A DNA stretch of 64,000 nucleotides, taken from Candidatus Limnocylindrales bacterium (GTDB taxonomy: Bacteria; Moduliflexota; Moduliflexia; Moduliflexales; JAUQPW01). A program made the position numbers and the translations under genes. Where the stretch lies: contig DATMBG010000039.1 of the NCBI GenBank assembly GCA_035559535.1, positions 1 through 64,000 on the forward strand. Direction: 5' to 3'. Positions within the stretch are counted from its first letter, which is position 1. The number at the start of each line of letters is the position of its first letter. Positions 1 through 64,000 of the stretch are shown one piece after another. The notes below the pieces were generated by a model, which did no database searches, was not told the DNA's origin, and saw only the letters and a program-made list of their open reading frames with translations.

Positions 1-107
1 ACCCGTCTGCCGCTTTACTAGGGAGTTGCCTCCCGTTCTCGCTCGACTTGCATGTGTTAGGCACGCCGCAAGCGTTCGTTCTGAGCCAGGATCAAACTCT
101 CCGTAAT
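1..107 (-). rRNA. rrs: 16S rRNA, 5' end (partial; continues off the left edge of the window)
   Basis: Reverse complement of 81-100 is AGAGTTTGATCCTGGCTCAG (27F site), followed by AACGAACGCTTGCGGCGTGCCTAACACATGCAAGTCGAGCG. The exact 5' boundary is approximate. Confidence 0.97.
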
Positions 108-172
108 TACTTCTTAAAACTTTGAAACTCTCAGGTTGACTCCGGTTGATCCCTCCCATCAACCTGCTCCTA

Positions 173-184
173 TGTCAAAGAACA
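173..184 (-). promoter_or_regulatory. rrn leader boxA-like antitermination element
   Basis: Minus strand reads TGTTCTTTGACA (consensus TGCTCTTTAACA), between the promoter and the 16S 5' end. Confidence 0.7.
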
Positions 185-211
185 AATTTTATTTAAAATG
201 AGAACATTACC

Positions 212-241
212 AATGTATTATCTGTTTATAATTTTTGTCAA
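212..241 (-). promoter_or_regulatory. Putative sigma-70 promoter of the rRNA operon
   Basis: Minus strand TTGACA (241-236), 18-nt spacer, TACATT (217-212), in an AT-rich context. Confidence 0.6.
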
Positions 242-426
242 CAGTTTCTATCAACTTTATGGAATAAAAAACAAGAAAATTAAAACCCTACTTTTGATAG
301 CTACTATTGAACCATTTGGAGGGTTTTTTCCCAATGAGGAGAAGAATATAACCCTGCAAAAAAATGCTTAATTTCTCCTGTTTATCCTTTGATAAAAAGG
401 ATAAAAAATGGTAAAGTAAAAGAGAA

Positions 427-2034
427 ATGTTTCCTCCTTTAATTCAATGCATGTTACAACCGGAGTTTTATTTTCATCCGGTCGTTGAACCCATTCAACT
501 GATTCAAACGCATATCTCCTATGTGTTATTAACGGGGGAGTATGCCTATAAAATCAAGAAACCTGTTAATTTTGGCTTTCTAGATTTTTCAACTTTGGAG
601 CAACGCCGACATTTTTGTCAGGAGGAACTGAGGTTGAATCGACGATTGTCTCCTCAGCTTTATCTGGCGGTTTTGCCCATTGCCGCAGTTCCCCACCAAC
701 ATCCCGTTCCATTCCGTTTGCTCCCAACTCTGGAATCTTCCATGGCAGATATTGTAGAATATACGGTACAAATGCGCCAATTTTCCCAGGACGCTTTATT
801 TAGCCGTATGTTGGCGAAGGGAAAGCTGTCAGCCGACCATATGCGAGCTTTGGGAGAATGTGTAGCCTCCTTCCATCTTTCTGCACGTACCGATGAGGAA
901 GTTGGGCGATTTGGCTCTCCAGAGATGATTCGTGCCGTTGTGGAAGAGAACTATACGGCTCTGATTCCTTACCTGGATCGTATCCAGACTTCAAGTCAAT
1001 TTCAACAAACCCGGGCTTTTATGGATCGATTTCTCGGTGAGCATGTAGATTGGTTCCGTCAACGCCAGGAACAGGGGAAAATTCGAGAGTGCCATGGAGA
1101 CCTACATTTGAATAATGTTTGTCTCTATGAAGACCAGATCCAGATTTTTGATTGTATTGAGTTCAATGAGAAATTCCGTAACATCGATGGGATGTATGAA
1201 ATTGCCTTTATGGTGATGGATCTAGATTTTCAAGGTCGCAGGGATCTGGCCAATGTCTTTCTCAATACTTATTTAGAACATACCGGAGACTACTGGGGAG
1301 CCGTACTATTACCGTTCTATTGCAGTTTGCGGGCTTCTATTCGGGCTGAGGTTTCCTCATTTTTACTGGACGATCCGGACATTCCTCCTGAAGAAAAGGA
1401 GCAGGCTCAACGGCGTGCGGCAGCTTACTGTAAATTAGCCTGGTCCTACACCCAACCTCGACCGGGTTCCCTGGTTTTGATGTCCGGTCTCTCTGGTTCA
1501 GGTAAAACCACGGTAGCCCGTTGGTTAGCTCAGAAAACCGGAGCCATCCACCTTCGCTCCGATGCCATTCGTAAACACATAGCCGGAATTCCCCTTTATG
1601 AAAAGGGAACGGCTTCAGGAGAATATGAAACCGGCATATATACGCCGGAAATGACCCGCCAAACCTATGCCCGTATGTTGGAATTGGGTATTTTTCTGGC
1701 CCGACAGGGATTAACGGTTGTACTGGATGCGAAGTATGATCGTCAAGAATATAGATCTGCGGTCATCAGCCAGGCTAAAACTTACGGAATTCCCCTCAGG
1801 ATTTTTTATTGTACGGCTCCTTTGGGAGTACTTCGTCAGCGCCTTCAGGCTCGTACTCAAGACATTTCTGAAGCTAAAGCTTCCCTGCTGGCCTACCAAC
1901 AAAGGATGGCAGAACCCTTTACGGAGTTCGAACAGGCCTATGTGAGCATCCTGGATACCTCTCAAGACTGGGAGAAACAACTCCTGGAAATTATCCGGGA
2001 CTGGATCAACCCTGAAAGCTATTCTCCACGGTAG
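427..2034 (+). CDS. Bifunctional aminoglycoside-phosphotransferase-like kinase / AAA (gluconate-kinase-like) protein
   Basis: N-terminal QTHIS..AYKIKKPV.FGFLDFS and HGDLHL.N..FDCIEFN kinase-like motifs; C-terminal P-loop GLSGSGKT and RSD..RK. Confidence 0.85.
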   Translation: MFPPLIQCMLQPEFYFHPVVEPIQLIQTHISYVLLTGEYAYKIKKPVNFGFLDFSTLEQRRHFCQEELRLNRRLSPQLYLAVLPIAAVPHQHPVPFRLLPTLESSMADIVEYTVQMRQFSQDALFSRMLAKGKLSADHMRALGECVASFHLSARTDEEVGRFGSPEMIRAVVEENYTALIPYLDRIQTSSQFQQTRAFMDRFLGEHVDWFRQRQEQGKIRECHGDLHLNNVCLYEDQIQIFDCIEFNEKFRNIDGMYEIAFMVMDLDFQGRRDLANVFLNTYLEHTGDYWGAVLLPFYCSLRASIRAEVSSFLLDDPDIPPEEKEQAQRRAAAYCKLAWSYTQPRPGSLVLMSGLSGSGKTTVARWLAQKTGAIHLRSDAIRKHIAGIPLYEKGTASGEYETGIYTPEMTRQTYARMLELGIFLARQGLTVVLDAKYDRQEYRSAVISQAKTYGIPLRIFYCTAPLGVLRQRLQARTQDISEAKASLLAYQQRMAEPFTEFEQAYVSILDTSQDWEKQLLEIIRDWINPESYSPR

Positions 2035-2798
2035 ATGGGTTTCCTCTTTTCATTAAAAGCGGTTAATCCTTCTTGCCAATCCTTACTGGCATAGAGGCTA
2101 TATTGAATTTGTCTTTCCAGGATAAAACCCGTCTGTATATCGGCTTCACATCCTGTATTGATAGCCAGTTTAGCGCCTCGAATGGCCAGAGGGGCATTTC
2201 CTTTAATAACCTGAGCCAGTTCCAAAACTTCTTTCCTGAGTAAATCTTGCGGAACCACTTTATTAACCAACCCGATACGTTCTGCCTCGGCAGCACTTAT
2301 GCGTCGTCCTGTAAAGATAAGCTCCTTTGCTCGGGTCTTTCCGATAAGTCTGGGAAGCCGTTGGGTCCCTCCACCGGCTGGAATGATGCCCAGGGTGGTT
2401 TCAGGTAAACCCATCTGAGCCTGTTCGGAGGCGATCCGCAGATCGCAGGCCAGACAGACTTCTAAGCCTCCGGCGAGGGCATAACCGTTTATGGCAGCGA
2501 TAACCGGAATAGGCAGATTCTCTAACTCAAAGGCTATTCCAAATATCTTTCGGTTATGCTGTTTCACCTGATCCAGGGTCATGGTTTTTCGTTCTTGAAG
2601 ATCCGCACCGGCTGAGAATGCTTTGTCTCCGGCTCCGGTAATGATCAAGACCCGAGCCGTGGAATCGTTCTTGAGGGATTCCAGTACTTCTAAGACTTCT
2701 GTGCAGAGATTCATGCTCAGGGCATTCATTTTGGTCGGGCGATTAAAGGTAAGGAGAATGATTCCGTCTTGATTTGCGATGAGGATATCTTTCGGCAT
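2019..2798 (-). CDS. Enoyl-CoA hydratase/isomerase (crotonase family, methylglutaconyl-CoA hydratase-like)
   Basis: AFSAGADL, GGGLE-like AGGLE, LPE..LGIIPAGGGTQRLPRLIG. Start set at ATG 2798 because the longer ORF N-terminus is repeat-derived. Confidence 0.9.
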   Translation of the reverse strand: MPKDILIANQDGIILLTFNRPTKMNALSMNLCTEVLEVLESLKNDSTARVLIITGAGDKAFSAGADLQERKTMTLDQVKQHNRKIFGIAFELENLPIPVIAAINGYALAGGLEVCLACDLRIASEQAQMGLPETTLGIIPAGGGTQRLPRLIGKTRAKELIFTGRRISAAEAERIGLVNKVVPQDLLRKEVLELAQVIKGNAPLAIRGAKLAINTGCEADIQTGFILERQIQYSLYASKDWQEGLTAFNEKRKPIYRGE

Positions 2799-2904
2799 GG
2801 GGTATGGGCTAGAGTTGGTCCTGGGAAGGCAGTGGGAGGGGAGCCGGGATCCAATAATCTCGGGATCTTCCCATCCCACTTTCCTACTGTCAATCCCAGA
2901 CAAA

Positions 2905-5823
2905 TTAGAGAATTTTCCTTAAAAACTGCCCGGTGTAGGATTTTTCAACCTTGGCTACCTCTTCTGGGGTTCCCGTGGCTATTACATATCCCCCTTCATC
3001 TCCCCCTTCCGGGCCAAGGTCGATAATATAGTCGGCACTTTTGATCACTTCCAGGTTGTGTTCGATAATTACTATGGTATTGCCGGCATCGGCCAGGCGA
3101 TTGAGGACTCCCAGTAACTTCTTGATATCCTCAAAATGAAGACCCGTCGTAGGTTCGTCTAGAATATAAAGGGTACGGCCGGTATCCTGTCGGCTTAATT
3201 CCTTGGCAAGTTTGATACGCTGGGCTTCTCCCCCTGAGAGGGTGGTGGCCGGTTGCCCTAAGTGAATATAGTCCAATCCCACATCGTAGAGGGTCTGTAA
3301 TTTTTTTCGAATTCCCGGGATATTCTCCAGAAAATCCAGGGCTTCGGCAACGGTCATATCCAGCACGTCGGCAATGGTCTTTCCTTTGTATTTGATCTCC
3401 AAAGTCTCCCGATTGTATCGCTGACCTTTACAAACCTCACAGGTTACATAGACATCGGGAAGGAAATGCATTTCGATTTTGATAACCCCATCTCCCTGAC
3501 AGGCTTCGCATCGGCCTCCCTTGACGTTAAAACTAAACCGTCCCGGTTTATATCCCCGCATACGGGCCTCGGGAACTTGGGCGAAGAGTTCCCGAATCAG
3601 GCTGAAAGCTCCTGTGTAGGTCGCCGGATTCGATCGCGGCGTTCGGCCGATCGGACTCTGATCAATATCGATCACTTTGTTGATATACTCCCATCCTAAG
3701 ATTTTGTCGTGTTCTCCTCCTCGTTCCTTGGTCCGGTAAAACCGATGGGCCAATTCTTTATACAAAATCTCTGTGATGAGGGTACTTTTCCCGGACCCAG
3801 AAACCCCGGTGATGCACGTTATAACCCCCAACGGAATTTCCACCGTTATATTTTTAAGATTATGCTCTCGAGCTCCGACGATGGTCAACCATTGTCCCTG
3901 AGGGGGGGTCTGCAGTTCAGGGTCCAGGGTCGGTTGCCCTTCCCTTCCTGCCTTCCGTCTTTTGCCTTTTATCTTTCCCTCGGGCTCTTGTCCATTACCC
4001 GTTCTGACCGGGCGCCTGGTTTTAGGAATGGGAATGGATAACTCTCCCTTGAGGTAACGACCCGTCAGAGAATTGGGATTGGCCATGATGTCTGCCGGGG
4101 TTCCGCAGGCTACCACATAGCCCCCCTGTTTACCCGCTCCGGGTCCAAGATCTATGACATAGTCCGCAGCCAGGATGGTTTCTTCGTCGTGTTCTACCAC
4201 CAGGACCGTATTCCCTAATTCCTTTAAATCTTTTAAGGTTTCCAAAAGCTTTTGGTTATCTCGCTGGTGTAGTCCAATGCTCGGTTCGTCCAGGATATAG
4301 AGGACACCGACCAGGCCGGAGCCGATTTGAGTTGCCAGGCGAATGCGTTGACCCTCTCCCCCGGACAGGGTGGCCGACGGTCGATCCAGGGTCAGGTAGG
4401 CCAGGCCTACTTTCATAAGAAATCCCAATCGATTTCGAATTTCCTTCAGGATGGGCTCCGCAATTTTCATTTGCTGGGGCGTGAAGGATAATCTGGAAAG
4501 GGTATCCCATGCTTCTTTGATGGAAAGTCGGGTAAAGTCTGAAATAGCCATTCCGTTGATCTTGATGGAAAGGCTCTCTTTTTTTAGTCGGTTCCCTCCA
4601 CAGGTAGTACACAGGCGCGTACTCATGTAGACTTCGATGCTTTCCCGAGAATAATCCGATGAAGTTTCTTTGTAGCGCCGCATCATCTCCCCGATGATTC
4701 CTTCGTATTTCGCCCGGTAAGAATACTTACGATGATCGCTCTGGTAGGTAAACAGAATTTCTTCCTCTCCGGAGCCGTAGAGGATCACTTGCTGAACCTG
4801 CTCGGGAAGATCCTGAAAAGGGGTGTCCAGGCTGAAATGGTAATGATGGGCCAGGGCGTCTAGCATTTGATACAAATAGGTCGAGCTGCTTCCTTCCCAT
4901 GGGGCAATGGCTCCTTGCCGAAGGGATTTTGTTTTATCCGGTATCAGTAAATCCGGATCCAGTTCCATCTTGATCCCAAGACCATCGCAGTCCGGGCAGG
5001 CTCCATAGGGACTGTTAAAGGAAAACATACGGGGAGCCATCTCCGGATAACTGATTCCGCAGTCAATACAGGCCAGTTTTTCGCTAAAGAGCAGATCCTG
5101 ACCTCCCAAGACGTTAACCAAGACAATTCCATCGGCCAGCTTCAAGGCCGTTTCCAGGGAATCTGCGGTCCGTTGTGCGATTCCTTCTCGGATAACCAGG
5201 CGATCTACCACTACCTCGATGTCATGCTTCTTGTTTTTGTCCAGCTCTATCTTCTCTTCCAGTTCTCGAATGGTCCCGTCTACCCGAACCCGAATATATC
5301 CTTCCTTTCGAAGAGTTTCAAAAATTTGACGATATTCTCCTTTTCGACCTCGAACTATAGGAGCCAGGATTTGGACCTTGGTTCCGGAAGGTAATTCCAG
5401 AATGCGATCTACCATCTGTTGAACCGTCTGGGAAGTAATCTCTCGCCCACATTGCCAGCAGTGAGGGGTACCTACTCTGGAAAAAAGCAGACGGAGATAA
5501 TCGTAAATCTCTGTGGTGGTGGCAACGGTTGATCGAGGATTTTTGCTGACCGTCTTCTGCTCGATGGAGATGGCCGGGGATAATCCTTCGATGGATTCTA
5601 CTTCAGGTTTTTCCATCTGTTCCAGGAATTGCCTGGCATAGGAGGAAAGGGACTCTACATACCGTCGTTGCCCTTCGGCATAGAGGGTATCGAAGGCTAA
5701 AGAAGATTTCCCGGAGCCGCTTAGCCCTGTAATGACCACCAACTTGTCCCGAGGTATCGTGAGGTCAATGTTTTTGAGATTATGCTCCCTGGCTCCTCGG
5801 ATGATAATTTCCGTTGAAGACAT
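2905..5823 (-). CDS. uvrA: Excinuclease ABC subunit A
   Basis: GAREHNLKN, two Walker A motifs ([18 protein letters not shown]), LSGGE signatures and CxxC zinc modules. Confidence 0.98.
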
Positions 5824-6041
5824 AACATGGATAACCTTCCAGGTTTAATGTGGCTAAAACAACAGGAACTGTATCCTTGCAAGCCCTTCCAAGGGCCTGC
5901 AAGGACGGCTTTTACAGATCAAAGGTAACTTTACAAAGCAGTCGTTGAAGGAGATGGGGTTGATCCCGCGACCCATGGATAGGTTATCAACCCATCCCAT
6001 CGGGCGGTGATCCCCGGATCTTGAACAACCCAGGGTATGGG

Positions 6042-6233
6042 TTAAGAAACCACCTTCTGAATCCGACCACTTCGTATACATCGTGTACAAACCCGAATAC
6101 GTTTGTGGGTTCCGTTTATCTTGACCCTTACCCGTTGCAGATTCGGATTCCATCTTCGCTTGGTCACATTATGGGCATGGCTGATGGTATGACCGTAGGC
6201 GGGGCCTTTTCCACAAATTTCACACACACGCAT
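6042..6233 (-). CDS. rpmB: 50S ribosomal protein L28 (zinc-binding C+ form)
   Basis: [34 protein letters not shown]. Confidence 0.96.
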
Positions 6234-6339
6234 AGTTTATTTTTCTCTGTTGCCGTTGCCCGTTGTTTGTAACCGGTATAGTTCTCACTAAACAACCCAA
6301 GTTTTTCCCAGAGGGCGGTAACAAACAACGGACCATAGA

Positions 6340-8283
6340 TTAGTATTTAATGGTTACCGAAAACTGTCCACTGTTGCCTTTGTACCAGGCGTCATTGATT
6401 CCTAAATATAAGGTTCCCTCAACATTCATTTTGGCTTTGAATTTACTGCCAACGAAAAAAGGAGTACCGGTAACGCCGACCCGGGCAATCAAACCGGCGT
6501 GGGGTTTTGTATAAAGGGGATCTTCCTTATCTCGGGTATCCGTCCAGGAAGCTCCATCGGGGCCGCAAGAGTTCCCTTTATCATCATAAATGATTTTACC
6601 CGTGGCTGCAATAGAGATTTCTTGTCCTTTCTTAACGGTAATGCCGGTACTGGTCCAGGCCTGGTTACTGCGAATGAAGAGTTTTTGTTCCTTGATCTCA
6701 GGGGGTTGTGGGGTAGGGGTCGTACTGGCGATTCCTCGATGGGAAAACAAATTTTCGATCTGAGGAAGATGGGTTCCGTTGTAAAGCGCGGTATCCGCCT
6801 GACGGATTCCTTCATAAGCATCTTCAAATTTAGGGGTTTTGGGCAGGTAGTGAAGACTCTCATAAACGAGTAAATCGGCAACCCGTGCTCCCAATAACTC
6901 CCGTAAGTCCCAACAACTTGCACCCCATATTTCTCCATTCTCATGGGCATTTTCATCCCCTTCTTTATAATCATCTGGATACTTTTTGTTACTGGTGAGA
7001 TCTCTGAAAGCTTTTAAGCCAAGCTTCTGGACGGCATACTCGCCGATGAGGGGATCATCGGTTATGGAGCAGGCAAAATAATCTGCATACCCTTCATGTA
7101 AAGCCGCTCCTTCAGCCCCTTCTATTTCGGGCCGAATATGTTCGATGAGGGAATGGGTATATTCATGATAAATAACCGCCGATTCTTTGGCCAGATCATT
7201 CATTTTTTTTCCATGCCCAAAGTAAATCTGATGGGTCTCAGGGCTAAAATAGGCATTATCATAATCGGGGTCCTTAGTCTCCGGGTCAGGTACATGAACG
7301 TTGGCTTGAATAGGATCGTCTGAGGCCTTAAAGCCTAAATTAGTAAAGTAAACATGGACTTTATCCACATGGAAGTAGGCCATAACTTCATCAAAATGGG
7401 GATTATCGGGTTCATAAATGAACTCCCCGTTTGTGGAGCGGGCTTCCTCACCCAGGGCATTCTCCACTTTGACAAAGGATCCTTGTAACTTCCCTGAATT
7501 GTCCAGACGATTCAGCTCAACAATCTGAACCTCACCGTGTTTGGGGCTGGAATTATAGATACTTCCTCGGGGTGCTTCAAACCGCATGGCATTATAACTG
7601 TCTATTACTTTCCCGTTCTCGGCATTGACGAAATAGACCCAATCACCCAGCGGTTTACTGGCAGGAAAGGTTACCTTATAGGCTTTCACATATTGGTTCT
7701 GTACCGGATAGATAATCATTTCGGCCGAAGCACTTCCCTTGAGGGTCGTATCCGGACCTAAATCCTGGATTGCTGCTTCAATGGCTTCTGCTTTGGTAAT
7801 GGGACCTGCTCCTCGAACCCGCCGGGGTAAGCTAACCTTGGAAAGGTATTCTCCGTTGACCATCTGGACCCGGTTAAGATGGTCTAAATGGACGGAGACT
7901 TCCCCACCATGGACGGGCAATCCTTCGTAGGTCTGCTGAAAGCGAATATGGGTAGCCCCTTTACTCTCCACGCAGTCCTTCATCTTTAATTCACCCGGCT
8001 CATCGGCAAGGCCCAAAAGTTCGCGATTTTGGGATAAGAACCTCTCTGCAGCTTCTGTAGGTGATCCCGCTAAGGACTCTGAAACCGGAGCCTTTAGTGA
8101 AGAAGGACCCCGTCGGGTTCTTTGGGCACTTTGAGCCTCCGTACCCCTTACCCAGCGGATCTTTAGCTTTCTGCCGGGAGATCCTTCGGTTCTTTTTGCC
8201 CGAACCCCGGTGCGTTTTTGTAGACCCGCGTCTTCCGATGTAGATAATTGCTTAATAGATCTTGGATTAGACGGCTTAAACAT
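6340..8283 (-). CDS. Thermolysin/fungalysin-like (M4/M36) zinc metalloprotease with FTP/PepSY propeptide and C-terminal LecA/PA-IL-like beta-sandwich
   Basis: HIRFQQTYEGLPV (FTP), YFVNAENGKVI (PepSY), DNAYF, HEYTH zinc motif, HEGYADYF, H.NGEIW; C-terminal WTSTGITV..GPDG..PFFVG..LYLGIND..NSG. Start at ATG 8283 after a GGAGG. Confidence 0.85.
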   Translation of the reverse strand: MFKPSNPRSIKQLSTSEDAGLQKRTGVRAKRTEGSPGRKLKIRWVRGTEAQSAQRTRRGPSSLKAPVSESLAGSPTEAAERFLSQNRELLGLADEPGELKMKDCVESKGATHIRFQQTYEGLPVHGGEVSVHLDHLNRVQMVNGEYLSKVSLPRRVRGAGPITKAEAIEAAIQDLGPDTTLKGSASAEMIIYPVQNQYVKAYKVTFPASKPLGDWVYFVNAENGKVIDSYNAMRFEAPRGSIYNSSPKHGEVQIVELNRLDNSGKLQGSFVKVENALGEEARSTNGEFIYEPDNPHFDEVMAYFHVDKVHVYFTNLGFKASDDPIQANVHVPDPETKDPDYDNAYFSPETHQIYFGHGKKMNDLAKESAVIYHEYTHSLIEHIRPEIEGAEGAALHEGYADYFACSITDDPLIGEYAVQKLGLKAFRDLTSNKKYPDDYKEGDENAHENGEIWGASCWDLRELLGARVADLLVYESLHYLPKTPKFEDAYEGIRQADTALYNGTHLPQIENLFSHRGIASTTPTPQPPEIKEQKLFIRSNQAWTSTGITVKKGQEISIAATGKIIYDDKGNSCGPDGASWTDTRDKEDPLYTKPHAGLIARVGVTGTPFFVGSKFKAKMNVEGTLYLGINDAWYKGNSGQFSVTIKY

Positions 8284-8696
8284 ATCTCCCTCCACCCCGG
8301 AAAATGAGCCTGGAAAACCAGTTTATAAAGTCCTAAGATAGACTCCGGAAACTCTAAAGTCAAGAGTTTGAACCTCCCTTGTCCAGACTCAGGGGAGTTT
8401 CCGATCTTTGGTTCCAGACTCGTTTTGATGACTTCCTTTTGATGGATCTGATCCTTGAAATCATCCTGTTCTATAACTCTTACCCCACAATTAATATTAG
8501 TTTTTTATAATTTTCAATATAATTAATAAACGTTAATAAATTTTTCTAGAGAATTTAAAAATATCTCCCTAAAGGAAAGCAGTCATATCGGGCATTTCAT
8601 CTTAATCCATAAGGGGGTAGGGAATTCCAGGAGAGGGATAAGTTTCTCGGGGTGGAGGCCCCCCAGCTTCTGGAGGAGATCAGCCTGAAAATAGGG

Positions 8697-10472
8697 TTAT
8701 TCTACCCGGAAAGTTGTCGTGATAATCAGCCGTCGTTGTTCTTGTAAAAATTGGGTGAATTCTTCTGTAGATAAGGGTTTACTAAAAAAGTAGCCCTGGA
8801 TCCCATCGCATCCCTGCGAGTGCAAAAAATCTACCTGTTCTTTTGTTTCGACTCCTTCGGCAATAACCTGAAGGCCGAGGCTGTGGGCCATCCGAATAAT
8901 GGCCATGGCAATGGCGGCATCGTTGGAATTGGTGGTTATATTCCGTACAAAAGATTGATCGATTTTGAGGGCATTCACCGGCAGGCTTTTCAAATAGGTC
9001 AGGGAGGAATACCCCGTGCCGAAATCGTCAATGGCAATTCCTATTCCTAAGGCTTTTAATTCATTCAGGATAGTAGAGTTAGCCTCAAGAGTTTTTACCA
9101 CAACACTTTCGGTAAGTTCCAGTTCTAAATAGTGGGGTTCAAGTCCAATTTTCTCTAGTTCTTCATGGATCATTTGAACCAGATTTTGTTGTTGCAGGGT
9201 TCGCCCTGAGAAATTCACGGCTACACAGAGAGGTATAAAACCCATCTTTTGCCAGGCCTTGTTTTGGGTGCAAGCCTTTTGCAGTACCCATTCTCCAATG
9301 GGAACAATCAGTCCCGTTTCTTCGGCCAGGGGGATAAACTTATCTGCAGGAATTACTCCTAACTCCGGATGTTGCCAGCGTATCAAGGCTTCCATTCCAC
9401 CGATCTGACCGGTTTTGAGATCTACCCAGGGTTGGTAGTAAAGGACCAGTTCATTGTGTTTAAGGGCCTGGTACAGGTTATTTTCCAATGTTAAGTTATC
9501 GAAAATCCGGGTCTTAGTGGCTACATCATAGAATTGATAGGTATTACGTCCCTGTTCTTTGGCGTAATCCATAGCAGTTTCAGCACAGGTGACGAGGGTT
9601 TTTACCTCCTCGCTATGGATGGGATATAAACTAATTCCGATACTGGCTGTGATATGGAGCTGATAACCCTGCAGTGAAATGGGTTGTTTAATGGTTTGGA
9701 GAAGTTTTAAGGCGGCTGCAACGGCAACTTGCTTATGGGCAAGGTCCGGTAGAAGGATGGCAAATTCATCTCCTTGCAGGTGAAATACCAGATCACTTTC
9801 TTTCAAGGAGCTCTTCAGTCGCTCGGCGATCGTCTTGAGCAACAGATCGCCCGTATCGCGGCCTAGGGCATAGTTGATGTTTTTAAAGCGGTCCAGATTG
9901 ATTACCAAAACTCCGATCAACCGTCCACTACGATTTGTCTGGATGATTTGGGCCAATCGCTCGTACAGGAGGAGTTGATTGGGCAGTCCGGTTAGACTGT
10001 GGTAATAGGTAGCCTGGTTAAGCTGTTGTTTGGTCCAATCCATAAAATGACTGAGTTGTTGTTCGGCCAGTTTAATTTCACCAATATAATGTTTGGCCAC
10101 GGTGGTCTGCCTTTCCAGTCGGGTTTTAATCGCCGTGATCAGCTCCTCGGCGGTAAAGGGCTTGGTCAGATAATCATCTGCACCGATATTCATTCCCTGG
10201 CGTATATCTTCCCTGGACGCTTTGGCTGTTAAAAAAATGAACGGAATAAGGGCGGTCGTGGAATCTTTTCGTAATTCAGTGAGTACGCCATAGCCATCGA
10301 GTCCTGGCATCATCACATCGCAGATAATCAAGTCAGGGAGATACTTTCGGGCCAATTGGATCCCGGTCAAACCGTTTTCTGCCTCTAGGGTCTTAAAACC
10401 CTCAAAACCAAGGATGGTAATAATCTCCTCACGCACAGATTGCGTATCCTCAATGACAAGAATCCTTTTCAT
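8697..10472 (-). CDS. Response regulator with REC-GGDEF(degenerate)-EAL domains; probable c-di-GMP phosphodiesterase
   Basis: REC (IEDT..CDVMMP..TKPF), QGDEF, EAL..RWQHP, DDFGTGYSSL, AEGVE. Confidence 0.92.
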   Translation of the reverse strand: MKRILVIEDTQSVREEIITILGFEGFKTLEAENGLTGIQLARKYLPDLIICDVMMPGLDGYGVLTELRKDSTTALIPFIFLTAKASREDIRQGMNIGADDYLTKPFTAEELITAIKTRLERQTTVAKHYIGEIKLAEQQLSHFMDWTKQQLNQATYYHSLTGLPNQLLLYERLAQIIQTNRSGRLIGVLVINLDRFKNINYALGRDTGDLLLKTIAERLKSSLKESDLVFHLQGDEFAILLPDLAHKQVAVAAALKLLQTIKQPISLQGYQLHITASIGISLYPIHSEEVKTLVTCAETAMDYAKEQGRNTYQFYDVATKTRIFDNLTLENNLYQALKHNELVLYYQPWVDLKTGQIGGMEALIRWQHPELGVIPADKFIPLAEETGLIVPIGEWVLQKACTQNKAWQKMGFIPLCVAVNFSGRTLQQQNLVQMIHEELEKIGLEPHYLELELTESVVVKTLEANSTILNELKALGIGIAIDDFGTGYSSLTYLKSLPVNALKIDQSFVRNITTNSNDAAIAMAIIRMAHSLGLQVIAEGVETKEQVDFLHSQGCDGIQGYFFSKPLSTEEFTQFLQEQRRLIITTTFRVE

Positions 10473-10477
10473 GGCTA

Positions 10478-12175
10478 TTAATTCCTTTCATCGACCGGGA
10501 TGGTAATAGTAAAGGTTGTACCAAGGCCTACTTTACTATCCACACGGATCGTCCCACCATGTAAATCGACGGCTTTTTTAATAATGGCCAGACCGAGTCC
10601 GGTACCGGAAATGTTCCCGACATTCTTAGCCCGGTGAAAGGGTTCAAATAACCGTTTTTGGTCTTCTTCAGGAATTCCGATACCTTGATCTTTGACCTGG
10701 AAGATAATCGCATCCTTTTCACCTGATACGGTGAAATAGATGGAACCCCCTGCGGGCGAATATTTAACTGCATTGGAGAGCAAGTTGGTGATAATATGTC
10801 GCATGAGTTTTTCATCCAGAAGGGCTTCTTCGTAGGGTACCTGATAAGAAAAGATAAATGCATGCCGGGTTTGGGTTGTTATTTCAACCTCATGGACAAG
10901 GTCCTGGCAGAATTTTCTCAGGTTCAGTGAGAGGGGATTGAATTCCAATTTCCCGGCTTCTCCTTTACCGAGGACGAGGATATCCTCCAACAGTCGGGTC
11001 ATATGCTTGATTTCAGCTTGGATTTTATTCAAGCGTTCCATTTTTTGTTCGGGGGTCATTTTATCCCCGTAACGTTTGAGGATATCACTGGCGGCCAGAA
11101 TAGAGGCCAAAGGGGTACGGAATTCATGGGAGGCCATGGAAACAAATCGGGATTTCAGTTCTCCAAGTTCTTTTTCTTTTTCAAGGGCTTCGTGGAGTTC
11201 CCGGGTTTTTTGCTCCAACTTTGCAGCAAAGGTTTTCAATTCTTCCTCTGCCTGCTTACGCTCGGTAATATCTTCGCAAATGGTAAAGATGGCAATGGGG
11301 TTTCCTAAAGCATCCCTGACTAAATCCGATACCAGTTGGACCGGGAAAATGCTCCCATCTTTTCGTACGTTAACCGTTTCGCGTCTCCAGTGTTTCCTCT
11401 GTTTTACCTGTTCCGGTCCCATGGGCTTCCAGAACTCAGAAGGGGCAAAGATTCTGGCGTTCTTACCTATCAGTTCTTCTACCGTATAACCGTGCATGGT
11501 TGCTTCGGCGGGATTTGTATAAAGAATTTTTCCCTCTGGATTGGTAATGGTAACCCCCAATTGGATGGTTTCAACTGCTTTTTCCAGGATCCGTAAGGCT
11601 TCTTCTATACGCTTGCGCTCTAAGATTTCAGCTCGTAACTCTTCATTAACTTTGGCAAGCTCGGTTGTACGTTCCTTAACCCTTATTTCCAAATTGTCAT
11701 GGGCCTTTCTCAGTTCCTCTTCCACTCGCTTACGCTCGGCCAGGGTCGTCTCATGGAGCGTAATCAGATACTCATTTTGCTGATACATCTTTTCCTCGGC
11801 TTGTTTACGTTCGGTAATATCACGACAACTGGCGATAATCCCCGAGACTGCAGGATTCTTATTAGAGAGATTTCTCCCCATGGCTTCAAGTATCCGCCAG
11901 GACCCATTTTTGTGATGAAAACAAAATTCCCAGGAAATTGCATGATCCGAATCCTGGATTACCTGATGGAAAGCATCTTTAACACGGGCTATATCCTTAA
12001 AGTGAATGAAGTCAAAGACATTCCGCCCGATGACCTCTTCGGGTTTATACCCCAATACCCGCTCAATGGAAGGATTTACATAGAAGATCGTTTCGTCTTT
12101 ATTTAAGACGATAACAATATCCAGGATACTTTCCATTAAGGTTCGAAAATATCCTTCACTTTGTCCTGCAGTCAT
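10478..12175 (-). CDS. PAS-domain sensor histidine kinase (cytoplasmic)
   Basis: Two PAS/PAC domains ending in DITERK; SHEFRTPL H-box, NLLSNAVKYS N-box, DQGIGI, GTGLGL. Confidence 0.93.
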   Translation of the reverse strand: MTAGQSEGYFRTLMESILDIVIVLNKDETIFYVNPSIERVLGYKPEEVIGRNVFDFIHFKDIARVKDAFHQVIQDSDHAISWEFCFHHKNGSWRILEAMGRNLSNKNPAVSGIIASCRDITERKQAEEKMYQQNEYLITLHETTLAERKRVEEELRKAHDNLEIRVKERTTELAKVNEELRAEILERKRIEEALRILEKAVETIQLGVTITNPEGKILYTNPAEATMHGYTVEELIGKNARIFAPSEFWKPMGPEQVKQRKHWRRETVNVRKDGSIFPVQLVSDLVRDALGNPIAIFTICEDITERKQAEEELKTFAAKLEQKTRELHEALEKEKELGELKSRFVSMASHEFRTPLASILAASDILKRYGDKMTPEQKMERLNKIQAEIKHMTRLLEDILVLGKGEAGKLEFNPLSLNLRKFCQDLVHEVEITTQTRHAFIFSYQVPYEEALLDEKLMRHIITNLLSNAVKYSPAGGSIYFTVSGEKDAIIFQVKDQGIGIPEEDQKRLFEPFHRAKNVGNISGTGLGLAIIKKAVDLHGGTIRVDSKVGLGTTFTITIPVDERN

Positions 12176-12206
12176 CTGTTTGTTCCTGATTTCAAGATGA
12201 TCCTTC

Positions 12207-12250
12207 GGGTAGGAGTAGGGGTGGGAGGCCTCCTACCCCTACTCCTACCC
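12207..12250. repeat. 44-bp palindrome containing a GTAG-family REP (GTAGGGGTGGGAGG|CCTCCTACCCCTAC)
   Basis: 22-bp arms with one mismatch; near-identical core at 13208-13239. Confidence 0.85.
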
Positions 12251-12363
12251 TATTCCTAAATTTTTTAGTTTATCCCTCCGTTTTAGTCCCACCACTATAG
12301 GGGAAGATTTTGACAAATGTCAAGTTTTTTGTTTTGATGATCCTCCGGGTTGGAGGCACTTCC

Positions 12364-12392
12364 TTGACAGAACTCCTCCTGGCATCTAAAAT
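12364..12392 (+). promoter_or_regulatory. Sigma-70 promoter for the CysZ/EI24 gene
   Basis: TTGACA-N17-TAAAAT. Confidence 0.7.
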
Positions 12393-12454
12393 CTCTTCTA
12401 GAAAGTAGGTATTTGACTGTTTTACCGAGAAATTGTGAAGGCCCATGAGGAGAT

Positions 12455-13213
12455 ATGTTTCATTTTGTTCGCGGACTTACGTATGTCCTTCGGGGAGCTA
12501 CGTTTATTAAAGCCCATCCTATCCTGCTAAAGTATGTTCTGATTCCCTTTATCATTAACGTCCTTGTGTTTAGCCTGGTAGGGTATTTAAGCTGGCATTA
12601 TGGAGAGATTTTTCTCAATCAGATCACCCACCGGGGAGAAGCCTGGTACTGGTCTTTATTATTCTACCTGTCCCTGGGGTTATTGGGGTTGTTACTGATT
12701 TTGATCATTGTTTTTACTTTTACAATAGTCGGAACCCTTGTTGCAGCGCCTTTCAACGAAGTACTTTCAGAAAAAACCGAACAGATCCTTTTGGGGAGGA
12801 TTAAAGATTTTGAGGAAAGGCGTGGGAATTTTTTTCCTGGTGTTTTTCATCGTCTTCGTCGCGTTTCATTAGATTTGATCGAGAATCTCAAAGAGATAAC
12901 CTTTTTTGCTTTTGTGGGATTTGGTATGTTTTTTCTTAATTTTGTTCCCGGGCTTGGGACAGGATTAAATACCTTATGGATATGGATATTTCTGGCTTTC
13001 GAGTTTTTGAGCTATCCGTTGAGTCGTAGGCGTTACTCTTTCCGGCAGAAACTCAGGATTATCTGGGATTACAAGGAGCTGACCCTTGGATTCGGCCTGG
13101 GCGTTTTTCTGATTCTTCTGGTTCCTCTGCTCAATTTTATTTGTATTCCGATTTCTGTTGTGGGCGGAACCTTGCTTTATCTCCAGGAGATGGAAAAGAC
13201 GGTAAAGGAGTAA
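12455..13213 (+). CDS. EI24/CysZ-like membrane protein
   Basis: Hydrophobic helices, AAPFNEVLSEKTE, E..SYPL.RR, LVPLLN..PISVVGGTL. Confidence 0.82.
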   Translation: MFHFVRGLTYVLRGATFIKAHPILLKYVLIPFIINVLVFSLVGYLSWHYGEIFLNQITHRGEAWYWSLLFYLSLGLLGLLLILIIVFTFTIVGTLVAAPFNEVLSEKTEQILLGRIKDFEERRGNFFPGVFHRLRRVSLDLIENLKEITFFAFVGFGMFFLNFVPGLGTGLNTLWIWIFLAFEFLSYPLSRRRYSFRQKLRIIWDYKELTLGFGLGVFLILLVPLLNFICIPISVVGGTLLYLQEMEKTVKE

Positions 13214-13239
13214 GGGTGGGAGGCCTCCCACCCCTACTC
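13208..13239. repeat. GTAG-family REP palindrome between convergent cysZ-like and hisF genes
   Basis: GAGTAAGGGTGGGAGG|CCTCCCACCCCTACTC; contains the stop codon of the cysZ-like gene. Confidence 0.85.
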
Positions 13240-13243
13240 AATG

Positions 13244-14029
13244 TTAGATTCTTACGTGAACCCCCCGTTGGTGGAGGTAGGCCTTAGCCTCCGGGATAGT
13301 ATATTCCCGGAAGTGAAAAATAGAAGCAGCCAGAACTGCATCGGCTTTTCCTGCGGTCAGTCCTTCGTAGAGATGTTGGAGATTTCCGACTCCCCCCGAG
13401 GCAATTACCGGAATACGAACGGCTTCAGATACCGCCCGGGTTAAGGGGATATCGTAACCCTGTTTGGTTCCGTCTTGATCCATACTGGTTAAAAGGATCT
13501 CACCAGCTCCGAGTTCTTCAACCTGGCAAGCCCATTCCAGAACATCGAGCCCTGCAGGAGTTCTTCCACCGTGAATATAAACTTCCCAACTTTCCGTCGG
13601 TTCAGAGGATCTGGTGGGAGGGGAGGTACGGCGTCTGGCATCGATAGCCACGACGATACATTGAGAACCAAACCGTTCAGCCCCTTCTCGAATGATCTCG
13701 GGGGTTAAGACGGCCGCTGTATTGATAGAGACTTTGTCGGCTCCGGCTCTCAGGAGATTGCGGATATCCTCTACTTTTTTAATTCCCCCCCCTACAGTAA
13801 GGGGCATGAATACTTCCGCGGCCGTTCTTCGTACCACGTCGATCATGATCTCTCTCTTTTCGTAGGAGGCAGTGATATCCAAAAAGGTCAGTTCATCGGC
13901 TCCCTGTTGATCATAGATTTTTGCAATTTCCACCGGATCTCCTGCGTCCCTGAGGTTAAGGAATTTAACCCCTTTCACTACACGTCCGGCTTTAACATCC
14001 AAGCAGGGGATAATACGTTTGGTGAGCAT
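13244..14029 (-). CDS. hisF: Imidazole glycerol phosphate synthase subunit HisF
   Basis: [47 protein letters not shown]. Confidence 0.98.
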
Positions 14030-14157
14030 ACTAAATTCTGAAGGTCATGGGCAAAAGGCAAACCAGGAGGTTCCTTAGAATCCTTTTTACTTTTTGCCCC
14101 TTCATCAAAGCTCAGGATAGGCTTTTATCCCTTTGCCTCCTTCTATTCTTTTGGTTT

Positions 14158-14886
14158 TTATTTTCCCCTGGCAAGTTTAATGGCTTCGGCCAGGTTAAAA
14201 TTATGAAGATATAAAGCTTTTCCGACAATAGCTCCGATAACCCCCATATCCTGGAAGGGCAACAGCCTTTGGATATCTTCCAGGGTCGAGATACCTCCGG
14301 AAGCAATAACAGGTTTGTGGCTACCCAGGACGATAGTTCGAAGACCGTTCAAATTGGGTCCTGTGAGCATCCCATCTCGTTGGGTATCTGTGTAAATGAT
14401 TGCTTCGATGGGGCTGTCTTCAAGTAGCCGGACCAGGTCGGTAGCCTTTAATTCGGTTACTTCCCTCCAGCCTTGGATGGAGACTTTTCCATCCCGGGCA
14501 TCGATTCCGACCAGAATATTTCCCGGGAAAGCCCGGCAGGCTTCTTTGACAAAGTCAGGTTGTTGAAAGGCTATAGTCCCCAGAATAACCCGTCTGGCAC
14601 CGGCCATAAGGGCCTGTTCGATGGCTTTTAAAGTTCGAAGTCCTCCGCCCAATTGAATAGGTATCGAAACGGATTCGGCTATTTCACGAACAACTTCCAA
14701 ATTTTGAGGTTCGCCCCTAAAGGCTCCGTCCAGATCAACCACATGTAAAAGCCCGGCGCCCTGGTCTTCCCAATGTTTCGCCATAGCCGGTGGATCTTCA
14801 CTAAATACGGTCTCCTGGTTTAACTTCCCCTGGGTAAGGCGCACGCACTTCCCCTGGTGCAAATCAATGGCAGGGATAATCTCCAT
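14158..14886 (-). CDS. hisA: ProFAR isomerase HisA
   Basis: IIPAIDL..GKCVRL.QG, LHVVDLDGA, QLGGGLR, TD..RDGML.GPN. Confidence 0.97.
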   Translation of the reverse strand: MEIIPAIDLHQGKCVRLTQGKLNQETVFSEDPPAMAKHWEDQGAGLLHVVDLDGAFRGEPQNLEVVREIAESVSIPIQLGGGLRTLKAIEQALMAGARRVILGTIAFQQPDFVKEACRAFPGNILVGIDARDGKVSIQGWREVTELKATDLVRLLEDSPIEAIIYTDTQRDGMLTGPNLNGLRTIVLGSHKPVIASGGISTLEDIQRLLPFQDMGVIGAIVGKALYLHNFNLAEAIKLARGK

Positions 14887-14913
14887 CTTCCGTTCTTCCT
14901 TTCTTCTATTTTC

Positions 14914-16221
14914 TTATTTTTTAGGTAATTTTTCGATTTTAACCTTTGCGATTCGCTTGGAATCCATATCCACGACGGTTAGTTTATATCCTTCATAGGT
15001 AACGATTTCACCGCCCTTGGGTAGTCTTTGAAGCTTGGACAGCATAAACCCGGCGATGGTATCATATTCCGGAGATTCCGGGAAAGGCAGATTTTGTTCG
15101 GACTGTAAATCCCGGATCGTTACAGACCCATCGACCACCAGAGAGCCATCTTTGAGGACTTCGATAGGTCCTTTATCTTCTGTTTCCGATTCATCTCGAA
15201 TTTCGCCTACAATCTCCTCCAGGAGGTCTTCCAGGGTAACCAATCCCGCTACTTCTCCGTACTCATTGACAACGATGGCCATGTGCATACGCCGTCGCCG
15301 GAGTTCACTCAGCAAATCACTGATCATAATCGTATCGGGGACTAAGTAGGCTTTATGGACAAGCTCCCTTAAAACGATCGGTTTCCCTTCGGCCAGGACC
15401 TCGATGACATCCTTGTTATATAAGATACCCACGATATTATCCAGGGTGTCCTCATAAACCGGGATTCGCGAATATCCACTCTCTACCAGAGCTTTGACGA
15501 CGTCTTGGGAAGGTGTATTGACTTCAATGGCATAAATTTTTACCCTCGGAACCATGACTTCCCGAACGGAAGTATCTGCAAACTCAAAGACGCTGTGGAT
15601 TAGCTCATGTTCAGTTTCATCGAAAACACCCCGATCGGCTCCTTCCTTAATCATATACTTAACTTCTTCCTCCGAAACAATGGAGGCCTGGGGGTTTTCT
15701 TCCACACCTAACATTTTCAAGATGATATTTGTGGAAAAAGTCAGGATCTTAACCGGGGCCGAGGAGATCCGGGACAACAGATCGATAGGTTTTACGACCC
15801 AGGAGGCCACCCGTTCGGGGTTGGTCAGGGCAATGGACTTAGGAACCAGTTCCCCTAGGACCAGGGACAAATAGGAAAGGGTAATCACCACGATTCCGAA
15901 AGCAAGAGATTGGCTCCAGTTTTGAAGAATTGGTATCTTTTCAAGTAAAGGTTGTAAGAATTGAACGGCTGCTGCACCGCCGAAGACAGAAGCCATAGTT
16001 CCGACTAACGTGACCCCGATCTGGACGATAGCTAGAAGGCGATCGGGTTCTTGCTTGAGTTGATCGACAATCTTAGCCCATGGGACACCTTCTTCGACCA
16101 GTTGGAGGATTTTACTTTTGCGACTGGAGATAACAGCAATCTCTGCAGCAGAGAAAAATCCGTTGAGGAGAATTAAAAAAAGGATGATTACCAGTTCAAA
16201 TAAAAATTGTTCAGCCGTCAT
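14914..16221 (-). CDS. Hemolysin-family/CNNM protein (DUF21-CBS-CBS-CorC)
   Basis: NGFFSAAEIA, GELVPKSIAL, YSRIPVY, VNEYG..GLVTLEDLLEEIVGEI. Confidence 0.93.
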   Translation of the reverse strand: MTAEQFLFELVIILFLILLNGFFSAAEIAVISSRKSKILQLVEEGVPWAKIVDQLKQEPDRLLAIVQIGVTLVGTMASVFGGAAAVQFLQPLLEKIPILQNWSQSLAFGIVVITLSYLSLVLGELVPKSIALTNPERVASWVVKPIDLLSRISSAPVKILTFSTNIILKMLGVEENPQASIVSEEEVKYMIKEGADRGVFDETEHELIHSVFEFADTSVREVMVPRVKIYAIEVNTPSQDVVKALVESGYSRIPVYEDTLDNIVGILYNKDVIEVLAEGKPIVLRELVHKAYLVPDTIMISDLLSELRRRRMHMAIVVNEYGEVAGLVTLEDLLEEIVGEIRDESETEDKGPIEVLKDGSLVVDGSVTIRDLQSEQNLPFPESPEYDTIAGFMLSKLQRLPKGGEIVTYEGYKLTVVDMDSKRIAKVKIEKLPKK

Positions 16222-16227
16222 ACTGAA

Positions 16228-16355
16228 GTTAGAAGCAAGAAGCCAGAAGCGAGAAGCCAGGAGTTTTAATCTTCATTTCTTGCTTCCCATACCCCTGGAG
16301 TTATCTTTTAGATCCGTCCCTGCCTTGTTTATTTCCTGCTTCTTGCTTCTTATCT
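16228..16355. repeat. Intergenic heptamer tandem-repeat hairpin (AGAAGCA/C)n ... (TTCTTGC)n
   Basis: AGAAGCA AGAAGCC AGAAGCG AGAAGCC followed by complementary TTCCTGC TTCTTGC TTCTTAT. Confidence 0.7.
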
Positions 16356-16360
16356 ATTGC

Positions 16361-17776
16361 TTACTGCCTAGGTTTTTTGGGGGGCATATGGATTACTTTT
16401 CCGAGGACATCGAGGGCGGCTTCTCCCATAGCTTCGGTAAGTGTCGGATGGGCATGAATGGAATGGGCAATATCTTCGGCGGTAGCTTCCAGGTTCATGG
16501 CTAATACAGGTTCGGCAATCAGATCCGTTACATGGGGACCCAACATATGAACTCCTAAAATCTCCCCGTATTTCGCATCGGTTATGATTTTAATAAATCC
16601 TTCTCGCTCTCCCAGAATGGTCGCTTTTGAATTGGCTGCAAAGGGAAATTTTCCAACTCTAATCTCCCCGACCTTTTCCCGAGCTTGTTTTTCGGTCAAA
16701 CCGACACTGGCGACTTCGGGGATTGTATAGATACATCGCGGAACAGTATTATAATTCATGTGACCTCCTTCCCCTAAAGCATTTTCTACGGCCGCTATAC
16801 CTTGATGGGAGGCAGCATGGGCCAGCATGATTTTACGGGTAACATCCCCAATGGCATAAATTCCAGGAACATTGGTTTCCATCCGATCGTTAATAACTAC
16901 GGCACCTCGGTCCAGGGCCACCCCTATTTTTTCAAGGCCCAAATCTTCAGAGAAGGGTCTTCGCCCCACGGCAACCAGGACAATCTGGGCCGAAAATTTT
17001 TTCTCTCCGTCCTTGGTTAAAACCGTTACGATTTTATGACCCGCCGTTCCATTACCGATCTCCTTAACCTGGGCACCGGTGTAGACTTCAATCCCGTCTT
17101 TCTGGATAATCTTCTGAAGTCCCAGGGCGATTTCTTCATCTTCCGTTGGAATGATTTGGGGGAGCATTTCTATGACCGTTACTTTACTCCCTAGCTTACC
17201 AAAAATCGTCGCCCACTCTACCCCGATGTAACCACCTCCAATGATAATCACGCTTTGGGGCAATTCTTTAAGTTCAAAGGCCCCATCACTGTTGATAACT
17301 CCTTCTGAGTCGATTCCGGGAATCGGGATGCTGGAAGGAACCGAACCGGTTGCTATAACAATTTTTTCGGCACTGACCGTTGTGCGGGTTCCTGCTTTTT
17401 CAGTCACCTCTATTTCATGGGTGGAGAGGAACTTTCCTTTTCCTTGGATAATATCAATTCCATTACTTTTGAGAAGAGATCGGGCTCCTGCGGAGAGGGT
17501 TTTTACGGCTATATCCTTCCGTTTGCTCATCTTATCGTAATCTACCGAGATTTCCCCAACATTTACACCGTAATCCTTGGCATGTCTTGCAATCTCAACC
17601 AATTCGGCTCCCCGTAAAAGAGCCTTGGAAGGAATACATCCGCGCAGGACACAGGTACCTCCAATTTCATCCATTTCCACTACAGCCGTTTTAGCTCCCA
17701 GTTGTGCTGCCCGAATAGCAGCCACGTACCCTCCTGGACCACCTCCAATAAATAAGATATTGTAATCGTATGGCAT
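16361..17776 (-). CDS. lpdA: Dihydrolipoyl dehydrogenase
   Basis: GGGPGGYVAAI, GGTCVLRGCIPSK redox disulfide, HAHPTLTE. Confidence 0.96.
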   Translation of the reverse strand: MPYDYNILFIGGGPGGYVAAIRAAQLGAKTAVVEMDEIGGTCVLRGCIPSKALLRGAELVEIARHAKDYGVNVGEISVDYDKMSKRKDIAVKTLSAGARSLLKSNGIDIIQGKGKFLSTHEIEVTEKAGTRTTVSAEKIVIATGSVPSSIPIPGIDSEGVINSDGAFELKELPQSVIIIGGGYIGVEWATIFGKLGSKVTVIEMLPQIIPTEDEEIALGLQKIIQKDGIEVYTGAQVKEIGNGTAGHKIVTVLTKDGEKKFSAQIVLVAVGRRPFSEDLGLEKIGVALDRGAVVINDRMETNVPGIYAIGDVTRKIMLAHAASHQGIAAVENALGEGGHMNYNTVPRCIYTIPEVASVGLTEKQAREKVGEIRVGKFPFAANSKATILGEREGFIKIITDAKYGEILGVHMLGPHVTDLIAEPVLAMNLEATAEDIAHSIHAHPTLTEAMGEAALDVLGKVIHMPPKKPRQ

Positions 17777-17786
17777 GATGTCTTAA

Positions 17787-17852
17787 GTATGGGAGTGTGG
17801 GAGTGTGGAAGTGTAAGCCTATAGATTTTGTTTACCTCTACACTCCTACACC
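17787..17852. repeat. Octamer tandem-repeat hairpin (GGGAGTGT)n ... (ACACTCCT)n
   Basis: GTATGGGAGTGTGGGAGTGTGGAAGTGT ... CTACACTCCTACACC; the right arm overlaps the M16 gene 3' end. Confidence 0.7.
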
Positions 17853-19112
17853 TGACTGAGGTTTTACTTTTCCTACCACGACCAGCGAATAATTAACCGG
17901 ATCCAGATATTTCTGGGCAACCCGTTGGATATCCTCTGCAGTTACCCTGCGAATGAGGTCGGGGTATTTACGCAGATAATCGAAACCCAGATGATATTTT
18001 TCAGCAGATATAAGATAACTGGCTAATTGATTGCTGGTTTCAAATTTAAAGACATAACTTCCAGTCAAATAATTCTTGGCATTTTCCAGTTCTTCCTCGG
18101 ATACCCGCTCCTTCTGGATTAGTTCAATCTCTCGAAGAAATCCTTCTATAGCCCTGTCTTTATTCTCAGGAGAGGTGCCTATGTAAGCCGTAAAAACCCC
18201 GGGTTCCTCGGTTGCAGAGGGTGTAATATGGGCATAAACCGTATAGGCAAGTCCTTGCTCATCCCGCAGCTTTCTGGAAATCCGGTCGGTAAAACCGGGC
18301 CCTGTTCCTAAAATATAATCCATAACCCGTAAGGCATAGTAGTCTGGATTATCCCGGGTAATCCCCAAATGCCCCAGATAGATATGGAGCTGTTCTTTTT
18401 CTTTGTAAATATATTTTACCCGGGGTTTGGTTGGACCGACGGCCCGTAAGGATAACCGCTCAGAGGCTCCTACTAAAGGTTTCCTGGGCCAATCACCAAA
18501 ATATTTCTCAATCTTTTCACGGGCTTCCTCTTCACTTAAATCCCCCACAACGGCCAGGATGGTATTATTGGGAACAAAATAGGTCTCATAATAATTCACT
18601 ACATCTGAACGGCAAAGGGTTTTAACCGTTCTCGTATATCCTTTTCCGGGGCGATGATAGGGATGATCCCCATAAACCAGTTCTCGAAAAGCCTGATACG
18701 CGACGATATTGGGATCATCCTGTTCACTTTTGATGGCAGCCAGTTGTTTATTTCGTTCTTTAATTACCTCTTGTTCATCGAACAGGGCATTTTTCAGTAT
18801 ATCCGATACAATATCCAGAGCAATATCCACATCTTTGCTCAGGATTTGAGCGAATACGCCGGTACTGGAAGTCTCCAAATTACCTCCAATGAAATCCATG
18901 ATTTGGGCAATTTCCAGCCCGCTTCGGTTTTTGGTCCCCTCGTCCAAAAGCGTTCCAACCAGATAAGCGAGTCCGGCTTTGTCTTCTGGTTCATGCTTTT
19001 GCCCGGCATCTACAAAAGCCTCTATGGCAACAATAGGATAAAATCGGTTTTCTAAAAAAAGAACGGTTAATCCGTTGGCCAGAACCCATTTCTTCGGTTC
19101 GAAATCCTTCAT
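17838..19112 (-). CDS. M16B peptidase, non-catalytic subunit
   Basis: LANGLTV, GLAYLVGTLLDEGT (no HxxEH), LRDEQGLAY; overlaps the upstream subunit by 4 bp. Confidence 0.9.
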   Translation of the reverse strand: MKDFEPKKWVLANGLTVLFLENRFYPIVAIEAFVDAGQKHEPEDKAGLAYLVGTLLDEGTKNRSGLEIAQIMDFIGGNLETSSTGVFAQILSKDVDIALDIVSDILKNALFDEQEVIKERNKQLAAIKSEQDDPNIVAYQAFRELVYGDHPYHRPGKGYTRTVKTLCRSDVVNYYETYFVPNNTILAVVGDLSEEEAREKIEKYFGDWPRKPLVGASERLSLRAVGPTKPRVKYIYKEKEQLHIYLGHLGITRDNPDYYALRVMDYILGTGPGFTDRISRKLRDEQGLAYTVYAHITPSATEEPGVFTAYIGTSPENKDRAIEGFLREIELIQKERVSEEELENAKNYLTGSYVFKFETSNQLASYLISAEKYHLGFDYLRKYPDLIRRVTAEDIQRVAQKYLDPVNYSLVVVGKVKPQSGVGV

Positions 19113-20386
19113 TCCTCTATTCTCCTGTTCTTTCTTGTTTTCTCCGGAACGGCCCAGCCTACCGTCTTGTTTTCATCCACGAAATACTGGTTAACAACCC
19201 GAACGATATCTTCTTGGGAAACTTTTTCGATATTTTCCAGATAAGTGTTCAGGAAATCGTAATGAAGGGTTGTCTCATAATATCCAAGAGCTTTCGCCAG
19301 ATTATAGGCTGTTTCTTGATCAAAAATAAAATCCGCGGAAATGATATTTTTAGCCCGTTGCAGCTCATGGTCTGGAATACCTTCCTGTTTGATTCGATCT
19401 AACTCCTCCATAAGGATTTTTTCGACTTTTCCCAGACTTTTACCGGGTCGTAGCTCGGCGTAGATAAAGAAGGCACCTTCATATTTCCGCGCATCATGGG
19501 AGGCACGAACAAAGTTAACCAATTTCTCTTTTTCGACTAATCTCTGATAGAGGCGAGAACTCTTTCCCGAACTTAATAGGGTATCCAGTACATCCAGGGG
19601 GTAATTGTCCGGATGACCGATTTTAGTCGTATGATAGCCCATTTCCAAACGTCCCACCTGGGTGTCTTGAACAATTTTGAATCGATGTTCCCCACGCTGT
19701 TTGGGTTCTCGGGAAGTAACAGGAAGAGGCGGAGGGCCCGGAGGGATGGGATCAAAAAGCCGATGAATCTTCTCTAAGGTTTTACCCGTGTCAAAATCTC
19801 CTACGATGACGAGGGTTGCATTATTAGGCAGATAATAGGTATTGTAATACTGAATGACGGCTTCTCGGGGTATTTGTTCGATGTCCTCTTGCCATCCAAT
19901 GATGGGATGATGATAGGGATGGACACGAAACATGGTGGCTTCCAACTCCACTTCTAATAATCCCCAAGGGGAATCTAAACTTCTTTTCATTTCTTCAAGG
20001 ACCACTTTTCGTTCCAGCTCGAATTCTTCGGGGTCAAATAGACAATTCCGCATCCGATTGGCCTCAATTTCCAAAGCCACTTCCCACCGATCCGAGGCAA
20101 AGTTAAAAAAATAAGCGGTATAATCATGGGACGTGAACGCATTATTATGACCGCCATGGACCATGGTTTTTAGATCGATCTCTCCTTTACGATATCGGTC
20201 GGTACCCTTGAACATGAGATGCTCTAAAAAGTGAGATAAACCGGTTTCCCCCTTCCTTTCGTTCACCGAGCCCACTTTATACCAGATCATACTGCACACA
20301 ACCGGTAAGTGGTGCTTTTCCAGAGTCAGAACCTTAAGTCCGTTCTCCAATAGGGTTTCTTGAATATTACCTTTTAATAAAGTCAA
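19109..20386 (-). CDS. M16B zinc peptidase, catalytic subunit
   Basis: HFLEH inverted zinc motif, NAFTSHDYTAY, ERKVVLEE, HPYHHPIIGW. Confidence 0.93.
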   Translation of the reverse strand: MTLLKGNIQETLLENGLKVLTLEKHHLPVVCSMIWYKVGSVNERKGETGLSHFLEHLMFKGTDRYRKGEIDLKTMVHGGHNNAFTSHDYTAYFFNFASDRWEVALEIEANRMRNCLFDPEEFELERKVVLEEMKRSLDSPWGLLEVELEATMFRVHPYHHPIIGWQEDIEQIPREAVIQYYNTYYLPNNATLVIVGDFDTGKTLEKIHRLFDPIPPGPPPLPVTSREPKQRGEHRFKIVQDTQVGRLEMGYHTTKIGHPDNYPLDVLDTLLSSGKSSRLYQRLVEKEKLVNFVRASHDARKYEGAFFIYAELRPGKSLGKVEKILMEELDRIKQEGIPDHELQRAKNIISADFIFDQETAYNLAKALGYYETTLHYDFLNTYLENIEKVSQEDIVRVVNQYFVDENKTVGWAVPEKTRKNRRIEE

Positions 20387-20706
20387 ATATTTTCATCCCT
20401 CCTTATGTTTTTATTTTATTAAATCTTATCCTCTTAATCCTCCTATATAAGGGATTGATAGATTTATTATTATACGTTAAAAGCCTAGGGTTATCAAGAA
20501 ATTTTTTATACCTTCTACAATTTGACGAATTACCCCTTCTCCAGGAAAAAGCCCTCTGATTCCACAAAGATGATCCTCTAGAGTCACCTTACCGGATGGA
20601 ATTATAGATTTTGCCGGAATATGTCCCTTGACGAAGAGGAGGTTCCAGATATACCCTAGAGCAGTAAACCCAAAATCGATAAGAGTAAGAGAAAGGAGAA
20701 AAGAAA

Positions 20707-21753
20707 ATGGAGAGTGTACGTGTGGAATGGAAAGCTTTACAGGAATTTGCGACCCAGGTATTTGAAGGGTTGGGGATGCCACCCGGGGATGCGGCCAAGG
20801 AAGCTGAAGTGCTCCTATGGGCCAACCTACGTGGTGTGGATTCCCATGGCGTCCAATTAATTGCTTCTTATTTGAAGCAGGTGGATGCAGGTGTGATGAA
20901 TCCAAAGCCTCGTATTCAGATTATTAAGGAGACTCCTGCTACGATATTCGTTGAAGCCGACCGGGCTTTTGGACCTATTGTTACTACTTTTACCATGGAG
21001 AAGGTCATGGAAAAAGCACGGGAAGTGGGGATAGGTTGGGGATTGATTCGCAACACAACCCATCAGGGGGCCATGGGTTACTACAGTCAGATGGCTGCCG
21101 CGCAGGACATGGCCGGTATTGCCGTAGTCAGCAGCCCACCCAATATGGCCCCTCCTGGGGCCCGAGCGGCAGGGACCCATAACAGCCCTATTTCCATTGC
21201 AGTGCCCGGTAAGACCCGTAAATTCATTACCCTGGATATGGCAACCAGTGTGGTTGCCTGGGGTAAACTGCTGGTGGCCATCGATAAGGGAGAATCCATC
21301 CCCAAAGAATGGGGTTTGGACAAAGATGGACGCCCGACGACGGATCCTAAACAGGTTGCTTTCCTGCAGCCAGCCGGAGGATATAAAGGTTACGGTCTGG
21401 CCTTGATGTTCGAATGTTTATCGGGCCTGATGGCCGGTAATCCTTTAATCACAGCCATTCTGCTCAAGCAAACGCAAGGATCCCCGGTTATCCAAAATAG
21501 CTTTGTGGGGGCCATTAATATCGGTAACTTCACAGATATTAACGAGTACAAAGAGAATGTTGATAGATTGGTTGCGGCAATAAAGAGTCTACCAAGACAG
21601 GAAGGGGTTGAAGAGATTTTCGTACCGGGAGAACCGGAGGAACGTGTCTATGAGGATCGAATTAAAAATGGGATTCCACTCCCCCCGGGGACCATCGAGA
21701 AACTACGAGCCGCCGCAGAGCGGTTTAAGCTTAAATTACCACCGGGTCTTTAA
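20707..21753 (+). CDS. Ldh_2-family (malate/L-lactate/sulfolactate-type) oxidoreductase
   Basis: ANLRGVDSHG, H.GAMGYY, LDMATS, GGYKGYGL, VPGEPE. Confidence 0.9.
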   Translation: MESVRVEWKALQEFATQVFEGLGMPPGDAAKEAEVLLWANLRGVDSHGVQLIASYLKQVDAGVMNPKPRIQIIKETPATIFVEADRAFGPIVTTFTMEKVMEKAREVGIGWGLIRNTTHQGAMGYYSQMAAAQDMAGIAVVSSPPNMAPPGARAAGTHNSPISIAVPGKTRKFITLDMATSVVAWGKLLVAIDKGESIPKEWGLDKDGRPTTDPKQVAFLQPAGGYKGYGLALMFECLSGLMAGNPLITAILLKQTQGSPVIQNSFVGAINIGNFTDINEYKENVDRLVAAIKSLPRQEGVEEIFVPGEPEERVYEDRIKNGIPLPPGTIEKLRAAAERFKLKLPPGL

Positions 21754-21832
21754 AACTTCTCTCCCACTCTCGTTAAATCCAGAGAAGAAAGGGCCGACCT
21801 TCAAGGTGCAGGCCCTTCTGGATGAAATCTCC

Positions 21833-21861
21833 TTGACAGGAAAAAACTCCTTCGGTTAAAT
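21833..21861 (+). promoter_or_regulatory. Putative sigma-70 promoter for the CoA-transferase-fold pair
   Basis: TTGACA-N17-TTAAAT, followed by an AT-rich leader. Confidence 0.5.
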
Positions 21862-21949
21862 ATAAAGCAGGCAAATCGAAGAGTTTGTCTTATTTTATAT
21901 ATAAGTAAAGGTTAATCGATTCGTTAAGAATATAAGGAGGTGAGTCCAT

Positions 21950-22765
21950 CTGAAAACGAAACAGGTGAGTTTAAAAGATGCCGTAGATCTTATCCGGGAT
22001 GGATCCAAGATTGCCGTTGGGGGTAATAGCCTTCATCGGTCTCCATCGGCTATCATTCGGGAGATAGCGCGGCAAAAAAAGAAAGATCTGGAGATTATTA
22101 AGACGGCCGGAGCTTATGATATTGATTTGCTCTGTGCGGCCGGGTGTCTGGGAGCCGTCTCTGCAGGATTCGTTGGATTTGAGGCGGAATTCGGTCTGGC
22201 ACCTAATTTCAGGAAAGCTGCCGAGAGTGGCCAGATCCAGGTTAAAGAAAATTCTTGTTATACGGTTATATCTGGATTACGGGCCGCTGCATACGGGATT
22301 CCTTTTCAACCTACTGCCGGGCTTTGGGGGAGTGAACTGCCGGAGGCTGCAGGATTTAAAAAGGTTCAAGATCCTTATTCAGGGGTAGAAGTTTATGTGG
22401 TTCCGGCTCTAAAGCCGGATTGGGCTATCTTGCATGTACAGGTGTGTGATCCTTATGGAAATGCACGGATCTACGGTTCTACCTTTGAAGATGTCTTAAT
22501 GGCTAAGGCGGCAGGAGGAGTTATTCTCTCCACCGAACAAATCGTATCTTCTCAGGAATTGAGTACCCAACCCGAATTAACCCAAATTCCAGGTATATTT
22601 GTAAAAGCCGTAGTCGAAGTTCCCCGGGGCGCTTATCCTTGCAGTTGCTATCCCTATTACGATTATGATGGGGATCACATTCGTCAGTACCTTGAACTCT
22701 CCACCGATGGGGATCGTTTGGAGGAATATCTTTATTCCATGGATATGGAGGTTGTTGGGAGCTAA
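21950..22765 (+). CDS. CoA-transferase-fold subunit A (GctA/AibA-like); probable CTG start
   Basis: SLKDAVDLIRDG..GG, LRAAAYGIPF, ILHVQ.CD.YGNA, VPRGAYPCSC. TAAGGAGGTG lies 7 nt before an in-frame CTG at 21950; the alternative start is GTG 21965. Confidence 0.85.
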   Translation: MKTKQVSLKDAVDLIRDGSKIAVGGNSLHRSPSAIIREIARQKKKDLEIIKTAGAYDIDLLCAAGCLGAVSAGFVGFEAEFGLAPNFRKAAESGQIQVKENSCYTVISGLRAAAYGIPFQPTAGLWGSELPEAAGFKKVQDPYSGVEVYVVPALKPDWAILHVQVCDPYGNARIYGSTFEDVLMAKAAGGVILSTEQIVSSQELSTQPELTQIPGIFVKAVVEVPRGAYPCSCYPYYDYDGDHIRQYLELSTDGDRLEEYLYSMDMEVVGS

Positions 22766-22852
22766 CAGAGGGAATAGGGGAGCTAGAAAGGAGAAAAGAA
22801 CGGTTGTTCTCCCTTCTCCAACTCTCCCATTCTTCTACTCTTCGACTCGAAT

Positions 22853-23569
22853 ATGTGGACTATTTCGGATATCATGGCCGTTTCCATGGCCCGTCTATTA
22901 AGAAATGGCGAGACCGTTTTTCATGGTGTGGCTTCCCCTCTTCCCATGGTGGCTATTCTCCTGGCCAAGAAGCTCCATGCTCCGGATCTGATTTATATCA
23001 ATATTACCGGAGGGATAGATCCAGAACCAGCACGGCTTCCTCACTCTACGGTCCATCCTGAGCTTTTTAAGGGATCGGCCATCATCTTTAGTTTACAGGA
23101 TCTATTTGATCTGGCAGCCCGGGGCGATTTAGATGTTGCCTTTTTAGGAGGAGCTCAAATTGATCAACACGGGCGAACAAATATGACGGCAATAGGATCT
23201 CGCCAACATCCTAAAATTCGCCTTCCCGGAAGTGCAGGAAGTGCTTCCATTATGCCGGTGGTAAAAAGGGTCATTCTCTGGAGGACACGCCATGACCGTA
23301 AAACTTTTGTAGAGCGATGTGATTTTATCACGGCAGATGGGAGGGTTGAGCGGGTTGTCACCCCTTTATGCATTTTTAAGAAAGTGGATAATATCCTCCA
23401 GGTTGAAAGCATTCATCCCCATGCTTCACGTGAAGAAGTCCTTGCAAATACAGGTTTTGAAGTCCGATTCCTTCCCGATTTTCATATAACTCCTGAACCC
23501 ACCCCTGAAGAGCTTAAGTGGCTTTCAGAAATCGATCCCCATCGGGTTCGAGACATTGAATTTTCATAA
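22853..23569 (+). CDS. CoA-transferase-fold subunit B (GctB/AibB-like)
   Basis: GVASPLP, HAPDL.Y, FLGGAQID.HGRTNMT.IG, LPGSAG, NTGF. Confidence 0.85.
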   Translation: MWTISDIMAVSMARLLRNGETVFHGVASPLPMVAILLAKKLHAPDLIYINITGGIDPEPARLPHSTVHPELFKGSAIIFSLQDLFDLAARGDLDVAFLGGAQIDQHGRTNMTAIGSRQHPKIRLPGSAGSASIMPVVKRVILWRTRHDRKTFVERCDFITADGRVERVVTPLCIFKKVDNILQVESIHPHASREEVLANTGFEVRFLPDFHITPEPTPEELKWLSEIDPHRVRDIEFS

Positions 23570-23587
23570 TCGGGGGGAAAATAATAC

Positions 23588-23617
23588 TTGACTTAAAATT
23601 TAATCCTAGGGTATGAT
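23588..23617 (+). promoter_or_regulatory. Putative sigma-70 promoter
   Basis: TTGACT-N18-TATGAT, about 185 nt upstream of the AIM24 gene. Confidence 0.5.
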
Positions 23618-23804
23618 AACATTTACATATCTAATCTAAGCGGTGACCGTCATCATTACGCCGCCCGTTTTCTCGTGTGGGTATCTCAGCTTGTTCAGGA
23701 TTTCGACTCAACATAGCGGCCCTTTCTAAGGGTGACTCTGTGGGTTACTCCTGCAAGTTTAACTTTATGATTGCTTTATAGGGATTTCTTGAAGGAGAAA
23801 AGCC

Positions 23805-24479
23805 ATGAATTATGAGATTATGTACCACCCGTCTTATTCCCTGGCGATTGTAAAGCTGGAAGCTGGTGAATTCCTCTCTGCGGGTGCAGGTACGATGGTC
23901 AGTATGTCCGATAACATCGTGATGGAGACCAAAGGGCAAAAAGGCGTTCTGGGAATGCTCAAACGGTCTGTTTTAGGAGAGGAGTATTTCTTTATCAATA
24001 CGTTTCGTGCGGAAGGCGGGAGCGGCGAGATCACATTTGCACCTCCTTTCCCAGGAGATATCCTTTGTTATGAGCTTTATAACGAAACCATTTATGTACA
24101 ATCCGGCTCTTATATCGGATCCTCTCCAGATATTGCCATCGATACCAGATGGAATGGATCTAAAAGCTTCTTCTCCCGGGAGAGTCAATTCCTGCTCAAA
24201 ATCAGTGGGAACGGACCTCTTTTCATAGCCAGTTACGGAGCTATGTATGAAAAGAATCTGGCCAAAGGTGAAAAATATCTGATAGATACCGGGCACCTGG
24301 TTGCGTTTACCAACGGAGTTACTTATGCCATTAAAAGGGTTGGCGGCCTTAAACCGACTATTCTCGGTGGTGGGGAGGGGGTCGTTTGTGAATTTACAGG
24401 ACCCGGACGTATCTTTATTCAAACCCGTAGTGAAGATGCCTTTCTCGCCTGGCTGCTATCAAAATTGCCCAAGAAGTAA
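23805..24479 (+). CDS. TIGR00266/AIM24 family protein
   Basis: G.MVSM, GE.FFINTF, APPFPGDI, IDTGHLVAF, GEG.VCEFTGPG.I.IQTRS. Confidence 0.9.
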   Translation: MNYEIMYHPSYSLAIVKLEAGEFLSAGAGTMVSMSDNIVMETKGQKGVLGMLKRSVLGEEYFFINTFRAEGGSGEITFAPPFPGDILCYELYNETIYVQSGSYIGSSPDIAIDTRWNGSKSFFSRESQFLLKISGNGPLFIASYGAMYEKNLAKGEKYLIDTGHLVAFTNGVTYAIKRVGGLKPTILGGGEGVVCEFTGPGRIFIQTRSEDAFLAWLLSKLPKK

Positions 24480-24558
24480 GCCAACATCTGCCCTGACCTT
24501 TACAAAAACCCCGTTTCCCTTAAAAGGATTTCTGAGGAATAGGACTTTCAAATCCTAT

Positions 24559-24586
24559 AAAAGCCGGATAAATTTATCCGGCTTTT
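24559..24586. terminator. Intrinsic terminator-like perfect palindrome
   Basis: AAAAGCCGGATAAATTTATCCGGCTTTT. Confidence 0.7.
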
Positions 24587-24661
24587 TAGTAAAAGCGTCA
24601 TTTGATTTTGGAATTCATCATCAATCTTAAAACCTAAAAACAGGCTAAAACGTATCTTTAT

Positions 24662-25813
24662 TTGTTCCAAATGCGGCCTCTATCCCTCCAATCCTTAGAT
24701 GAGCGATTACAAAAGGCCACCGATCAGGAAGAAGCCCCGGGTATCACGCTTCTGATAGCTTATAAAAGTCAATGCATTTATCATAAAGCCTTCGGCTATG
24801 CCCAGCTAATTCCAGAAAAAAAAGTACTGACCCTGGAAACCCTCTTTGATGTGGCTTCTCTTACCAAGGTTTTGGCTACCACAACGGCTATTTTATTGCT
24901 TCTTAAATCGGGGGAGATTTCCTTACACGATCCGATTTCCAAATATTTTCAAGAGTTTCATACTTCTGAGAAGAGTTCGATAACCGTTCGACATCTTTTG
25001 ACCCATTCATCGGGCTTGCCGGCTTATTACCGGTTTTACCAGGACCTTTGGAAGGAAGACCAGAAACGAGGCGGGGGATTTCTTTGTACACAAGCCGCCA
25101 AGGAACAGGCTATCCAAACAACCTTAACCCTGGATCTTGTCTATCCAACCGGACAGGATTATAAGTATAGCGATCCAGGATTCATCCTGTTGGGAGCTCT
25201 GATTGAAAAAATTACCGGTATGGAGTTGGATAAGTTTTGTCAACAGGAAATCTGGCTCCCGCTGGGGATGAAAAATACTTTTTTTAATAATTTAAAGGAA
25301 ACTTTGCCGGCAGCCTTTCGGCAAAACTCTCGGAAATTTGCTGCAACCGAATATTGCCCCTGGCGTCAAAGGGTCCTGTACGGGGAAGTTCACGATGAAA
25401 ATTGTTATGCCATGGGTGGGATTGCCGGACACGCCGGCTTATTTTCAACCTCTGAAGATATTTACCTTCTTGTGAAGAAGCTGCTGGATTGTTATCAAGG
25501 AAAGGATGACTGGATTCCACCTTCCTGGGTCCGAGAATTTTTCACCCGACAACATTTACCGGAGCACTCTACCTGGGCTTTAGGTTGGGATACTCCGGCC
25601 TCCCAGGGTTCTACCTCAGGGACGTACTTCTCTAGGGAGTCTGTAGGTCATACGGGGTTTACAGGGACCTCTATTTGGATAGATCTTAAGAAAGATCTGG
25701 TTGTTATCTTACTATCCAATCGGGTGCATCCTTCTCGAAGTAATCAACGATTTGCTAAACTGCGACCGGAAGTTCATGACATGGTGCAGCAGGTGGTGAG
25801 CAGGGGATTGTAG
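24662..25813 (+). CDS. Serine hydrolase, beta-lactamase/AmiE-like family
   Basis: FDVASLTK (SxxK), LLTHSSGL, YSD, GEVHDEN..GGIAGHAGLFST, GHTGFTGTSIWID. Confidence 0.88.
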   Translation: MFQMRPLSLQSLDERLQKATDQEEAPGITLLIAYKSQCIYHKAFGYAQLIPEKKVLTLETLFDVASLTKVLATTTAILLLLKSGEISLHDPISKYFQEFHTSEKSSITVRHLLTHSSGLPAYYRFYQDLWKEDQKRGGGFLCTQAAKEQAIQTTLTLDLVYPTGQDYKYSDPGFILLGALIEKITGMELDKFCQQEIWLPLGMKNTFFNNLKETLPAAFRQNSRKFAATEYCPWRQRVLYGEVHDENCYAMGGIAGHAGLFSTSEDIYLLVKKLLDCYQGKDDWIPPSWVREFFTRQHLPEHSTWALGWDTPASQGSTSGTYFSRESVGHTGFTGTSIWIDLKKDLVVILLSNRVHPSRSNQRFAKLRPEVHDMVQQVVSRGL

Positions 25814-25864
25814 GCAGGGAACAGAAAATTTACTGCCTACTATCCTCTACTTCCCCCCATAGAA

Positions 25865-27337
25865 ATGGATCAAATTAAAAAGATTCACATGATTGCCATA
25901 TGCGGTACAGGTATGAGTTCGCTGGCTGGTATGCTGAAGAGTTCGGGATATGAGATTACGGGATCTGATGATAATGTCTATCCACCGGTCAGTACGCAGT
26001 TGGATAAATTAGGAATTCCCTACTTTAAGGGCTTTAAGCCTTCCAACCTGGATCACCACCCTGATCTGGTCATTGTAGGAAATGCCATGTCCAGAGGTAA
26101 TCCCGAGGTAGAGGCTATGTTGGATCGGGGGCTTAAACATACTTCTTTTCCCCAGGCCCTCTCCGACTTCTATCTCAAAGACAAACATCCCATTGTAGTA
26201 GCCGGAACCCATGGAAAAACCACCACCTCTGCTGTAATCGCCTGGACGCTGGAGTGTGCTGGCCTAGATCCTTCCTTTATGGTGGGTGGAATCACCAAAA
26301 ATTTTCATAGTAATTATAAACTGGGTTTGGGAAAATATTTCGTGGTTGAAGGGGATGAATATGATACGGCTTTCTTTGATAAAACCCCTAAGTTCCTCCA
26401 TTATCGACCCCGTTCGGCCCTTATCACCAGTCTGGAATTTGACCATGCCGATATCTATCAAGATTTAGATCAGATTCGGGAGGAATTTAGAAGATTCATC
26501 AGGTTAATTCCCCAGGATGGCCTTTTAGTAGCCTGCATAGATGATCCTCGGGTTCGGGAACTGGTTCAAAAAGTGAGGGTACCCTTGGAAACCTATGGAT
26601 TCTCCCGAGAGGCCCAATGGAGGGCAGAGGATTTGAAATTCTCTGAAAAGGGAACCGAATTTACCATCTATCGCGGAAAAGAGGTATTTGGAAACTTTTT
26701 CACAGGTACCATGGGCCGTCACAATGTCCAAAACCTGTTGGGTTCGGCGGCACTCCTTGCCGGATTGGGACTTTCCGCCAAGGAGATTCAGGAAGGATTA
26801 GAGACTTTTCAAGGTGTCCGAAGACGTCAAGAGCTGGTGGGAAACGTGGGAGATGTTATCGTTCTGGACGATTTTGCCCACCATCCTACGGCGGTTCGAG
26901 AAACCCTTCAAGCAGTAAGATCTCGATACCCCGGTAGACGGTTATGGAGTATCTTTGAACCCAGGAGTGCTACCAATCGACGTAATGTCTTCCAAAAGGA
27001 ATATGTCCGGGCTTTTAAAGAGGCCGATATTGTTATCATAGCCGATGTTTATCTTCCTGAGAAGGCTCCGGAGGGAGCTCGTTTCTCCCCGGACCAACTG
27101 GCCGAAGATTTGACCCAGGAAGGTAAAAACGCCCGGCATATTAGCGGAACAGATCAAATTATAGCCTACGTGATGGAAAGAGTCCGGCCCGGAGATGTGA
27201 TCCTCTGCATGTCCAATGGTGGATTTGATGGGATTCAAGGAAAACTTGTGAAAGCCCTCCATTTAAAGGAAAACCTGAGGTCAGGGCTGCCGGAAGATAC
27301 CAGGAAGTCCAGAGACCGGGAGGCAGGAACTCTTTAG
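25865..27337 (+). CDS. mpl: UDP-N-acetylmuramate:L-alanyl-gamma-D-glutamyl-meso-diaminopimelate ligase
   Basis: IAICGTGM, GTHGKTTT, EGDEYDTAFFDK.PKFLHY, LEFDHADI, DDFAHHPTA, FEPRS, MSNGGF. Confidence 0.93.
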   Translation: MDQIKKIHMIAICGTGMSSLAGMLKSSGYEITGSDDNVYPPVSTQLDKLGIPYFKGFKPSNLDHHPDLVIVGNAMSRGNPEVEAMLDRGLKHTSFPQALSDFYLKDKHPIVVAGTHGKTTTSAVIAWTLECAGLDPSFMVGGITKNFHSNYKLGLGKYFVVEGDEYDTAFFDKTPKFLHYRPRSALITSLEFDHADIYQDLDQIREEFRRFIRLIPQDGLLVACIDDPRVRELVQKVRVPLETYGFSREAQWRAEDLKFSEKGTEFTIYRGKEVFGNFFTGTMGRHNVQNLLGSAALLAGLGLSAKEIQEGLETFQGVRRRQELVGNVGDVIVLDDFAHHPTAVRETLQAVRSRYPGRRLWSIFEPRSATNRRNVFQKEYVRAFKEADIVIIADVYLPEKAPEGARFSPDQLAEDLTQEGKNARHISGTDQIIAYVMERVRPGDVILCMSNGGFDGIQGKLVKALHLKENLRSGLPEDTRKSRDREAGTL

Positions 27338-27378
27338 TATTTTTTTGTCAAATTTTACAGTAACTGCTAGGTTCTGCC

Positions 27379-27418
27379 CTCACCCACGGCCCCTCTCCCA
27401 CAAGGGGCCGTGGGTGAG
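27379..27418. repeat. 16-bp perfect inverted repeat between convergent genes (terminator or repeat element)
   Basis: CTCACCCACGGCCCCT-ctcccaca-AGGGGCCGTGGGTGAG. Confidence 0.75.
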
Positions 27419-27495
27419 AGGGAGCAAAGTACTGCGTGTTTACCGTTAGTTAGAAAAAGGTACTTCGTTAGCTGATTTGGATTGTTAAATCTCGA

Positions 27496-27921
27496 TCATT
27501 GAATATCTAAAACCGCCGAGACGATATTGCTGGTACCTCCAGCATCTTTCACGTAGAGATTAACTTCGAGTTGTGAGGATCTGGGGGTAAAGGAGTTGAC
27601 AGGGACAGGTATATGGAGGGTTTTGGGAGCTCCGTTAACTCTGAAAGAGATAGGAGAAAGAGAAGGCCCGTTGGTGATAAAGATGTGAATCGTTCCAGAG
27701 GTTATTCGCTCAGAACCAGGTGTATAATCAGTAGTCAGGGTTACAATCTGTCCAGGACTGGCCGGATTCGGGGTAATGGTCAGTGAAGATAAAGACGGGG
27801 GAGCAGCAACCGAAGGTGGAGAGTAGGGAAGAGGACCCCTTAAGCCACAGCCGTAAAGAATCCCTGGAGTTATCCCGATAAGAATCCAAAACAAAAGGTT
27901 TTTGTTTATCTGTCGCATCAT
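27496..27921 (-). CDS. Putative lipoprotein with an Ig-like beta-sandwich
   Basis: Basic then hydrophobic N-terminus with lipobox LYGC, Pro/Ser linker, beta-rich domain (LTITPNPASPGQ.VTL). Confidence 0.6.
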   Translation of the reverse strand: MMRQINKNLLFWILIGITPGILYGCGLRGPLPYSPPSVAAPPSLSSLTITPNPASPGQIVTLTTDYTPGSERITSGTIHIFITNGPSLSPISFRVNGAPKTLHIPVPVNSFTPRSSQLEVNLYVKDAGGTSNIVSAVLDIQ

Positions 27922-28037
27922 GGGGTAACCTCATCATTTATGTAGGTTAGAAGTATTCAAATCTCAGTCGCATCTTTCAGATAAACCTTATAAAATAAAG
28001 CTTTCTATTTGTCAAGTTTATATCGAAGGAGAGAAGT

Positions 28038-29372
28038 ATGAAGATCCCATCACGCTTACGAGAAAATGCCCTGGCTATTTTTAAGGCAGGACTTCAAGCT
28101 GCAGACCCTTTAGAAGCTATTCATCGCCATGTCAAACGGATGGGCCTTAAGCTTCAGGTGGGCGAAAAGGTTTACAATCTTTCAGATTACGAGAGGATGT
28201 ATGTAATCGGAGGAGGAAAAGCCGGAGCTTCCATGGCCCGAGCCGTTGAAGATCTTCTAAAAGGTCGAATTACGGCCGGGCTTGTCAACGTGAAGTATGG
28301 GCATTTAGCCGATCTGGAGGTTATTCGGCTCAATGAAGCAGGTCATCCTATTCCCGATGAGGCAGGGGTTCGAGGCACTCAGGAAATTGTGGATCTGGCG
28401 CGTCAGGCCGGAGACAAAGACCTGGTCATTTGCCTCATTTCTGGAGGTGGCTCGGCCCTTCTTCCTCTTCCTGTTCCGGGGATCACCCTGGAGGAAAAGC
28501 AAACGGTCACCAAACTTCTATTAGCCTGTGGAGCTACCATCAATGAGATAAACGCACTGCGAAAGCATATCTCTCAAATTAAAGGAGGTCAACTGGCCCG
28601 AATCGTTATGCCGGCAACCCTTATCAGTCTGATTCTCTCCGATGTCATCGGAGATCCTCTCGACGTCATCGCCTCAGGACCCACCGTACCCGATGAAAGT
28701 ACCTTCCAAGATTGCTGGCGAATTCTTGAGAAGTATCAATTGGTGGATCGGGTCCCTCACTCTGTTCTTAACCATATTCGTGGAGGTTTATCCGGTCGGA
28801 TTGCGGAGACCCCTAAACCCGGTGATCCTGCCTTTGCTAAAACTCAGAACCTCATTGTCGGTAGCAATTTCCTGGCCGTTAAAGCAGCCGCCCAAAAAGC
28901 TAAAGAACTGGGTTATAACACCCTGATTCTCTCCTCCTTTGTGGAAGGAGAGACCCGGGAAGTAGCTAAAGTTCATACGGCAATCGTCAAAGAGATTTTA
29001 AACTCCGGTAACCCTATTCCTCCTCCCGCCTGTATCATCTCGGGAGGGGAAACTACCGTGACCCTCAAAGGAGAAGGATTGGGTGGAAGAAATCAGGAGT
29101 TTGTGCTGGCTGCCGCTTTAGATATAGCCGGTTTAAAAGACGTGGTAGTACTGAGTGCTGGAACCGATGGAACCGATGGCCCCACCGATGCAGCCGGTGC
29201 TATCGCCGATGGATCTACCGTGCAGCGAGCCAAAGAGTTAAAGCTGGATCCTTTTAAATACCTCCAGGAAAATGATTCCTATCACTTTTTTCAACCCCTT
29301 GGGGATTTGATCCTTACAGGACCTACCAATACCAACGTGATGGATTTACGAATCATGCTGGTAGGTACTTAG
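28038..29372 (+). CDS. Glycerate 2-kinase (GckA/TtuD, MOFRL family)
   Basis: GGGKAG, AGHP.PD, LISGGGSAL, SDV.GD...IASGPT, GGETTV, GGRNQE, GTDGTDGPT, TNVMD. Confidence 0.94.
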   Translation: MKIPSRLRENALAIFKAGLQAADPLEAIHRHVKRMGLKLQVGEKVYNLSDYERMYVIGGGKAGASMARAVEDLLKGRITAGLVNVKYGHLADLEVIRLNEAGHPIPDEAGVRGTQEIVDLARQAGDKDLVICLISGGGSALLPLPVPGITLEEKQTVTKLLLACGATINEINALRKHISQIKGGQLARIVMPATLISLILSDVIGDPLDVIASGPTVPDESTFQDCWRILEKYQLVDRVPHSVLNHIRGGLSGRIAETPKPGDPAFAKTQNLIVGSNFLAVKAAAQKAKELGYNTLILSSFVEGETREVAKVHTAIVKEILNSGNPIPPPACIISGGETTVTLKGEGLGGRNQEFVLAAALDIAGLKDVVVLSAGTDGTDGPTDAAGAIADGSTVQRAKELKLDPFKYLQENDSYHFFQPLGDLILTGPTNTNVMDLRIMLVGT

Positions 29373-29947
29373 TGGCAAATTCCTTGGAAAATATTCCCAT
29401 GAGAAGGCTGGTTTTGGTCTCCCTTGTAGGGATTCTTCCTTATTTTTGGGAGATAAGGTATCCTGATTCGGGAGAGATTTTGCGGGATAAGTTAGTTCAG
29501 GCAGGTCCTGTCCAGCCCAATATGCCACAGACCTCGCCCCCTCCACCCCAGGCCCCTCCTCCCCTTCCAACCCGACCCATTAAACCTCAAATCCCTCTAC
29601 CCATTCCCCGTCCCCGGATCGTACCGATCCCTCCGGCCATGCCAGGGATCCCGGCAGACTTCGAATTTCTGTTAATCCCCATAAGAACCAACCTTCTCAA
29701 GGCAGGTTTCAATTCCAGAAGAGGTAATATCCGGGTGGCCAGCCTGCGTATTCGATCCGTCATAGCTGAATTAGACCTGCTCCGGCAGTGGTTCCCGGAT
29801 ACGGCCCCTCAAATTCAACAGGCTCAAAGTAACCTGAATGAAGCTCTACGGCTTTTGGATCGAAACAGACCCGATGAAGCGGTCAGAATCCTCCGGGAGT
29901 CCGAAAAAAATCTCGATTCGATCCTGAAAGGGGATGATATCAGGTAG
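29372..29947 (+). CDS. Hypothetical protein with Pro-rich linker and helical C-terminus
   Basis: 191-aa ORF abutting the glycerate kinase stop; short hydrophobic N-terminal stretch; no recognisable family. Confidence 0.5.
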   Translation: MANSLENIPMRRLVLVSLVGILPYFWEIRYPDSGEILRDKLVQAGPVQPNMPQTSPPPPQAPPPLPTRPIKPQIPLPIPRPRIVPIPPAMPGIPADFEFLLIPIRTNLLKAGFNSRRGNIRVASLRIRSVIAELDLLRQWFPDTAPQIQQAQSNLNEALRLLDRNRPDEAVRILRESEKNLDSILKGDDIR

Positions 29948-31913
29948 AAATCTTGAATCGAATCTCTTGAAAGGTTTTTTCAAGGCTCTCTAACCGCTGG
30001 AGGGTGGTCTCATATTTTGTGAGGAGTATTTCAACCGGTCGGAGGATATGATCCTCTAAAGATTTGAGAATATCCTTCTGAACCTGTTCTCTAAGTTTAT
30101 CTTGCTCCCTTCGAATCAAATGGCGAATTCTCCGTTTTAGGACCAAAGCTTCTATAAAGTAGCTGAGCAGAGGAACTGAAATTAAAGAAAAAATCAGAGA
30201 TTGAATGTGGAGAAGGATCTCGTCTAAATGGATTTCATAAAGGGAGATTCGACTGATATAGGATAAAGCCGGAATCCCGACGGCAGCCAGGGTAGCCAGC
30301 AGAGGAAACAGGTGTTGTCGAGATCTCCATTTCTCCCATCCGGATAGTTGGGTATAGCTTTCTTTTAAGGAGGCTTTTAATTTTTCTTTTTCGGTCTCTA
30401 AAAGTTTTTTGATTTGATCCCGGTTAGGAGGATGGATAGGTGTACAGGTATAAGGGTGGGTGGACGTATGGGAAGTCGCTCCCATACGTCCATATTCCCC
30501 TGTTCCTACACTCCCGTATCCCCCTACTCCCCTACTCCCACTTTCTGAGAATACGCTCTCCCATTCTTTTTTAATATCCCGCAGAAGGGTATTCAGGCGA
30601 TGATAAATTGCACCTAAATCCATCAAGGCCTCCCATTTATCTAAATAAACAGAGACATCTTGAAAATCTTTTTCCTGACCCTGTCCGGAAAATGTAGCTG
30701 CAAATTCTTGTAAATAGCCTTTAAAGTCGGAGGTTATCTGGCGTAGGAGATAAAAAGGGGAAAATAACCGAAATTTAAAACTGATCATGAACCCCAGAGG
30801 ACCTCCCATGAGGAGATCGATGCGATTCATGAAAACATCCTCCAGGGTTCTCCTAAAATCTCGAGTAAATAATGGATCTACGACCCGATCCTCTACAATT
30901 TTAGGGATACTGGCCAGAGAACCCATCCCAGCCCGGTCAGGGGAACTTGTTTGGGGCCTGTCGGAGGGTTTTAGACTTGCCTCGGTTAATAAGTATCGAC
31001 ATTTCTGGATCATTTCCCATCCCTTTTCAAAATGAAGCAGGGTTTTTAAGTCGAGGAAAAGGGAATGAATATCCTCTAAAAACTTTATCTGACCCATCTG
31101 CTTCAAAGTGACCTGATCCCGAATCAACTTTTCGAGTTGACCGAATTCATTTTCGCTAAAATCCTTTGCTTCTCCTTGTTTACTCTGGAGAGCTCGCTTT
31201 GCAGAAATCCGGAATATCCGATTTCGGGGTAGGTTGGGATAGCCTTCTTCTTTCAAAACTTCCAGGAAATGATCCACAATCCTTTCTAAACTTTCTCGGG
31301 CCTGTTTGCGATTCGGTTTATTTTCCAGGAGCTCATCGATTCGATTAAAAACAAAAATAAAGCTCTTTTGATAATTGGCTAAAACCGATAAGTACTTTTC
31401 ATGGAGGACCTCATCGTTATACTTTTCATGATCCACCATCCAGATAACGATGTCGGCATGGGGAATCATTTCATTGACTTGTTGAGGATGTGAAGGTTCG
31501 TCGCTATCAATGTCCGGTAGATCTACCAGAACTACCTCTTCCAGGGAGAATTCTTTGTGGGAAGAGATCTCATCCCGGCCAGGATGAAAGAAGGGATACT
31601 TTAAAATCTGATCGATCCGTTTCTGATGGCAGAAAAAGACTTTATGATCCGTGAATCCTCGCTTCGCGGAACTTTTAGAAATAACTTTCCCGGCAAGGGC
31701 ATTGATTAAAGCAGATTTGCCAACCCCGGTCCCTCCAATGAGGGCTATAAATAAAGGCTCGTCCAGAGCGTTCAGCTTCTCTTGAATAGACCGGACCTTC
31801 TTTCGAAATAGTTCCAAAACGGCAGGATCCGGCCGGATAAAGTCCAGTTCATTTACGAACCTTTCTAGATCGTTGACCAGGTCCTTGAGATGGTCTTTGA
31901 GTTTACTTTGCAT
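29940..31913 (-). CDS. Dynamin-like/Era-type GTPase with C-terminal membrane hairpin
   Basis: GGTGVGKS (G1), DLPDIDS (G3 variant), NRID (G4), long helical stalk and two hydrophobic segments. Confidence 0.8.
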   Translation of the reverse strand: MQSKLKDHLKDLVNDLERFVNELDFIRPDPAVLELFRKKVRSIQEKLNALDEPLFIALIGGTGVGKSALINALAGKVISKSSAKRGFTDHKVFFCHQKRIDQILKYPFFHPGRDEISSHKEFSLEEVVLVDLPDIDSDEPSHPQQVNEMIPHADIVIWMVDHEKYNDEVLHEKYLSVLANYQKSFIFVFNRIDELLENKPNRKQARESLERIVDHFLEVLKEEGYPNLPRNRIFRISAKRALQSKQGEAKDFSENEFGQLEKLIRDQVTLKQMGQIKFLEDIHSLFLDLKTLLHFEKGWEMIQKCRYLLTEASLKPSDRPQTSSPDRAGMGSLASIPKIVEDRVVDPLFTRDFRRTLEDVFMNRIDLLMGGPLGFMISFKFRLFSPFYLLRQITSDFKGYLQEFAATFSGQGQEKDFQDVSVYLDKWEALMDLGAIYHRLNTLLRDIKKEWESVFSESGSRGVGGYGSVGTGEYGRMGATSHTSTHPYTCTPIHPPNRDQIKKLLETEKEKLKASLKESYTQLSGWEKWRSRQHLFPLLATLAAVGIPALSYISRISLYEIHLDEILLHIQSLIFSLISVPLLSYFIEALVLKRRIRHLIRREQDKLREQVQKDILKSLEDHILRPVEILLTKYETTLQRLESLEKTFQEIRFKIST

Positions 31914-31977
31914 CGAGAAGGCGGAAGGTGAGAGGTCCGGTAAGCCTTCCTTTCACCTCTTATCTGGTTCCTTTCGC

Positions 31978-33990
31978 CTAATCCTTTTCGGCCTCCAGCC
32001 GTTGTATAAAGGGTACGGCCTTTGTTTTAAGGAGGCTTACATGAGCTGCCAAACGATTGATGTTTTCTAAATCTTTTTGATACTCTTGGATAAACCTTAT
32101 ATAGCGTTCTTTTCGTTTGTTTACTACATTTTTGAAAATATCTAAGTATCTTTCCCCTCCGGCAACCATAAACCGTTCCAGTTCTTCTTTTCCCCAAAAT
32201 TTAGTAACCAGCCAATCCCATACCCAAGAAATTCCGGCTGCAGCGGCGGCTTCTTCACCGGTGATGGTTCCCCCCTTGGCTCCAATATAAATGAAGAGAA
32301 GTAAAATAAGTATTAAAATGACACTATCCATCAAATTGATCCACACAGAGCCAACTTCCCGAAGGGCTTGTATTTTGGAGTGCACCTCCCCTTCCAACCA
32401 CTTCTTAAATTGGGTGACTTCCTGGTTATACAAGGTATAGATTGAGTCCGAAGCGTGAGGGGGTTTGAGAGGATGGGAGTGTGGAAGTAGAGGGGGTGGG
32501 GAGGTGGGGAAAATAGTGTCTGTATTCCCAGACCTACAGACTCCTACATTTCCAGACTCCCCTGCTCCTTCCAGACTGGATCCAATACAGCTTTCTTTAA
32601 TCAATCGCTGTACATGGTCTTCCACATCTCCCAGGTGGCTCATCAGAATATTGAATTTCTTATCAAAATCCCCCTCGATAAAATGCTCGATGGCATCTCG
32701 ACTTCTTTGGAGGGTCTTTTCTTCCTTACCGAAGATGCTCTTAAACCATTCCCAAACCGTCTTAACTCCCTTTAAAAGAGCTACATTCAGGGATCCGATG
32801 AGACTCGCCAGGTTTTCTCGAATCAAATTGATAACCGCACGGTTATTAAGCCCTCCCACGAGTTTAATTTCATTGATCATTGCTTCGGTAGTAAGGCGAA
32901 AATCTTTTTCAATTTGACTTTCCAGGCTAAGAAGTTCCCGTTGCTGTTCCTGGAGGTGGGCAAGCAGGGCTTCTAACCGCTCAATCAGATGATCCAGGGA
33001 TCTGGAGACGAGTTGAAACTTAAACTTCCTTTTCTCTGCCGGATTCAGAAAAGTGTTAAAAAATTCGTAAAACTCATCTCTAACTTTTTGAGAAAGCTGT
33101 AGAGGATAATTCTCCGTTTGGGGTTGTTCCCGATCTATATAGAAAATCCTTTCTTCTAAAGGGGATCCCTGGATTCTTGAACGGGAGCCGGTAGGGTCCA
33201 TCTTTGGAATCCTTCCCTTTTCCCGTAAGTGTTCCTTGAAATCTTCTATAAGTCCCTCGGCTTTATGCTCGGGAGTAAGCTTATTAAGGACAAAGACGAC
33301 AGGTTTTCCCAGGCTTTGGAGGTACTGGACATCCTCCCAGAGGCGGTTATCGGCATACTTTTCTGTGCTGAATATAAACAGGATTAAGCTTGCGATATGG
33401 AACAGGTCATGGGCAACCTCCTTGTTTTGAGCCTCGGTGGTATCCACATCGGGGGTATCCAGTAGAGCAAAATCTTCTGGGTAGTCAGGCCGTTGGGAGG
33501 GATACAGGATAATTTTTCTAGGAAGAGATTTTTGTTTGTCCCTGGAAGACCTTGTGACCCGATTTTCAAATACTTGCAACATGACCTGTTGAGACACGAT
33601 CTTCTCGTACGGTTCCAGGAAATCTTTTCGATTAAAATAAGCCGTTTGGGAAGGATGGTGGTAGAGGACCGGGATCGAAGTAGTCGGTCTTAAAAGGCTG
33701 ACCAAACTTGCGATCTCGCCTGCAAGGGTGTTAAACAGCGTCGATTTCCCGCAACTCGAGCCTCCGGCAAAGGCGATGATAAAGGGCATGTTAAAGTTAC
33801 TTAAAATAGAGGTCACACCTTCCAGATCCCGAGAACGAATTTCCGATAACTCCTCCATTTTTTTTAAATAATCTGGATAACCGGGCAGAAAGTAAACCCT
33901 GGTGAGATCCTCGATGATTTGATGGAGAAGCTCAAGGATTCCCTGTCTCTGTTCTTCAAGTTCTATACTGGGTGATTTAAAAGTATTCAT
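31978..33990 (-). CDS. Dynamin-like/Era-type GTPase with C-terminal membrane hairpin
   Basis: GGSSCGKS (G1), RPTT (G2), DTPDVD (G3 variant), NKLT (G4), hydrophobic segment VILILILLLFIYIG. Confidence 0.8.
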   Translation of the reverse strand: MNTFKSPSIELEEQRQGILELLHQIIEDLTRVYFLPGYPDYLKKMEELSEIRSRDLEGVTSILSNFNMPFIIAFAGGSSCGKSTLFNTLAGEIASLVSLLRPTTSIPVLYHHPSQTAYFNRKDFLEPYEKIVSQQVMLQVFENRVTRSSRDKQKSLPRKIILYPSQRPDYPEDFALLDTPDVDTTEAQNKEVAHDLFHIASLILFIFSTEKYADNRLWEDVQYLQSLGKPVVFVLNKLTPEHKAEGLIEDFKEHLREKGRIPKMDPTGSRSRIQGSPLEERIFYIDREQPQTENYPLQLSQKVRDEFYEFFNTFLNPAEKRKFKFQLVSRSLDHLIERLEALLAHLQEQQRELLSLESQIEKDFRLTTEAMINEIKLVGGLNNRAVINLIRENLASLIGSLNVALLKGVKTVWEWFKSIFGKEEKTLQRSRDAIEHFIEGDFDKKFNILMSHLGDVEDHVQRLIKESCIGSSLEGAGESGNVGVCRSGNTDTIFPTSPPPLLPHSHPLKPPHASDSIYTLYNQEVTQFKKWLEGEVHSKIQALREVGSVWINLMDSVILILILLLFIYIGAKGGTITGEEAAAAAGISWVWDWLVTKFWGKEELERFMVAGGERYLDIFKNVVNKRKERYIRFIQEYQKDLENINRLAAHVSLLKTKAVPFIQRLEAEKD

Positions 33991-34389
33991 CAGGGATTGA
34001 GTAAGAAATTTATTTTCTTTTAAATAAAAAAGGCTGCTTAACCCGCCATCAGGCTTAAATGATTGTAATTATAATATAACACAGACATTTTCTATCGCCA
34101 TATTAAATTTAAAAACAGATCCTATCCCTTTGCAGAATGGGGCCTTCGTTTCCAGGCCTTCTCCAACATCCTGGACTTAAAGTAGTCCCCGGAGAGCTCC
34201 CATGGTGTAACCGGATCTGGGACCGGTCGTTCCGGTGGAACTTAACGGGTTTAACCCTTCCCCCGGGGTTTGATAACCTCGATTTAAAGTCCCTGAATCT
34301 TATCCCAACCCAGGAATCCTCGAGGGGTTAGGGAGCTATTTAAAATTTTAGTTGCAAGATCGGTAGTTTTTTACCGTTATGATAAAATC

Positions 34390-34419
34390 TTGACAGTTTG
34401 AGAGAAGCGGGTTTACACT
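34390..34419 (+). promoter_or_regulatory. Putative sigma-70 promoter of proS
   Basis: TTGACA-N18-TACACT. Confidence 0.55.
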
Positions 34420-34558
34420 CTTTCCTGAGATTAAAGGGGTTAGACACGGCCTGGAAAGTTCTATCTTTGAACTTGCTTAGGGACCCGAACAGGTTAGAGA
34501 TTTATTATAGAAGGTTGAAAATTTTCCATTTAATCTGTTTTAGATAGGAGGTTCTTTC

Positions 34559-36277
34559 ATGCGTTGGTCAAGGTATTTTTTACCTACTTTAAGGGAGGTG
34601 CCAGCAGAAGCCGAAGTCATCAGTCACCAATTGATGGTAAGGGCGGGAATGATTAGAAAATTAGCGGCGGGGGTCTATTCCTATCTTCCCTTTGGATTGA
34701 GGGCTTTAAAAAAAGTTAGGGAGATTATTCGGGAGGAAATGAACCGGAAGGGAGCGCTGGAGGTTTATCTTCCCGTAGTTCAGCCTGCAGAGATCTGGCA
34801 GGAATCGGGTCGATGGCAGCTTTATGGTAAAGAACTGTTACGGTTTAAAGACCGACATGATCGGGATTTTTGTCTGGGTCCCACCCATGAAGAAGTGATC
34901 ACCGATATTGTACGTAAAGAGGTTAAATCTTATCGCCAGCTTCCCCTTAACCTTTACCAGATCCAGACAAAGTTTCGAGACGAGGTTCGGCCCCGGTTTG
35001 GGCTTATGCGGGGTCGAGAGTTCGAGATGAAGGATGCTTACAGTTTTGATAAAGATGAAGAGGGGGCCAACAAGAGCTACCAGGATATGTACGATGCTTA
35101 TTGCAGGATTTTTGAGAGGTGTGATCTCAATTTCCGGGCTGTGGAAGCCGATACAGGTCCGATAGGAGGTTCCTATTCCCATGAGTTTATGGTGTTGGCC
35201 GATACCGGGGAAGATATTGTGGTGGGTTGTGATACCTGTAGCTATGCGGCGAATATGGAGAAAGCCGAAGTTCGACGGGAATCCAGGGAAACCCAAGGGG
35301 TTGAAATGAAGGAATTGGAAAAAATTTATACCCCCCAGGTTAAGACGATCCAGGATCTGACCACTTTTCTGTCTGCTAAACCGGATCAAATGGTTAAAAC
35401 TTTGATATTTCAAGTCGATGGGCGACCGGTAGCAGTTTTGGTTCGTGGAGATCATGAAATTAACCCGGTAAAACTTAAAAATCTTCTGGGAGCCGATGTG
35501 GTGGAAATGGCCGATGAGGAAACCGTTCGAAGAGTTAGCGGTGCTCCGATAGGATTTGCAGGTCCTGTAGGACTCAAGGGTATCGAAATTATAGCAGATT
35601 TTGCCGTTCAAGGAATGTCAAATTTCATTACCGGAGCCAATGAAGCGGATAGACATCTAAAGAACGTTAACCTGAATCGGGATTTTAAAGTAGATCGGTT
35701 TGCAGATATTCGTCAGGCGATGGAGGGGGATCTTTGTCCACGGTGCGAAACCGGAAGACTAAAAATTACCCGGGGTATAGAAGTCGGTCATGTATTCAAG
35801 TTGGGAACCAAGTATAGTAAAGCCATGGGAGCTACTTTCCTGGATGCCGATGGAAAGGAAAAATACATTATCATGGGTTGTTATGGAATCGGGGTTGGAA
35901 GAACTGTAGCGGCTGCCATCGAACAAAATCATGATGAAAACGGAATTATCTGGCCTTTCCCCATCGCACCTTTTCATGTCCTGATTTTACCCGTTAACAT
36001 GACAGACTCTCGTATGGTGGAAACAGCCGAAAAAATTTATCAAGAGCTTCTTGCAGAGGGGATCGAAGTACTTCTCGATGATCGGGATGAAAGGCCCGGG
36101 GCTAAGTTTAAAGATGCTGACCTTATTGGAATTCCTTTGAGGGTTACGGTGGGTAACCTGGTCGCATCGGAAGGAAAGGTTGAAATTAAATTCCGTAAAA
36201 CTGGAGAAGTTGAAAAAGTTCCTGTCACTGAAGTAACACAACGGATTAAAGCGATTCTTTCTGCTCAGCTAAAATAG
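34559..36277 (+). CDS. proS: Proline--tRNA ligase (bacterial type with INS editing domain)
   Basis: [47 protein letters not shown]. Confidence 0.98.
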
Positions 36278-36327
36278 CTGGCAACTAGTTTGCACTCAAC
36301 CTTACACAGGGATAGGAGGGTGAGCAT

Positions 36328-37164
36328 TTGGGTATGAGCTTGCTGAAACGAAGGGTTAAAATTGGCCTCGCACTGGGTGGGGGTGTTGCACGTTCTATTG
36401 CCCATGTAGGCATCTTTAAAGTTTTAGAAAGAGAGAAAATTCCCATTGATTGTATGGCCGGTTGTAGTGGCGGAAGTTTAGCGGGTGCTCTCTATGCCTC
36501 TGGGGTCAGTGTCGAAGATCTAGAACGTATAGCTTCCACCCTCACCTGGAAACACATCGCCAATCTGGCACTTCCCAATCGGGGTTTTATTTCTAATAAA
36601 AGGATGCTCCGATTTTTGGAAAAAAATTGTCCCAAGAGCCGATTTGAAGATTTACGTATTCCCTTCAGTGTAGTGGCTACGGATCTCATGACAGGAGAGG
36701 AAGTTATCTTTGATCGAGGTGAACTGTTTCCGGCCATCCAGGCAAGTTGTAGTATTCCGGCCATTTTTAGACCGGTTAAGATCCAGGGTCGTCATTACAT
36801 CGATGGGGGTTTTGTCAGCCAGATTCCGGTCCGGGCTGTTAGAAAAATGGGAGCCGATCTGGTAATTGCCTGCGATGTCAATTATAACGAGATCCGTAAT
36901 GGAGAACCTACCAATCTCGTAACCCTTATTTTTCACCTTCTTTCTACCGTATCCCGGAAAAATGCCCTGGAATCCAGACAACAGGCGGATATTGTAATTT
37001 CGGTTGACGTCCATGGTATCGGATTATCCGAGCTCCACCGGGGTAAGGAGATTATTGCCCGGGGAGAAGAGGCAACACTCCAAATTCTTCCTATCCTGAA
37101 ACAGGAAATCAGTAAACGAGAAAGTTTAGTTTCCCATACTTTAAGTAAATTATGTCATCTCTGA
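36328..37164 (+). CDS. Patatin-like phospholipase (RssA/NTE family)
   Basis: LALGGGVARSIAHVG, GCSGG nucleophile elbow, DGG. Confidence 0.9.
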   Translation: MGMSLLKRRVKIGLALGGGVARSIAHVGIFKVLEREKIPIDCMAGCSGGSLAGALYASGVSVEDLERIASTLTWKHIANLALPNRGFISNKRMLRFLEKNCPKSRFEDLRIPFSVVATDLMTGEEVIFDRGELFPAIQASCSIPAIFRPVKIQGRHYIDGGFVSQIPVRAVRKMGADLVIACDVNYNEIRNGEPTNLVTLIFHLLSTVSRKNALESRQQADIVISVDVHGIGLSELHRGKEIIARGEEATLQILPILKQEISKRESLVSHTLSKLCHL

Positions 37165-37181
37165 CAAACACCATAAATCCC

Positions 37182-37206
37182 TTAGACGGCGAAGAAAGCC
37201 GTCTAA
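37182..37206 (+). terminator. Hairpin downstream of the patatin gene
   Basis: TTAGACGGC-gaagaaa-GCCGTCTAA; the U-tract is weak. Confidence 0.5.
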
Positions 37207-37362
37207 ACCATGAAGATGTTTTTTCAGGTGACAAAATCGGTATCTGAAACCCTTTTTAGGGTATCAGTAAGTCAGGGGGAGTATTTATTCTTAGGGGATT
37301 TAAATTCTCCATGAGGGGGTTAACAAGAAGATTAACCCATTCATGGCGAACGGTATGGGTTT

Positions 37363-37590
37363 GTGTCGGCGAGATCGCTAATACTTGCTGGAATAACCGG
37401 TTTCCTCCTGGTCCTTGTGGCGTTCCTGTTTTGGCCAGTCTGTGTTCCGTTAAGTGAAGAAGATCTTACATCGTTCACCGTACCCATCGAGCAACGAACT
37501 GATAAAGATTTCTATCTCACAGTTTTTCAGAGGCGAACAGGTCGGTGGTATCAATGTAAAACCAGACTTTCAAGAAAAATGTTTTTTTGA
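37363..37590 (+). CDS. Small membrane-anchored hypothetical protein
   Basis: 75 aa with an N-terminal hydrophobic helix and two Cys (WPVC, WYQCK). Confidence 0.45.
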   Translation: MSARSLILAGITGFLLVLVAFLFWPVCVPLSEEDLTSFTVPIEQRTDKDFYLTVFQRRTGRWYQCKTRLSRKMFF

Positions 37591-37764
37591 AGGTATCCGG
37601 GGAGCACCTCACAGGCGCTTTGGAAGTGAACAGGCAAAAATAGCGTGTTATTCAAGCCTTCGTCAGGAAATAGCAGGCTCTGTGCGGTAGATTTTCAGAA
37701 GGTCGCCTTAATGAATTACCAGAGTAAATTCCCGGTAGGGACGAAACGGCTATTAACGAACGAA

Positions 37765-38310
37765 CTAACGATCCTCAAGGAGCTCAGGCTTTAATACACC
37801 AATAAAAGGAAGATTGCGATACCTCTGTTTATAATCCAATCCATAACCCACAACAAATTTATCCGGAATTTCAAAACCTTGATACGCAATAGGAAGTTTT
37901 ACGATTCTTCGAAATGGCTTATCTAAAAGGGTACAGATTTTTAAACTGGCCGGTTTTCTGGCCTCCAGATTGTTGAGGAGATACCTTAAAGTCAGACCGG
38001 TATCGATAATATCTTCAACGATAAGAATCTCGCGTCCGGTGATCGTTTCATCCAAATCTTTTAATATACGAACCACTCCGGAGGTTTTTTGAGAATCTCC
38101 ATAGCTGGAAATGGCCATGAAATCCAGGGAGATATGAATAGAGATGGCCCGGGCCAAATCAGCCAGAAAAAACACCGCGCCTTTTAAAATACTTATCAGG
38201 ATAGGTTCTTTATCCCGGTAATCCCGGGAAATGGCTTCGCCCAGTTCTTTAACACGACGTTGAATTTGATCTGTAGATACAAGAATTTCTTGAATATCGT
38301 TGGATAGCAT
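37765..38310 (-). CDS. hpt: Hypoxanthine phosphoribosyltransferase
   Basis: ILKGA..FLADL, SSYG, SGVVRILKDL, VEDIIDTGLTL, FVVGYGLDY..RNLP. Start set at ATG 38310. Confidence 0.96.
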   Translation of the reverse strand: MLSNDIQEILVSTDQIQRRVKELGEAISRDYRDKEPILISILKGAVFFLADLARAISIHISLDFMAISSYGDSQKTSGVVRILKDLDETITGREILIVEDIIDTGLTLRYLLNNLEARKPASLKICTLLDKPFRRIVKLPIAYQGFEIPDKFVVGYGLDYKQRYRNLPFIGVLKPELLEDR

Positions 38311-38354
38311 AAGAGAAATTTCCTCTAAAAAAGTTAAAAAATTTTTATTATATC

Positions 38355-38383
38355 TTGACAAATTAAACAAAAAATCCTAGTAT
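38355..38383 (+). promoter_or_regulatory. Consensus sigma-70 promoter with no downstream plus-strand ORF
   Basis: TTGACA-N17-TAGTAT. Confidence 0.7.
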
Positions 38384-38389
38384 ATGGGT

Positions 38390-38578
38390 AGAAGGCTCCG
38401 AGAGGTAGGAAGGTTGATCTAGCTGACCTAAAGAAGTGGCAACTTCGATGAAGTTACCGCAAATTGAAACCTGTAAAGGGAGTAAAGGTTGCGGTAATGG
38501 AGAAAAGCCCACAGGAGTTCTTCCTCTTCAGGAAGGCTAGGTAGACTGGAGGATCACTTGGGGCCTTCCTCTTTTTTT
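38390..38578 (+). ncRNA. Candidate ~185-nt rod-shaped non-coding RNA (6S RNA-like architecture)
   Basis: 5' GAAGGCTCCGAG pairs with 3' CTTGGGGCCTTC followed by T7; nested stems 38418-29/38534-45 and 38454-62/38489-97; consensus promoter immediately upstream. Confidence 0.55.
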
Positions 38579-39561
38579 ACCCCTCGACTCAATCCATATT
38601 TATAAAAGAGCTGTTGGTAGTCCTTTTCATAAAAAATCTTAATGTTGATATGGGGATATAACTCTCGAAGTTTCCTGATTTTTCGATTCTTTCGGGTAAC
38701 CAGTTGTTGCTTCATGGTGGTTAATTCAATATAAAGATCCAGATCGGGTAAATAAAAATCCGGAGTAAAGGCTGTAACCACGTTTCCTTGCTCATCCCAC
38801 GACAGAGGGAAGGTTTTGGGTTCATACTCCCATCGAATTTGATAAAAATCCAAAAGCCTTGCAAATTCCTCTTCACTGGGATTTGCAAAAACCGTTTTAC
38901 GATGGGAAGGTTTTTTTCCGGTTAGAAATTTAGCCAGATGTAATTTGCTGTTAAATCTTAATTTTTCCAATTCCTCCGAGGTTTCCTTCTTTTTAAATCT
39001 AATTTCCTTCAGCTCGGTAGCTTGAAGGATCAATTTAACTGCACTTTCCTGCGTCCAGCTATCTGTATTGAGGATTAAATCATAGAATTTGAAGTCCATC
39101 CAATCCTCTCCGTACAGGTATCGGATATATTCCCGACGGTGACGATCACTTTCTTCCAGTAGAGAAGCCGCCCTGGCTTCATCCACATTAAGTCTTTCAC
39201 AAAGCCGTTTTATTCGACTTTCCCAGGATGCCAGGATTTTGATATGAAGGGCACTGGAAAAGCCTTTGAAGAGAAAAGTTCCACCCCGACCCAGAACGAT
39301 GATGTCCCTTTCCAGGGCCATGTCTGCAATAATAGTTCGAACCAAATCTATATACAGTCTTCTCTGATCGTCAGCCTTCTGAATTCCTTCCGGAATTTTT
39401 TCATCGATCTCATCCAGATGGAGGCCGGGAACTTCGTAACTCCGGAATTGCTCGCGGAGAAACCCTTGATCAATCAAAGTAAAGCCTAACTCTTTGGCTA
39501 ACCGATTGGCAATATCTTCCCCACCACTGGCCAGTAATCGAGAAATAGTGATAATGGCCAT
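38554..39561 (-). CDS. Cytidylate-kinase-like domain fused to a C-terminal PD-(D/E)XK-like domain
   Basis: N-terminus IITISR..SGG..IA..LA, VLGRGG, SD..R..Y, YDLILNT; C-terminus SEEEFA..LD....WEYEP..F....FTPDFYLPD.DLYIELTT. Confidence 0.8.
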   Translation of the reverse strand: MAIITISRLLASGGEDIANRLAKELGFTLIDQGFLREQFRSYEVPGLHLDEIDEKIPEGIQKADDQRRLYIDLVRTIIADMALERDIIVLGRGGTFLFKGFSSALHIKILASWESRIKRLCERLNVDEARAASLLEESDRHRREYIRYLYGEDWMDFKFYDLILNTDSWTQESAVKLILQATELKEIRFKKKETSEELEKLRFNSKLHLAKFLTGKKPSHRKTVFANPSEEEFARLLDFYQIRWEYEPKTFPLSWDEQGNVVTAFTPDFYLPDLDLYIELTTMKQQLVTRKNRKIRKLRELYPHINIKIFYEKDYQQLFYKYGLSRGVKKEEGPK

Positions 39562-39644
39562 AAGGAAAAAGCAACCTCTATAGAGATGCGAGGCGACACC
39601 GATAGAAAGTAGCCTATATGATCGGGTATCTTCGCATCGTTAAC

Positions 39645-40451
39645 TTATTCTTCGATGTATTTTTGAAAAATTATAACGGCTAAAATAAAACTTATGGCTG
39701 CTGAAGAGAAAAGTTCCAGAATATATTGACTTTCCACTCTCCCCTGCAGAAGGGCCTGCCGTGCACCCTCGAAAATCGCCGTTGTAGGGAGCAATTTAAT
39801 CAAGGGGAGGACCTCCGGCGGAAAAGAAGAGAGGGGAAAAAATAAGCCTGCCAGGAAGACCAGAGGAGTTATTACCACCCCTTGGATTTTATTGAGATCC
39901 TCTGGTCGGTCCATCACGGTTCCACACATGGTCCCCACGCAAGAAAAGATCATAGAACCCAGGAAAACAAACAGGAGATAGAACAGGAGATGGGAGACAG
40001 CAAGGGAAGAATCCTTAAACTCCCCGAAGGCAGATTCTGAGCCTGTAGAGGTTTGGAAATTTATCAGGAACAATAAAATGATGGCAACCACCATTCCTTT
40101 GATGGCACCCAGGAGAAAACCGGAAAGAATTTTGCCAATCACGATCTCGTAAACGGAGATGGGATTTACCCGGTATTCGTTAATAGTCTTCTGGACAATT
40201 CGATGGAACCATAAACTCCAGGCCCCATGGTCAAAGGCACTGGTTACGGCTGTCATGGAGACCAACCCGGGCACCATAAACGTCATATAGGGAACGCCTT
40301 CTATATCGGACAGGTACCCCTGTAACCCAAACCCAAAGGCCAGGAAGAAAGTCAGGGGTGAAACAATGGTCGGTAAAAGATCCGACGAAATATTTCGCCA
40401 ACTTACAATAAAATCTCGTTCGCAAATAGGAAAAATACCGCGCAACTCCAT
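39645..40451 (-). CDS. ABC-2 exporter permease (NodJ/DrrB-like)
   Basis: Six hydrophobic segments, FMVPGL, PI...EIV.GK, FLAGLFFPL. Confidence 0.88.
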   Translation of the reverse strand: MELRGIFPICERDFIVSWRNISSDLLPTIVSPLTFFLAFGFGLQGYLSDIEGVPYMTFMVPGLVSMTAVTSAFDHGAWSLWFHRIVQKTINEYRVNPISVYEIVIGKILSGFLLGAIKGMVVAIILLFLINFQTSTGSESAFGEFKDSSLAVSHLLFYLLFVFLGSMIFSCVGTMCGTVMDRPEDLNKIQGVVITPLVFLAGLFFPLSSFPPEVLPLIKLLPTTAIFEGARQALLQGRVESQYILELFSSAAISFILAVIIFQKYIEE

Positions 40452-40458
40452 GATTCCT

Positions 40459-41382
40459 TCAGTCTCGAATACTTCTCCCTGTTAGATGAATAAAGACATC
40501 CTCCAGGGTAGGTTCAAGACGACGGATTCCTCTAATGTATTTAATCTCAATACGTTCTATCAGGGACTTTAAATACTTTTTGTCTTTCAAATTAATCCGA
40601 ATAGAGCCATTTTCTTCATAGGAATTGTCACTGAGGGAGTATAAAAACTCTCGTTGGGAAGCATCTGGCTTGAAGTCCGGCTCAAACTCCACTTCATAGA
40701 GGTCTGATCCTTTTAAAGTTTCTTTGATGGAGGTACTGGTTCCGTCTATCAGGGCTTTGCCATGATCTAAAATTACGATCCGATCGCAGAGTTGATCCGC
40801 TTCCTCCATATAATGGGTGGTTAGAAAAATGGTTGTTTTTTCCTTTAAAGATTGAATATACTCCCACACAGCCCGTCTGGATTGGGGATCAAGTCCGGTG
40901 GTAGGTTCGTCTAGAAAAAGCACGGCCGGAGAATGTATCAGGGCCCTTGCAATGACCAGACGCCTTTGCATACCACCGGAAAATTTGTCCGGGTAGTCGT
41001 TTCTCCGATGGAAAAGGCCCATCATGTTGAGTAGATAATCGACTCTTTCGTTATATTCGGATCGGGACATCCCTTGCATTTTGGCATGGAGGGTCAGGTT
41101 CTCTCGGGCTGTTAAGTAGCGATCTAAGTTGTTTTCTTGGGGAACCACCCCGATGATCCTTCTAATTTTAATCGAATCTTTTTTAATATCATACCCATGA
41201 ATATAAGCTTCTCCCGAAGTTGGGGTCGTGATGGTCGTAAGTATTTTCACAAGGGTAGTTTTTCCGGCTCCATTGGGTCCTAACAGTCCAAAAACAGTTC
41301 CTTCTTCGATATTCAGGGAAATTCCATCGACTGCGACGATATTCTTATAAACTTTTCGTATATTTTTAAGGATGATGGCCAT
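40459..41382 (-). CDS. ABC exporter ATP-binding protein (NodI/DrrA-like)
   Basis: [43 protein letters not shown]. Start set at ATG 41382. Confidence 0.93.
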   Translation of the reverse strand: MAIILKNIRKVYKNIVAVDGISLNIEEGTVFGLLGPNGAGKTTLVKILTTITTPTSGEAYIHGYDIKKDSIKIRRIIGVVPQENNLDRYLTARENLTLHAKMQGMSRSEYNERVDYLLNMMGLFHRRNDYPDKFSGGMQRRLVIARALIHSPAVLFLDEPTTGLDPQSRRAVWEYIQSLKEKTTIFLTTHYMEEADQLCDRIVILDHGKALIDGTSTSIKETLKGSDLYEVEFEPDFKPDASQREFLYSLSDNSYEENGSIRINLKDKKYLKSLIERIEIKYIRGIRRLEPTLEDVFIHLTGRSIRD

Positions 41383-41642
41383 GATCTTATACCCATTTGG
41401 ATGGAATAAATTGTATCTTATCCATTCCCTCTGAAGAGGTTGTATCCTGGGGAGGAGCGATTCTGCATGGCCCTTACCCAGGCGGCCCTTCCCTTCTCTC
41501 TCCACCTGCGGGGAGGAAAGGAAGGAGCTATTCTTACTTTACACCCCATTTCAATACCAGCTTATTATACCTGTTACTTTTACCGGGTATTATACACGTT
41601 CATACCTCTTTACGTTGTGTCTTTCAATTAAAGTGAGGTCCG

Positions 41643-42488
41643 CTAGACTGGCTTGGTTCGTTCTATTGCACGAAAACTCAACACAAGGGTGATACCAGCG
41701 GTTAATAGAAGGAGCACAGGAATCTGTTTTGGCTCTCCAACCGCCATATGAACCTCTTCAGGAGGGGTTATTTGAGCAAGAAACAAGATAATAGAATTAT
41801 TGGTTGTATGGGCCAGCATAGCGGTCAAAATGCTTCCGGTCTTTAAAACAAGATAACCAAAGAGGATACCCAATAGGGAGGTGGGAATAAATCGATAAAT
41901 ATCTAAATGAATAATTCCAAAAAGGATCCCGGTTAGGATTACGGCTGTTTCTCTGTGAAAACCTTTCAAGAAGCCACTCAGAATAAATCCTCGAAAAAGC
42001 ATTTCTTCACAAATTCCCGGAAGAACTGCCAGAAGAAGAACACCCCAAATTAAAGATAAACCCTTAAAGTTTAGCAGAAATTCCTCCAAAAACCTTGCAT
42101 ACTCTGGAGGAGTAGGGATAAACTTTTCCTGAAGAATGGCGAATTGGGCTATAAGTATAAAGGCTGCTCCTGTCATTAAAACGGTTATACAGGCCGTCTT
42201 AAAATTTATAGGGGTCAGTCGAAAGGTTTTTCTGAAATTAAGCCGTAAACTTTTTGCATAGACCAGAGTCGGAAGGAAGATATAGAGAATCTCGGTGAGT
42301 ATCAGACCGATCTGGCGATGCCAGATTTGAAGTAAACTTCCGATCATAGCAACAAAAATCAAACAAAAAGCAAACAGGTAAAAAGCCTGTTTAGGTCCTG
42401 GAAGTTCGGCCTGGTGTAAGATTTCAGAATAAGATGTAGGCGTATAAAGGGGATCCTGATTTTCAGGGGGCAAATTCGTCTGATTCAT
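41643..42488 (-). CDS. CPBP/CAAX-Abi family intramembrane glutamic protease
   Basis: EE.LFRG, FGIIH, H.TNN motifs within transmembrane segments. Start uncertain (42488 or 42542). Confidence 0.88.
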   Translation of the reverse strand: MNQTNLPPENQDPLYTPTSYSEILHQAELPGPKQAFYLFAFCLIFVAMIGSLLQIWHRQIGLILTEILYIFLPTLVYAKSLRLNFRKTFRLTPINFKTACITVLMTGAAFILIAQFAILQEKFIPTPPEYARFLEEFLLNFKGLSLIWGVLLLAVLPGICEEMLFRGFILSGFLKGFHRETAVILTGILFGIIHLDIYRFIPTSLLGILFGYLVLKTGSILTAMLAHTTNNSIILFLAQITPPEEVHMAVGEPKQIPVLLLLTAGITLVLSFRAIERTKPV

Positions 42489-42755
42489 CGGTATTATTTT
42501 ATCAATTGGAACGATAAATTTGAAACCCACTCCTACCAACAAAGTTTATAATACAACAGTACGGCTTTTTTACCCGTACGTCAAGGAGAGGCTTTTACAA
42601 AGCGGTTTCTCTATTTTTCACATATTTCTTGCGTACGATCCCGGATGTTCTATCTTTAAGGTAGGAATCGAGTGATAGGCTGTTTTTAAACTGGCTTTAA
42701 ATTTAAAGGGCTGAATTTCATCTATATTTTTGAATCTCCAGGGAGGAGGGTTACC

Positions 42756-43175
42756 TTGGCTCATTACTGGCTTTTAAAAACAGAACCTGATGAGTATTCT
42801 TACGACGATCTCGAGAAGGACGGAAAAACTATCTGGGATGGGGTTTCCAACAATCTTGCCCTAAAGTATCTGCGACAGATTCGCCAGGGGGATCTAGCTT
42901 TTATATACCATACCGGAAATGAGAAGGCTTTGGTAGGGATTGCCGAGATTATTTCCGACCCTTATCCAGATCCATCCCGACAGAACCAGAAACTTGTGGT
43001 GGTCGACGTAAAACCCAGGGAACGGTTACCCCGGTCAGTATCCTTGGTGGAGATAAAAAACCGGCCTGAGTTTGCAGATTTTGAACTGGTTAAACTGCCG
43101 CGTCTTTCGGTAATGCCGGTGACCGAAGTTCAGTGGAAGCAACTTTTGTCTTTGGCGGGAGGAGTAGGATCATGA
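42756..43175 (+). CDS. EVE domain protein
   Basis: YWLLKTEP.EYSY.DL, WDGV.N..A, GDLAFIYHTG, RLSVMPV...W. Confidence 0.93.
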   Translation: MAHYWLLKTEPDEYSYDDLEKDGKTIWDGVSNNLALKYLRQIRQGDLAFIYHTGNEKALVGIAEIISDPYPDPSRQNQKLVVVDVKPRERLPRSVSLVEIKNRPEFADFELVKLPRLSVMPVTEVQWKQLLSLAGGVGS

Positions 43176-43732
43176 GTATAAAATGGAGAACCCTGGGATC
43201 CAGAATTGCCTATGAGAATCCCTGGTATCGTATTCGAGAAGATAGGGTTATCCGACCCGACGGGACCGAAGGGGTATATGGGGTCTTGGAGAGAGGAGCG
43301 GCGGTTCTTATGATTCCCCGGAAGGATAGCGGTGAAATTTATTTTCTCAAGGAGTATCGCTACCCCATTCAGCAGTATTCTTTTCATCTTCCAGCCGGTA
43401 CAGCCGATCCGGGAGAAAGACCGGAGATAGCGGCTCGTCGGGAACTGGAAGAGGAAACGGGAATCACGGGGAGGGTCTGGACTCCTCTGGGTCGGTTTTA
43501 CGTAGCTCCTGGTTATAGCAGTCAAATAGGATACGTTTACCTGGTTGAAAACCTGGTGGTAGGAAACAGTCATCCCGAAGGGGGAGAAGATATACAGATC
43601 GAGCTTTTTACCTTATCCGAGATTCGGAGAATGATTCAGGAAGAGATGATCTTAGATCAGCTCACCATTACGGCTATATATAAATTGGAGCTGTTCTTGC
43701 AGAGTAACAGGCAGCAGACGGTGGGCACGTAA
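43172..43732 (+). CDS. NUDIX hydrolase (ADP-ribose pyrophosphatase-like)
   Basis: EYRYP, PAG..DPGE....AARRELEEETG NUDIX box; ATGA overlap with the EVE gene. Confidence 0.92.
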   Translation: MSIKWRTLGSRIAYENPWYRIREDRVIRPDGTEGVYGVLERGAAVLMIPRKDSGEIYFLKEYRYPIQQYSFHLPAGTADPGERPEIAARRELEEETGITGRVWTPLGRFYVAPGYSSQIGYVYLVENLVVGNSHPEGGEDIQIELFTLSEIRRMIQEEMILDQLTITAIYKLELFLQSNRQQTVGT

Positions 43733-43757
43733 TACCCATCGGGTATCAAAACCCGAA

Positions 43758-43786
43758 GTAGGGGCAGGTTTCAAACCTGTCCCTAT
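43758..43786. repeat. GTAG-family REP palindrome
   Basis: GTAGGGGCAGGTTT-C-AAACCTGTCCCTAT between convergent genes. Confidence 0.8.
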
Positions 43787-43830
43787 GTAGAAACCCCGTA
43801 ATTATCCGAAGATGTGTAGACGGGTGAGAT

Positions 43831-45516
43831 TTAGGGATTTGTTTTCTGCACTGCCGTTATCTTCCAGATTACGCCTGTTTGAGGGATAGGGTTTATCCCC
43901 TGTTCGGTAATTTGAAGTACACCAAAATCCACAATGTACATGGCTCCATCGGGTCCGAATTTGACATCTATAGGTCGCTCTAAACCTCCTTCTCTGTTAC
44001 TTCTAGAGGCGGGTTTAAAGGTTGCATTGGAGACAAAAGGCATCATCTCTTCCGATTTAAAATCCACCCGAATCACGCTATATCCTGCATGGGGATATTC
44101 CTCTTCTTCCAGGTGTCTTTGTTTACCCTGATCTTCTGGATGTCCTTGGGAAGGTTCTTGCAGGTTTTGTTCATCCCGATGATCCTGGCTTTCTGGATTG
44201 GCCGGATGGCCTTGACCACCCTGGATTCCTTGACCACCTGAATACGATGGTTTGGCCTGATGCTCCTGTTTGTGCCGATTGGTACTCTGGGTAAAGGGCA
44301 ACATATCCCCGAATAGTGCAACAAACATGTCCCCTGCGAATTTACTAAAAGGTCCGGTTGCCGGCGCAAAGTCGAATTGATCGGCTGAGGAATGCAAAGG
44401 AAAGACGGCGACTAAGTTCTTATCCCTTTGAGGACTTTGAAGCCCACTGGCCGAATGGTCGATGAGAAAGGTGGGAATTTTACCTGCTTCGCCAAACCTG
44501 GGATCGGTAATCGGTAGGAGGGTGCTGCTGAAGTCCGGCCATCCGTACCATTTTCCTTCTTCTACTTTAAGAAGTACGTCGGGATCATTATTTATCGGAC
44601 GGCTTCCTCGGAAATCAAAGCCGTTTTGAGTAGCGTAAAGCTGGCCTTTTGCGTCGAATCCAATGGCAAATGGATTTCGAAATCCCCAGGCATAAACTTC
44701 CAGACCACTCCCATCTGCGTTAGCCCGATAGATGGCCCCATTACACTTTAGTTGCCCTGGAATGCGGGTGGCTCCAGCCTGACCAAAGGGTTGAAAAGCT
44801 CCGGTCGTTACTTTATCGTAAGGACTCTTTGTCAGGGGGTTCCTGCTGGTAAACTTTTGGCCCGTCAAAACAATATCTTTACAGGGAATATCGTGAGCCT
44901 GAGGATGTTTAGAAAGCCACATCCTTTGAGCATTGTCGGGTCCAACCACGCCCGAATTGGTCACGGTACCCTGTCCGAAGTACATCCGTCCTTGCCTGTC
45001 AAAAACGACTTTGCTGGTGTGATGATCCCCCTGACTGGGGAGACCTGCAATAAGCGTTTCACCCTGCCCATCCAACGTTATCCGAGAAATAACCCCAAGA
45101 TCGTTTTTATCTCGATGAGATAAATAAAGATAACCCTGGTGGTAAGTAATCCCGAGTAAGGTATTATCCAGATCGATTCCCGTAATTTTGATTTCCTCTT
45201 TAGAGCCGTCCGGGTTAATTTTTAATACCTTAGGTTTGGCCACCGGGAAGGCTCCAGACTCAGCTACGTAAATTTGTCCCTGATCATCAAAGGTGATTCC
45301 TGTAGGAAACGTCAATTTATCGGTCAGAATACCTGCTTCAAATCCCATGGAGACTTTAACCAGGTCAGATTTTCTAATCTTCCCATTTTTCTTCTCTATC
45401 ACCTGCTCTTTTCCTTTTTTATCGTCTTTCTTTTCTTCTGCAGCCATCCTCCCATAGAAAATCATACAGATCAGGGTGATACAGAGAGAAAAAATCCAGA
45501 AAGATAGACGCTTCAT
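43831..45516 (-). CDS. Secreted glucose/sorbosone dehydrogenase-family beta-propeller protein
   Basis: Signal peptide, GDHH, G.MYFGQGT.TNSG, AWGFRNPF, YGWPD, RPIDVKFGPDGAMYIVDFG. Confidence 0.85.
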   Translation of the reverse strand: MKRLSFWIFSLCITLICMIFYGRMAAEEKKDDKKGKEQVIEKKNGKIRKSDLVKVSMGFEAGILTDKLTFPTGITFDDQGQIYVAESGAFPVAKPKVLKINPDGSKEEIKITGIDLDNTLLGITYHQGYLYLSHRDKNDLGVISRITLDGQGETLIAGLPSQGDHHTSKVVFDRQGRMYFGQGTVTNSGVVGPDNAQRMWLSKHPQAHDIPCKDIVLTGQKFTSRNPLTKSPYDKVTTGAFQPFGQAGATRIPGQLKCNGAIYRANADGSGLEVYAWGFRNPFAIGFDAKGQLYATQNGFDFRGSRPINNDPDVLLKVEEGKWYGWPDFSSTLLPITDPRFGEAGKIPTFLIDHSASGLQSPQRDKNLVAVFPLHSSADQFDFAPATGPFSKFAGDMFVALFGDMLPFTQSTNRHKQEHQAKPSYSGGQGIQGGQGHPANPESQDHRDEQNLQEPSQGHPEDQGKQRHLEEEEYPHAGYSVIRVDFKSEEMMPFVSNATFKPASRSNREGGLERPIDVKFGPDGAMYIVDFGVLQITEQGINPIPQTGVIWKITAVQKTNP

Positions 45517-45798
45517 TTTCTTAAAACCTCCTGTGTAAGGGATGGAATAGAGATGGCACTTCCTCCTTAGAATCTCAAAGTTGTTTTAGATAATACCGGG
45601 CCATCCTTCCCTCTTGCCGCATTAATGGAAATAGGTAATCGGTAAGTAGTTTTGATCGCAAATTTTGTACCCTTTAGATAAGGTGAAAATTCAGGTGAGG
45701 ATCTCCGGACTTAGAAAGGGAAAAGGGTAGAATTTAACCCTTAAGTTTCCATTCATTTTTTGAGGTTTCCATCTGAGTAACGGAAAGTAAGTTACAGG

Positions 45799-48700
45799 TT
45801 AAGCCCCTTGTTTTCCTAGCTGGATAAAATCCTCCCGAATAGAGGCTACTTCCGAAGAAGTAAGAAAAACCTCCCGGAGTTCCCTGTTACTGATCTGGTC
45901 TGCCAGGGTGGTGATAGTATTAAGGGCCAGTTGATAAGTGGCAGAGGCGGAATTTGTATCATGGCGTTGGATATAAGCCCGACCCAGTAATCGGGCAATG
46001 CGCCAAATGAGAGTTGGGGAAGCCATCTCTTGAGCCAGGGTTAAGGCTTCTTGAAGTTCACGGAAACTTTCTTTTATCTGTCCATTTGCCAGAAGGATCT
46101 CTCCCTGGAGTCCTTTGGCTTCAGTCACATACTTACGAGAACCCGTATCTATAGCCAGTTTAAGACCTTGATTCAGGAGTTTTAAGGCTTTCTCAGGTTC
46201 TTGCTTCATCTTCCACAATTGACCCAATCCTACTAAAAGTCGGATTTTCCACCGCCAGCGATGGGAGCCGAAGGCTTCGCGTTCTACCCGATCCAGCGTT
46301 TCTTCCATTAAAGTACGAGCCCGATCGAGTTGTTCAAGACGGATATAATCCATTCCCAGGTTAATAAGGGAGCTGATTTCGGCATTGGAAACTTTGGCGG
46401 TACGCCCCAGCTCATAGCCCATCTGATCGTACTCAACTGCCCTGGCGACGTCTCCCAGTTCGCTGTAGAACCAACCCAGGCTATTGGTCAGGCGAGCAAT
46501 TATGAACTTGTTATTTCGTTCCTTGGCTTTTTTCATTCCCTCGTTTAGACACTCCAGGGCGAGATCCCACTCCGCTAATCCGGCATGGGCCAGGCACTGA
46601 AAGGAGAGGGCTGCAAGTTCTTGAAAACCGTCATGGACTTCCTGGGCGATACGTTCCCCTTCCTGGCAGAGTTCAATAGCCCGTCTAAATTCCCCTCGCC
46701 ATTGGGCGTGGGCACCCATCCAAACCAGATTACCCGGCATAATCCCTTTATAACCTTTATTTCGGGCGATGGCGAGGGATCTTTCGAACTTTTTGTCTCC
46801 TTCATAAAGCCGCCCCCGGGCCTGGTCGACAAGGGCGAGGGAGGTGAGGCCTCGGGCTAGAATCAAGTCATCTCCGGTCTCCTGAGCGATTTCCTGGGCC
46901 TCCCGGGCGTACTGTTGGACAAGACCCAGATCCGCTTCTGAGAATCGGAGCCAGTGGGCTTGGGCCAAATGGCAAAGAGCTTCTCCTTCCCGATGTCGGT
47001 CCCCCAGGTGTCGAGTCTGCTCCAGCATGGCTTCAAAATCCGCCACAGCCGATTCGTAATTCGTCAAAAGGATATAAACCTGCCCCCGGTTCTCATATAA
47101 GTTAATGAGCCGATCGTTTGACGGTGGGAGAGTTAATCGGTTTGCGACTTCCAGGGCCAAGGTATAAAAATGGATGGCTTCTCGATTGGCGAAGATGACC
47201 TTGGCTTTACCTCCGGATTTAATGGCATAATGAAAGACTTTCTCCCAGACTTCCCCTTGGGAGAAATGATGAACTAACTCTTCATAATGCTCTTCCAGAC
47301 GGTCTTGATATAATTCCTCGATGGCGTATCCTACCGCTCGATGGAGTTCCTTCCGCCGCTTGACTAAGAGACTGTTATAAGCCACATCTTGAATTACGGC
47401 ATGTTTGAAAACATAGGCCGGCTCGGTGAGGAATCCCTGTTCATAGATGATTTCCAGGGCTTTCAATTCCGACAGAAGCCCTTCCAGCTGACTGGTAAGT
47501 CCGGAAATCCGTTCCAGGAGACGTACCAGAAACTGCCGACCGATCACCGAAGCATGCTGTACGATACGTTTCCCATCCTCCCCCAGGCGGTCTAAGCGGG
47601 CCATGATGATCCCCTGGATGGTATCCGGTACGCTCACCTCTGTAATTCCCTTCACCATGCGATAACTTCCATTCTCCCGTTTTAGGATACCCAAATCCAG
47701 AAGGGTTTTAGTCACTTCTTCAACGAAGAGGGGAACTCCCTCTGTCTTTTCCATGAGGGCTGCCCTGACCTCTTCCGGGAACTGTTGAGTCCCAAGGACA
47801 TGTCCGGCTATGGCCAGTACCTCCGCCTCTGACAGATTATGAAGTGTTAAGGTGGTATGAAAACTCCGGCTTCCGAACGGTGGGGTATATCCAACCCGAT
47901 AGGTCAGGATGAGCATCAGGGGGATCCCTGCCACCGAATCCATGAGGAAACTTAGATATTCTTCGGTGCTGGTATCGATCCAGTGAAGATCTTCGAAAAC
48001 CAGGACGATGGGGCGGAAGCTAGTCCCTCGGAGGATGAGGGCCCGCAGGGCATCGAATATTTTCTTCCGGCGCGTTAAGGGATCCATAGACCGGATAGCC
48101 GAATCGCCCGGGTCTACCGAAAGTAGATATCGAATATAGGGAATATGCGTTTCCAGCTCTTTCAGGCGACGCATGCCCTGTTCTACTTTAGCAATGACTT
48201 CAGGTTCACCATCCCCCTCTTCAATACCAAAGTTCTCTCGAAGCTGATCCATCAGGGGAAGGAACGGGATGGATTGTCCAAAGGAAATACATCGTCCTTC
48301 CAGCCATGTGACCTGCTCACCCTGTTTAACCAGTTTTTGGCGAAGTTCAAAGATAAGACGAGATTTACCGATGCCGGCCTCTCCGGCAATAAAGACGACT
48401 TGACCTTGTCCTCCTTTTACCTGCTGGAATCGATCCTCAAGGGTTGCCAACTCCAAATCCCGCCCGGTGAGGGGAGTCACTCCGTGCTCTGCAACCACTG
48501 CAAAATGAGTCCGCCGCCTTCGCGCCCGAATAACCTCAAAAACCCTTACCGGAGTTGTATGCCCCTTTACTTGAACCTCGCCTAGATCCAAGGTTTCGAA
48601 AAAGCTCGAGACCAGCTTGTAGGTTACCTCGCTGATAAATACGCCTCCGGGGCGTGCCATCTGCTGGAGTCGTGCTGCGAGATTCGTCGTATCCCCCACC

Positions 48701-49362
48701 GCCGTGTAGTCCATACGAAGATCATCCCCAATCTTTCCTACAACTACAATCCCTGTGTTCAATCCGATCCGCATTTGCAGTCCAAATCCACGCTGTACTT
48801 GAAGTTCTTGGGAAAAGTCCTGGATAGACCGTTGGATGCTCAGTGCCGCATGTACTGCTCGACGTGGACTATCCTCATGGGCAATAGGGGCACCGAATAA
48901 CGCCATGACGCCGTCTCCAGTGTATTGGTTAATCGTTCCTTCGAAGCGATGAACTTCGGCTGTGATGAACTCAAAGCAATGATCTATAATCTCATGAACA
49001 ACCTCAGGATCCAACTTCTCGGCAAGGGCCGTAAAACCGGCTATGTCTGCAAAGAGGACTGTAACCTGGCGGCGCTCCCCTTCTAGAGCCGAACGCGCCG
49101 TAAGGATTTTATTGGCCAGATGTTGGGGAGTGTAATTCTTGATTTTTACTTCCCGAAGGTGAGAAATGGGGTCCTTCTCGGTAGAAACCTTCTCTTTCCG
49201 TGGCTCCGGACTTTCCAGTGGAGTTCCACATTGTCCACAAAACTTAAACGCAGGTGGATTCTCAGCGCCACATTGCGGACAAAAAAATCCCAACCTGGCT
49301 CCACACCCCCCACAGAATTTCATGGTAGGAGGGTTATCAAATTGACACTGTAAACATTTCAT
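45799..49362 (-). CDS. Double zinc ribbon - class III nucleotide cyclase - STAND/AAA ATPase - TPR protein
   Basis: Four CxxC motifs, LFADIAGFT, GDGVMALFG, NLAARL, GEAGIGKS, FEDLHW, G.PLF.EE, YVFKHA, helical repeats. Confidence 0.9.
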   Translation of the reverse strand: MKCLQCQFDNPPTMKFCGGCGARLGFFCPQCGAENPPAFKFCGQCGTPLESPEPRKEKVSTEKDPISHLREVKIKNYTPQHLANKILTARSALEGERRQVTVLFADIAGFTALAEKLDPEVVHEIIDHCFEFITAEVHRFEGTINQYTGDGVMALFGAPIAHEDSPRRAVHAALSIQRSIQDFSQELQVQRGFGLQMRIGLNTGIVVVGKIGDDLRMDYTAVGDTTNLAARLQQMARPGGVFISEVTYKLVSSFFETLDLGEVQVKGHTTPVRVFEVIRARRRRTHFAVVAEHGVTPLTGRDLELATLEDRFQQVKGGQGQVVFIAGEAGIGKSRLIFELRQKLVKQGEQVTWLEGRCISFGQSIPFLPLMDQLRENFGIEEGDGEPEVIAKVEQGMRRLKELETHIPYIRYLLSVDPGDSAIRSMDPLTRRKKIFDALRALILRGTSFRPIVLVFEDLHWIDTSTEEYLSFLMDSVAGIPLMLILTYRVGYTPPFGSRSFHTTLTLHNLSEAEVLAIAGHVLGTQQFPEEVRAALMEKTEGVPLFVEEVTKTLLDLGILKRENGSYRMVKGITEVSVPDTIQGIIMARLDRLGEDGKRIVQHASVIGRQFLVRLLERISGLTSQLEGLLSELKALEIIYEQGFLTEPAYVFKHAVIQDVAYNSLLVKRRKELHRAVGYAIEELYQDRLEEHYEELVHHFSQGEVWEKVFHYAIKSGGKAKVIFANREAIHFYTLALEVANRLTLPPSNDRLINLYENRGQVYILLTNYESAVADFEAMLEQTRHLGDRHREGEALCHLAQAHWLRFSEADLGLVQQYAREAQEIAQETGDDLILARGLTSLALVDQARGRLYEGDKKFERSLAIARNKGYKGIMPGNLVWMGAHAQWRGEFRRAIELCQEGERIAQEVHDGFQELAALSFQCLAHAGLAEWDLALECLNEGMKKAKERNNKFIIARLTNSLGWFYSELGDVARAVEYDQMGYELGRTAKVSNAEISSLINLGMDYIRLEQLDRARTLMEETLDRVEREAFGSHRWRWKIRLLVGLGQLWKMKQEPEKALKLLNQGLKLAIDTGSRKYVTEAKGLQGEILLANGQIKESFRELQEALTLAQEMASPTLIWRIARLLGRAYIQRHDTNSASATYQLALNTITTLADQISNRELREVFLTSSEVASIREDFIQLGKQGA

Positions 49363-49604
49363 GATCCCTCTTAAACACTTATCGGATATTCTCTATCCCT
49401 TTATTCTATCCCATATGAAAAGTCAAGTTAATTTTCTCCTTTTGAAATGTTCCCCCCAGGAGTCCCTATTCCCCTTGACAACTCTCCTCTGGATAGTGTA
49501 AGTTCGTGGTATAAGATTTTCTATACAAATTTTAGGCCCACTTTTTTTATATCTTATCTTGGCATAGGCATTCTAATTTTAGTTTTATCATTTGGAGGTA
49601 AACT

Positions 49605-50141
49605 GTGCAGGCAGAGGGATGGAATGAAATTTTTAAGAAGCTTCTTGAAAATAGAATTGTCTCCGACAAGATAGCCACACTTCAGAGTAAAAAGGAGACC
49701 GATGAACCAGAATTTGCGATCATCGATCTGTCCGAATCAGATTTTCCAGATTTGTATAAATTCATCCAGGACAAAAGAGATTTGGTTCTTTCCATTTCCT
49801 ACACTAAGACGGAGGTGAAAAATCCCCGGATTCTTTACAGGCTGGTGGAGAGAAAAAAAGGAAAACCATCACAACCCTATTACTTTCCGGCGTTTGATTA
49901 TTCTAAAGAACCTCCTGCCGGGCTTTTAAATGTTTTGACCAGTTCGCAGGATAGATTACTGGATCAGATAGAAAAGCAAATCATAGAATTTATGGGGTTA
50001 GCTCTTACCGAACTTCACCTGCCTCCCACTAACAGTTATATCCGAAGATTCGAGCATCAACTGGCTTCAAAATTTGGCTTGCAGAGTTCTTCAGAAGGGG
50101 AGGGTCGGAATCGACATGTGGTTATTCGTAAGAATCCCTGA
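49605..50141 (+). CDS. R3H domain protein (putative ss-nucleic-acid binding)
   Basis: C-terminal LPP.NSYIRRFEHQL...GL.S.SEGEG.NRHVVI (RxxxH); GTG start after GGAGG. Confidence 0.75.
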   Translation: MQAEGWNEIFKKLLENRIVSDKIATLQSKKETDEPEFAIIDLSESDFPDLYKFIQDKRDLVLSISYTKTEVKNPRILYRLVERKKGKPSQPYYFPAFDYSKEPPAGLLNVLTSSQDRLLDQIEKQIIEFMGLALTELHLPPTNSYIRRFEHQLASKFGLQSSSEGEGRNRHVVIRKNP

Positions 50142-50142
50142 A

Positions 50143-50181
50143 TAAAGACCCGGAGACCTTTCTCGGATCTCCGGGTCTTTA
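50143..50181. terminator. Bidirectional intrinsic terminator
   Basis: TAAAGACCCGGAGA ... TCTCCGGGTCTTTA between convergent genes. Confidence 0.8.
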
Positions 50182-50209
50182 TACCCTTCTCTCTTCCTGG
50201 TTCCGGCTT

Positions 50210-51424
50210 TTATCTCTCTTCAATATTTTCAGGACTTTCCTCTAAAGTTACCTTAACGGTTAGTTTTTCATTACCCCGCATAACAACTACAGGAATCGTT
50301 TCCCCTACCTTATGCTGCCGGATCGTACGAATTAAATCTTCTACACCGGATATTTTCTGTCCGGCCACCTCCAGGATAATATCCCCCCCGATAGGAAGCC
50401 TCATGTTACCTACTATAACCACCCGACTGGCTCCTTTAAGTCCTGCTTTATCGGCCGGGCTGTCTCGGGATACCCGACTGATCATAATCCCTTCTTGAAC
50501 CGGGAGCTCCAGGGCTTCAGCCAGTTCAGGGGTTAAGGCGAATCCAGCCACAATGCCCATCCAGGGTCGCACCACCCGCTGATTCATAATTAGTTGGGCT
50601 GCGACTTCCTTGGCCGTATTAATGGGAATAGCAAATCCTATTCCCATGGCTCCTCCACTGGTAGAAAAAATAGCCGTATTAATTCCAATTACTTCCCCTC
50701 TGGCGTTAATCAAAGGACCTCCACTGTTTCCTGGATTGATGGAGGCATCGGTCTGGATCATTCGATGTATTTCGGAATCTTGGGAGAGGCGGAGTTGTCG
50801 GTTTAAAGCACTGATAATCCCGGAAGTTACCGTATGTTCCAATCCAAAGGGATTACCGATGGCAATAACCCGCTCTCCTACCCGAAGTTTGTCGGAATCT
50901 CCGATTACTGCAACTCTGGGCACCTCAGATTCCGGTATCTTGATTACGGCTATGTCCGTGCTGGGATCCCTTCCAACTAACGTGGCCTTAAATTTCTTTC
51001 CTCCGATCAGTGTAACTTCCAAAAGCTTAGCATCGGCTACAACATGATTATTCGTGAGAATATATCCCCTTCGGTCTATGATAAATCCGGAACCCTGCCC
51101 CCGTTGGGGGATTATTTCCTGCCAGAAGAAATTGACTTCAAGGGTGGTAGCTATAATGTTCACAACCGAAGGGGATACCAACTCGTACACCCGGGTAATA
51201 ATTTCGGTGGCCGGATCCTCGATCTTTTCCAGAGGTACTCCGGATTCTTGGGTATTCTGCCGGGTCCCCTCCTGGGGAGTTTTTTTCATAAAATCTAAGT
51301 CCGATAAAGGCGGAGCTTTCGAACTTTTCCTTTCTTGAATGCGTTTCCATTCTCCGGATTGTAAGAACCAGACAAGTAAAAGGATCATTATGAGGCTAAG
51401 AAGGACTTTCCAACTTTTCATCAT
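50210..51424 (-). CDS. HtrA/DegQ-family serine protease with one PDZ domain
   Basis: N-terminal anchor, GSGFII, TNNHVV, DIAVIK, QTDASINPGNSGGPL, PDZ (SPADKAGL). Confidence 0.94.
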   Translation of the reverse strand: MMKSWKVLLSLIMILLLVWFLQSGEWKRIQERKSSKAPPLSDLDFMKKTPQEGTRQNTQESGVPLEKIEDPATEIITRVYELVSPSVVNIIATTLEVNFFWQEIIPQRGQGSGFIIDRRGYILTNNHVVADAKLLEVTLIGGKKFKATLVGRDPSTDIAVIKIPESEVPRVAVIGDSDKLRVGERVIAIGNPFGLEHTVTSGIISALNRQLRLSQDSEIHRMIQTDASINPGNSGGPLINARGEVIGINTAIFSTSGGAMGIGFAIPINTAKEVAAQLIMNQRVVRPWMGIVAGFALTPELAEALELPVQEGIMISRVSRDSPADKAGLKGASRVVIVGNMRLPIGGDIILEVAGQKISGVEDLIRTIRQHKVGETIPVVVMRGNEKLTVKVTLEESPENIEER

Positions 51425-51772
51425 ATTTTTTCCAACTAAACTTAAAGCGGCAATGAAATAATAAAGAATCTATGCTTACAGCAGGGTTTTTCAGCTCCAT
51501 GGGGAGCATCTGTGGATAGCCGGGTAATTATAAACAGGTGATTCCTACAGGATTTTAACCCTTCATTTAATATTCCTACGACCCTCCCTGCCATTCCAAT
51601 AGGTAAATGGTATTATTTACCCCCTATGGAACCTGAAAGTAGAATAACCAGGTAATCTAACATTATCAAGTTAAAAAATATTATAATTTTTTGCAGTTTA
51701 GGGTAAATGATCCTATTTTCCTTTATGAATGGGAAGGGATAAAATAAAATAGCTTAAAAGATTTTTTCCCCC

Positions 51773-51801
51773 TTGCCAAAAAAACCCACCTTACTTATAT
51801 T
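51773..51801 (+). promoter_or_regulatory. Putative sigma-70 promoter of the sigma-factor gene
   Basis: TTGCCA-N17-TATATT. Confidence 0.55.
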
Positions 51802-51916
51802 AATAGTTCGCGCTTCTCTTTATCGTTGCTTTTATGAAAGCAGAAGGAAGATCGAAAAGGTTATAAATCCTTAGGAAAGGAGGAAATAGGATACCTACGT
51901 CCTTAAAAAAATAATT

Positions 51917-52786
51917 ATGAAACCTTCAAATATGCATAATTTTGCGGCAGGGATTTCCACGGATAAAAGCTTGAAGCTTTATCTCCAGGAAATCGGGAAA
52001 ATCCCCACCACAACCCGGGAGGAGGAGCGAGAACTGGCCGAGAGGATTCAAAAGGGGGATCAGAAAGCTCTGAATCGATTAATAGAGGGGAATTTAAAAT
52101 TTGTGGTAAAAGTAGCTCAGGGTTATCAGGGGTGTGGTTTGTCCCTGACCGATTTAATCAATGAAGGAAATTTAGGGTTAATTGAGGCCGCTAAACGATT
52201 TGACCCTTCGAAAAATGTTAAGTTTATCTCTTACGCAGTATGGTGGATTCGGCAGTCTATTTTGCGGGCTTTATCCGAACAAGGCCGTACAATTCGATTA
52301 CCCTTAAAGCAAGGGGGACTTTTGGTGAAAGTCGGTAAGGTTTATAGCGAGCTTTCTCAGGAAAAGGGTGGGCAAGAGCCAACTCCGAAGGAAATTGCGG
52401 ATAAGATGGACATCTCAGAAGATGAAGTTCGGGCCATCCTGGAATTTTCAAAGAAGCCTTTATCTCTAGATGCCCCGACCCTCGAGGATGAGAATATCAC
52501 CCTCATGAATTTTGTAACCAATAAGAATAATCTGGCTCCCGATGAAGTTGTTATTAACCAAACCTTCATTGAAGAGCTTCGGGGACTCCTGGACGAATTA
52601 GATCCCAGAGAAGCAAAGATCCTCCGCTTACGTTATGGAATTGATGGCGAAGGGCCTCTAACCTTAGAGGAAATTGGGGAGCGGTTACATCTCAGTCGAG
52701 AGAGAGTTCGGCAACTGGAAAAGCGGGCCAAATCTAGATTAAAAAAACGGGCCGACGCTAAAAGTTTAGAGGATTATCTGAACTAA
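51917..52786 (+). CDS. RpoD/RpoS-type sigma-70 factor lacking region 1.1 (alternative sigma)
   Basis: YLQEIG, NLKFVV.VA, DLINEGNLGL..AA.RFDP, KFISYAVWWIRQSI, TLEEIG....SRERVRQLE. Confidence 0.93.
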   Translation: MKPSNMHNFAAGISTDKSLKLYLQEIGKIPTTTREEERELAERIQKGDQKALNRLIEGNLKFVVKVAQGYQGCGLSLTDLINEGNLGLIEAAKRFDPSKNVKFISYAVWWIRQSILRALSEQGRTIRLPLKQGGLLVKVGKVYSELSQEKGGQEPTPKEIADKMDISEDEVRAILEFSKKPLSLDAPTLEDENITLMNFVTNKNNLAPDEVVINQTFIEELRGLLDELDPREAKILRLRYGIDGEGPLTLEEIGERLHLSRERVRQLEKRAKSRLKKRADAKSLEDYLN

Positions 52787-52847
52787 GCAAATAAGGGTTA
52801 TTCTTAAACAAGTTTAAAATTTCTATTACAGGGATGAGGATAGGAAC

Positions 52848-54500
52848 GTGAAAATTAGAGAGATCCGTCAAGCGTATCATCATCTTCATCGATATCAGGA
52901 GATCCTGGGAGTTCTGGTTAAGTATGGCCTGGCCGAATGGGTTAATCGGCTCCATTTAGATTTTGCGCAAGCTATTCTGGCCCGGCGAGTTAATCCGGAC
53001 ATCGCGAAATTACCCTTTGAAGTAAAGGTCCGTATGGCTCTTACAGAATTAGGGCCTACCTTTATTAAACTCGGGCAAATTCTCAGTGTTCGGCCTGACT
53101 TAGTTGGGGTGGCTCAATCCGATGAACTGACCCTGCTTCAGGATCAGGTACCTCCCGATCCCATGGAATCGGTTCGGCGGGTTGTAGAAAGCGAACTAAA
53201 ACAACCGATCCAGGATCTCTTCCAATATTTTGATGAGATTCCTTTGGCGTCCGCTTCCATCAGTCAGGTTCATAGAGCTCTTTTGAAGTCGGGTGAAGAA
53301 GTCGTCGTAAAGGTACAACGAGAGAATATTCAAGAAAAAATCCAGGTAGATCTTGAAATTCTTTCAGATTTGGCAGATTTAGTCGAAAAATATATAGAAG
53401 AAAGTCGCCCCTATAGACCCCGGGCAACGGTCGATGAATTCCGACGGACCCTACTTCGAGAACTGGATTTTCAAAGAGAAGCTCGATACCTGGAGTTATT
53501 CGCCCAGGACTTTGCCGATGACCCAACCGTTCATATTCCCGCTGTTTTTCCAGAGTATACCACCAGCCGGGTACTGACGATGGAATTTCTTTCCGGAGTT
53601 AAACTTTCCGACAGGGAAGCCCTGGAAAAAATGGGAATAGATCTGTCCCAGCTCGCGCTCCGGGGTGTTGACATTTTTCTGCGAATGATCTTTACCAAAG
53701 GCCTTTATCATGCAGACCCTCATCCTGGGAATATTTTAATTCTCGAAGGGGGAGTGATCGGTTTAATTGATTTCGGCATGATCGGTCGTCTGGACGATGA
53801 ACTGCGAGAAGATGTGGAAGACCTTTTGATGGCCGTAGCCACCGGAAGTGGGAATCGGCTGGTCTCTGTTATTACCAAAATAGGTTCTCCTCCCCCTCAC
53901 CTCAATAAAGCCGCTCTTCAAGCCGATGTCCTGGATTTTATCACCTACTATGGGAATTTACCCCTCAACAAGGTTAACCTGGGTCAGGCACTCCGTGAGA
54001 TGACGGAAGTCATTCGCCGTCATCAAATCCTGCTTCCGGCCAGTCTGGCCATGCTCTTAAAAACCTTAATTGTCATGGAGGGAACGGGACGTTTATTAAA
54101 TCCCCAATTTGATCTTCTGACGGTTATCCGACCTTACCAGCAGCGTATGCTCTCCCGATACCTCTCCCCCCGACGCCAGTTTCAAAAAATGCAACGCCTC
54201 TATTGGGACCTGGAGCGGGTAGTCCAGGCTGTTCCACCTGGCATGGTCGAGGTTATTCAAAAACTCCGAACCGGAGAATTTGACCTCAACTTAAACCATC
54301 GAGGCCTGGAACGGCTTGTAAACCGCCTGGTATTTGGAGTTATTACCGCAGCCCTCTTTTTGGGTTCCGCTCTTATGATGAGTTTCCAGGTTCCTCCCCT
54401 GATCTGGGGTATCTCCATACTCGGCTGGATCGCCTATATTCTCTCCCTCCTGTTCGGAATCCGACTGCTCTGGGCCATTCATGTCTCAGGACGACTGTAA
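52848..54500 (+). CDS. ABC1/UbiB/AarF atypical kinase family protein
   Basis: LGPTFIKLGQ, ASASI.QVH.A, VVVKVQR, ELDF, HADPHPGN, IDFGMIG, two C-terminal TM helices. Confidence 0.93.
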   Translation: MKIREIRQAYHHLHRYQEILGVLVKYGLAEWVNRLHLDFAQAILARRVNPDIAKLPFEVKVRMALTELGPTFIKLGQILSVRPDLVGVAQSDELTLLQDQVPPDPMESVRRVVESELKQPIQDLFQYFDEIPLASASISQVHRALLKSGEEVVVKVQRENIQEKIQVDLEILSDLADLVEKYIEESRPYRPRATVDEFRRTLLRELDFQREARYLELFAQDFADDPTVHIPAVFPEYTTSRVLTMEFLSGVKLSDREALEKMGIDLSQLALRGVDIFLRMIFTKGLYHADPHPGNILILEGGVIGLIDFGMIGRLDDELREDVEDLLMAVATGSGNRLVSVITKIGSPPPHLNKAALQADVLDFITYYGNLPLNKVNLGQALREMTEVIRRHQILLPASLAMLLKTLIVMEGTGRLLNPQFDLLTVIRPYQQRMLSRYLSPRRQFQKMQRLYWDLERVVQAVPPGMVEVIQKLRTGEFDLNLNHRGLERLVNRLVFGVITAALFLGSALMMSFQVPPLIWGISILGWIAYILSLLFGIRLLWAIHVSGRL

Positions 54501-54908
54501 ACTCCGCCAGCCCCTGGGTGATCGTACTTTTGCCTTGTCTCTGTTGCCCCTGTGAATCATCCCCTATAGGGGATTTATATAACCCTACGCAGGCGGAAGG
54601 AGAGCAAAGGGTATACCTGGGAAGTTACAACGGAAGAAAGGGATCAACAGGCAAATTCGGGTGGGGAATCAATACCCTTTGGCACCGCTCCAAAAATTCT
54701 TTTAAGGAAGGGTTTCCATTTGAGGGGAGGGGGCCTATCTTAAACCTAAATAGTCATGAGATGAGAAGTAATCCATGAGGGAACAGGGGTTATCCTTACA
54801 GCAACTCACCGGAAGACTGGTCAGCCCTAGGAAAGCAATGGACCTTATTCGAAAAGAATAAGCTGAATTCAGGGGTAAGAAACATCCCCTGGTTTCGAGA
54901 TTATCCCT

Positions 54909-57900
54909 ATGCACTGTGAAAGTTGTGGATTTGAAAATCCCCCCACGATGAATTTCTGTGGAGAGTGCGGCACAAAGCTGAGACTTTCGTGTCCCCAGTG
55001 CGGCGCTGAGAATCCCCCAGGGTTCAAATTCTGTGGCCAGTGTGGGGCAGGTCTGGCAATAGGGGCAACCCGCCAGGTCGCCCCTACAACCGATACAGGT
55101 CAGGTCCCTCTGCACCCAGAACCCCAGATCCAGCGTTACACCCCGAAACACCTGGCTGAGAAGATCCTCCAGTCCAGGTCTGCCCTGGAAGGAGAACGTA
55201 AGCAGATCACCATCCTCTTCGCCGACATCAAAGGCTCCATGGAACTGCTGGCGGGACTCGATCCCGAAGAGGCTCGAAGGCTTCTGGACCCGGTCCTACA
55301 CGCCATGATGGAGGCAGTTCACCGGTACGAGGGAACGGTGAACCAGGTTCTGGGGGATGGGATCATGGCCCTGTTTGGGGCTCCCCTCGCCCATGAGGAT
55401 CATGCAGTCCGGGCCTGCTATGCAGCTCTGACTATGCAAGAAGCCATCCGCCGCTATACCGAAGAAGTCCGTTACCAGCACGGGATCGAGGTGCAGATCC
55501 GGGTGGGTCTCAACAGCGGTGAAGTGGTGGTGCGGACCATCGGCAACGACCTCCACATGGACTACTCGGCCATCGGTCAAACGACCCATCTGGCAGCCCG
55601 CATGGAGCAACTGGCCACTCCTGGAACGATCCGGCTGACGATGAATACCCTTCGGCTGGCCGAGGATTTTATTCAAGTCAAATCCCTGGGTCTGGTTCTT
55701 GTCAAGGGACTCCAGGACCCTGTAGAGGTGTTCGAGCTGGTGGGTGCAGGTCCTGTCCGAAGACGTCTGCAAGCGTCTTTAGCTCGGGGTTTCACCCGCT
55801 TCGTGGGACGACAGCAGGAGCTGGAGACCCTCCGACAGGCTCTGGAGCAGGCAGGTAGAGGTCAAGGTCAGGTGGTGGCTTTGGTGGGAGAACCCGGTAT
55901 CGGCAAGTCCCGCCTGTTCTATGAGTTTACCCGTTCCCATCGAACCAAAGGCTGGCTGTGGTTGGAAAGCAGCTCGGTCTCCTATGGGAAAGCCACGGCT
56001 TACCTGCCGGTGATTGACCTCCTGAAGGCTTATTTTCAGATTGAGGACCGGGACGATGTCCGAAGGATCCGAGAGAAAGTTATGGGTAAGATCCTGGCCC
56101 TGGATGAAGCGTTGAGACCGACCTTACCAGCCTTGCTGTCGCTGCTGGGAGTGCCGATGGAGGATACCTCCTGGAAGCAACTGGATCCTCCCCAACGTCG
56201 TCAGCGGACCTTAGAGGCTATCAAACGCCTTCTTTTGAGGGAAAGCCAGATACAGCCTCTGTTGCTGGTCTTTGAGGATCTGCACTGGATCGATACCGAG
56301 ACCCAAGCCTTCCTGGATAGCTTGATAGAGGGCCTGCCGACGGCTCGGATTTTGTTGTTGGTCAACTATCGTCCCGAGTATCAGCATGGTTGGGGGAGCA
56401 AGACCTATTGTACCCAACTCCGCCTGGATCCCTTACCTTCTGAGAGCGTCGAAGAACTTCTCCAGGCTCTACTGGGAAACGATGCCAGTCTGCAACCCCT
56501 CCGACCATCCTTGATGGAGCGGACCGAGGGGAACCCCTTCTTCCTGGAGGAGAGTATTCGAACGTTGGTAGAGACCCAGGCTTTGGTGGGGGAGAGAGGG
56601 GCCTATCGGCTGGTGAAGGCGCTTCCAACCCTTCAGATGCCGGGGACCGTCCAGGCGATGCTGGCCGCCCGGATTGATCGGTTACCCCCTGAGGAGAAGC
56701 ATCTCCTCCAGTGTGCGGCTGTGATTGGCAAGGATGTAGAATTCTGGCTTCTTCAAGCCATTGCGGAGCTACCGGAGGAAGCGCTGCGTCGGGGTCTCCT
56801 GCACCTCCAAACCGCCGAGTTCCTCTACGAGACCAGTCTCTTCCCGGATCTGGAATACACGTTCAAGCATGCCTTGACCCACGAAGTGGCCTATGGAAGT
56901 TTGCTGCAAGAACGACGGCGGATACTTCATAACCAGATCTTGAGGGCCCTGGAAACGCGGTCATCCGATCGGCTGGATGAGAACGTGGAACGACTGGCGT
57001 ATCATGCACAACGGGGCGAGGTTTGGGATAAAGCCTTGATCTACTTCCGTCAGGCGGGGTCCAAAGCGGCTGCCCGCTCAGCCAACCGGGAGGCAGTATC
57101 CTGCTTCGAGCAGGCATTGGTTGCTCTCCAGCATCTGCCAGAGAGTCGTGACATGCTCGAACAAGCCATCGACCTCCGGTTCGACCTTCGGAACGCGCTT
57201 TTTCCACTTGGAAAATATGAACAGATTCTCAACTTCCTTCGCGAGGCGGAAACTCTTGCTAAAACTTTGGATGATCAGAGAAGGTTGGGTTGGGTCTCTA
57301 GCTACATGACCCACTATTTTTGGTGGAGGGGTAAGCTGGATCAAGCTGCCGAATCCGGCCAACGCGCCCTCGCAATTGCTACAACCTTTCAGGATTTTGG
57401 ACTCCAGGTTGCAACGAACCTCTTCCTGGGGCAAGTCTACTATAACTTAGGTAACTATCCCCAGGCGATGGAATTTCTCAGGAAGAATGTGGAGTCCCTC
57501 CAAGGAGATCTGATCTATGAGCGCTTTAACGTGGCTACCCTGCCTTTTGTTGTCTCCCGTCACTGGCTAATCCGCTGCCTTGCTGAGGTTGGAGAGTTCA
57601 CCGAAGGAAGGATTCGGGCCGAAGAAGCCTTTCAGGTTGCTGAAGCAGCCAATGATTCATTGGGTCTTTTCGCCGCATATTACGGGACCGGTTTTCTTTA
57701 CCTCCACAAAGGAGAGTTTCAAAAGGCTATTTCTCTATTTGAACGGGGCCTTGCGTTCAGCCAGACCTGGAATATCTCGTTCTTCTTACATTACATCAAT
57801 TCGGCCCTGGGCTATACGTATGTACTTTCTGGACGTGTTGCGGAAGCGATTCCTCTTCTAGAGCGGGCTGTGGAGCAGATGGTTTCTATGAAAACAATGG

Positions 57901-58307
57901 GTGGCTTGTCGCTCCTGGTTGGCTGGCTGAGTGAATCCTATCTATTGGTAGGCCGAAGAAGCCTTGCCCTGGAGCTTGCCCTGCACGCCCTTGACCTCTC
58001 TCGTAACCACAAAGAACGTGGACATGAGGCCTGGGCTCTCCGACTCCTGGGTGAGATCCACGCCCATCAGGCTCCTCCCCATGTCGAAGAAGCTGAAGAT
58101 TATTATCGTCAGGCTTTTGGGCTGGCTGAGGAGCTGGGGATGCGTCCGCTCGTGGCTCATGTTCACTTTGGCCTTGGGAGTCTCCATCACAAGGTAGGAA
58201 GATCGGAGGAAGCACGAGCTGAACTGTCCCAGACTATCGAGTTGTTCCGTTCTATGGAGATGACATTCTGGTTGAACCGGGCCGAGGCTATATTTGTGGG
58301 AAGTTAG
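54909..58307 (+). CDS. Double zinc ribbon - class III nucleotide cyclase - STAND/AAA ATPase - TPR protein
   Basis: Four CxxC motifs, LFADIKGS, GDGIMALFG, HLAARME, GEPGIGKS, FEDLHW, GNPFFLEE, YTFKHALT, TPR-like helices. Confidence 0.9.
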   Translation: MHCESCGFENPPTMNFCGECGTKLRLSCPQCGAENPPGFKFCGQCGAGLAIGATRQVAPTTDTGQVPLHPEPQIQRYTPKHLAEKILQSRSALEGERKQITILFADIKGSMELLAGLDPEEARRLLDPVLHAMMEAVHRYEGTVNQVLGDGIMALFGAPLAHEDHAVRACYAALTMQEAIRRYTEEVRYQHGIEVQIRVGLNSGEVVVRTIGNDLHMDYSAIGQTTHLAARMEQLATPGTIRLTMNTLRLAEDFIQVKSLGLVLVKGLQDPVEVFELVGAGPVRRRLQASLARGFTRFVGRQQELETLRQALEQAGRGQGQVVALVGEPGIGKSRLFYEFTRSHRTKGWLWLESSSVSYGKATAYLPVIDLLKAYFQIEDRDDVRRIREKVMGKILALDEALRPTLPALLSLLGVPMEDTSWKQLDPPQRRQRTLEAIKRLLLRESQIQPLLLVFEDLHWIDTETQAFLDSLIEGLPTARILLLVNYRPEYQHGWGSKTYCTQLRLDPLPSESVEELLQALLGNDASLQPLRPSLMERTEGNPFFLEESIRTLVETQALVGERGAYRLVKALPTLQMPGTVQAMLAARIDRLPPEEKHLLQCAAVIGKDVEFWLLQAIAELPEEALRRGLLHLQTAEFLYETSLFPDLEYTFKHALTHEVAYGSLLQERRRILHNQILRALETRSSDRLDENVERLAYHAQRGEVWDKALIYFRQAGSKAAARSANREAVSCFEQALVALQHLPESRDMLEQAIDLRFDLRNALFPLGKYEQILNFLREAETLAKTLDDQRRLGWVSSYMTHYFWWRGKLDQAAESGQRALAIATTFQDFGLQVATNLFLGQVYYNLGNYPQAMEFLRKNVESLQGDLIYERFNVATLPFVVSRHWLIRCLAEVGEFTEGRIRAEEAFQVAEAANDSLGLFAAYYGTGFLYLHKGEFQKAISLFERGLAFSQTWNISFFLHYINSALGYTYVLSGRVAEAIPLLERAVEQMVSMKTMGGLSLLVGWLSESYLLVGRRSLALELALHALDLSRNHKERGHEAWALRLLGEIHAHQAPPHVEEAEDYYRQAFGLAEELGMRPLVAHVHFGLGSLHHKVGRSEEARAELSQTIELFRSMEMTFWLNRAEAIFVGS
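55060..55087. repeat. GTAG-family REP inserted in-frame in the cyclase gene linker
   Basis: Minus strand GTAGGGGCGACCTGGCGGGTTGCCCCTA; translated as IGATRQVAPT. Confidence 0.8.
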
Positions 58308-58318
58308 TTCTTAACTTC

Positions 58319-59206
58319 ATGGGAAAGCAACTTACTTTTATGGACCGACTCTACAGTCTGATAGACAGGCTTTTCGATAAGTTAGAAAAAATCTGGGAAA
58401 GCATCTATACCCAGCGGATAGTCACCGATTTACTGGTTCTTGCCTTTGTAATTGGATTAATCGTTATTGAACTGAATCGAAAGGGAGTACTTCCAGAAAC
58501 TCTCAGCGAGTGGGTCCCCCGCAACCATTTCTACGCAGTAGGTTTGGCCTTTACCTTACTTCTGTTCCTGGAAGCCATTGGGTTGGTCTTTGCACTTGCT
58601 CATTCCGTGGCTGACTCTCTGGGTAAGCAATTTCAGGTGCTCTCTTTGATTCTTTTACGTAAACCTTTCAAAGAGTTTATATACTTCGACGAACCTATCA
58701 CCTGGACCCAGGTCTCCAGTCCTGTACTTCATATTCTTGCCGATGCGAGCGGTGCATTACTTATCTTTGTTGCCCTGGGGTTCTACTATCATGTGCAACA
58801 GCATCGTCCCATCACCAAGGATACCCTGGAGCAGTTTAGATTTACGGCAGCTAAGAAGTTAGTGTCTCTACTCTTATTAACCCTTTTTGTAATGATTGGA
58901 GTAAATCATCTTCGGAGTTACCTGGTTCAAGGATCTATCAACAGTTTTTTCGATACCTTTTATACTCTCCTTATCTTTAGTGACGTATTGATTGTATTGA
59001 TTTCGCTACGGTATAGTTCGACCTATAAGGTCGTCTTTCGCAATTCCGGTTTTGCTTTAGTTACGGTGGTGATTCGGCTGGCCTTAACCGCTCCGCCTTA
59101 TATTGATGTAGGCCTTGGGCTATGTGCAGCCATTTTGGCCTTGGGATTTACGCTGGCATATAATGCCTTTGAGCCTGTGGTACGGGAACGCATTGAAAAA
59201 GACTAA
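58319..59206 (+). CDS. Conserved-looking multi-pass membrane protein of unknown function
   Basis: About 7 hydrophobic segments; GKQFQ..SLI..R..FK and FRNSGF motifs. Confidence 0.7.
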   Translation: MGKQLTFMDRLYSLIDRLFDKLEKIWESIYTQRIVTDLLVLAFVIGLIVIELNRKGVLPETLSEWVPRNHFYAVGLAFTLLLFLEAIGLVFALAHSVADSLGKQFQVLSLILLRKPFKEFIYFDEPITWTQVSSPVLHILADASGALLIFVALGFYYHVQQHRPITKDTLEQFRFTAAKKLVSLLLLTLFVMIGVNHLRSYLVQGSINSFFDTFYTLLIFSDVLIVLISLRYSSTYKVVFRNSGFALVTVVIRLALTAPPYIDVGLGLCAAILALGFTLAYNAFEPVVRERIEKD

Positions 59207-59297
59207 AGAACTTTGTCAGGTAGGATAAAAAGGGAGGGGAATCCTTGGGATCAAGGATTTTTAATTCTTTTCAAAATCAAACGGGACGTTTAACCTA

Positions 59298-59681
59298 CTA
59301 ATCGGAGTTTCCCTCTGAAAGCCATCTAAGAATTCTAAAGTGCAAGGCCGCACTATTAAGATCTTCCATTTCACAAAATACTTTCATAAACTCGCGGCCT
59401 TCTATAAGGTAGCACAGATCCTTAAAAAATAACGCAATAATAACCCCTTTACAGGTTTCTGGATCGATGGATTTATTTTTTAAGTATCGGACCAGAGTCG
59501 GATAGATTTTATCACGCAAATACTCCCAGGATTTATCCACGGGCAAAACAACTTCATAAAAAAGAACTTTATCCCCGGACTCTTCCTGGGTTTTAGATAA
59601 TTCTTCCAAAGTTTGGTTGTAAGCGATACCCGGTATGATTTTAAAGGCTTTTGAGAATAAAAGCTCACGAAAATCGGCCAC
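59298..59681 (-). CDS. Hypothetical protein, last gene of the putative hibernation operon
   Basis: 127-aa ORF with GTG start after GAGGAGG, 33 nt downstream of the aeRF1-fold gene. Confidence 0.7.
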   Translation of the reverse strand: MADFRELLFSKAFKIIPGIAYNQTLEELSKTQEESGDKVLFYEVVLPVDKSWEYLRDKIYPTLVRYLKNKSIDPETCKGVIIALFFKDLCYLIEGREFMKVFCEMEDLNSAALHFRILRWLSEGNSD

Positions 59682-59714
59682 AGTTGGAACCTCCTCAAGT
59701 AAGATTTCTCCTCG

Positions 59715-60893
59715 TCAAGCCGGTGGTAAAGCTCGAAGGGAAGCCGGCATTTTAAAGCGGAGTAAAGCTCCGATCCTTCCCAGTTGTTTTAAAATAGGAT
59801 TATTTGGGATATGTTCCACTTCTCCCCGTTGGCGGTAGACTTCTTCAATAGCTTCATCTACCACATCGGGGACCTCTTCAAGGGGTCCTTGACAAATCGG
59901 GCAGGATTTTTCTTCCACCGTGGTTAAAAGTCCACAATTCCGGCACTCTAAGCCGGGAGCCGAAAAATCTTCCTCTACCAACAGGGTATGGATATTTCCT
60001 ACATAAAGGGCTTTTAAGGTATCGTGTAACCCGGAGACCCCAAAGCCTCCCGTAGCCACTTCTTCCATAAGTCGGGTTACCAGTTGCACTTCCTGCTTCT
60101 GTTCCACATCTCTTTCGATCTGAAGGATTTGAGTCTTAATTTCCTGGATGGGGGTTTCCACATCCAGATCCAGCCGGGCGACCAATCTTTTTATGAGGAA
60201 GCTATGTAAACATCTTTCAAATTCCGGGAGGATATCGCTTCGTCCTCCAATAACAAGATAGTCGAAGCGCTTCTCTTTGAAGAAATCAAAGACCCGATCG
60301 GCAACCTGTTTAAGATGCCGATAAACATGGTATTCAATATGACGCTCGATGCGTTTTTCTTCCAGACCGTACCACCCGGCTATCCGAACTTTTCCCGGAA
60401 CCTCCTCATCAAAGACTTTAAAATGCTCTAGAATTTCGCCTAAATACACCTCAAAGATTCTGGCTTTATCGCGACTGACCAGGACTAAACAATAGCGATG
60501 ATATTCATCCAGGAGAACGGTTAGAGGGCGTATGTAGGGATCATTTCCAACCACGAGAACATTCTTAACAGGTCGGGGAAGCCGATATACTTGCCAGAAA
60601 TCCTTTCCACTACAGGAGAAAATAGCCAGACCTCTGGTATTATTTCGTTTAAACTCTTCTCCTACAAAACGCTCGATTTTTTCAAAATCTTCTTCCAGGG
60701 ATTTCATGACCCCATGGGGTAGGTGTTCTGCTTCCAGCTCCAGCCGCCGTTCTTTAATTAAATTTTTAGTGATTGTTTCATAATCCCGGGGGGTATATTT
60801 ACTTCCATCTACATTCAGATAAAAGCTACAGGTCTTATAGGTTTCTCCCTTAAAATTTAAAAGTTTCTCTATATCTGCCGAAGAAATCATCAA
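59715..60893 (-). CDS. Bacterial aeRF1/Pelota-fold protein (baeRF-like; release-factor or hibernation-factor homologue) with zinc ribbon
   Basis: SFYLNVD, GLAIFSC, PYIRPL, LV.RDKARIF, LVIGG, G...TL.AL..G.I.TLLV, CRNC..CPIC, IGALLRF C-terminus. Confidence 0.85.
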   Translation of the reverse strand: MMISSADIEKLLNFKGETYKTCSFYLNVDGSKYTPRDYETITKNLIKERRLELEAEHLPHGVMKSLEEDFEKIERFVGEEFKRNNTRGLAIFSCSGKDFWQVYRLPRPVKNVLVVGNDPYIRPLTVLLDEYHRYCLVLVSRDKARIFEVYLGEILEHFKVFDEEVPGKVRIAGWYGLEEKRIERHIEYHVYRHLKQVADRVFDFFKEKRFDYLVIGGRSDILPEFERCLHSFLIKRLVARLDLDVETPIQEIKTQILQIERDVEQKQEVQLVTRLMEEVATGGFGVSGLHDTLKALYVGNIHTLLVEEDFSAPGLECRNCGLLTTVEEKSCPICQGPLEEVPDVVDEAIEEVYRQRGEVEHIPNNPILKQLGRIGALLRFKMPASLRALPPA

Positions 60894-60954
60894 CTTCTCC
60901 TTACCTCCTTGTTGGTATCCTGGGATAGTCCGTTAAAGAAATCAGATTTCTTTG

Positions 60955-61191
60955 TTATTCTCGATTTTCTAAAGCTTGCTGAATCAATTTTTCCACCCGC
61001 TCTGAATAACCTTCCGGAAGGTCTACTTCTTCTAAAGTTGTAAAGAACTCTTCCGCCAGATTTAAAAGGGTCAGACGCTCTTCACAATTTGGGCACTCTT
61101 TAATATGTTCGGCAATATCTTGAAGCAGGTCGGGGTGGAGTCCCTTATCCATATATTCTGAGAGGTAATTTATCACCAACTGACATTCCAT
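60955..61191 (-). CDS. Soluble zf-HC2 (ZAS) anti-sigma factor
   Basis: MEC......LSEYMD.....HIKECPNC (HxxxCxxC); no TM segment. Confidence 0.88.
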   Translation of the reverse strand: MECQLVINYLSEYMDKGLHPDLLQDIAEHIKECPNCEERLTLLNLAEEFFTTLEEVDLPEGYSERVEKLIQQALENRE

Positions 61192-61236
61192 AAACTTCCT
61201 TCACCTCCGTATCGGATTCTTCTAAGAAAAGAAGCC

Positions 61237-62250
61237 TTACACGAGTTCTGTTTCTTCCAACTTTGCTTGTAAGAATTCCCGTGCAGATTGAATTTCTTTT
61301 CGTACCTCATCAACGGATTTTCTCCTCACCCAGGCCACTTCTTCCAGGCTGAAGCCTTCCACGCTGTAAAGTATAAAAGATTCCCGCCAGCCTTTGGGGA
61401 GTTGACTCAAGGTTTGATGAATATATTTTTGAATTTCTTGACGGGTTACGATCTCTTCAGGAGTCGGCATCTTATCATCCGGTACGAGATCTTCCAGTTT
61501 TAGAGTTTCATCCGGTTGCCAGAAATCCAGTATTTCACTTCCCAGGGTAGAGACGGCCTCTGTAGGCTCCGGTTCTGGAATTTCGGTTTCAACAGGAACT
61601 CTGGCCTCTCGCTCTGCTTTAATTTTCTCAACTTCCCGTTCCAAAATATCCAGGGCAATCCGATATAACCAGCGATCCAGGGGAAAGGAATCCGGCTTCT
61701 GATCAAAGTTTCTTACTGCAAACAGAACAGTCTCATCTACTACGTCGGTAATCGTCAGATCATAGGGTTCTATATCTTCTATGAGTTGATGGTAGATGAT
61801 CTCCCTTCGGACAAAATTATAGAGTTTCTTAAGTTGAGGAAGGATCAGGTCGGTAAGTGCCTTAGCTTCATAGGTCTTTTCATAAGGAGCCATTCCCGAA
61901 ACAAGTTCTTGAACTTGGAATTTAGCCCGCTTTCGCTTATAGGCATCTTCCATTCGGAGCTTACTTTTAACATCTTCCAGTTGCTTGAGGAGCTCTCCAC
62001 AGACTTCTTTCAAAACATGCCGAAGGTTCTTACCTTGCTCCTCGGCATGGAGTTGTCGTTTGGGAAGGGAAAGGGTGAAAAGAGCTGCATACTCCTCTTT
62101 TCTTGGGTGTTTCTCCAGGGTTACATGTAGAAATACTTGATCTTCCGGGAACTTTAAGGTTCGCCGTTCTATTCTTTTAATCTGTCTTTCCAGATAGTTC
62201 TTAATCGAAAACGCCGGCTCCAGATTCTTGTAGAAAACTTCGTGTCGCAA
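61237..62250 (-). CDS. HPF/RaiA (S30AE) domain fused to ECF-like sigma-70 regions 2 and 4
   Basis: N-terminal ~100 aa HPF-like; DVVDET.L.A......LDRWLYRIAL (sigma2); LSQLP..WRESFIL..VEGFSLEEVA......V...I..ARE.L (sigma4). Probable TTG start at 62250 after GGAGGTGA; the ORF track starts at GTG 62268. Confidence 0.8.
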   Translation of the reverse strand: MRHEVFYKNLEPAFSIKNYLERQIKRIERRTLKFPEDQVFLHVTLEKHPRKEEYAALFTLSLPKRQLHAEEQGKNLRHVLKEVCGELLKQLEDVKSKLRMEDAYKRKRAKFQVQELVSGMAPYEKTYEAKALTDLILPQLKKLYNFVRREIIYHQLIEDIEPYDLTITDVVDETVLFAVRNFDQKPDSFPLDRWLYRIALDILEREVEKIKAEREARVPVETEIPEPEPTEAVSTLGSEILDFWQPDETLKLEDLVPDDKMPTPEEIVTRQEIQKYIHQTLSQLPKGWRESFILYSVEGFSLEEVAWVRRKSVDEVRKEIQSAREFLQAKLEETELV

Positions 62251-62556
62251 CAGACTCACCTCCGACACTCAATCCAACAGGATGAGAAGGGGATACTGGA
62301 TTTGGAGGGAAACTGCCTTCCTTTCAGGGTTTTTTTCTTGACTTTGGGTTGTATTTGTGGGCTCTGGTCTTCAACCTGTTTGGGTCAGGTTAAAGGATCC
62401 AGAGCGCACGGGGTAGGGGTTTTCAGAAGGTTGATTCGGAAAAGCTACCTTCTCTCCCCTTTCTTAACATGGGCCAGGAAATTTACCCGTTGAATCGGAT
62501 TCGGATCAACTGTTATTGGATATCCTATACCTTTGTAGTGCCTTTACAGGCTTCCT

Positions 62557-64000
62557 TTAGTCAAAATCCGGGGGTGGGGTAGGCATCTTAGACTTTTCCT
62601 TCTTCTCAGGAACCTCGGTAATCAGGGCTTCGGTAGTCAGCATAAGGGCTGCGACACTCGCGGCATTTTGGAGAGCAACCCGGGCTACTTTGGTTGGATC
62701 AATAATTCCTGCCGCAACCAGGTCTTCAAACTCCTCGGTAGCCGCATTGAAGCCTTCATTGGTTTTCATCTCTTTGACCCTCTCAACCACCACCGAGCCT
62801 TCCCATCCGGCATTATTGGCAATCTGGCGTAAAGGCTCCTCAAGGGCCCGCTTTACAATATTCACACCAACTTGCTGATCCCCTTCTAATTTCAATTTTT
62901 CAAGGGCCGGTAGACATCTTAGATAAGCCACTCCTCCACCTGGAACGATTCCTTCTTCAGCAGCGGCCTTTGTGGCGTGCATAGCGTCTTCCACCCGGGC
63001 TTTCTTTTCCTTCATCTCCGTTTCGGTTGCTGCCCCTACTTTTATGACTGCAACCCCACCGGCTAATTTAGCCAACCGTTCCTGAAGCTTCTCCCGATCA
63101 TAATCCGAGGTGGTCTCTTCAATCTGCATCTTGATCTGTTTAATTCGACCCTGGATTTTATCTCTGGATCCGGCTCCCTCTACAATGGTTGTATTTTCTT
63201 TATCAATGACTACTTTCTTGGCCTTTCCCAGATCGTTCAGGGTTACATTCTCAAGCTTGATTCCCAATTCCTCGGCAATGAGCTGACCTCCGGTCAGAAT
63301 GGCAATATCTTCTAACATGGCTTTTCGCCTATCACCGAAGGCCGGGGCTTTAACCGCCGCACATTTTAAAGTTCCTCTTAGTTTATTGACGACCAGGGTG
63401 GCCAGGGCTTCTCCTTCGACATCTTCTGCGATAACAAGCAAGGGTTTACCCGATCTGGCAACCTGCTCAAGCAGGGATAACATGTCTTTGGTCGAGGAGA
63501 TTTTCTTCTCATGGATCAAGATATAAGGCTCCTCTAAAACAGCCTCCATCCGTTCAGGATCCGTCACAAAATAAGGGGACAAATAACCCCGGTCAAACTG
63601 CATTCCTTCTACGAATTCCAGGGTGGTCTCCATGGATTTGGCTTCTTCTACCGTGATAACTCCGTCTTTTCCAACCTTATCCATGGCTTCGGCAATGATC
63701 TTACCGATGGAAGTATCACCATTAGCCGAAATAGCGCCTACCTGTTCAATTTCTTTCTTTCCGGCCACCGGTTTGCTCAGTTTTTTCAGCTCTTCGACTA
63801 CAACTTCCACCGCCTTCTCGATCCCTCGTTTTAAATCCATGGGGTTCGCTCCGGCGGCAATATTCCGACATCCTTCTCTGAATATGGCCTGGGCCAAAAT
63901 GGTTGCTGTGGTTGTTCCATCTCCAGCCACATCACTGGTTTTACTGGCCACTTCTTTGACCAACTGGGCTCCCATGTTCTCATAGGGCTCCTCCAGTTCG
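62557..64000 (-). CDS. groL: Chaperonin GroEL (5' part beyond the window edge)
   Basis: [44 protein letters not shown]; the frame stays open to the window end ([12 protein letters not shown]). Confidence 0.97.

What the first reader, a model, noticed from the sequence alone, without database searches (positions are those of the whole stretch)
59298..62556. Candidate stress/dormancy operon: HPF-ECF sigma fusion + zinc anti-sigma + aeRF1-fold protein + unknown ORF, directly downstream of groEL
Seen: four co-oriented genes with short gaps (45, 61 and 33 nt), each with a strong SD. The first joins an HPF/RaiA-like domain to sigma2/sigma4 ECF-like regions, the second is a ZAS anti-sigma and the third is an aeRF1-fold protein. 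Established: HPF/RaiA silences ribosomes, ZAS proteins sequester ECF sigma factors and often sense redox or zinc, and some bacterial aeRF1 homologues (Balon/Rv2629-type) are hibernation factors. Inference: a module linking ribosome hibernation status to a transcriptional response. The sigma could be held on idle ribosomes, or the anti-sigma could gate hibernation activity, with a dedicated chaperonin alongside. I know of no functional characterisation of this combination.
Basis: partly seen in the sequence, partly recalled or inferred. Interest (0 to 1): 0.9.

Follow-up and report, generated by a model that had tools for sequence, protein, structure and literature searches.

The report
Hibernation-factor/sigma fusion operon with anti-sigma
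Four real genes behind groESL encode a ribosome-silencing domain fused to a stress sigma factor, its zinc anti-sigma partner, a Balon-type ribosome-plugging protein and a small unknown protein; the fusion and its pairing with Balon were already noted in print, but the anti-sigma partner is a new detail and no one has tested how it works.

Summary
On the minus strand, downstream of groES-groEL, lie four genes.

- An HPF(S30AE)::ECF-sigma fusion (337 aa from TTG 62250).
- A 78-aa soluble zinc anti-sigma (ZAS).
- A baeRF family-10 protein whose model matches mycobacterial Balon (TM 0.84/0.87).
- A STAUR_1299-family protein.

- The fusion is a large family: 1204 representative hits and 409 genomic loci.
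- In 58 of the 80 loci I examined, a baeRF-10 gene follows it directly.
- A ZAS follows in only 6 of 80, all close relatives of the window's fusion.
- STAUR_1299 and groEL each follow in only 1 of 80.
- The predicted sigma-module/ZAS complex passes (0.84, best control 0.00), but this is a textbook pair type.

None of this is categorically new. Burroughs & Aravind 2019 linked baeRF to HPF. The 2024 Balon paper lists chaperones, alternative sigma factors and RaiA in Balon operons. A 2025 preprint names "SigE-HPF" chimeras next to Balon. This scan has also met the fusion several times on other DNA.

New here are three things: the ZAS-gated variant, a relative in which the fusion gene is deleted, and the finding that tLST/LHR orf11 of enterobacterial plasmids is a divergent family member. 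Function remains untested.

The parts
62557..64000 (-). groEL (3' 1.4 kb lies in the window; the gene and its groES continue beyond it). Context gene, one of two groEL copies in the genome.
   Evidence: second copy 87% identical on C12; 540-aa GroEL and 95-aa GroES in L086
62251..62556 (-). Spacer between groEL and the fusion (288 nt to the GTG, 306 nt to the TTG start). It is strongly structured. No minus-strand sigma70-type promoter or intrinsic terminator was found by the scan.
   Evidence: no minus-strand site in the spacer; MFE -94 kcal/mol, z -3.3, 0 of 100 shuffles as stable; no Rfam family above chance
62362..62404 (-). Long imperfect hairpin in the spacer. Its 7-nt loop (62379-62385) is inverted in the 94%-identical relative L005.
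   Evidence: coordinates read
61237..62250 (-). HPF::ECF-sigma fusion gene, 337 aa from TTG 62250 (the longest ORF starts at GTG 62268).
61957..62250 (-). HPF/RaiA-type domain (aa 1-98; beta-alpha-beta-beta-beta-alpha; net charge +6).
   Evidence: TMt 0.81-0.87 to solved HPFs; long HPF 8uu4, E 1.2e-15
61603..61878 (-). Sigma region 2 domain (aa 125-216).
   Evidence: contacted by the ZAS in the predicted complex
61462..61602 (-). Long acidic sigma2-sigma4 linker (aa 217-263; net charge -10, family median -10) carrying the conserved F-x-QPDE motif. It is alignable to the AlgU/RpoE linker but about 25 aa longer.
61252..61461 (-). Sigma region 4 domain (aa 264-333).
60955..61191 (-). Soluble zinc anti-sigma factor (ZAS), 78 aa, with C3...H29-x3-C33-x2-C36.
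   Evidence: best NCBIfam match is RsrA, below cut-off; C, H, C, C invariant in 7 of 7
59715..60893 (-). Balon-type baeRF family-10 protein (391 aa from ATG 60890). It lacks GGQ, and the family's conserved Gln is Glu here.
59892..59945 (-). Four-Cys zinc ribbon inserted in the C-terminal (eRF1_3) domain of the baeRF protein.
   Evidence: the four Cys are invariant
59298..59681 (-). STAUR_1299-family protein, 127 aa, function unknown. Probably a lineage-specific passenger.
59237..59262 (.). Hairpin between the convergent genes, followed by T-runs on both strands. Likely bidirectional terminator closing the operon.
   Evidence: listed for the + strand; minus-strand reading

Best explanation
This is a stress operon that encodes two ribosome-hibernation proteins together with a sigma/anti-sigma switch.

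Shown by computation:
- Gene 1 joins a complete, basic HPF/RaiA domain to an RpoE/AlgU-like ECF sigma module through a basic linker. The sigma module stands where long HPF carries its dimerisation domain.
- Gene 2 is an RsrA-like soluble ZAS, predicted to clamp sigma2 and sigma4.
- Gene 3 has the fold of ribosome-bound Balon (Msmeg1130) and lacks a GGQ motif.

Inferred mechanism:
- Under stress, the Balon-like protein plugs the A site while the HPF domain fills the 30S decoding channel, as Balon and RaiA do together on Psychrobacter ribosomes.
- This leaves the sigma module hanging outside the ribosome.
- The sigma module is held inactive by the ZAS until thiol oxidation or zinc loss releases it.
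- The sigma activity therefore depends on two signals: redox state and ribosome occupancy.

The fourth gene and groESL are neighbours specific to this lineage. groESL may supply read-through transcription.
For: Domains and folds.

Family size: 1204 representative hits at E<=0.001. Of the 150 listed, 113 align from before query residue 50.

Gene linkage:
- baeRF-10 lies directly downstream, on the same strand, in 58 of the 80 loci examined (409 found), often with a gap under 45 nt or a 4-nt overlap.
- A ZAS with the full C/H/C/C motif follows in 6 of 80, which are 6 of the 8 loci most similar to the window.

Complex of sigma module with ZAS:
- ipSAE 0.84, best of 3 controls 0.00. The mark was reached by 58 of 80 solved complexes and 2 of 110 mismatched pairs.
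- The runs share at least 90% of their contacts, and the partner's pLDDT is at least 87.
- Contacts fall on sigma2 (128-180) and sigma4 (270-332).

Other support:
- The sigma2-sigma4 linker is homologous to that of AlgU/RpoE and is among the best-conserved parts of the protein.
- The genome keeps a canonical rpoN-long HPF-ptsN operon and also has two HPF-CSD chimeras. This matches the preprint's picture of accessory chimeric HPFs (section 10 read).
- A redox theme recurs. In L007 a thioredoxin and PsiE lie between fusion and baeRF, and the plasmid homologue orf11 sits beside trx-GI.
- Published structures show Balon and RaiA together on one ribosome (PMC10901736, passages read; PDB 8rd8 appears).
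Against: - No experiment exists for any close member.
- Pfam Sigma70_r2 matches only 5 of 104 family members, and that set was chosen for full-length alignment. The region-4 recognition helix varies across the family.
- In 51 of 79 related upstream regions the promoter looks like a housekeeping extended -10 (TGTAnAAT), not an autoregulated ECF promoter. I found no ECF-type promoter in the window.
- Deleting the divergent homologue orf11 from the E. coli tLST did not lower heat or chlorine resistance (PMC8407380, section 9 and abstract passages read). It is therefore not an essential activator of that island.
- The fusion occurs without an adjacent baeRF in 22 of 80 loci. Two of five such genomes show no baeRF-10 at all, though their completeness is unknown.
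- Relative L099 has lost the fusion and the 5' part of the ZAS but keeps groESL-baeRF-STAUR. The Balon-like gene therefore does not need the fusion.
- The complex pass may reflect memory of solved ECF sigma/ZAS complexes such as SigW-RsiW (5wuq, seen).
- The model's pTM of 0.57 gives no confident placement of the HPF domain relative to the sigma module.
Confidence: 0.55

Rival explanations
1. The sigma-like tail is no longer a transcription factor. It replaces the dimerisation domain of long HPF as a protein-interaction module, for example for ribosome pairing or for docking partners. The ZAS would then gate hibernation activity rather than transcription.
For: - The preprint reads these chimeras as HPFs whose lost C-terminal domain was replaced (section 10 read).
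- Sigma70_r2 matches 5 of 104 members, while PhyR_sigma-like, the model of a sigma-derived decoy domain, matches 54 of 104.
- Housekeeping-type promoters lie upstream in 51 of 79 relatives.
- Delta-orf11 gave no heat or chlorine phenotype (PMC8407380, passages read).
- The ZAS is absent from 74 of 80 loci.
Against: - The whole ECF model passes its cut-off.
- The profile matches AlgU and SigE from region 2.2 to 4.2 at E about 1e-20.
- The RpoE-type linker, which in solved holoenzymes lies inside RNAP (recalled), is conserved.
- A classical anti-sigma gene and a passing predicted complex argue that the surfaces a real sigma uses are intact.
- The PhyR_sigma-like model covers only region 4, so those matches may simply reflect region 4.
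Confidence: 0.3
2. The protein is simply an ECF sigma factor. Its HPF-like N-terminal extension is an in-cis regulatory domain that no longer binds ribosomes. The neighbouring Balon-like gene is merely part of its regulon.
For: - N-terminal extensions that regulate ECFs are known (PMC7826278, passages read).
- The fusion stands without baeRF in 22 of 80 loci.
- The window's S30AE score is modest (32 bits).
Against: - The complete HPF fold is kept at pLDDT around 95.
- The domain remains basic across the family (median +5).
- 90 of 104 members pass S30AE at E<=0.001 (the set was selected for full length).
- The tight and repeated pairing is with a ribosomal A-site factor (58 of 80).
Confidence: 0.1
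3. The four genes are neighbours by chance or by recent insertion behind groESL, with no functional link.
For: - STAUR_1299 and groEL are linked to the fusion only in this genus-level lineage (1 of 80; 1 of 52).
- The full-length fusion is found in only 2 of the 9 species genomes of the phylum, which suggests lateral acquisition.
Against: - Fusion and baeRF adjacency recurs in 58 of 80 loci assigned to several phyla by their record titles.
- The fusion-ZAS pair recurs in 6 loci and gives a passing complex.
- The gaps are short and a single terminator closes the cluster.
Confidence: 0.04

Closest known systems
Chimeric 'SigE-HPF' isoforms of HPF (bioRxiv 10.1101/2025.11.04.686544, section 10 read)
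   Same: Both have an HPF N-terminal domain fused to a SigE-like sigma module in place of the dimerisation domain. Both coexist with a canonical long HPF, often lie next to Balon, and spread laterally, including on plasmids.
   Different: The preprint's main text does not mention an anti-sigma partner: 'sigma' occurs 3 times. Here a ZAS gene is inserted between the fusion and the Balon-like gene. No member has been tested biochemically. The preprint's figures and supplements were not seen.
Balon with RaiA on hibernating ribosomes (Helena-Bueno et al. 2024, PMC10901736; PDB 8rd8, 8v9j/8v9l, 8v9k)
   Same: The third gene's model superposes on Msmeg1130 over its whole length (TM 0.84/0.87, rmsd 3.0 A). 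It has no GGQ or NIKS string. An HPF-type gene sits in the same operon. The paper's Fig. 2c legend lists chaperones, alternative sigma70 factors and RaiA in Balon operons.
   Different: It scores far below the NCBIfam cut-offs of the three characterised Balon families: 78.9 vs 330, 65 vs 480 and 42.1 vs 320. It belongs to baeRF family 10, and it carries an intact four-Cys zinc ribbon where Balon has a beta-hairpin (this correspondence is inferred from PMC6514570, passage read).
baeRF-1 families with HPF gene neighbourhoods (Burroughs & Aravind 2019, PMC6514570, passages read)
   Same: The gene neighbourhood is the same, and they make the same prediction of an A-site blocker working with HPF.
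   Different: They single out family 10 as keeping a conserved Gln and as possibly catalytic. In the window's protein that position is Glu and the GG pair is absent, whereas 45 of 59 aligned sequences have Gln.
SigR-RsrA and other ECF sigma/ZAS pairs (e.g. SigW-RsiW, 5wuq)
   Same: A small cytoplasmic ZAS has the same C-x25-H-x3-C-x2-C spacing as I recall for RsrA. It is encoded directly after its sigma gene and is predicted to be sandwiched between sigma2 and sigma4.
   Different: The sigma carries an N-terminal ribosome-binding domain. The RsrA model scores only 25.8 bits against a cut-off of 62.5. Redox sensitivity is untested.
[quoted passage not shown]
   Same: It is a full-length homologue of the family profile: hhalign probability 99.9%, E 1.7e-32, 339 aligned columns. 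It lies between hdeD-GI and trx-GI on E. coli AW1.7 pAW1.7_2.
   Different: It is so divergent that Pfam finds no domain. There is no Balon-like or ZAS gene beside it. Its deletion had no effect on heat or chlorine resistance (PMC8407380, passages read). The tLST reviews call it a protein under 30% identical to anything of known function (PMC8290217, passages read).

Membership tests
HPF/RaiA (Ribosomal_S30AE, PF02482) | Profile match above the curated cut-off | tested here: met
   32.1 bits against 23.7. The family profile matches long HPF 8uu4 at E 1.2e-15.
HPF/RaiA (Ribosomal_S30AE, PF02482) | beta-alpha-beta-beta-beta-alpha fold | tested here: met
   AF2 pLDDT is about 95 over aa 1-98. Foldseek gives TMt 0.81-0.87 and rmsd 2.1-2.5 A to solved HPFs.
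HPF/RaiA (Ribosomal_S30AE, PF02482) | Binding in the 30S decoding channel | not testable with these tools
   The only proxy is a basic domain: +6 in the window, family median +5.
Long HPF | C-terminal dimerisation domain (Ribosom_S30AE_C) | tested here: not met
   It is absent from the fusion. It is present in the genome's canonical HPF at L001.
ECF (group IV) sigma-70 factors | Match to the ECF superfamily model spanning regions 2 and 4, with no region 3 | tested here: met
   TIGR02937 scores 50.7 against 42.9 over aa 137-337. AlgU 6in7 matches at E 1.9e-20. The model shows two helical domains joined by a linker.
ECF (group IV) sigma-70 factors | Pfam Sigma70_r2 match | tested here: not met
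   No match for the window's protein; 5 of 104 family members match. Region 2 is divergent, although the DVVDE and WLYRIA elements can be read in the sequence.
ECF (group IV) sigma-70 factors | Adjacent cognate anti-sigma factor | tested here: met
   A ZAS gene lies 45 nt downstream. The predicted complex scores 0.84, best control 0.00. This holds in only 6 of 80 related loci.
ECF (group IV) sigma-70 factors | RNAP core binding and promoter-specific initiation | not testable with these tools
   No autoregulatory ECF promoter was found. Relatives carry housekeeping-type extended -10 promoters in 51 of 79 upstream regions.
Zinc anti-sigma factors (ZAS, zf-HC2) | H-x3-C-x2-C motif plus an upstream Cys or His ligand | tested here: met
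   PF13490 scores 28.3 against 22.2. C3, H29, C33 and C36 are invariant in 7 of 7 aligned sequences.
RsrA (TIGR03988 equivalog) | Score above the equivalog cut-off | tested here: not met
   25.8 bits against 62.5. It is RsrA-like in size and motif spacing only.
Balon-type hibernation factors | Three-domain aeRF1-like fold closest to solved Balon structures | tested here: met
   The model has pLDDT 86.5 and pTM 0.74. The best Foldseek hits are 8v9l/8v9j at TM 0.81-0.87, with aRF1 at about 0.5. The profile matches 8v9j at E 4.5e-17 over its full length.
Balon-type hibernation factors | Absence of the GGQ and NIKS motifs | tested here: met
   Neither string occurs in the 392-aa translation. The loop reads VRIAGWYGLEEKRIERH.
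Balon-type hibernation factors | Membership of a characterised Balon equivalog (AOC03_06830, MSMEG_1130, Rv2629) | tested here: not met
   78.9 vs 330, 65 vs 480 and 42.1 vs 320 bits.
Balon-type hibernation factors | A-site binding with EF-Tu(GDP) | not testable with these tools
   A zinc ribbon replaces the beta-hairpin that contacts EF-Tu in Balon. This is inferred from passages of PMC6514570 and PMC10901736.
baeRF family 10 (PF18854) | Profile match, and the conserved Gln in the catalytic loop | tested here: inconclusive
   The profile match is met at 100.3 vs 27.1 bits. At the Gln column, 45 of 59 sequences have Gln and the window has Glu.
STAUR_1299 family (NF041086) | Profile match above the cut-off | tested here: met
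   124.6 bits against 50. The function is unknown. No PDB relative at E<0.1, and the Atlas gave only leads under 0.9.

The most novel reading that the evidence does not exclude
The fusion is a true sigma factor parked on hibernating ribosomes. The HPF domain tethers an RNAP-competent ECF sigma to idle 30S subunits, and in this ZAS-bearing subclade a redox-sensitive anti-sigma locks it independently. A stress or wake-up regulon would then fire only when the ribosomes let go and the thiol switch opens. The ribosome pool itself would act as an anti-sigma factor.
Probability: 0.2. Interest if true: 0.85.

Novelty: new variant of a known kind. Interest (0 to 1): 0.5.

Why it matters
If the sigma module is active, this protein would tie the number of idle ribosomes directly to promoter choice, a form of translation-to-transcription signalling that has not been demonstrated. 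The ZAS-bearing variant is the most tractable entry point. It offers a defined binary complex and a testable redox trigger, and it is the strongest comparative argument so far that the tail still behaves like a sigma factor.

The link to tLST orf11 means that a family member already sits in well-studied laboratory constructs of a heat and chlorine tolerance island, where knock-outs exist. There its annotation could be changed from 'unknown' to 'HPF-sigma chimera'.

If instead the tail is only a structural replacement for the HPF dimerisation domain, the locus is one more example of the published Balon-plus-HPF theme.

Tried and rejected
- **Expression evidence.** The look-up of sequencing runs listed no RNA holder.
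- **Rfam.** Nothing above chance in 59000-62700.
- **CIRCE operator.** None upstream of groES within 3 mismatches.
- **ECF-type autoregulatory promoter.** None recognised in the window's spacer or in the ZAS-type relatives by reading. Power is too low, since the closest relatives are nearly identical.
- **STAUR_1299 as a module member.**
  - Absent from 4 genomes that carry the fusion.
  - Not found in the 201 genomes sampled from the phylum of G009. The control genomes also gave nothing, so that search says little.
  - Present in 2 of 9 genomes of the window's phylum.
  - Of 52 metagenome loci, only L099 has baeRF, ZAS or groEL nearby, and many of those loci are short.
  - The Atlas and PDB sequence search gave no usable lead.
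- **ZAS homologues.** The word-indexed protein search found only 2, so the ZAS alignment came from loci.
- **Genes downstream in loci without baeRF.** They are unrelated to one another: aminotransferase, asparaginase, histidine kinase, GGDEF-EAL, CopCD, subtilase.
- **Earlier notes of this scan.** None for this place.
- **HPF domain docking on the sigma module in cis.** The model's pTM of 0.57 gives no confident answer, and I could not inspect the coordinates.
- **One call with a wrong parameter** was corrected through.

Full report
**What is in the window**

One search lists four minus-strand ORFs between a truncated groEL (62557 to the window end) and a convergent plus-strand gene: 61237-62268, 60955-61191, 59715-60893 and 59298-59681. 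The gaps are 45, 61 and 33 nt. Reading, each start is preceded by a GGAGG-type ribosome-binding site.

For the first gene the site lies before the TTG at 62250, and every relative begins there (MR/KHxV...). The protein is therefore 337 aa, not 343. The only terminator-like hairpin near the 3' end is at 59237-59262, between the convergent genes. Read on the minus strand, it is also followed by a T-run.

Between groEL and the first gene the scan found neither a minus-strand terminator nor a sigma70-type promoter. That spacer folds unusually well: z -3.3, with 0 of 100 shuffles as stable. It matches no Rfam family.

**Domain identities**

- **Gene 1.** It passes Pfam Ribosomal_S30AE (32.1 vs 23.7 bits, aa 13-105) and Sigma70_r4_2. 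It also passes the NCBIfam ECF superfamily model over aa 137-337 (50.7 vs 42.9).
  - A 104-row family alignment gave an AF2 model with pLDDT 86.1. It shows a beta-alpha-beta-beta-beta-alpha domain (1-98), a low-confidence basic linker, a helical sigma2 domain (125-216), a 47-residue linker and sigma4 (264-333).
  - Foldseek placed the N-domain on solved HPFs at TMt 0.81-0.87 and the rest on ECF sigma factors.
  - The family profile hits AlgU (6in7) at E 1.9e-20 and long HPF (8uu4) at E 1.2e-15.
- **Gene 2.** It is a 78-aa zf-HC2 protein with C3, H29, C33 and C36, and no membrane segment is apparent.
- **Gene 3.** It passes baeRF_family10 and eRF1_3.
  - Its model (pLDDT 86.5, pTM 0.74) superposes best on the Balon homologue Msmeg1130 bound to ribosomes: TM 0.84/0.87, rmsd 3.0 A. 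Psychrobacter Balon follows at 0.67-0.75 and aRF1 at about 0.5.
  - It scores far below the three NCBIfam Balon equivalog cut-offs, so it is a Balon-like protein of a different family.
  - Most relatives read GRSDGYAGYDGGHAQRR in the catalytic-loop region. The window reads VRIAGWYGLEEKRIERH, with no GG pair and Glu where 45 of 59 sequences have Gln. It is therefore unlikely to hydrolyse peptidyl-tRNA.
  - A four-Cys zinc ribbon in the C-domain is invariant.
- **Gene 4.** It matches only the NCBIfam STAUR_1299 family.

**How general is the arrangement?**

The fusion is not rare.
- An exhaustive HMMER search of cluster representatives gave 1204 hits at E<=0.001. Of the 150 listed, 113 align from before query residue 50.
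- A scan of species-representative genomes found 409 relatives, and I examined the best 80. By their record titles most are Acidobacteriota, with some Nitrospirae, Gammaproteobacteria, Myxococcales, Desulfobacteraceae and one Verrucomicrobiia.
- These 80 are kin of one another, so the counts below are not independent events.

Iterated searches over all ORFs of those 80 loci found:

| Feature | Loci of 80 |
|---|---|
| HPF domain | 80 |
| baeRF-10 gene downstream on the same strand | 58 |
| Small C/H/C/C ZAS directly after the fusion | 6 |
| STAUR_1299 | 1 |
| groEL | 1 |

- The baeRF-10 gene usually follows within 45 nt or overlaps by 4 nt.
- The six ZAS loci are L005, L006, L008, L009, L010 and L012. 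They are 6 of the 8 loci most similar to the window.
- STAUR_1299 and groEL each occur only in L005, the 94%-identical relative.
- Among the six ZAS loci, a baeRF gene follows in two (L005, L008). The others continue with CopC-CopD, a subtilase or unassigned ORFs.
- In L007 a thioredoxin and PsiE lie between fusion and baeRF.
- The 22 loci without baeRF have unrelated neighbours.
- Of five such genomes, two carry a baeRF-10 elsewhere and two show none.
- Within the window's own small phylum, the full-length fusion occurs in 2 of 9 species genomes, both of one genus. That fits lateral acquisition.

**A natural deletion**

Looking from the fourth gene outward, 52 metagenome loci encode STAUR_1299 relatives. 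Only one, L099, has baeRF, ZAS or groEL nearby.

L099 reads groES-groEL, then 221 nt, then baeRF and STAUR_1299. The 221 nt translate to the C-terminal two-thirds of the ZAS (...DCPACK...LLNLAEEFFTTLEEV...LIQQALE). They lack its start, its N-terminal Cys and its His. The fusion gene and the 5' part of the ZAS have therefore been lost there while the Balon-like gene stayed.

This shows three things. The four-gene order behind groESL is ancestral to this small lineage. The Balon-like gene does not depend on the fusion. And the fusion/ZAS pair behaves as one unit.

**The sigma/anti-sigma pair**

- The score was 0.84 and the best of 3 controls 0.00.
- The mark was reached by 58 of 80 solved complexes and 2 of 110 mismatched pairs.
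- The three runs share at least 90% of their contacts, and the partner's pLDDT is at least 87.
- The ZAS touches sigma2 (128-180) and sigma4 (270-332), the classical clamped arrangement.
- Like complexes are solved (for example SigW-RsiW, 5wuq). The pass therefore shows likeness and may come from memory.
- My own alignments were used, so the calibration holds only roughly.

Even so, a dedicated anti-sigma gene and an intact predicted interface are the best comparative evidence that the tail still has the surfaces of a working sigma factor.

The sigma2-sigma4 linker is alignable to that of AlgU/RpoE but about 25 residues longer. It is strongly acidic (-10; family median -10) and carries much of the invariant sequence (F-x-QPDE).

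**Evidence that cuts the other way**

- Pfam Sigma70_r2 matches only 5 of 104 members, while PhyR_sigma-like matches 54. I chose that set for full-length alignment, so its shares are not unbiased.
- The recognition helix of region 4 varies between members.
- In 51 of 79 upstream regions, all of the acidobacterial type, there is a conserved GGG-TGTA(C/G/A)AAT extended -10 with a -35-like TTGnnn. A conserved 5'-UTR hairpin follows, just before the ribosome-binding site. That is a housekeeping-type promoter, not ECF autoregulation.
- The only genetic datum for any family member comes from the plasmid homologue described next.

**A link to the enterobacterial stress island**

tblastn found full-length homologues on 285 plasmid records: Klebsiella 114, Enterobacter 74, Acinetobacter 31, Escherichia 17 and others.

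On E. coli AW1.7 plasmid pAW1.7_2, the hit is the 381-aa 'hypothetical protein' between hdeD-GI and trx-GI in the locus of heat resistance. By gene order (PMC8290217, passage read) this is orf11 of the tLST.
- Pfam sees nothing in it.
- The family profile aligns to it over 339 columns at 99.9% probability, E 1.7e-32.
- It also reports that 7 of 13 single deletions reduced heat or chlorine resistance, and orf11 is not among them (PMC8407380, abstract and section 9 passages).
- A search for 'locus of stress tolerance' plus 'hibernation' found one unrelated paper.

**What is already known**

- Burroughs and Aravind (PMC6514570, passages) described operonic linkage of baeRF-1 families with HPF. 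They proposed A-site blockers working with HPF.
- The Balon paper (PMC10901736, passages and the Fig. 2c legend) showed Balon and RaiA together on ribosomes. It lists chaperones, alternative sigma70 factors and RaiA in Balon operons.
- The preprint 10.1101/2025.11.04.686544 (section 10 read in full) names HPF chimeras with Csp, SigE or CBS domains. It says they coexist with canonical HPF and are often next to Balon.
- The window's genome fits that picture exactly. It has a canonical rpoN-long HPF-PTS EIIA operon, two HPF-CSD chimeras and this HPF-sigma chimera.
- Earlier notes of this scan record the same fusion or gene pair on other DNA at least seven times.
- A search for 'anti-sigma' + 'ribosome hibernation' + 'ECF' returned 5 papers. 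None concerns such a partner, judging by title and start of abstract.
- The main text of the ECF reclassification paper contains no word beginning 'ribosom' or 'hibernation'.

**Verdict**

Genes 1 to 3 form a credible functional unit, and gene 4 and groESL are lineage-specific neighbours.

The most likely reading, at about 0.55, has three parts.
- A Balon-type factor and an HPF domain silence ribosomes together.
- A ZAS-gated ECF sigma module is carried on the HPF.
- The physical link between ribosome state and transcription is still only inferred.

The main rival, at about 0.3, is that the tail is a non-transcriptional replacement for the HPF dimerisation domain.

The case is a new variant (ZAS-bearing, downstream of groESL) of a recently described kind. 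It is interesting mainly because it offers a clean biochemical handle on the one question that remains open: what the sigma tail does.

Noticed in passing
window 62379-62385 within hairpin 62362-62404; L005 upstream region: The 7-nt loop of a long hairpin in the groEL-fusion spacer reads ACCCAAA in the window and TTTGGGT in the 94%-identical relative, with the stems unchanged. This is a small inversion across the hairpin.
   Followed up: partly
L022-L083, about 55-76 nt upstream of the fusion start: A conserved GGG-TGTA(C/G/A)AAT extended -10 promoter occurs in 51 of 79 upstream regions. It is followed by a 5'-UTR stem-loop that changes sequence between subgroups yet keeps its pairing, ending just before a CCGAGG ribosome-binding site. 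This may be a translational control element.
   Followed up: partly
L007, 138 nt upstream of the fusion start: A near-consensus sigma-54 -24/-12 element (TGGCAT-N5-TTGCT) lies upstream of the fusion in a Blastocatellia MAG. It is the only one among the 79 upstream regions scanned.
   Followed up: no
L090 8941-10086 (E. coli AW1.7 plasmid pAW1.7_2): [quoted passage not shown] Homologues lie on 285 plasmid records.
   Followed up: partly
L099 3539-3759: A relative carries groES-groEL, a ZAS pseudogene remnant, baeRF and STAUR_1299. The fusion gene and the 5' part of the ZAS are deleted.
   Followed up: yes
own genome: L001, L002, L003: The genome also has a canonical rpoN-long HPF-PTS EIIA operon and two HPF::cold-shock-domain chimeras. 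That makes four S30AE proteins in all.
   Followed up: yes
window 54909-58307 (+): A 1132-aa protein combines a double zinc ribbon, an adenylate/guanylate cyclase domain, an AAA_16 ATPase and TPR/MalT-like repeats. It lies upstream of an unassigned 295-aa membrane protein (58319-59206) that converges on the operon.
   Followed up: no
L006 7138-9736: In a Nitrospirae MAG the fusion-ZAS pair is followed by CopC and CopD copper-resistance genes instead of a baeRF gene. This hints that the sigma/ZAS pair can serve a metal or redox regulon.
   Followed up: no
L086 about 3640-3680 (upstream of groES, outside the window): A TTGATA-N17-TATAAT sigma70-type promoter lies upstream of groES, and no CIRCE operator is present within 3 mismatches.
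   Followed up: partly

Follow-up and report, generated by a model that had tools for sequence, protein, structure and literature searches.

The best-described counterparts of the protein considered here are the Balon proteins, with which non-catalytic blocking of the A site was shown in 2024 (Helena-Bueno et al. 2024, PMC10901736), making aeRF1-like proteins known as silencers of bacterial ribosomes. According to the text of that paper, Balon is an A-site binder without NIKS and GGQ that places an HP motif at the decoding centre and binds EF-Tu(GDP) through a beta-hairpin insertion in its C domain; further features given there are a lasso loop around A2602 and a bL27 trap. Balon and RaiA occupy one ribosome simultaneously, and Balon genes often adjoin those of RaiA, alternative sigma factors and chaperones (PMC10901736). 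Only the type with the beta-hairpin and the lasso loop has been studied in this way.

The idea that such proteins are non-catalytic A-site blockers is also in print elsewhere: Burroughs and Aravind (2019, PMC6514570) predicted this role, with a link to HPF, for Gln-less baeRF-1 proteins. Their lists already catalogue proteins of the kind described below, and the entry 'family 2, b. zinc ribbon PELOTA insert' contains a 381-aa protein of Synergistales bacterium 54_24 and Koribacter WP_011521408.1. Synergistales bacterium 54_24 is also the organism of one of our related loci, L042. The family 10 list, by comparison, is actinobacterial and described with a two-beta-strand insert. One 'HPF_like+HTH+HTH' neighbour is given; the term 'sigma' is absent from the supplement and occurs in the main text in two reference titles only. 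Literature searches returned no paper on an ECF sigma factor fused to S30AE or on a hibernation-factor/sigma fusion tied to Balon.

Fold and zinc ribbon of the factor

The window analysed here, a stretch of 64,000 nucleotides from a Candidatus Limnocylindrales bacterium, carries on its reverse strand an ORF of 392 aa (59715..60893) whose product, the factor, is best matched in Pfam by baeRF_family10. The ORF opens with TTG; a second candidate start, an ATG at 60890 preceded by AAGGAGG, is the likelier true one. Since database searches yielded 628 homologous proteins at E<=0.001 and a family profile search 1,759 cluster representatives at E<=1e-30, the ORF is not a product of chance.

A sequence-only reading of this DNA had assigned the protein to the aeRF1 fold, and Pfam, an AlphaFold model (mean pLDDT 89.6) and Foldseek searches confirm this assignment: the model shows an eRF1-type N domain, an RNase H-like middle domain with a loop after strand 3 and a Pelota/L7Ae-type C domain, and over its full length it matches Balon, aRF1 and eRF1 in Foldseek and VIA-align. 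The N-terminal domain (about residues 1–128; 60510..60893, reverse strand) was delimited by alignments and by VIA-align, in which residues 1–132 match 2lgt, the N domain of eRF1, with Z 11.6. The eRF1_2-type middle domain (60108..60509, reverse strand) is covered by baeRF_family10 (PF18854; E 1.5e-28, 100.3 bits against a gathering threshold of 27.1, residues 119–261, model positions 1–143 of 143), and the eRF1_3/Pelota-type C domain (59718..60107, reverse strand) by eRF1_3 (PF03465; 32.7 bits against 25.8, residues 267–382); the latter also matches the C domains of eRF1 and Pelota in VIA-align.

Compared as a whole, the protein has its best structural matches, with Z values of 26.6, 22.1 and 17.7, among Balon (PDB 8RD8, 8RDV, 8RDW) and its counterparts in mycobacteria, Msmeg1130 and Rv2629 (8V9J, 8V9L, 8V9K). 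Msmeg1130 is the top solved fold (Z 26.6, rmsd 6.7 Å over 367 residues), P. urativorans Balon gives the Z of 22.1, and aRF1 reaches Z 20.3 with an rmsd of 11.8. Foldseek ranks the same proteins in a similar way, with E 1.9e-24 for Balon/Msmeg1130, 3.5e-20 for aRF1 (4af1) and about 1e-12 for Pelota, while the family profile gives 2.4e-22 for Msmeg1130 and 2.1e-21 for aRF1.

Alignments with aRF1 and relatives reveal neither of the stop-codon motifs NIKS and YxCxxxF in the N domain, and its tip loop (residues 56–61) varies among relatives. Residues 119–130, on the other hand, rank third in conservation among the 12-residue windows and hold a PYIRPL motif (residues 119–124; 60522..60539, reverse strand) that aligns with PFIHPL of Msmeg1130, with RP where Msmeg1130 has HP. 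Judging by this alignment, PYIRPL may correspond to the decoding-centre HP motif of Balon; we infer that the His-Pro pair of Msmeg1130 is the published motif, because the text of PMC10901736 gives no residue numbers.

The C domain carries a C4 zinc ribbon, CRNC-x10-CPIC, at residues 317–334 (59892..59945, reverse strand), recognised from the sequence and by aligning it with Msmeg1130 and aRF1. Across an alignment of 84 sequences, C317 and C331 never vary and at least 90% retain C320; together with C334 these cysteines bear out the earlier proposal that a CxxC..CxxC minidomain is retained as in aRF1. The ribbon is inserted at the site that aligns with the beta-hairpin of Balon/Msmeg1130. When the factor was modelled together with EF-Tu, GTP and Mg, the predicted complex scored 0.00, which is no evidence either way; the EF-Tu used came from a genome of the same genus (G001), both tuf copies of the window's own genome being cut at contig ends.

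The loop in place of GGQ

The loop equivalent to GGQ, followed by a conserved basic helix, was located by alignment and translation at 60339..60404, where the reverse strand translates exactly to EVPGKVRIAGWYGLEEKRIERH. The glutamines of the protein stand at residues 101, 196, 250 and later, so none lies between residues 102 and 195, and neither GGQ nor GGxSQ occurs anywhere in its sequence. The sequence-only reading had described just such a loop without GGQ, GGxSQ or Gln, and had named a glutamine at the catalytic position as the point on which an alignment should be consulted: the HMMER alignments to aRF1 put AG of the factor under the GG of aRF1 and show no Gln in the catalytic position or close to it. 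Instead, Trp174 occupies the site of the GGQ glutamine, and the loop is three residues longer than that of aRF1.

An aromatic residue at this site is the rule among 178 long-loop relatives, of which 162 have one (W in 97, F in 51, Y in 14) and four have Q. In the clade represented by a 17-sequence alignment, every member reads A172-G-W-Y-G-L-E-E179, Ala standing where GG has its first Gly. Of all 12-residue windows in the protein, 165–176 has the lowest entropy, at 1.39 bits where the mean is 2.24, and the loop is, on the evidence of these alignments, under strong constraint. In the AlphaFold model, residues 170–175 are disordered (pLDDT <50). A sister branch of the family retains GGW[SA]Q, a GGxSQ pattern, which indicates that the Gln was lost in the branch of the factor. 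Long-loop and short-loop types do not separate into two clean clades, as a FastTree phylogeny built without the loop columns has six changes between them; the loop classes were assigned by regular expressions, a crude procedure that put 49 of 256 sequences under 'other'.

The genome further encodes RF1, RF2 and an ArfB-like gene, and the factor is therefore not the cell's release factor. It also holds two paralogs of the Balon type, both of Pfam baeRF_family3, to which the Balon model gives 171 and 154 bits. As these are closer to Balon, a different job for the factor as a third paralog is plausible.

A stress-gene neighbourhood

The factor gene belongs to a cluster on one strand that runs groES-groEL, a fusion of HPF (S30AE) with an ECF sigma factor, a zinc anti-sigma factor and the factor itself. 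Directly upstream of the cluster's regulatory genes, groEL occupies 62557..64000 and extends to 64179 of the contig, and groES follows just beyond the window at 64301–64588 of the contig, both on the reverse strand. The HPF/RaiA-type sigma fusion (61237..62268, reverse strand; its start is likely the TTG at 62250) carries the S30AE domain at residues 13–105 (61954–62232) and the sigma part at about residues 137–337. Pfam S30AE (PF02482) matches it with 32.1 bits against a cut-off of 23.7, Sigma70_r4_2 is likewise matched, and TIGR02937 gives 50.7 bits against 42.9; in Foldseek, its model matches both HPF chains (TM about 0.84–0.86, rmsd about 2 Å) and ECF sigma factors. The gene thus carries a bona fide HPF domain fused to an ECF-type sigma factor.

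Between the fusion and the factor lies the gene for a 78-aa cytoplasmic zinc anti-sigma factor of the ZAS type (60955..61191, reverse strand), with C3 and H29-x3-C33-x2-C36 and a zf-HC2 match of 28.3 bits against a cut-off of 22.2; it resembles RsrA at E 8e-6, yet stays under the cut-off of that model. On the other side, 33 nt downstream of the factor gene and on the same strand, is a gene for a 127-aa STAUR_1299-family protein (59298..59681; NCBIfam NF041086, 124.6 bits against a cut-off of 50). This protein has no Pfam match, its Atlas matches score 0.82 or less and are leads only, and among the 34 nearest loci its gene accompanies the factor gene only in the same-genus locus L002. The canonical ECF-type promoter (GGAAC..CGT) was matched in 2 of the 48 regions searched upstream of such fusions, which is chance level, and nowhere in the window, and the counts from a sigma-70 promoter and terminator scan of 59100–62700 equal the expectation from shuffled sequence.

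Across metagenome loci fetched through the HPF-sigma fusion, a family-10-type gene lies directly downstream of the fusion in 66 of the 70 that extend far enough downstream, and the 65 full-length factors from these loci fall into seven clusters at 50% identity. A homologue of the window's anti-sigma factor is present in 3 of 80 sigma-fusion loci; in the acidobacterial-type loci inspected, the intergenic gaps of about 20–70 nt are too short for an anti-sigma gene. Locus L096 repeats the order of sigma, anti-sigma and factor behind ftsH and, like the window, has a classical ZAS anti-sigma factor. The picture is a different one around the 34 nearest loci, which the AGWYGLEE pattern of the 17-sequence alignment retrieved and which thus form a sample biased to that clade: their 112 flanking ORFs include no S30AE/HPF gene beside the factor (0 of 34), which makes the sigma link specific to certain clades, and the window's operon recurs only in L002. 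Chaperone genes beside the relatives in these 34 loci comprise GroEL, ClpB and DnaJ-like genes, each in two loci; clpB adjoins relatives in L018, L020 and L097.

Possible roles and comparison with known systems

The sequence-only reading had proposed an A-site hibernation or rescue factor rather than a release factor, and this proposal gains support, from sequence and models, in the Gln-less loop, the Msmeg1130 and Balon folds, the presence of RF1 and RF2 and the linkage to HPF and chaperones. We consider it reasonably probable that the factor is a non-catalytic, tRNA-shaped ligand of the 70S A site, a stress-induced hibernation ('parking') factor similar to Balon. Its N domain would then occupy the decoding centre but read no stop codon, given that NIKS and YxCxxxF are missing, and the conserved PY[IV]RPL would be placed where Msmeg1130 has PFIHPL. 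The middle domain would push the flexible loop (A-G-W-Y-G, two aromatics between glycines) towards the peptidyl-transferase centre and block the A site without hydrolysing peptidyl-tRNA, while the basic helix after the loop (RIERH...H..RH) may bind 23S rRNA and the C domain, with its zinc ribbon intact, would face the factor-binding site. Expression could be coupled to stress through the position of the gene, third behind groES-groEL after the HPF-ECF sigma fusion and an anti-sigma factor of the thiol-sensitive type. It counts against hibernation that the factor falls short of the three Balon-family cut-offs given below and differs from Balon in traits that the text of PMC10901736 treats as characteristic, that the genome has two closer Balon-type paralogs, that none of the 34 nearest loci has an adjacent HPF gene, and that the conserved loop could serve some unseen chemistry.

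Rescue in the manner of Pelota/Dom34, in which the factor would recognise ribosomes stalled or damaged under heat or oxidative stress and promote their dissociation or recycling, draws on a shared fold superfamily and the absence of the Gln in both; a chaperone or protease context, with groESL in the window, ftsH in L096 and clpB in the three loci named above, would suit it, and the two Balon-type paralogs in the genome make a division of labour plausible. However, the N domain is eRF1-type by its match to 2lgt and not an Sm-like barrel, the Pelota/Dom34 model TIGR00111 gives 14.5 bits against a cut-off of 177.65, and over the protein as a whole Pelota is a poorer match than Balon or aRF1. The conserved partner, moreover, is an HPF-domain protein, which indicates hibernation rather than rescue, and we regard a rescue role as unlikely. 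About equally doubtful is a mainly regulatory role, by which the factor and the HPF domain would form a ribosome-bound complex that sets the level of free sigma factor, with the ribosome as the anti-sigma partner and hibernation as a side effect. The sigma fusion adjoins the factor gene in 66 of the 70 loci mentioned above, acidobacterial-type loci have short gaps and an anti-sigma homologue is rare, and Balon and RaiA can be on the same ribosome simultaneously, as the text of PMC10901736 describes; yet the role is read solely from gene order, and the window and L096 do have a classical ZAS anti-sigma factor. A related thought is that the HPF-sigma fusion and the Gln-less factor make up a two-part device that links transcription to the state of the ribosome pool: the sigma factor would be parked on ribosomes through its HPF domain beside the A-site factor and be released or captured as they go into or come out of hibernation, and orf11 of the tLST island, with the same sigma architecture, would be a ribosome-sensing regulator as well; we hold this to be improbable.

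Peptidyl-tRNA hydrolysis by other means, with the backbone of the G-W-Y-G turn and not a Gln side chain positioning the water, seems very improbable to us. It would account for the loop being the most conserved part of the protein and for the retention of two aRF1 motifs, VPGK and the basic helix downstream, and class-1 release factors retain part of their activity after some replacements of the Gln. But no Gln is left in the loop, the first Gly of GG is Ala across the clade of the factor, the loop exceeds that of aRF1 in length, the NIKS and YxCxxxF motifs are missing, and RF1, RF2 and ArfB are already in the genome. The sister branch with its GGW[SA]Q also speaks against it, as the Gln was lost in the branch to which the factor belongs.

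Among the known systems, aRF1 (PDB 4AF1, 8HKU) and eRF1 have the same domain order as the factor, a VPGK motif leading into the loop and a basic helix behind it, and a C domain that bears the zinc ribbon; HMMER relates the factor to aRF1 8hku at E 1.5e-9. In contrast to them, the factor has Trp at the Gln position, three additional loop residues and no NIKS/YxCxxxF, and it scores 69 bits on the classical aRF1/eRF1 model TIGR03676, for which the cut-off is 234.7. Pelota/Dom34 is, like the factor, a non-catalytic member of the superfamily whose M and C domains superpose at Z 12–14.5; its N domain is Sm-like, whereas that of the factor is eRF1-like. The GGxSQ or GxuQ loops of Vms1/VLRF-1 recur as GGW[SA]Q in the sister branch and not in the factor, which stays below the threshold of Pfam acVLRF1 (23.9 bits against 27.1).

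With respect to the lists of Burroughs and Aravind, the factor resembles the members of 2b in combining codon-recognition-like, baeRF1 and Pelota domains with a zinc ribbon (PMC6514570), even though Pfam gives 'family10' 100.3 bits and 'family2' 13.6 bits. A conflict with the statement that 'family 10' keeps a conserved Gln was considered and dropped, for the family 10 of that list is actinobacterial and the zinc-ribbon relatives stand under 2b (PMC6514570). The loop of family 2 is poorly conserved according to the same source, while in the long-loop clade of the factor it is the most conserved segment.

The HPF-sigma fusion has a closest known relative of its own, as it aligns over residues 2–340 (25.7% identity, E 4e-15) with a 'hypothetical protein' on a Klebsiella plasmid, encoded between hdeD-GI and trx-GI; the annotation of that island includes no baeRF gene. 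A 2021 review places orf11 of tLST in the oxidative-stress module and gives its function as unknown (PMC8290217). This kinship is a lead on orf11 in a heat- and chlorine-resistance island of enterobacteria that is clinically and industrially relevant, and the tight linkage of the factor gene to a sigma factor with an HPF domain offers a testable handle on how the shut-down of translation is coordinated with stress transcription.

Balon and the factor, finally, have in common the three-domain aeRF1 fold, the absence of NIKS and GGQ and a stress or hibernation gene context of HPF/RaiA, sigma factors and chaperones. The factor nevertheless scores under all cut-offs of the Balon-family NCBIfam models (NF052287, AOC03_06830: 78.9 against 330; MSMEG_1130: 65 against 480; Rv2629: 42.1 against 320), and it has a C4 zinc ribbon where Balon has its EF-Tu-binding beta-hairpin and a short, highly conserved, aromatic-tipped loop where Balon has a poorly ordered lasso loop. 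Should it prove an ordinary analogue of Balon, the gain would hardly go beyond a helpful annotation. The large, uncharacterised branch to which it belongs (the 1,759 representatives) has, however, kept the archaeal zinc ribbon and turned the GGQ tip aromatic, and these two traits suggest that it engages the peptidyl-transferase centre, and perhaps an elongation factor, differently from the Balon type studied to date.

The factor, its fold and its paralogs

The factor, an aeRF1-fold protein of 392 aa, is encoded on the minus strand at 59715-60893. Since the TTG of this ORF is followed directly by an ATG at 60890, downstream of AAGGAGG, the true start is probably this second residue. Pfam assigns baeRF_family10 to residues 119-261 (100.3 bits vs a cut-off of 27.1) and eRF1_3 to residues 267-382 (32.7 bits), and all matches to NCBIfam models are sub-threshold, be it to three Balon families (78.9 vs 330, 65 vs 480 and 42.1 vs 320 bits), to aRF1 (69 vs 234.7 bits) or to Pelota (14.5 vs 177.65 bits). 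The Pfam name is a potential source of confusion: in the accessible text of Burroughs and Aravind 2019 (PMC6514570), 'family 10' denotes a set of actinobacterial proteins that have a beta-strand insert and are said to keep a Gln. The Pfam name of the factor's best model should therefore not be taken for that family.

The AlphaFold model of the factor (built on 84 sequences) reaches a pLDDT of 89.6, the loop tip (residues 170-175) being the only part below 50. A comparison with aRF1, Pelota and Balon, as the sequence-only reading had proposed, places Msmeg1130/Balon first in Foldseek (E 1.9e-24), followed by aRF1 (3.5e-20), Balon of P. urativorans (1.7e-19) and Pelota (about 1e-12). VIA-align gives the same leader (Msmeg1130: Z 26.6, rmsd 6.7 A, 367 residues), with Balon at Z 22.1 and aRF1 at Z 20.3 with an rmsd of 11.8; the N domain alone matches that of eRF1 with Z 11.6. 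In sequence alignments, NIKS and YxCxxxF are absent from the factor, its N-domain tip loop is variable among relatives, and PYIRPL aligns with PFIHPL of Msmeg1130, so that it may represent the published HP motif of Balon. The CxxC..CxxC minidomain noted from the sequence is indeed kept as a zinc ribbon (Cys317, 320, 331 and 334; CRNC-x10-CPIC); across 84 sequences, C317 and C331 never vary and C320 is conserved in 90% or more.

The factor's own genome (5.6 Mb, 58 contigs) carries RF1, RF2 and an ArfB-like gene as well as two paralogs of Pfam baeRF_family3, one of 401 aa on contig C37 (locus L067, 1429-2634; 171 bits on the Balon model NF052287) and one of 397 aa on contig C29 (locus L068, 1435-2628; 154 bits). 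Both are closer to Balon than the factor is, though still below the 330-bit cut-off of NF052287, and neither has an HPF gene beside it in the stretches examined. The factor is therefore the third aeRF1-like paralog of this genome, and the most aRF1-like of them, and it is not the cell's release factor, in agreement with the sequence-only reading. Its distribution is patchy: among the genomes of 20 relatives it was detected in that of the same genus and in a single distant one, and not in any of seven same-order genomes. The two EF-Tu genes of the own genome end at contig edges (C7:93384-93476 and C54:16560-16652), leaving no full-length EF-Tu.

A constrained loop with an aromatic residue at the Gln position

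The GGQ-equivalent loop (60339-60404, minus strand) translates exactly to EVPGKVRIAGWYGLEEKRIERH, as first read, and the reported lack of a Gln holds, the glutamines of the factor lying only at 101, 196, 250 and later. HMMER aligned VPGKHMMGG---QSQRRIER of aRF1 with VPGKVRIAGWYGLEEKRIER of the factor, and the family profile ...reggwyGleerrier with ...RKGG---QSAQRFAR. In a sister branch of the family, the loop, VPGxHxQGGW[SA]QxRxQRH, is as long as in aRF1 and aligns without gaps to GGQSQ of aRF1, its Trp falling on the catalytic Gln; the factor's branch has three additional residues and not a single Gln. By comparison with the sister branch, the catalytic position of the factor is occupied by Trp174.

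Crude regex classes sorted 256 family proteins with a length of 300 aa or more (the factor and 255 others) into 178 long-loop proteins, 29 with GGxSQ and 49 others, in a sample skewed to the factor's loop type, on which the search profile was based. Among the 178 long-loop proteins, position 174 is W in 97, F in 51, Y in 14 and Q in 4, and position 172 is G in 102, A in 64 and S in 10. A FastTree built without the loop columns split the family into two clades (branch support 90), of which the 194-leaf clade containing the factor has 168 long, 3 GGxSQ and 23 other loops, and the 62-leaf clade 26 GGxSQ, 10 long and 26 other. A172-E179 are invariant among the 17 closest sequences, and across the long-loop proteins residues 165-176 form the lowest-entropy 12-residue window of the factor (1.39 bits vs a mean of 2.24), with residues 119-130, which include PYIRPL, ranking third. 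Judged by the branch comparison, the clade split, the invariance and the low entropy, the loop has lost its Gln and yet, at the sequence level, is far from decayed.

Six relatives (P0044, P0045, P0049, P0072, P0084 and P0145) have an insertion of 30-36 residues in which the loop-plus-helix motif occurs twice (..YGL.ERRIERR.. then ..YGLAERKIERH..), suggesting that the GGQ-equivalent element was duplicated in tandem.

Pairing with an HPF-domain sigma factor

On the contig, the factor belongs to a minus-strand cluster of groES (64301-64588), groEL (62557-64179), a 343-aa protein that joins an S30AE/HPF domain to an ECF sigma factor (the sigma fusion; 61237-62268), a small, cytoplasmic ZAS-type anti-sigma factor of 78 aa (60955-61191; C3 and H29xxxC33xxC36), the factor and, as the last gene, a STAUR_1299-family protein (59298-59681; NCBIfam, 124.6 bits). 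The gaps downstream of groEL are, in order, 288, 45, 61 and 33 nt. The true start of the sigma fusion is likely the TTG at 62250, which is preceded by GGAGGT and is also where a 94%-identical homologue begins. The model of the fusion resembles HPF chains (TM 0.84-0.86), the RaiA of the Balon-RaiA ribosome (TM 0.79) and also ECF sigma factors. The STAUR_1299-family gene, whose product matched nothing in Pfam or the Atlas, accompanies the factor elsewhere only in the same-genus locus L002. Further along the window, the plus strand has an ORF of 1132 aa (54909-58307) whose N-terminal part contains double zinc-ribbon-like CxxC pairs and which lies in a stretch of 54% G+C vs about 44% around it.

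None of the 34 nearest genome loci of factor relatives has an HPF domain next door, and chaperone genes recur among them (GroEL 2, ClpB 2, DnaJ-like 2). Searching metagenomes with a sigma-fusion alignment yielded at least 448 relatives. From these, 80 loci were retained, and 75 of them match from residue 30 or earlier, so the HPF part is spanned. Immediately downstream, and on the strand of the sigma fusion, the profile detects a factor-family gene in 66 of 70 loci with at least 1,100 nt of downstream sequence (72 of 80 when truncated ones are included), the exceptions with enough sequence being L098, L099, L112 and L141. The 65 full-length sigma-linked proteins share 25-30% identity with the factor, form 61, 24 and 7 clusters at 90%, 70% and 50% identity, and have the zinc ribbon in all but one case (64/65); their loop, R[RK]GRSDG[YF]AGYD[AG]GHA[QE]RR, likewise has an aromatic residue at the Gln position. 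In a Pfam-checked sample, five of seven sigma proteins passed the S30AE cut-off and PF18854 was the best family of all seven downstream proteins. Seen from the sigma fusion, the pairing of the factor with an HPF-domain sigma factor is tight and widely distributed.

The surroundings of the pair differ. Locus L096 has exactly the window's order (ftsH, sigma fusion, a 95-aa HxxxCxxC protein, factor), the small ZAS-type anti-sigma factor lying at 6527-6814 between the two; L097 reads clpB, sigma, factor, dnaJ. L099 and L141, which have groEL nearby, combine sigma, anti-sigma, BON and hsp20 genes without the factor, and a homologue of the window's anti-sigma factor occurs in only three of the 80 loci (L098, L099 and L141). 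Upstream genes vary (M20 peptidase, GlpX, radical-SAM enzyme, phosphoesterase). Among 16 examined loci of acidobacterial type, 13 (L103, L107, L114, L122, L124, L126, L137, L144, L155, L164, L105, L116 and L110) have an Asparaginase_2 gene (isoaspartyl peptidase/asparaginase type) after the pair, with the same orientation. Some 47 nt before the approximate start of the sigma fusions (46 regions, L101-L175), a conserved element GGGTGTA[CG]AAT was seen that looks like an extended -10 box; GGGTGTA occurs in 29 of the 46 regions vs about 0.6 expected, and reading the window's 288-nt groEL-sigma spacer by eye revealed no similar element.

Full-length relatives of the sigma fusion also occur on 280 plasmid records. 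A Klebsiella plasmid has the relative, annotated as a 'hypothetical protein', at the orf11 position of its heat-resistance island (the tLST/LHR stress island), flanked by hdeD-GI and trx-GI; on a Paraburkholderia megaplasmid, its neighbours are three hsp20 genes on one side and groES-groEL-dnaK on the other. In the available part of a 2021 review (PMC8290217), orf11 belongs to the oxidative-stress module and is of unknown function; the pairing also ties in orf11 of tLST.

A probable hibernation factor related to Balon

The best-supported explanation, which we hold with moderate confidence, is that the factor acts as a non-catalytic, stress-induced A-site hibernation factor, the aromatic tip of whose loop would stack in the peptidyl-transferase centre. 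A Pelota-like rescue factor would share the fold, and with Pelota the most distant of the structural neighbours listed we regard this as unlikely. We give no better chances to a role as regulatory partner of the HPF-sigma factor, with which the tight gene pairing would agree and which is compatible with hibernation. An odd hydrolase, given a loop devoid of Gln, seems very improbable.

The idea of such a hibernation factor goes back to papers of 2019 and 2024. In the text accessible, Burroughs and Aravind 2019 (PMC6514570) defined the baeRF-1 clade, noted HPF neighbours for it and predicted that the baeRF families without the Gln block the A site non-catalytically. In their supplement, whose available portion does not contain the word 'sigma', 'family 2, b' is the heading for zinc-ribbon proteins, including Koribacter WP_011521408.1 and a protein of the MAG behind locus L042. 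No paper on the sigma-HPF combination was found. The present analysis adds that Trp occupies the Gln position, that the loop is strongly constrained, that the same genome holds two Balon-type paralogs and that the factor is paired, tightly and over a wide distribution, with an HPF-domain sigma factor, including its tie to orf11.

Balon, as described in the accessible text of Helena-Bueno et al. 2024 (PMC10901736), is an A-site binder that lacks NIKS and GGQ and often neighbours RaiA, sigma factors and chaperones; it relies on an HP motif, a lasso loop and a bL27 trap and, for EF-Tu(GDP), on a beta-hairpin. The factor is best described as a predicted, structurally distinct variant of Balon: its zinc ribbon, which aligns with the Msmeg1130 segment forming Balon's beta-hairpin, takes the place of that hairpin, and a conserved aromatic G-W-Y-G tip that of the lasso.
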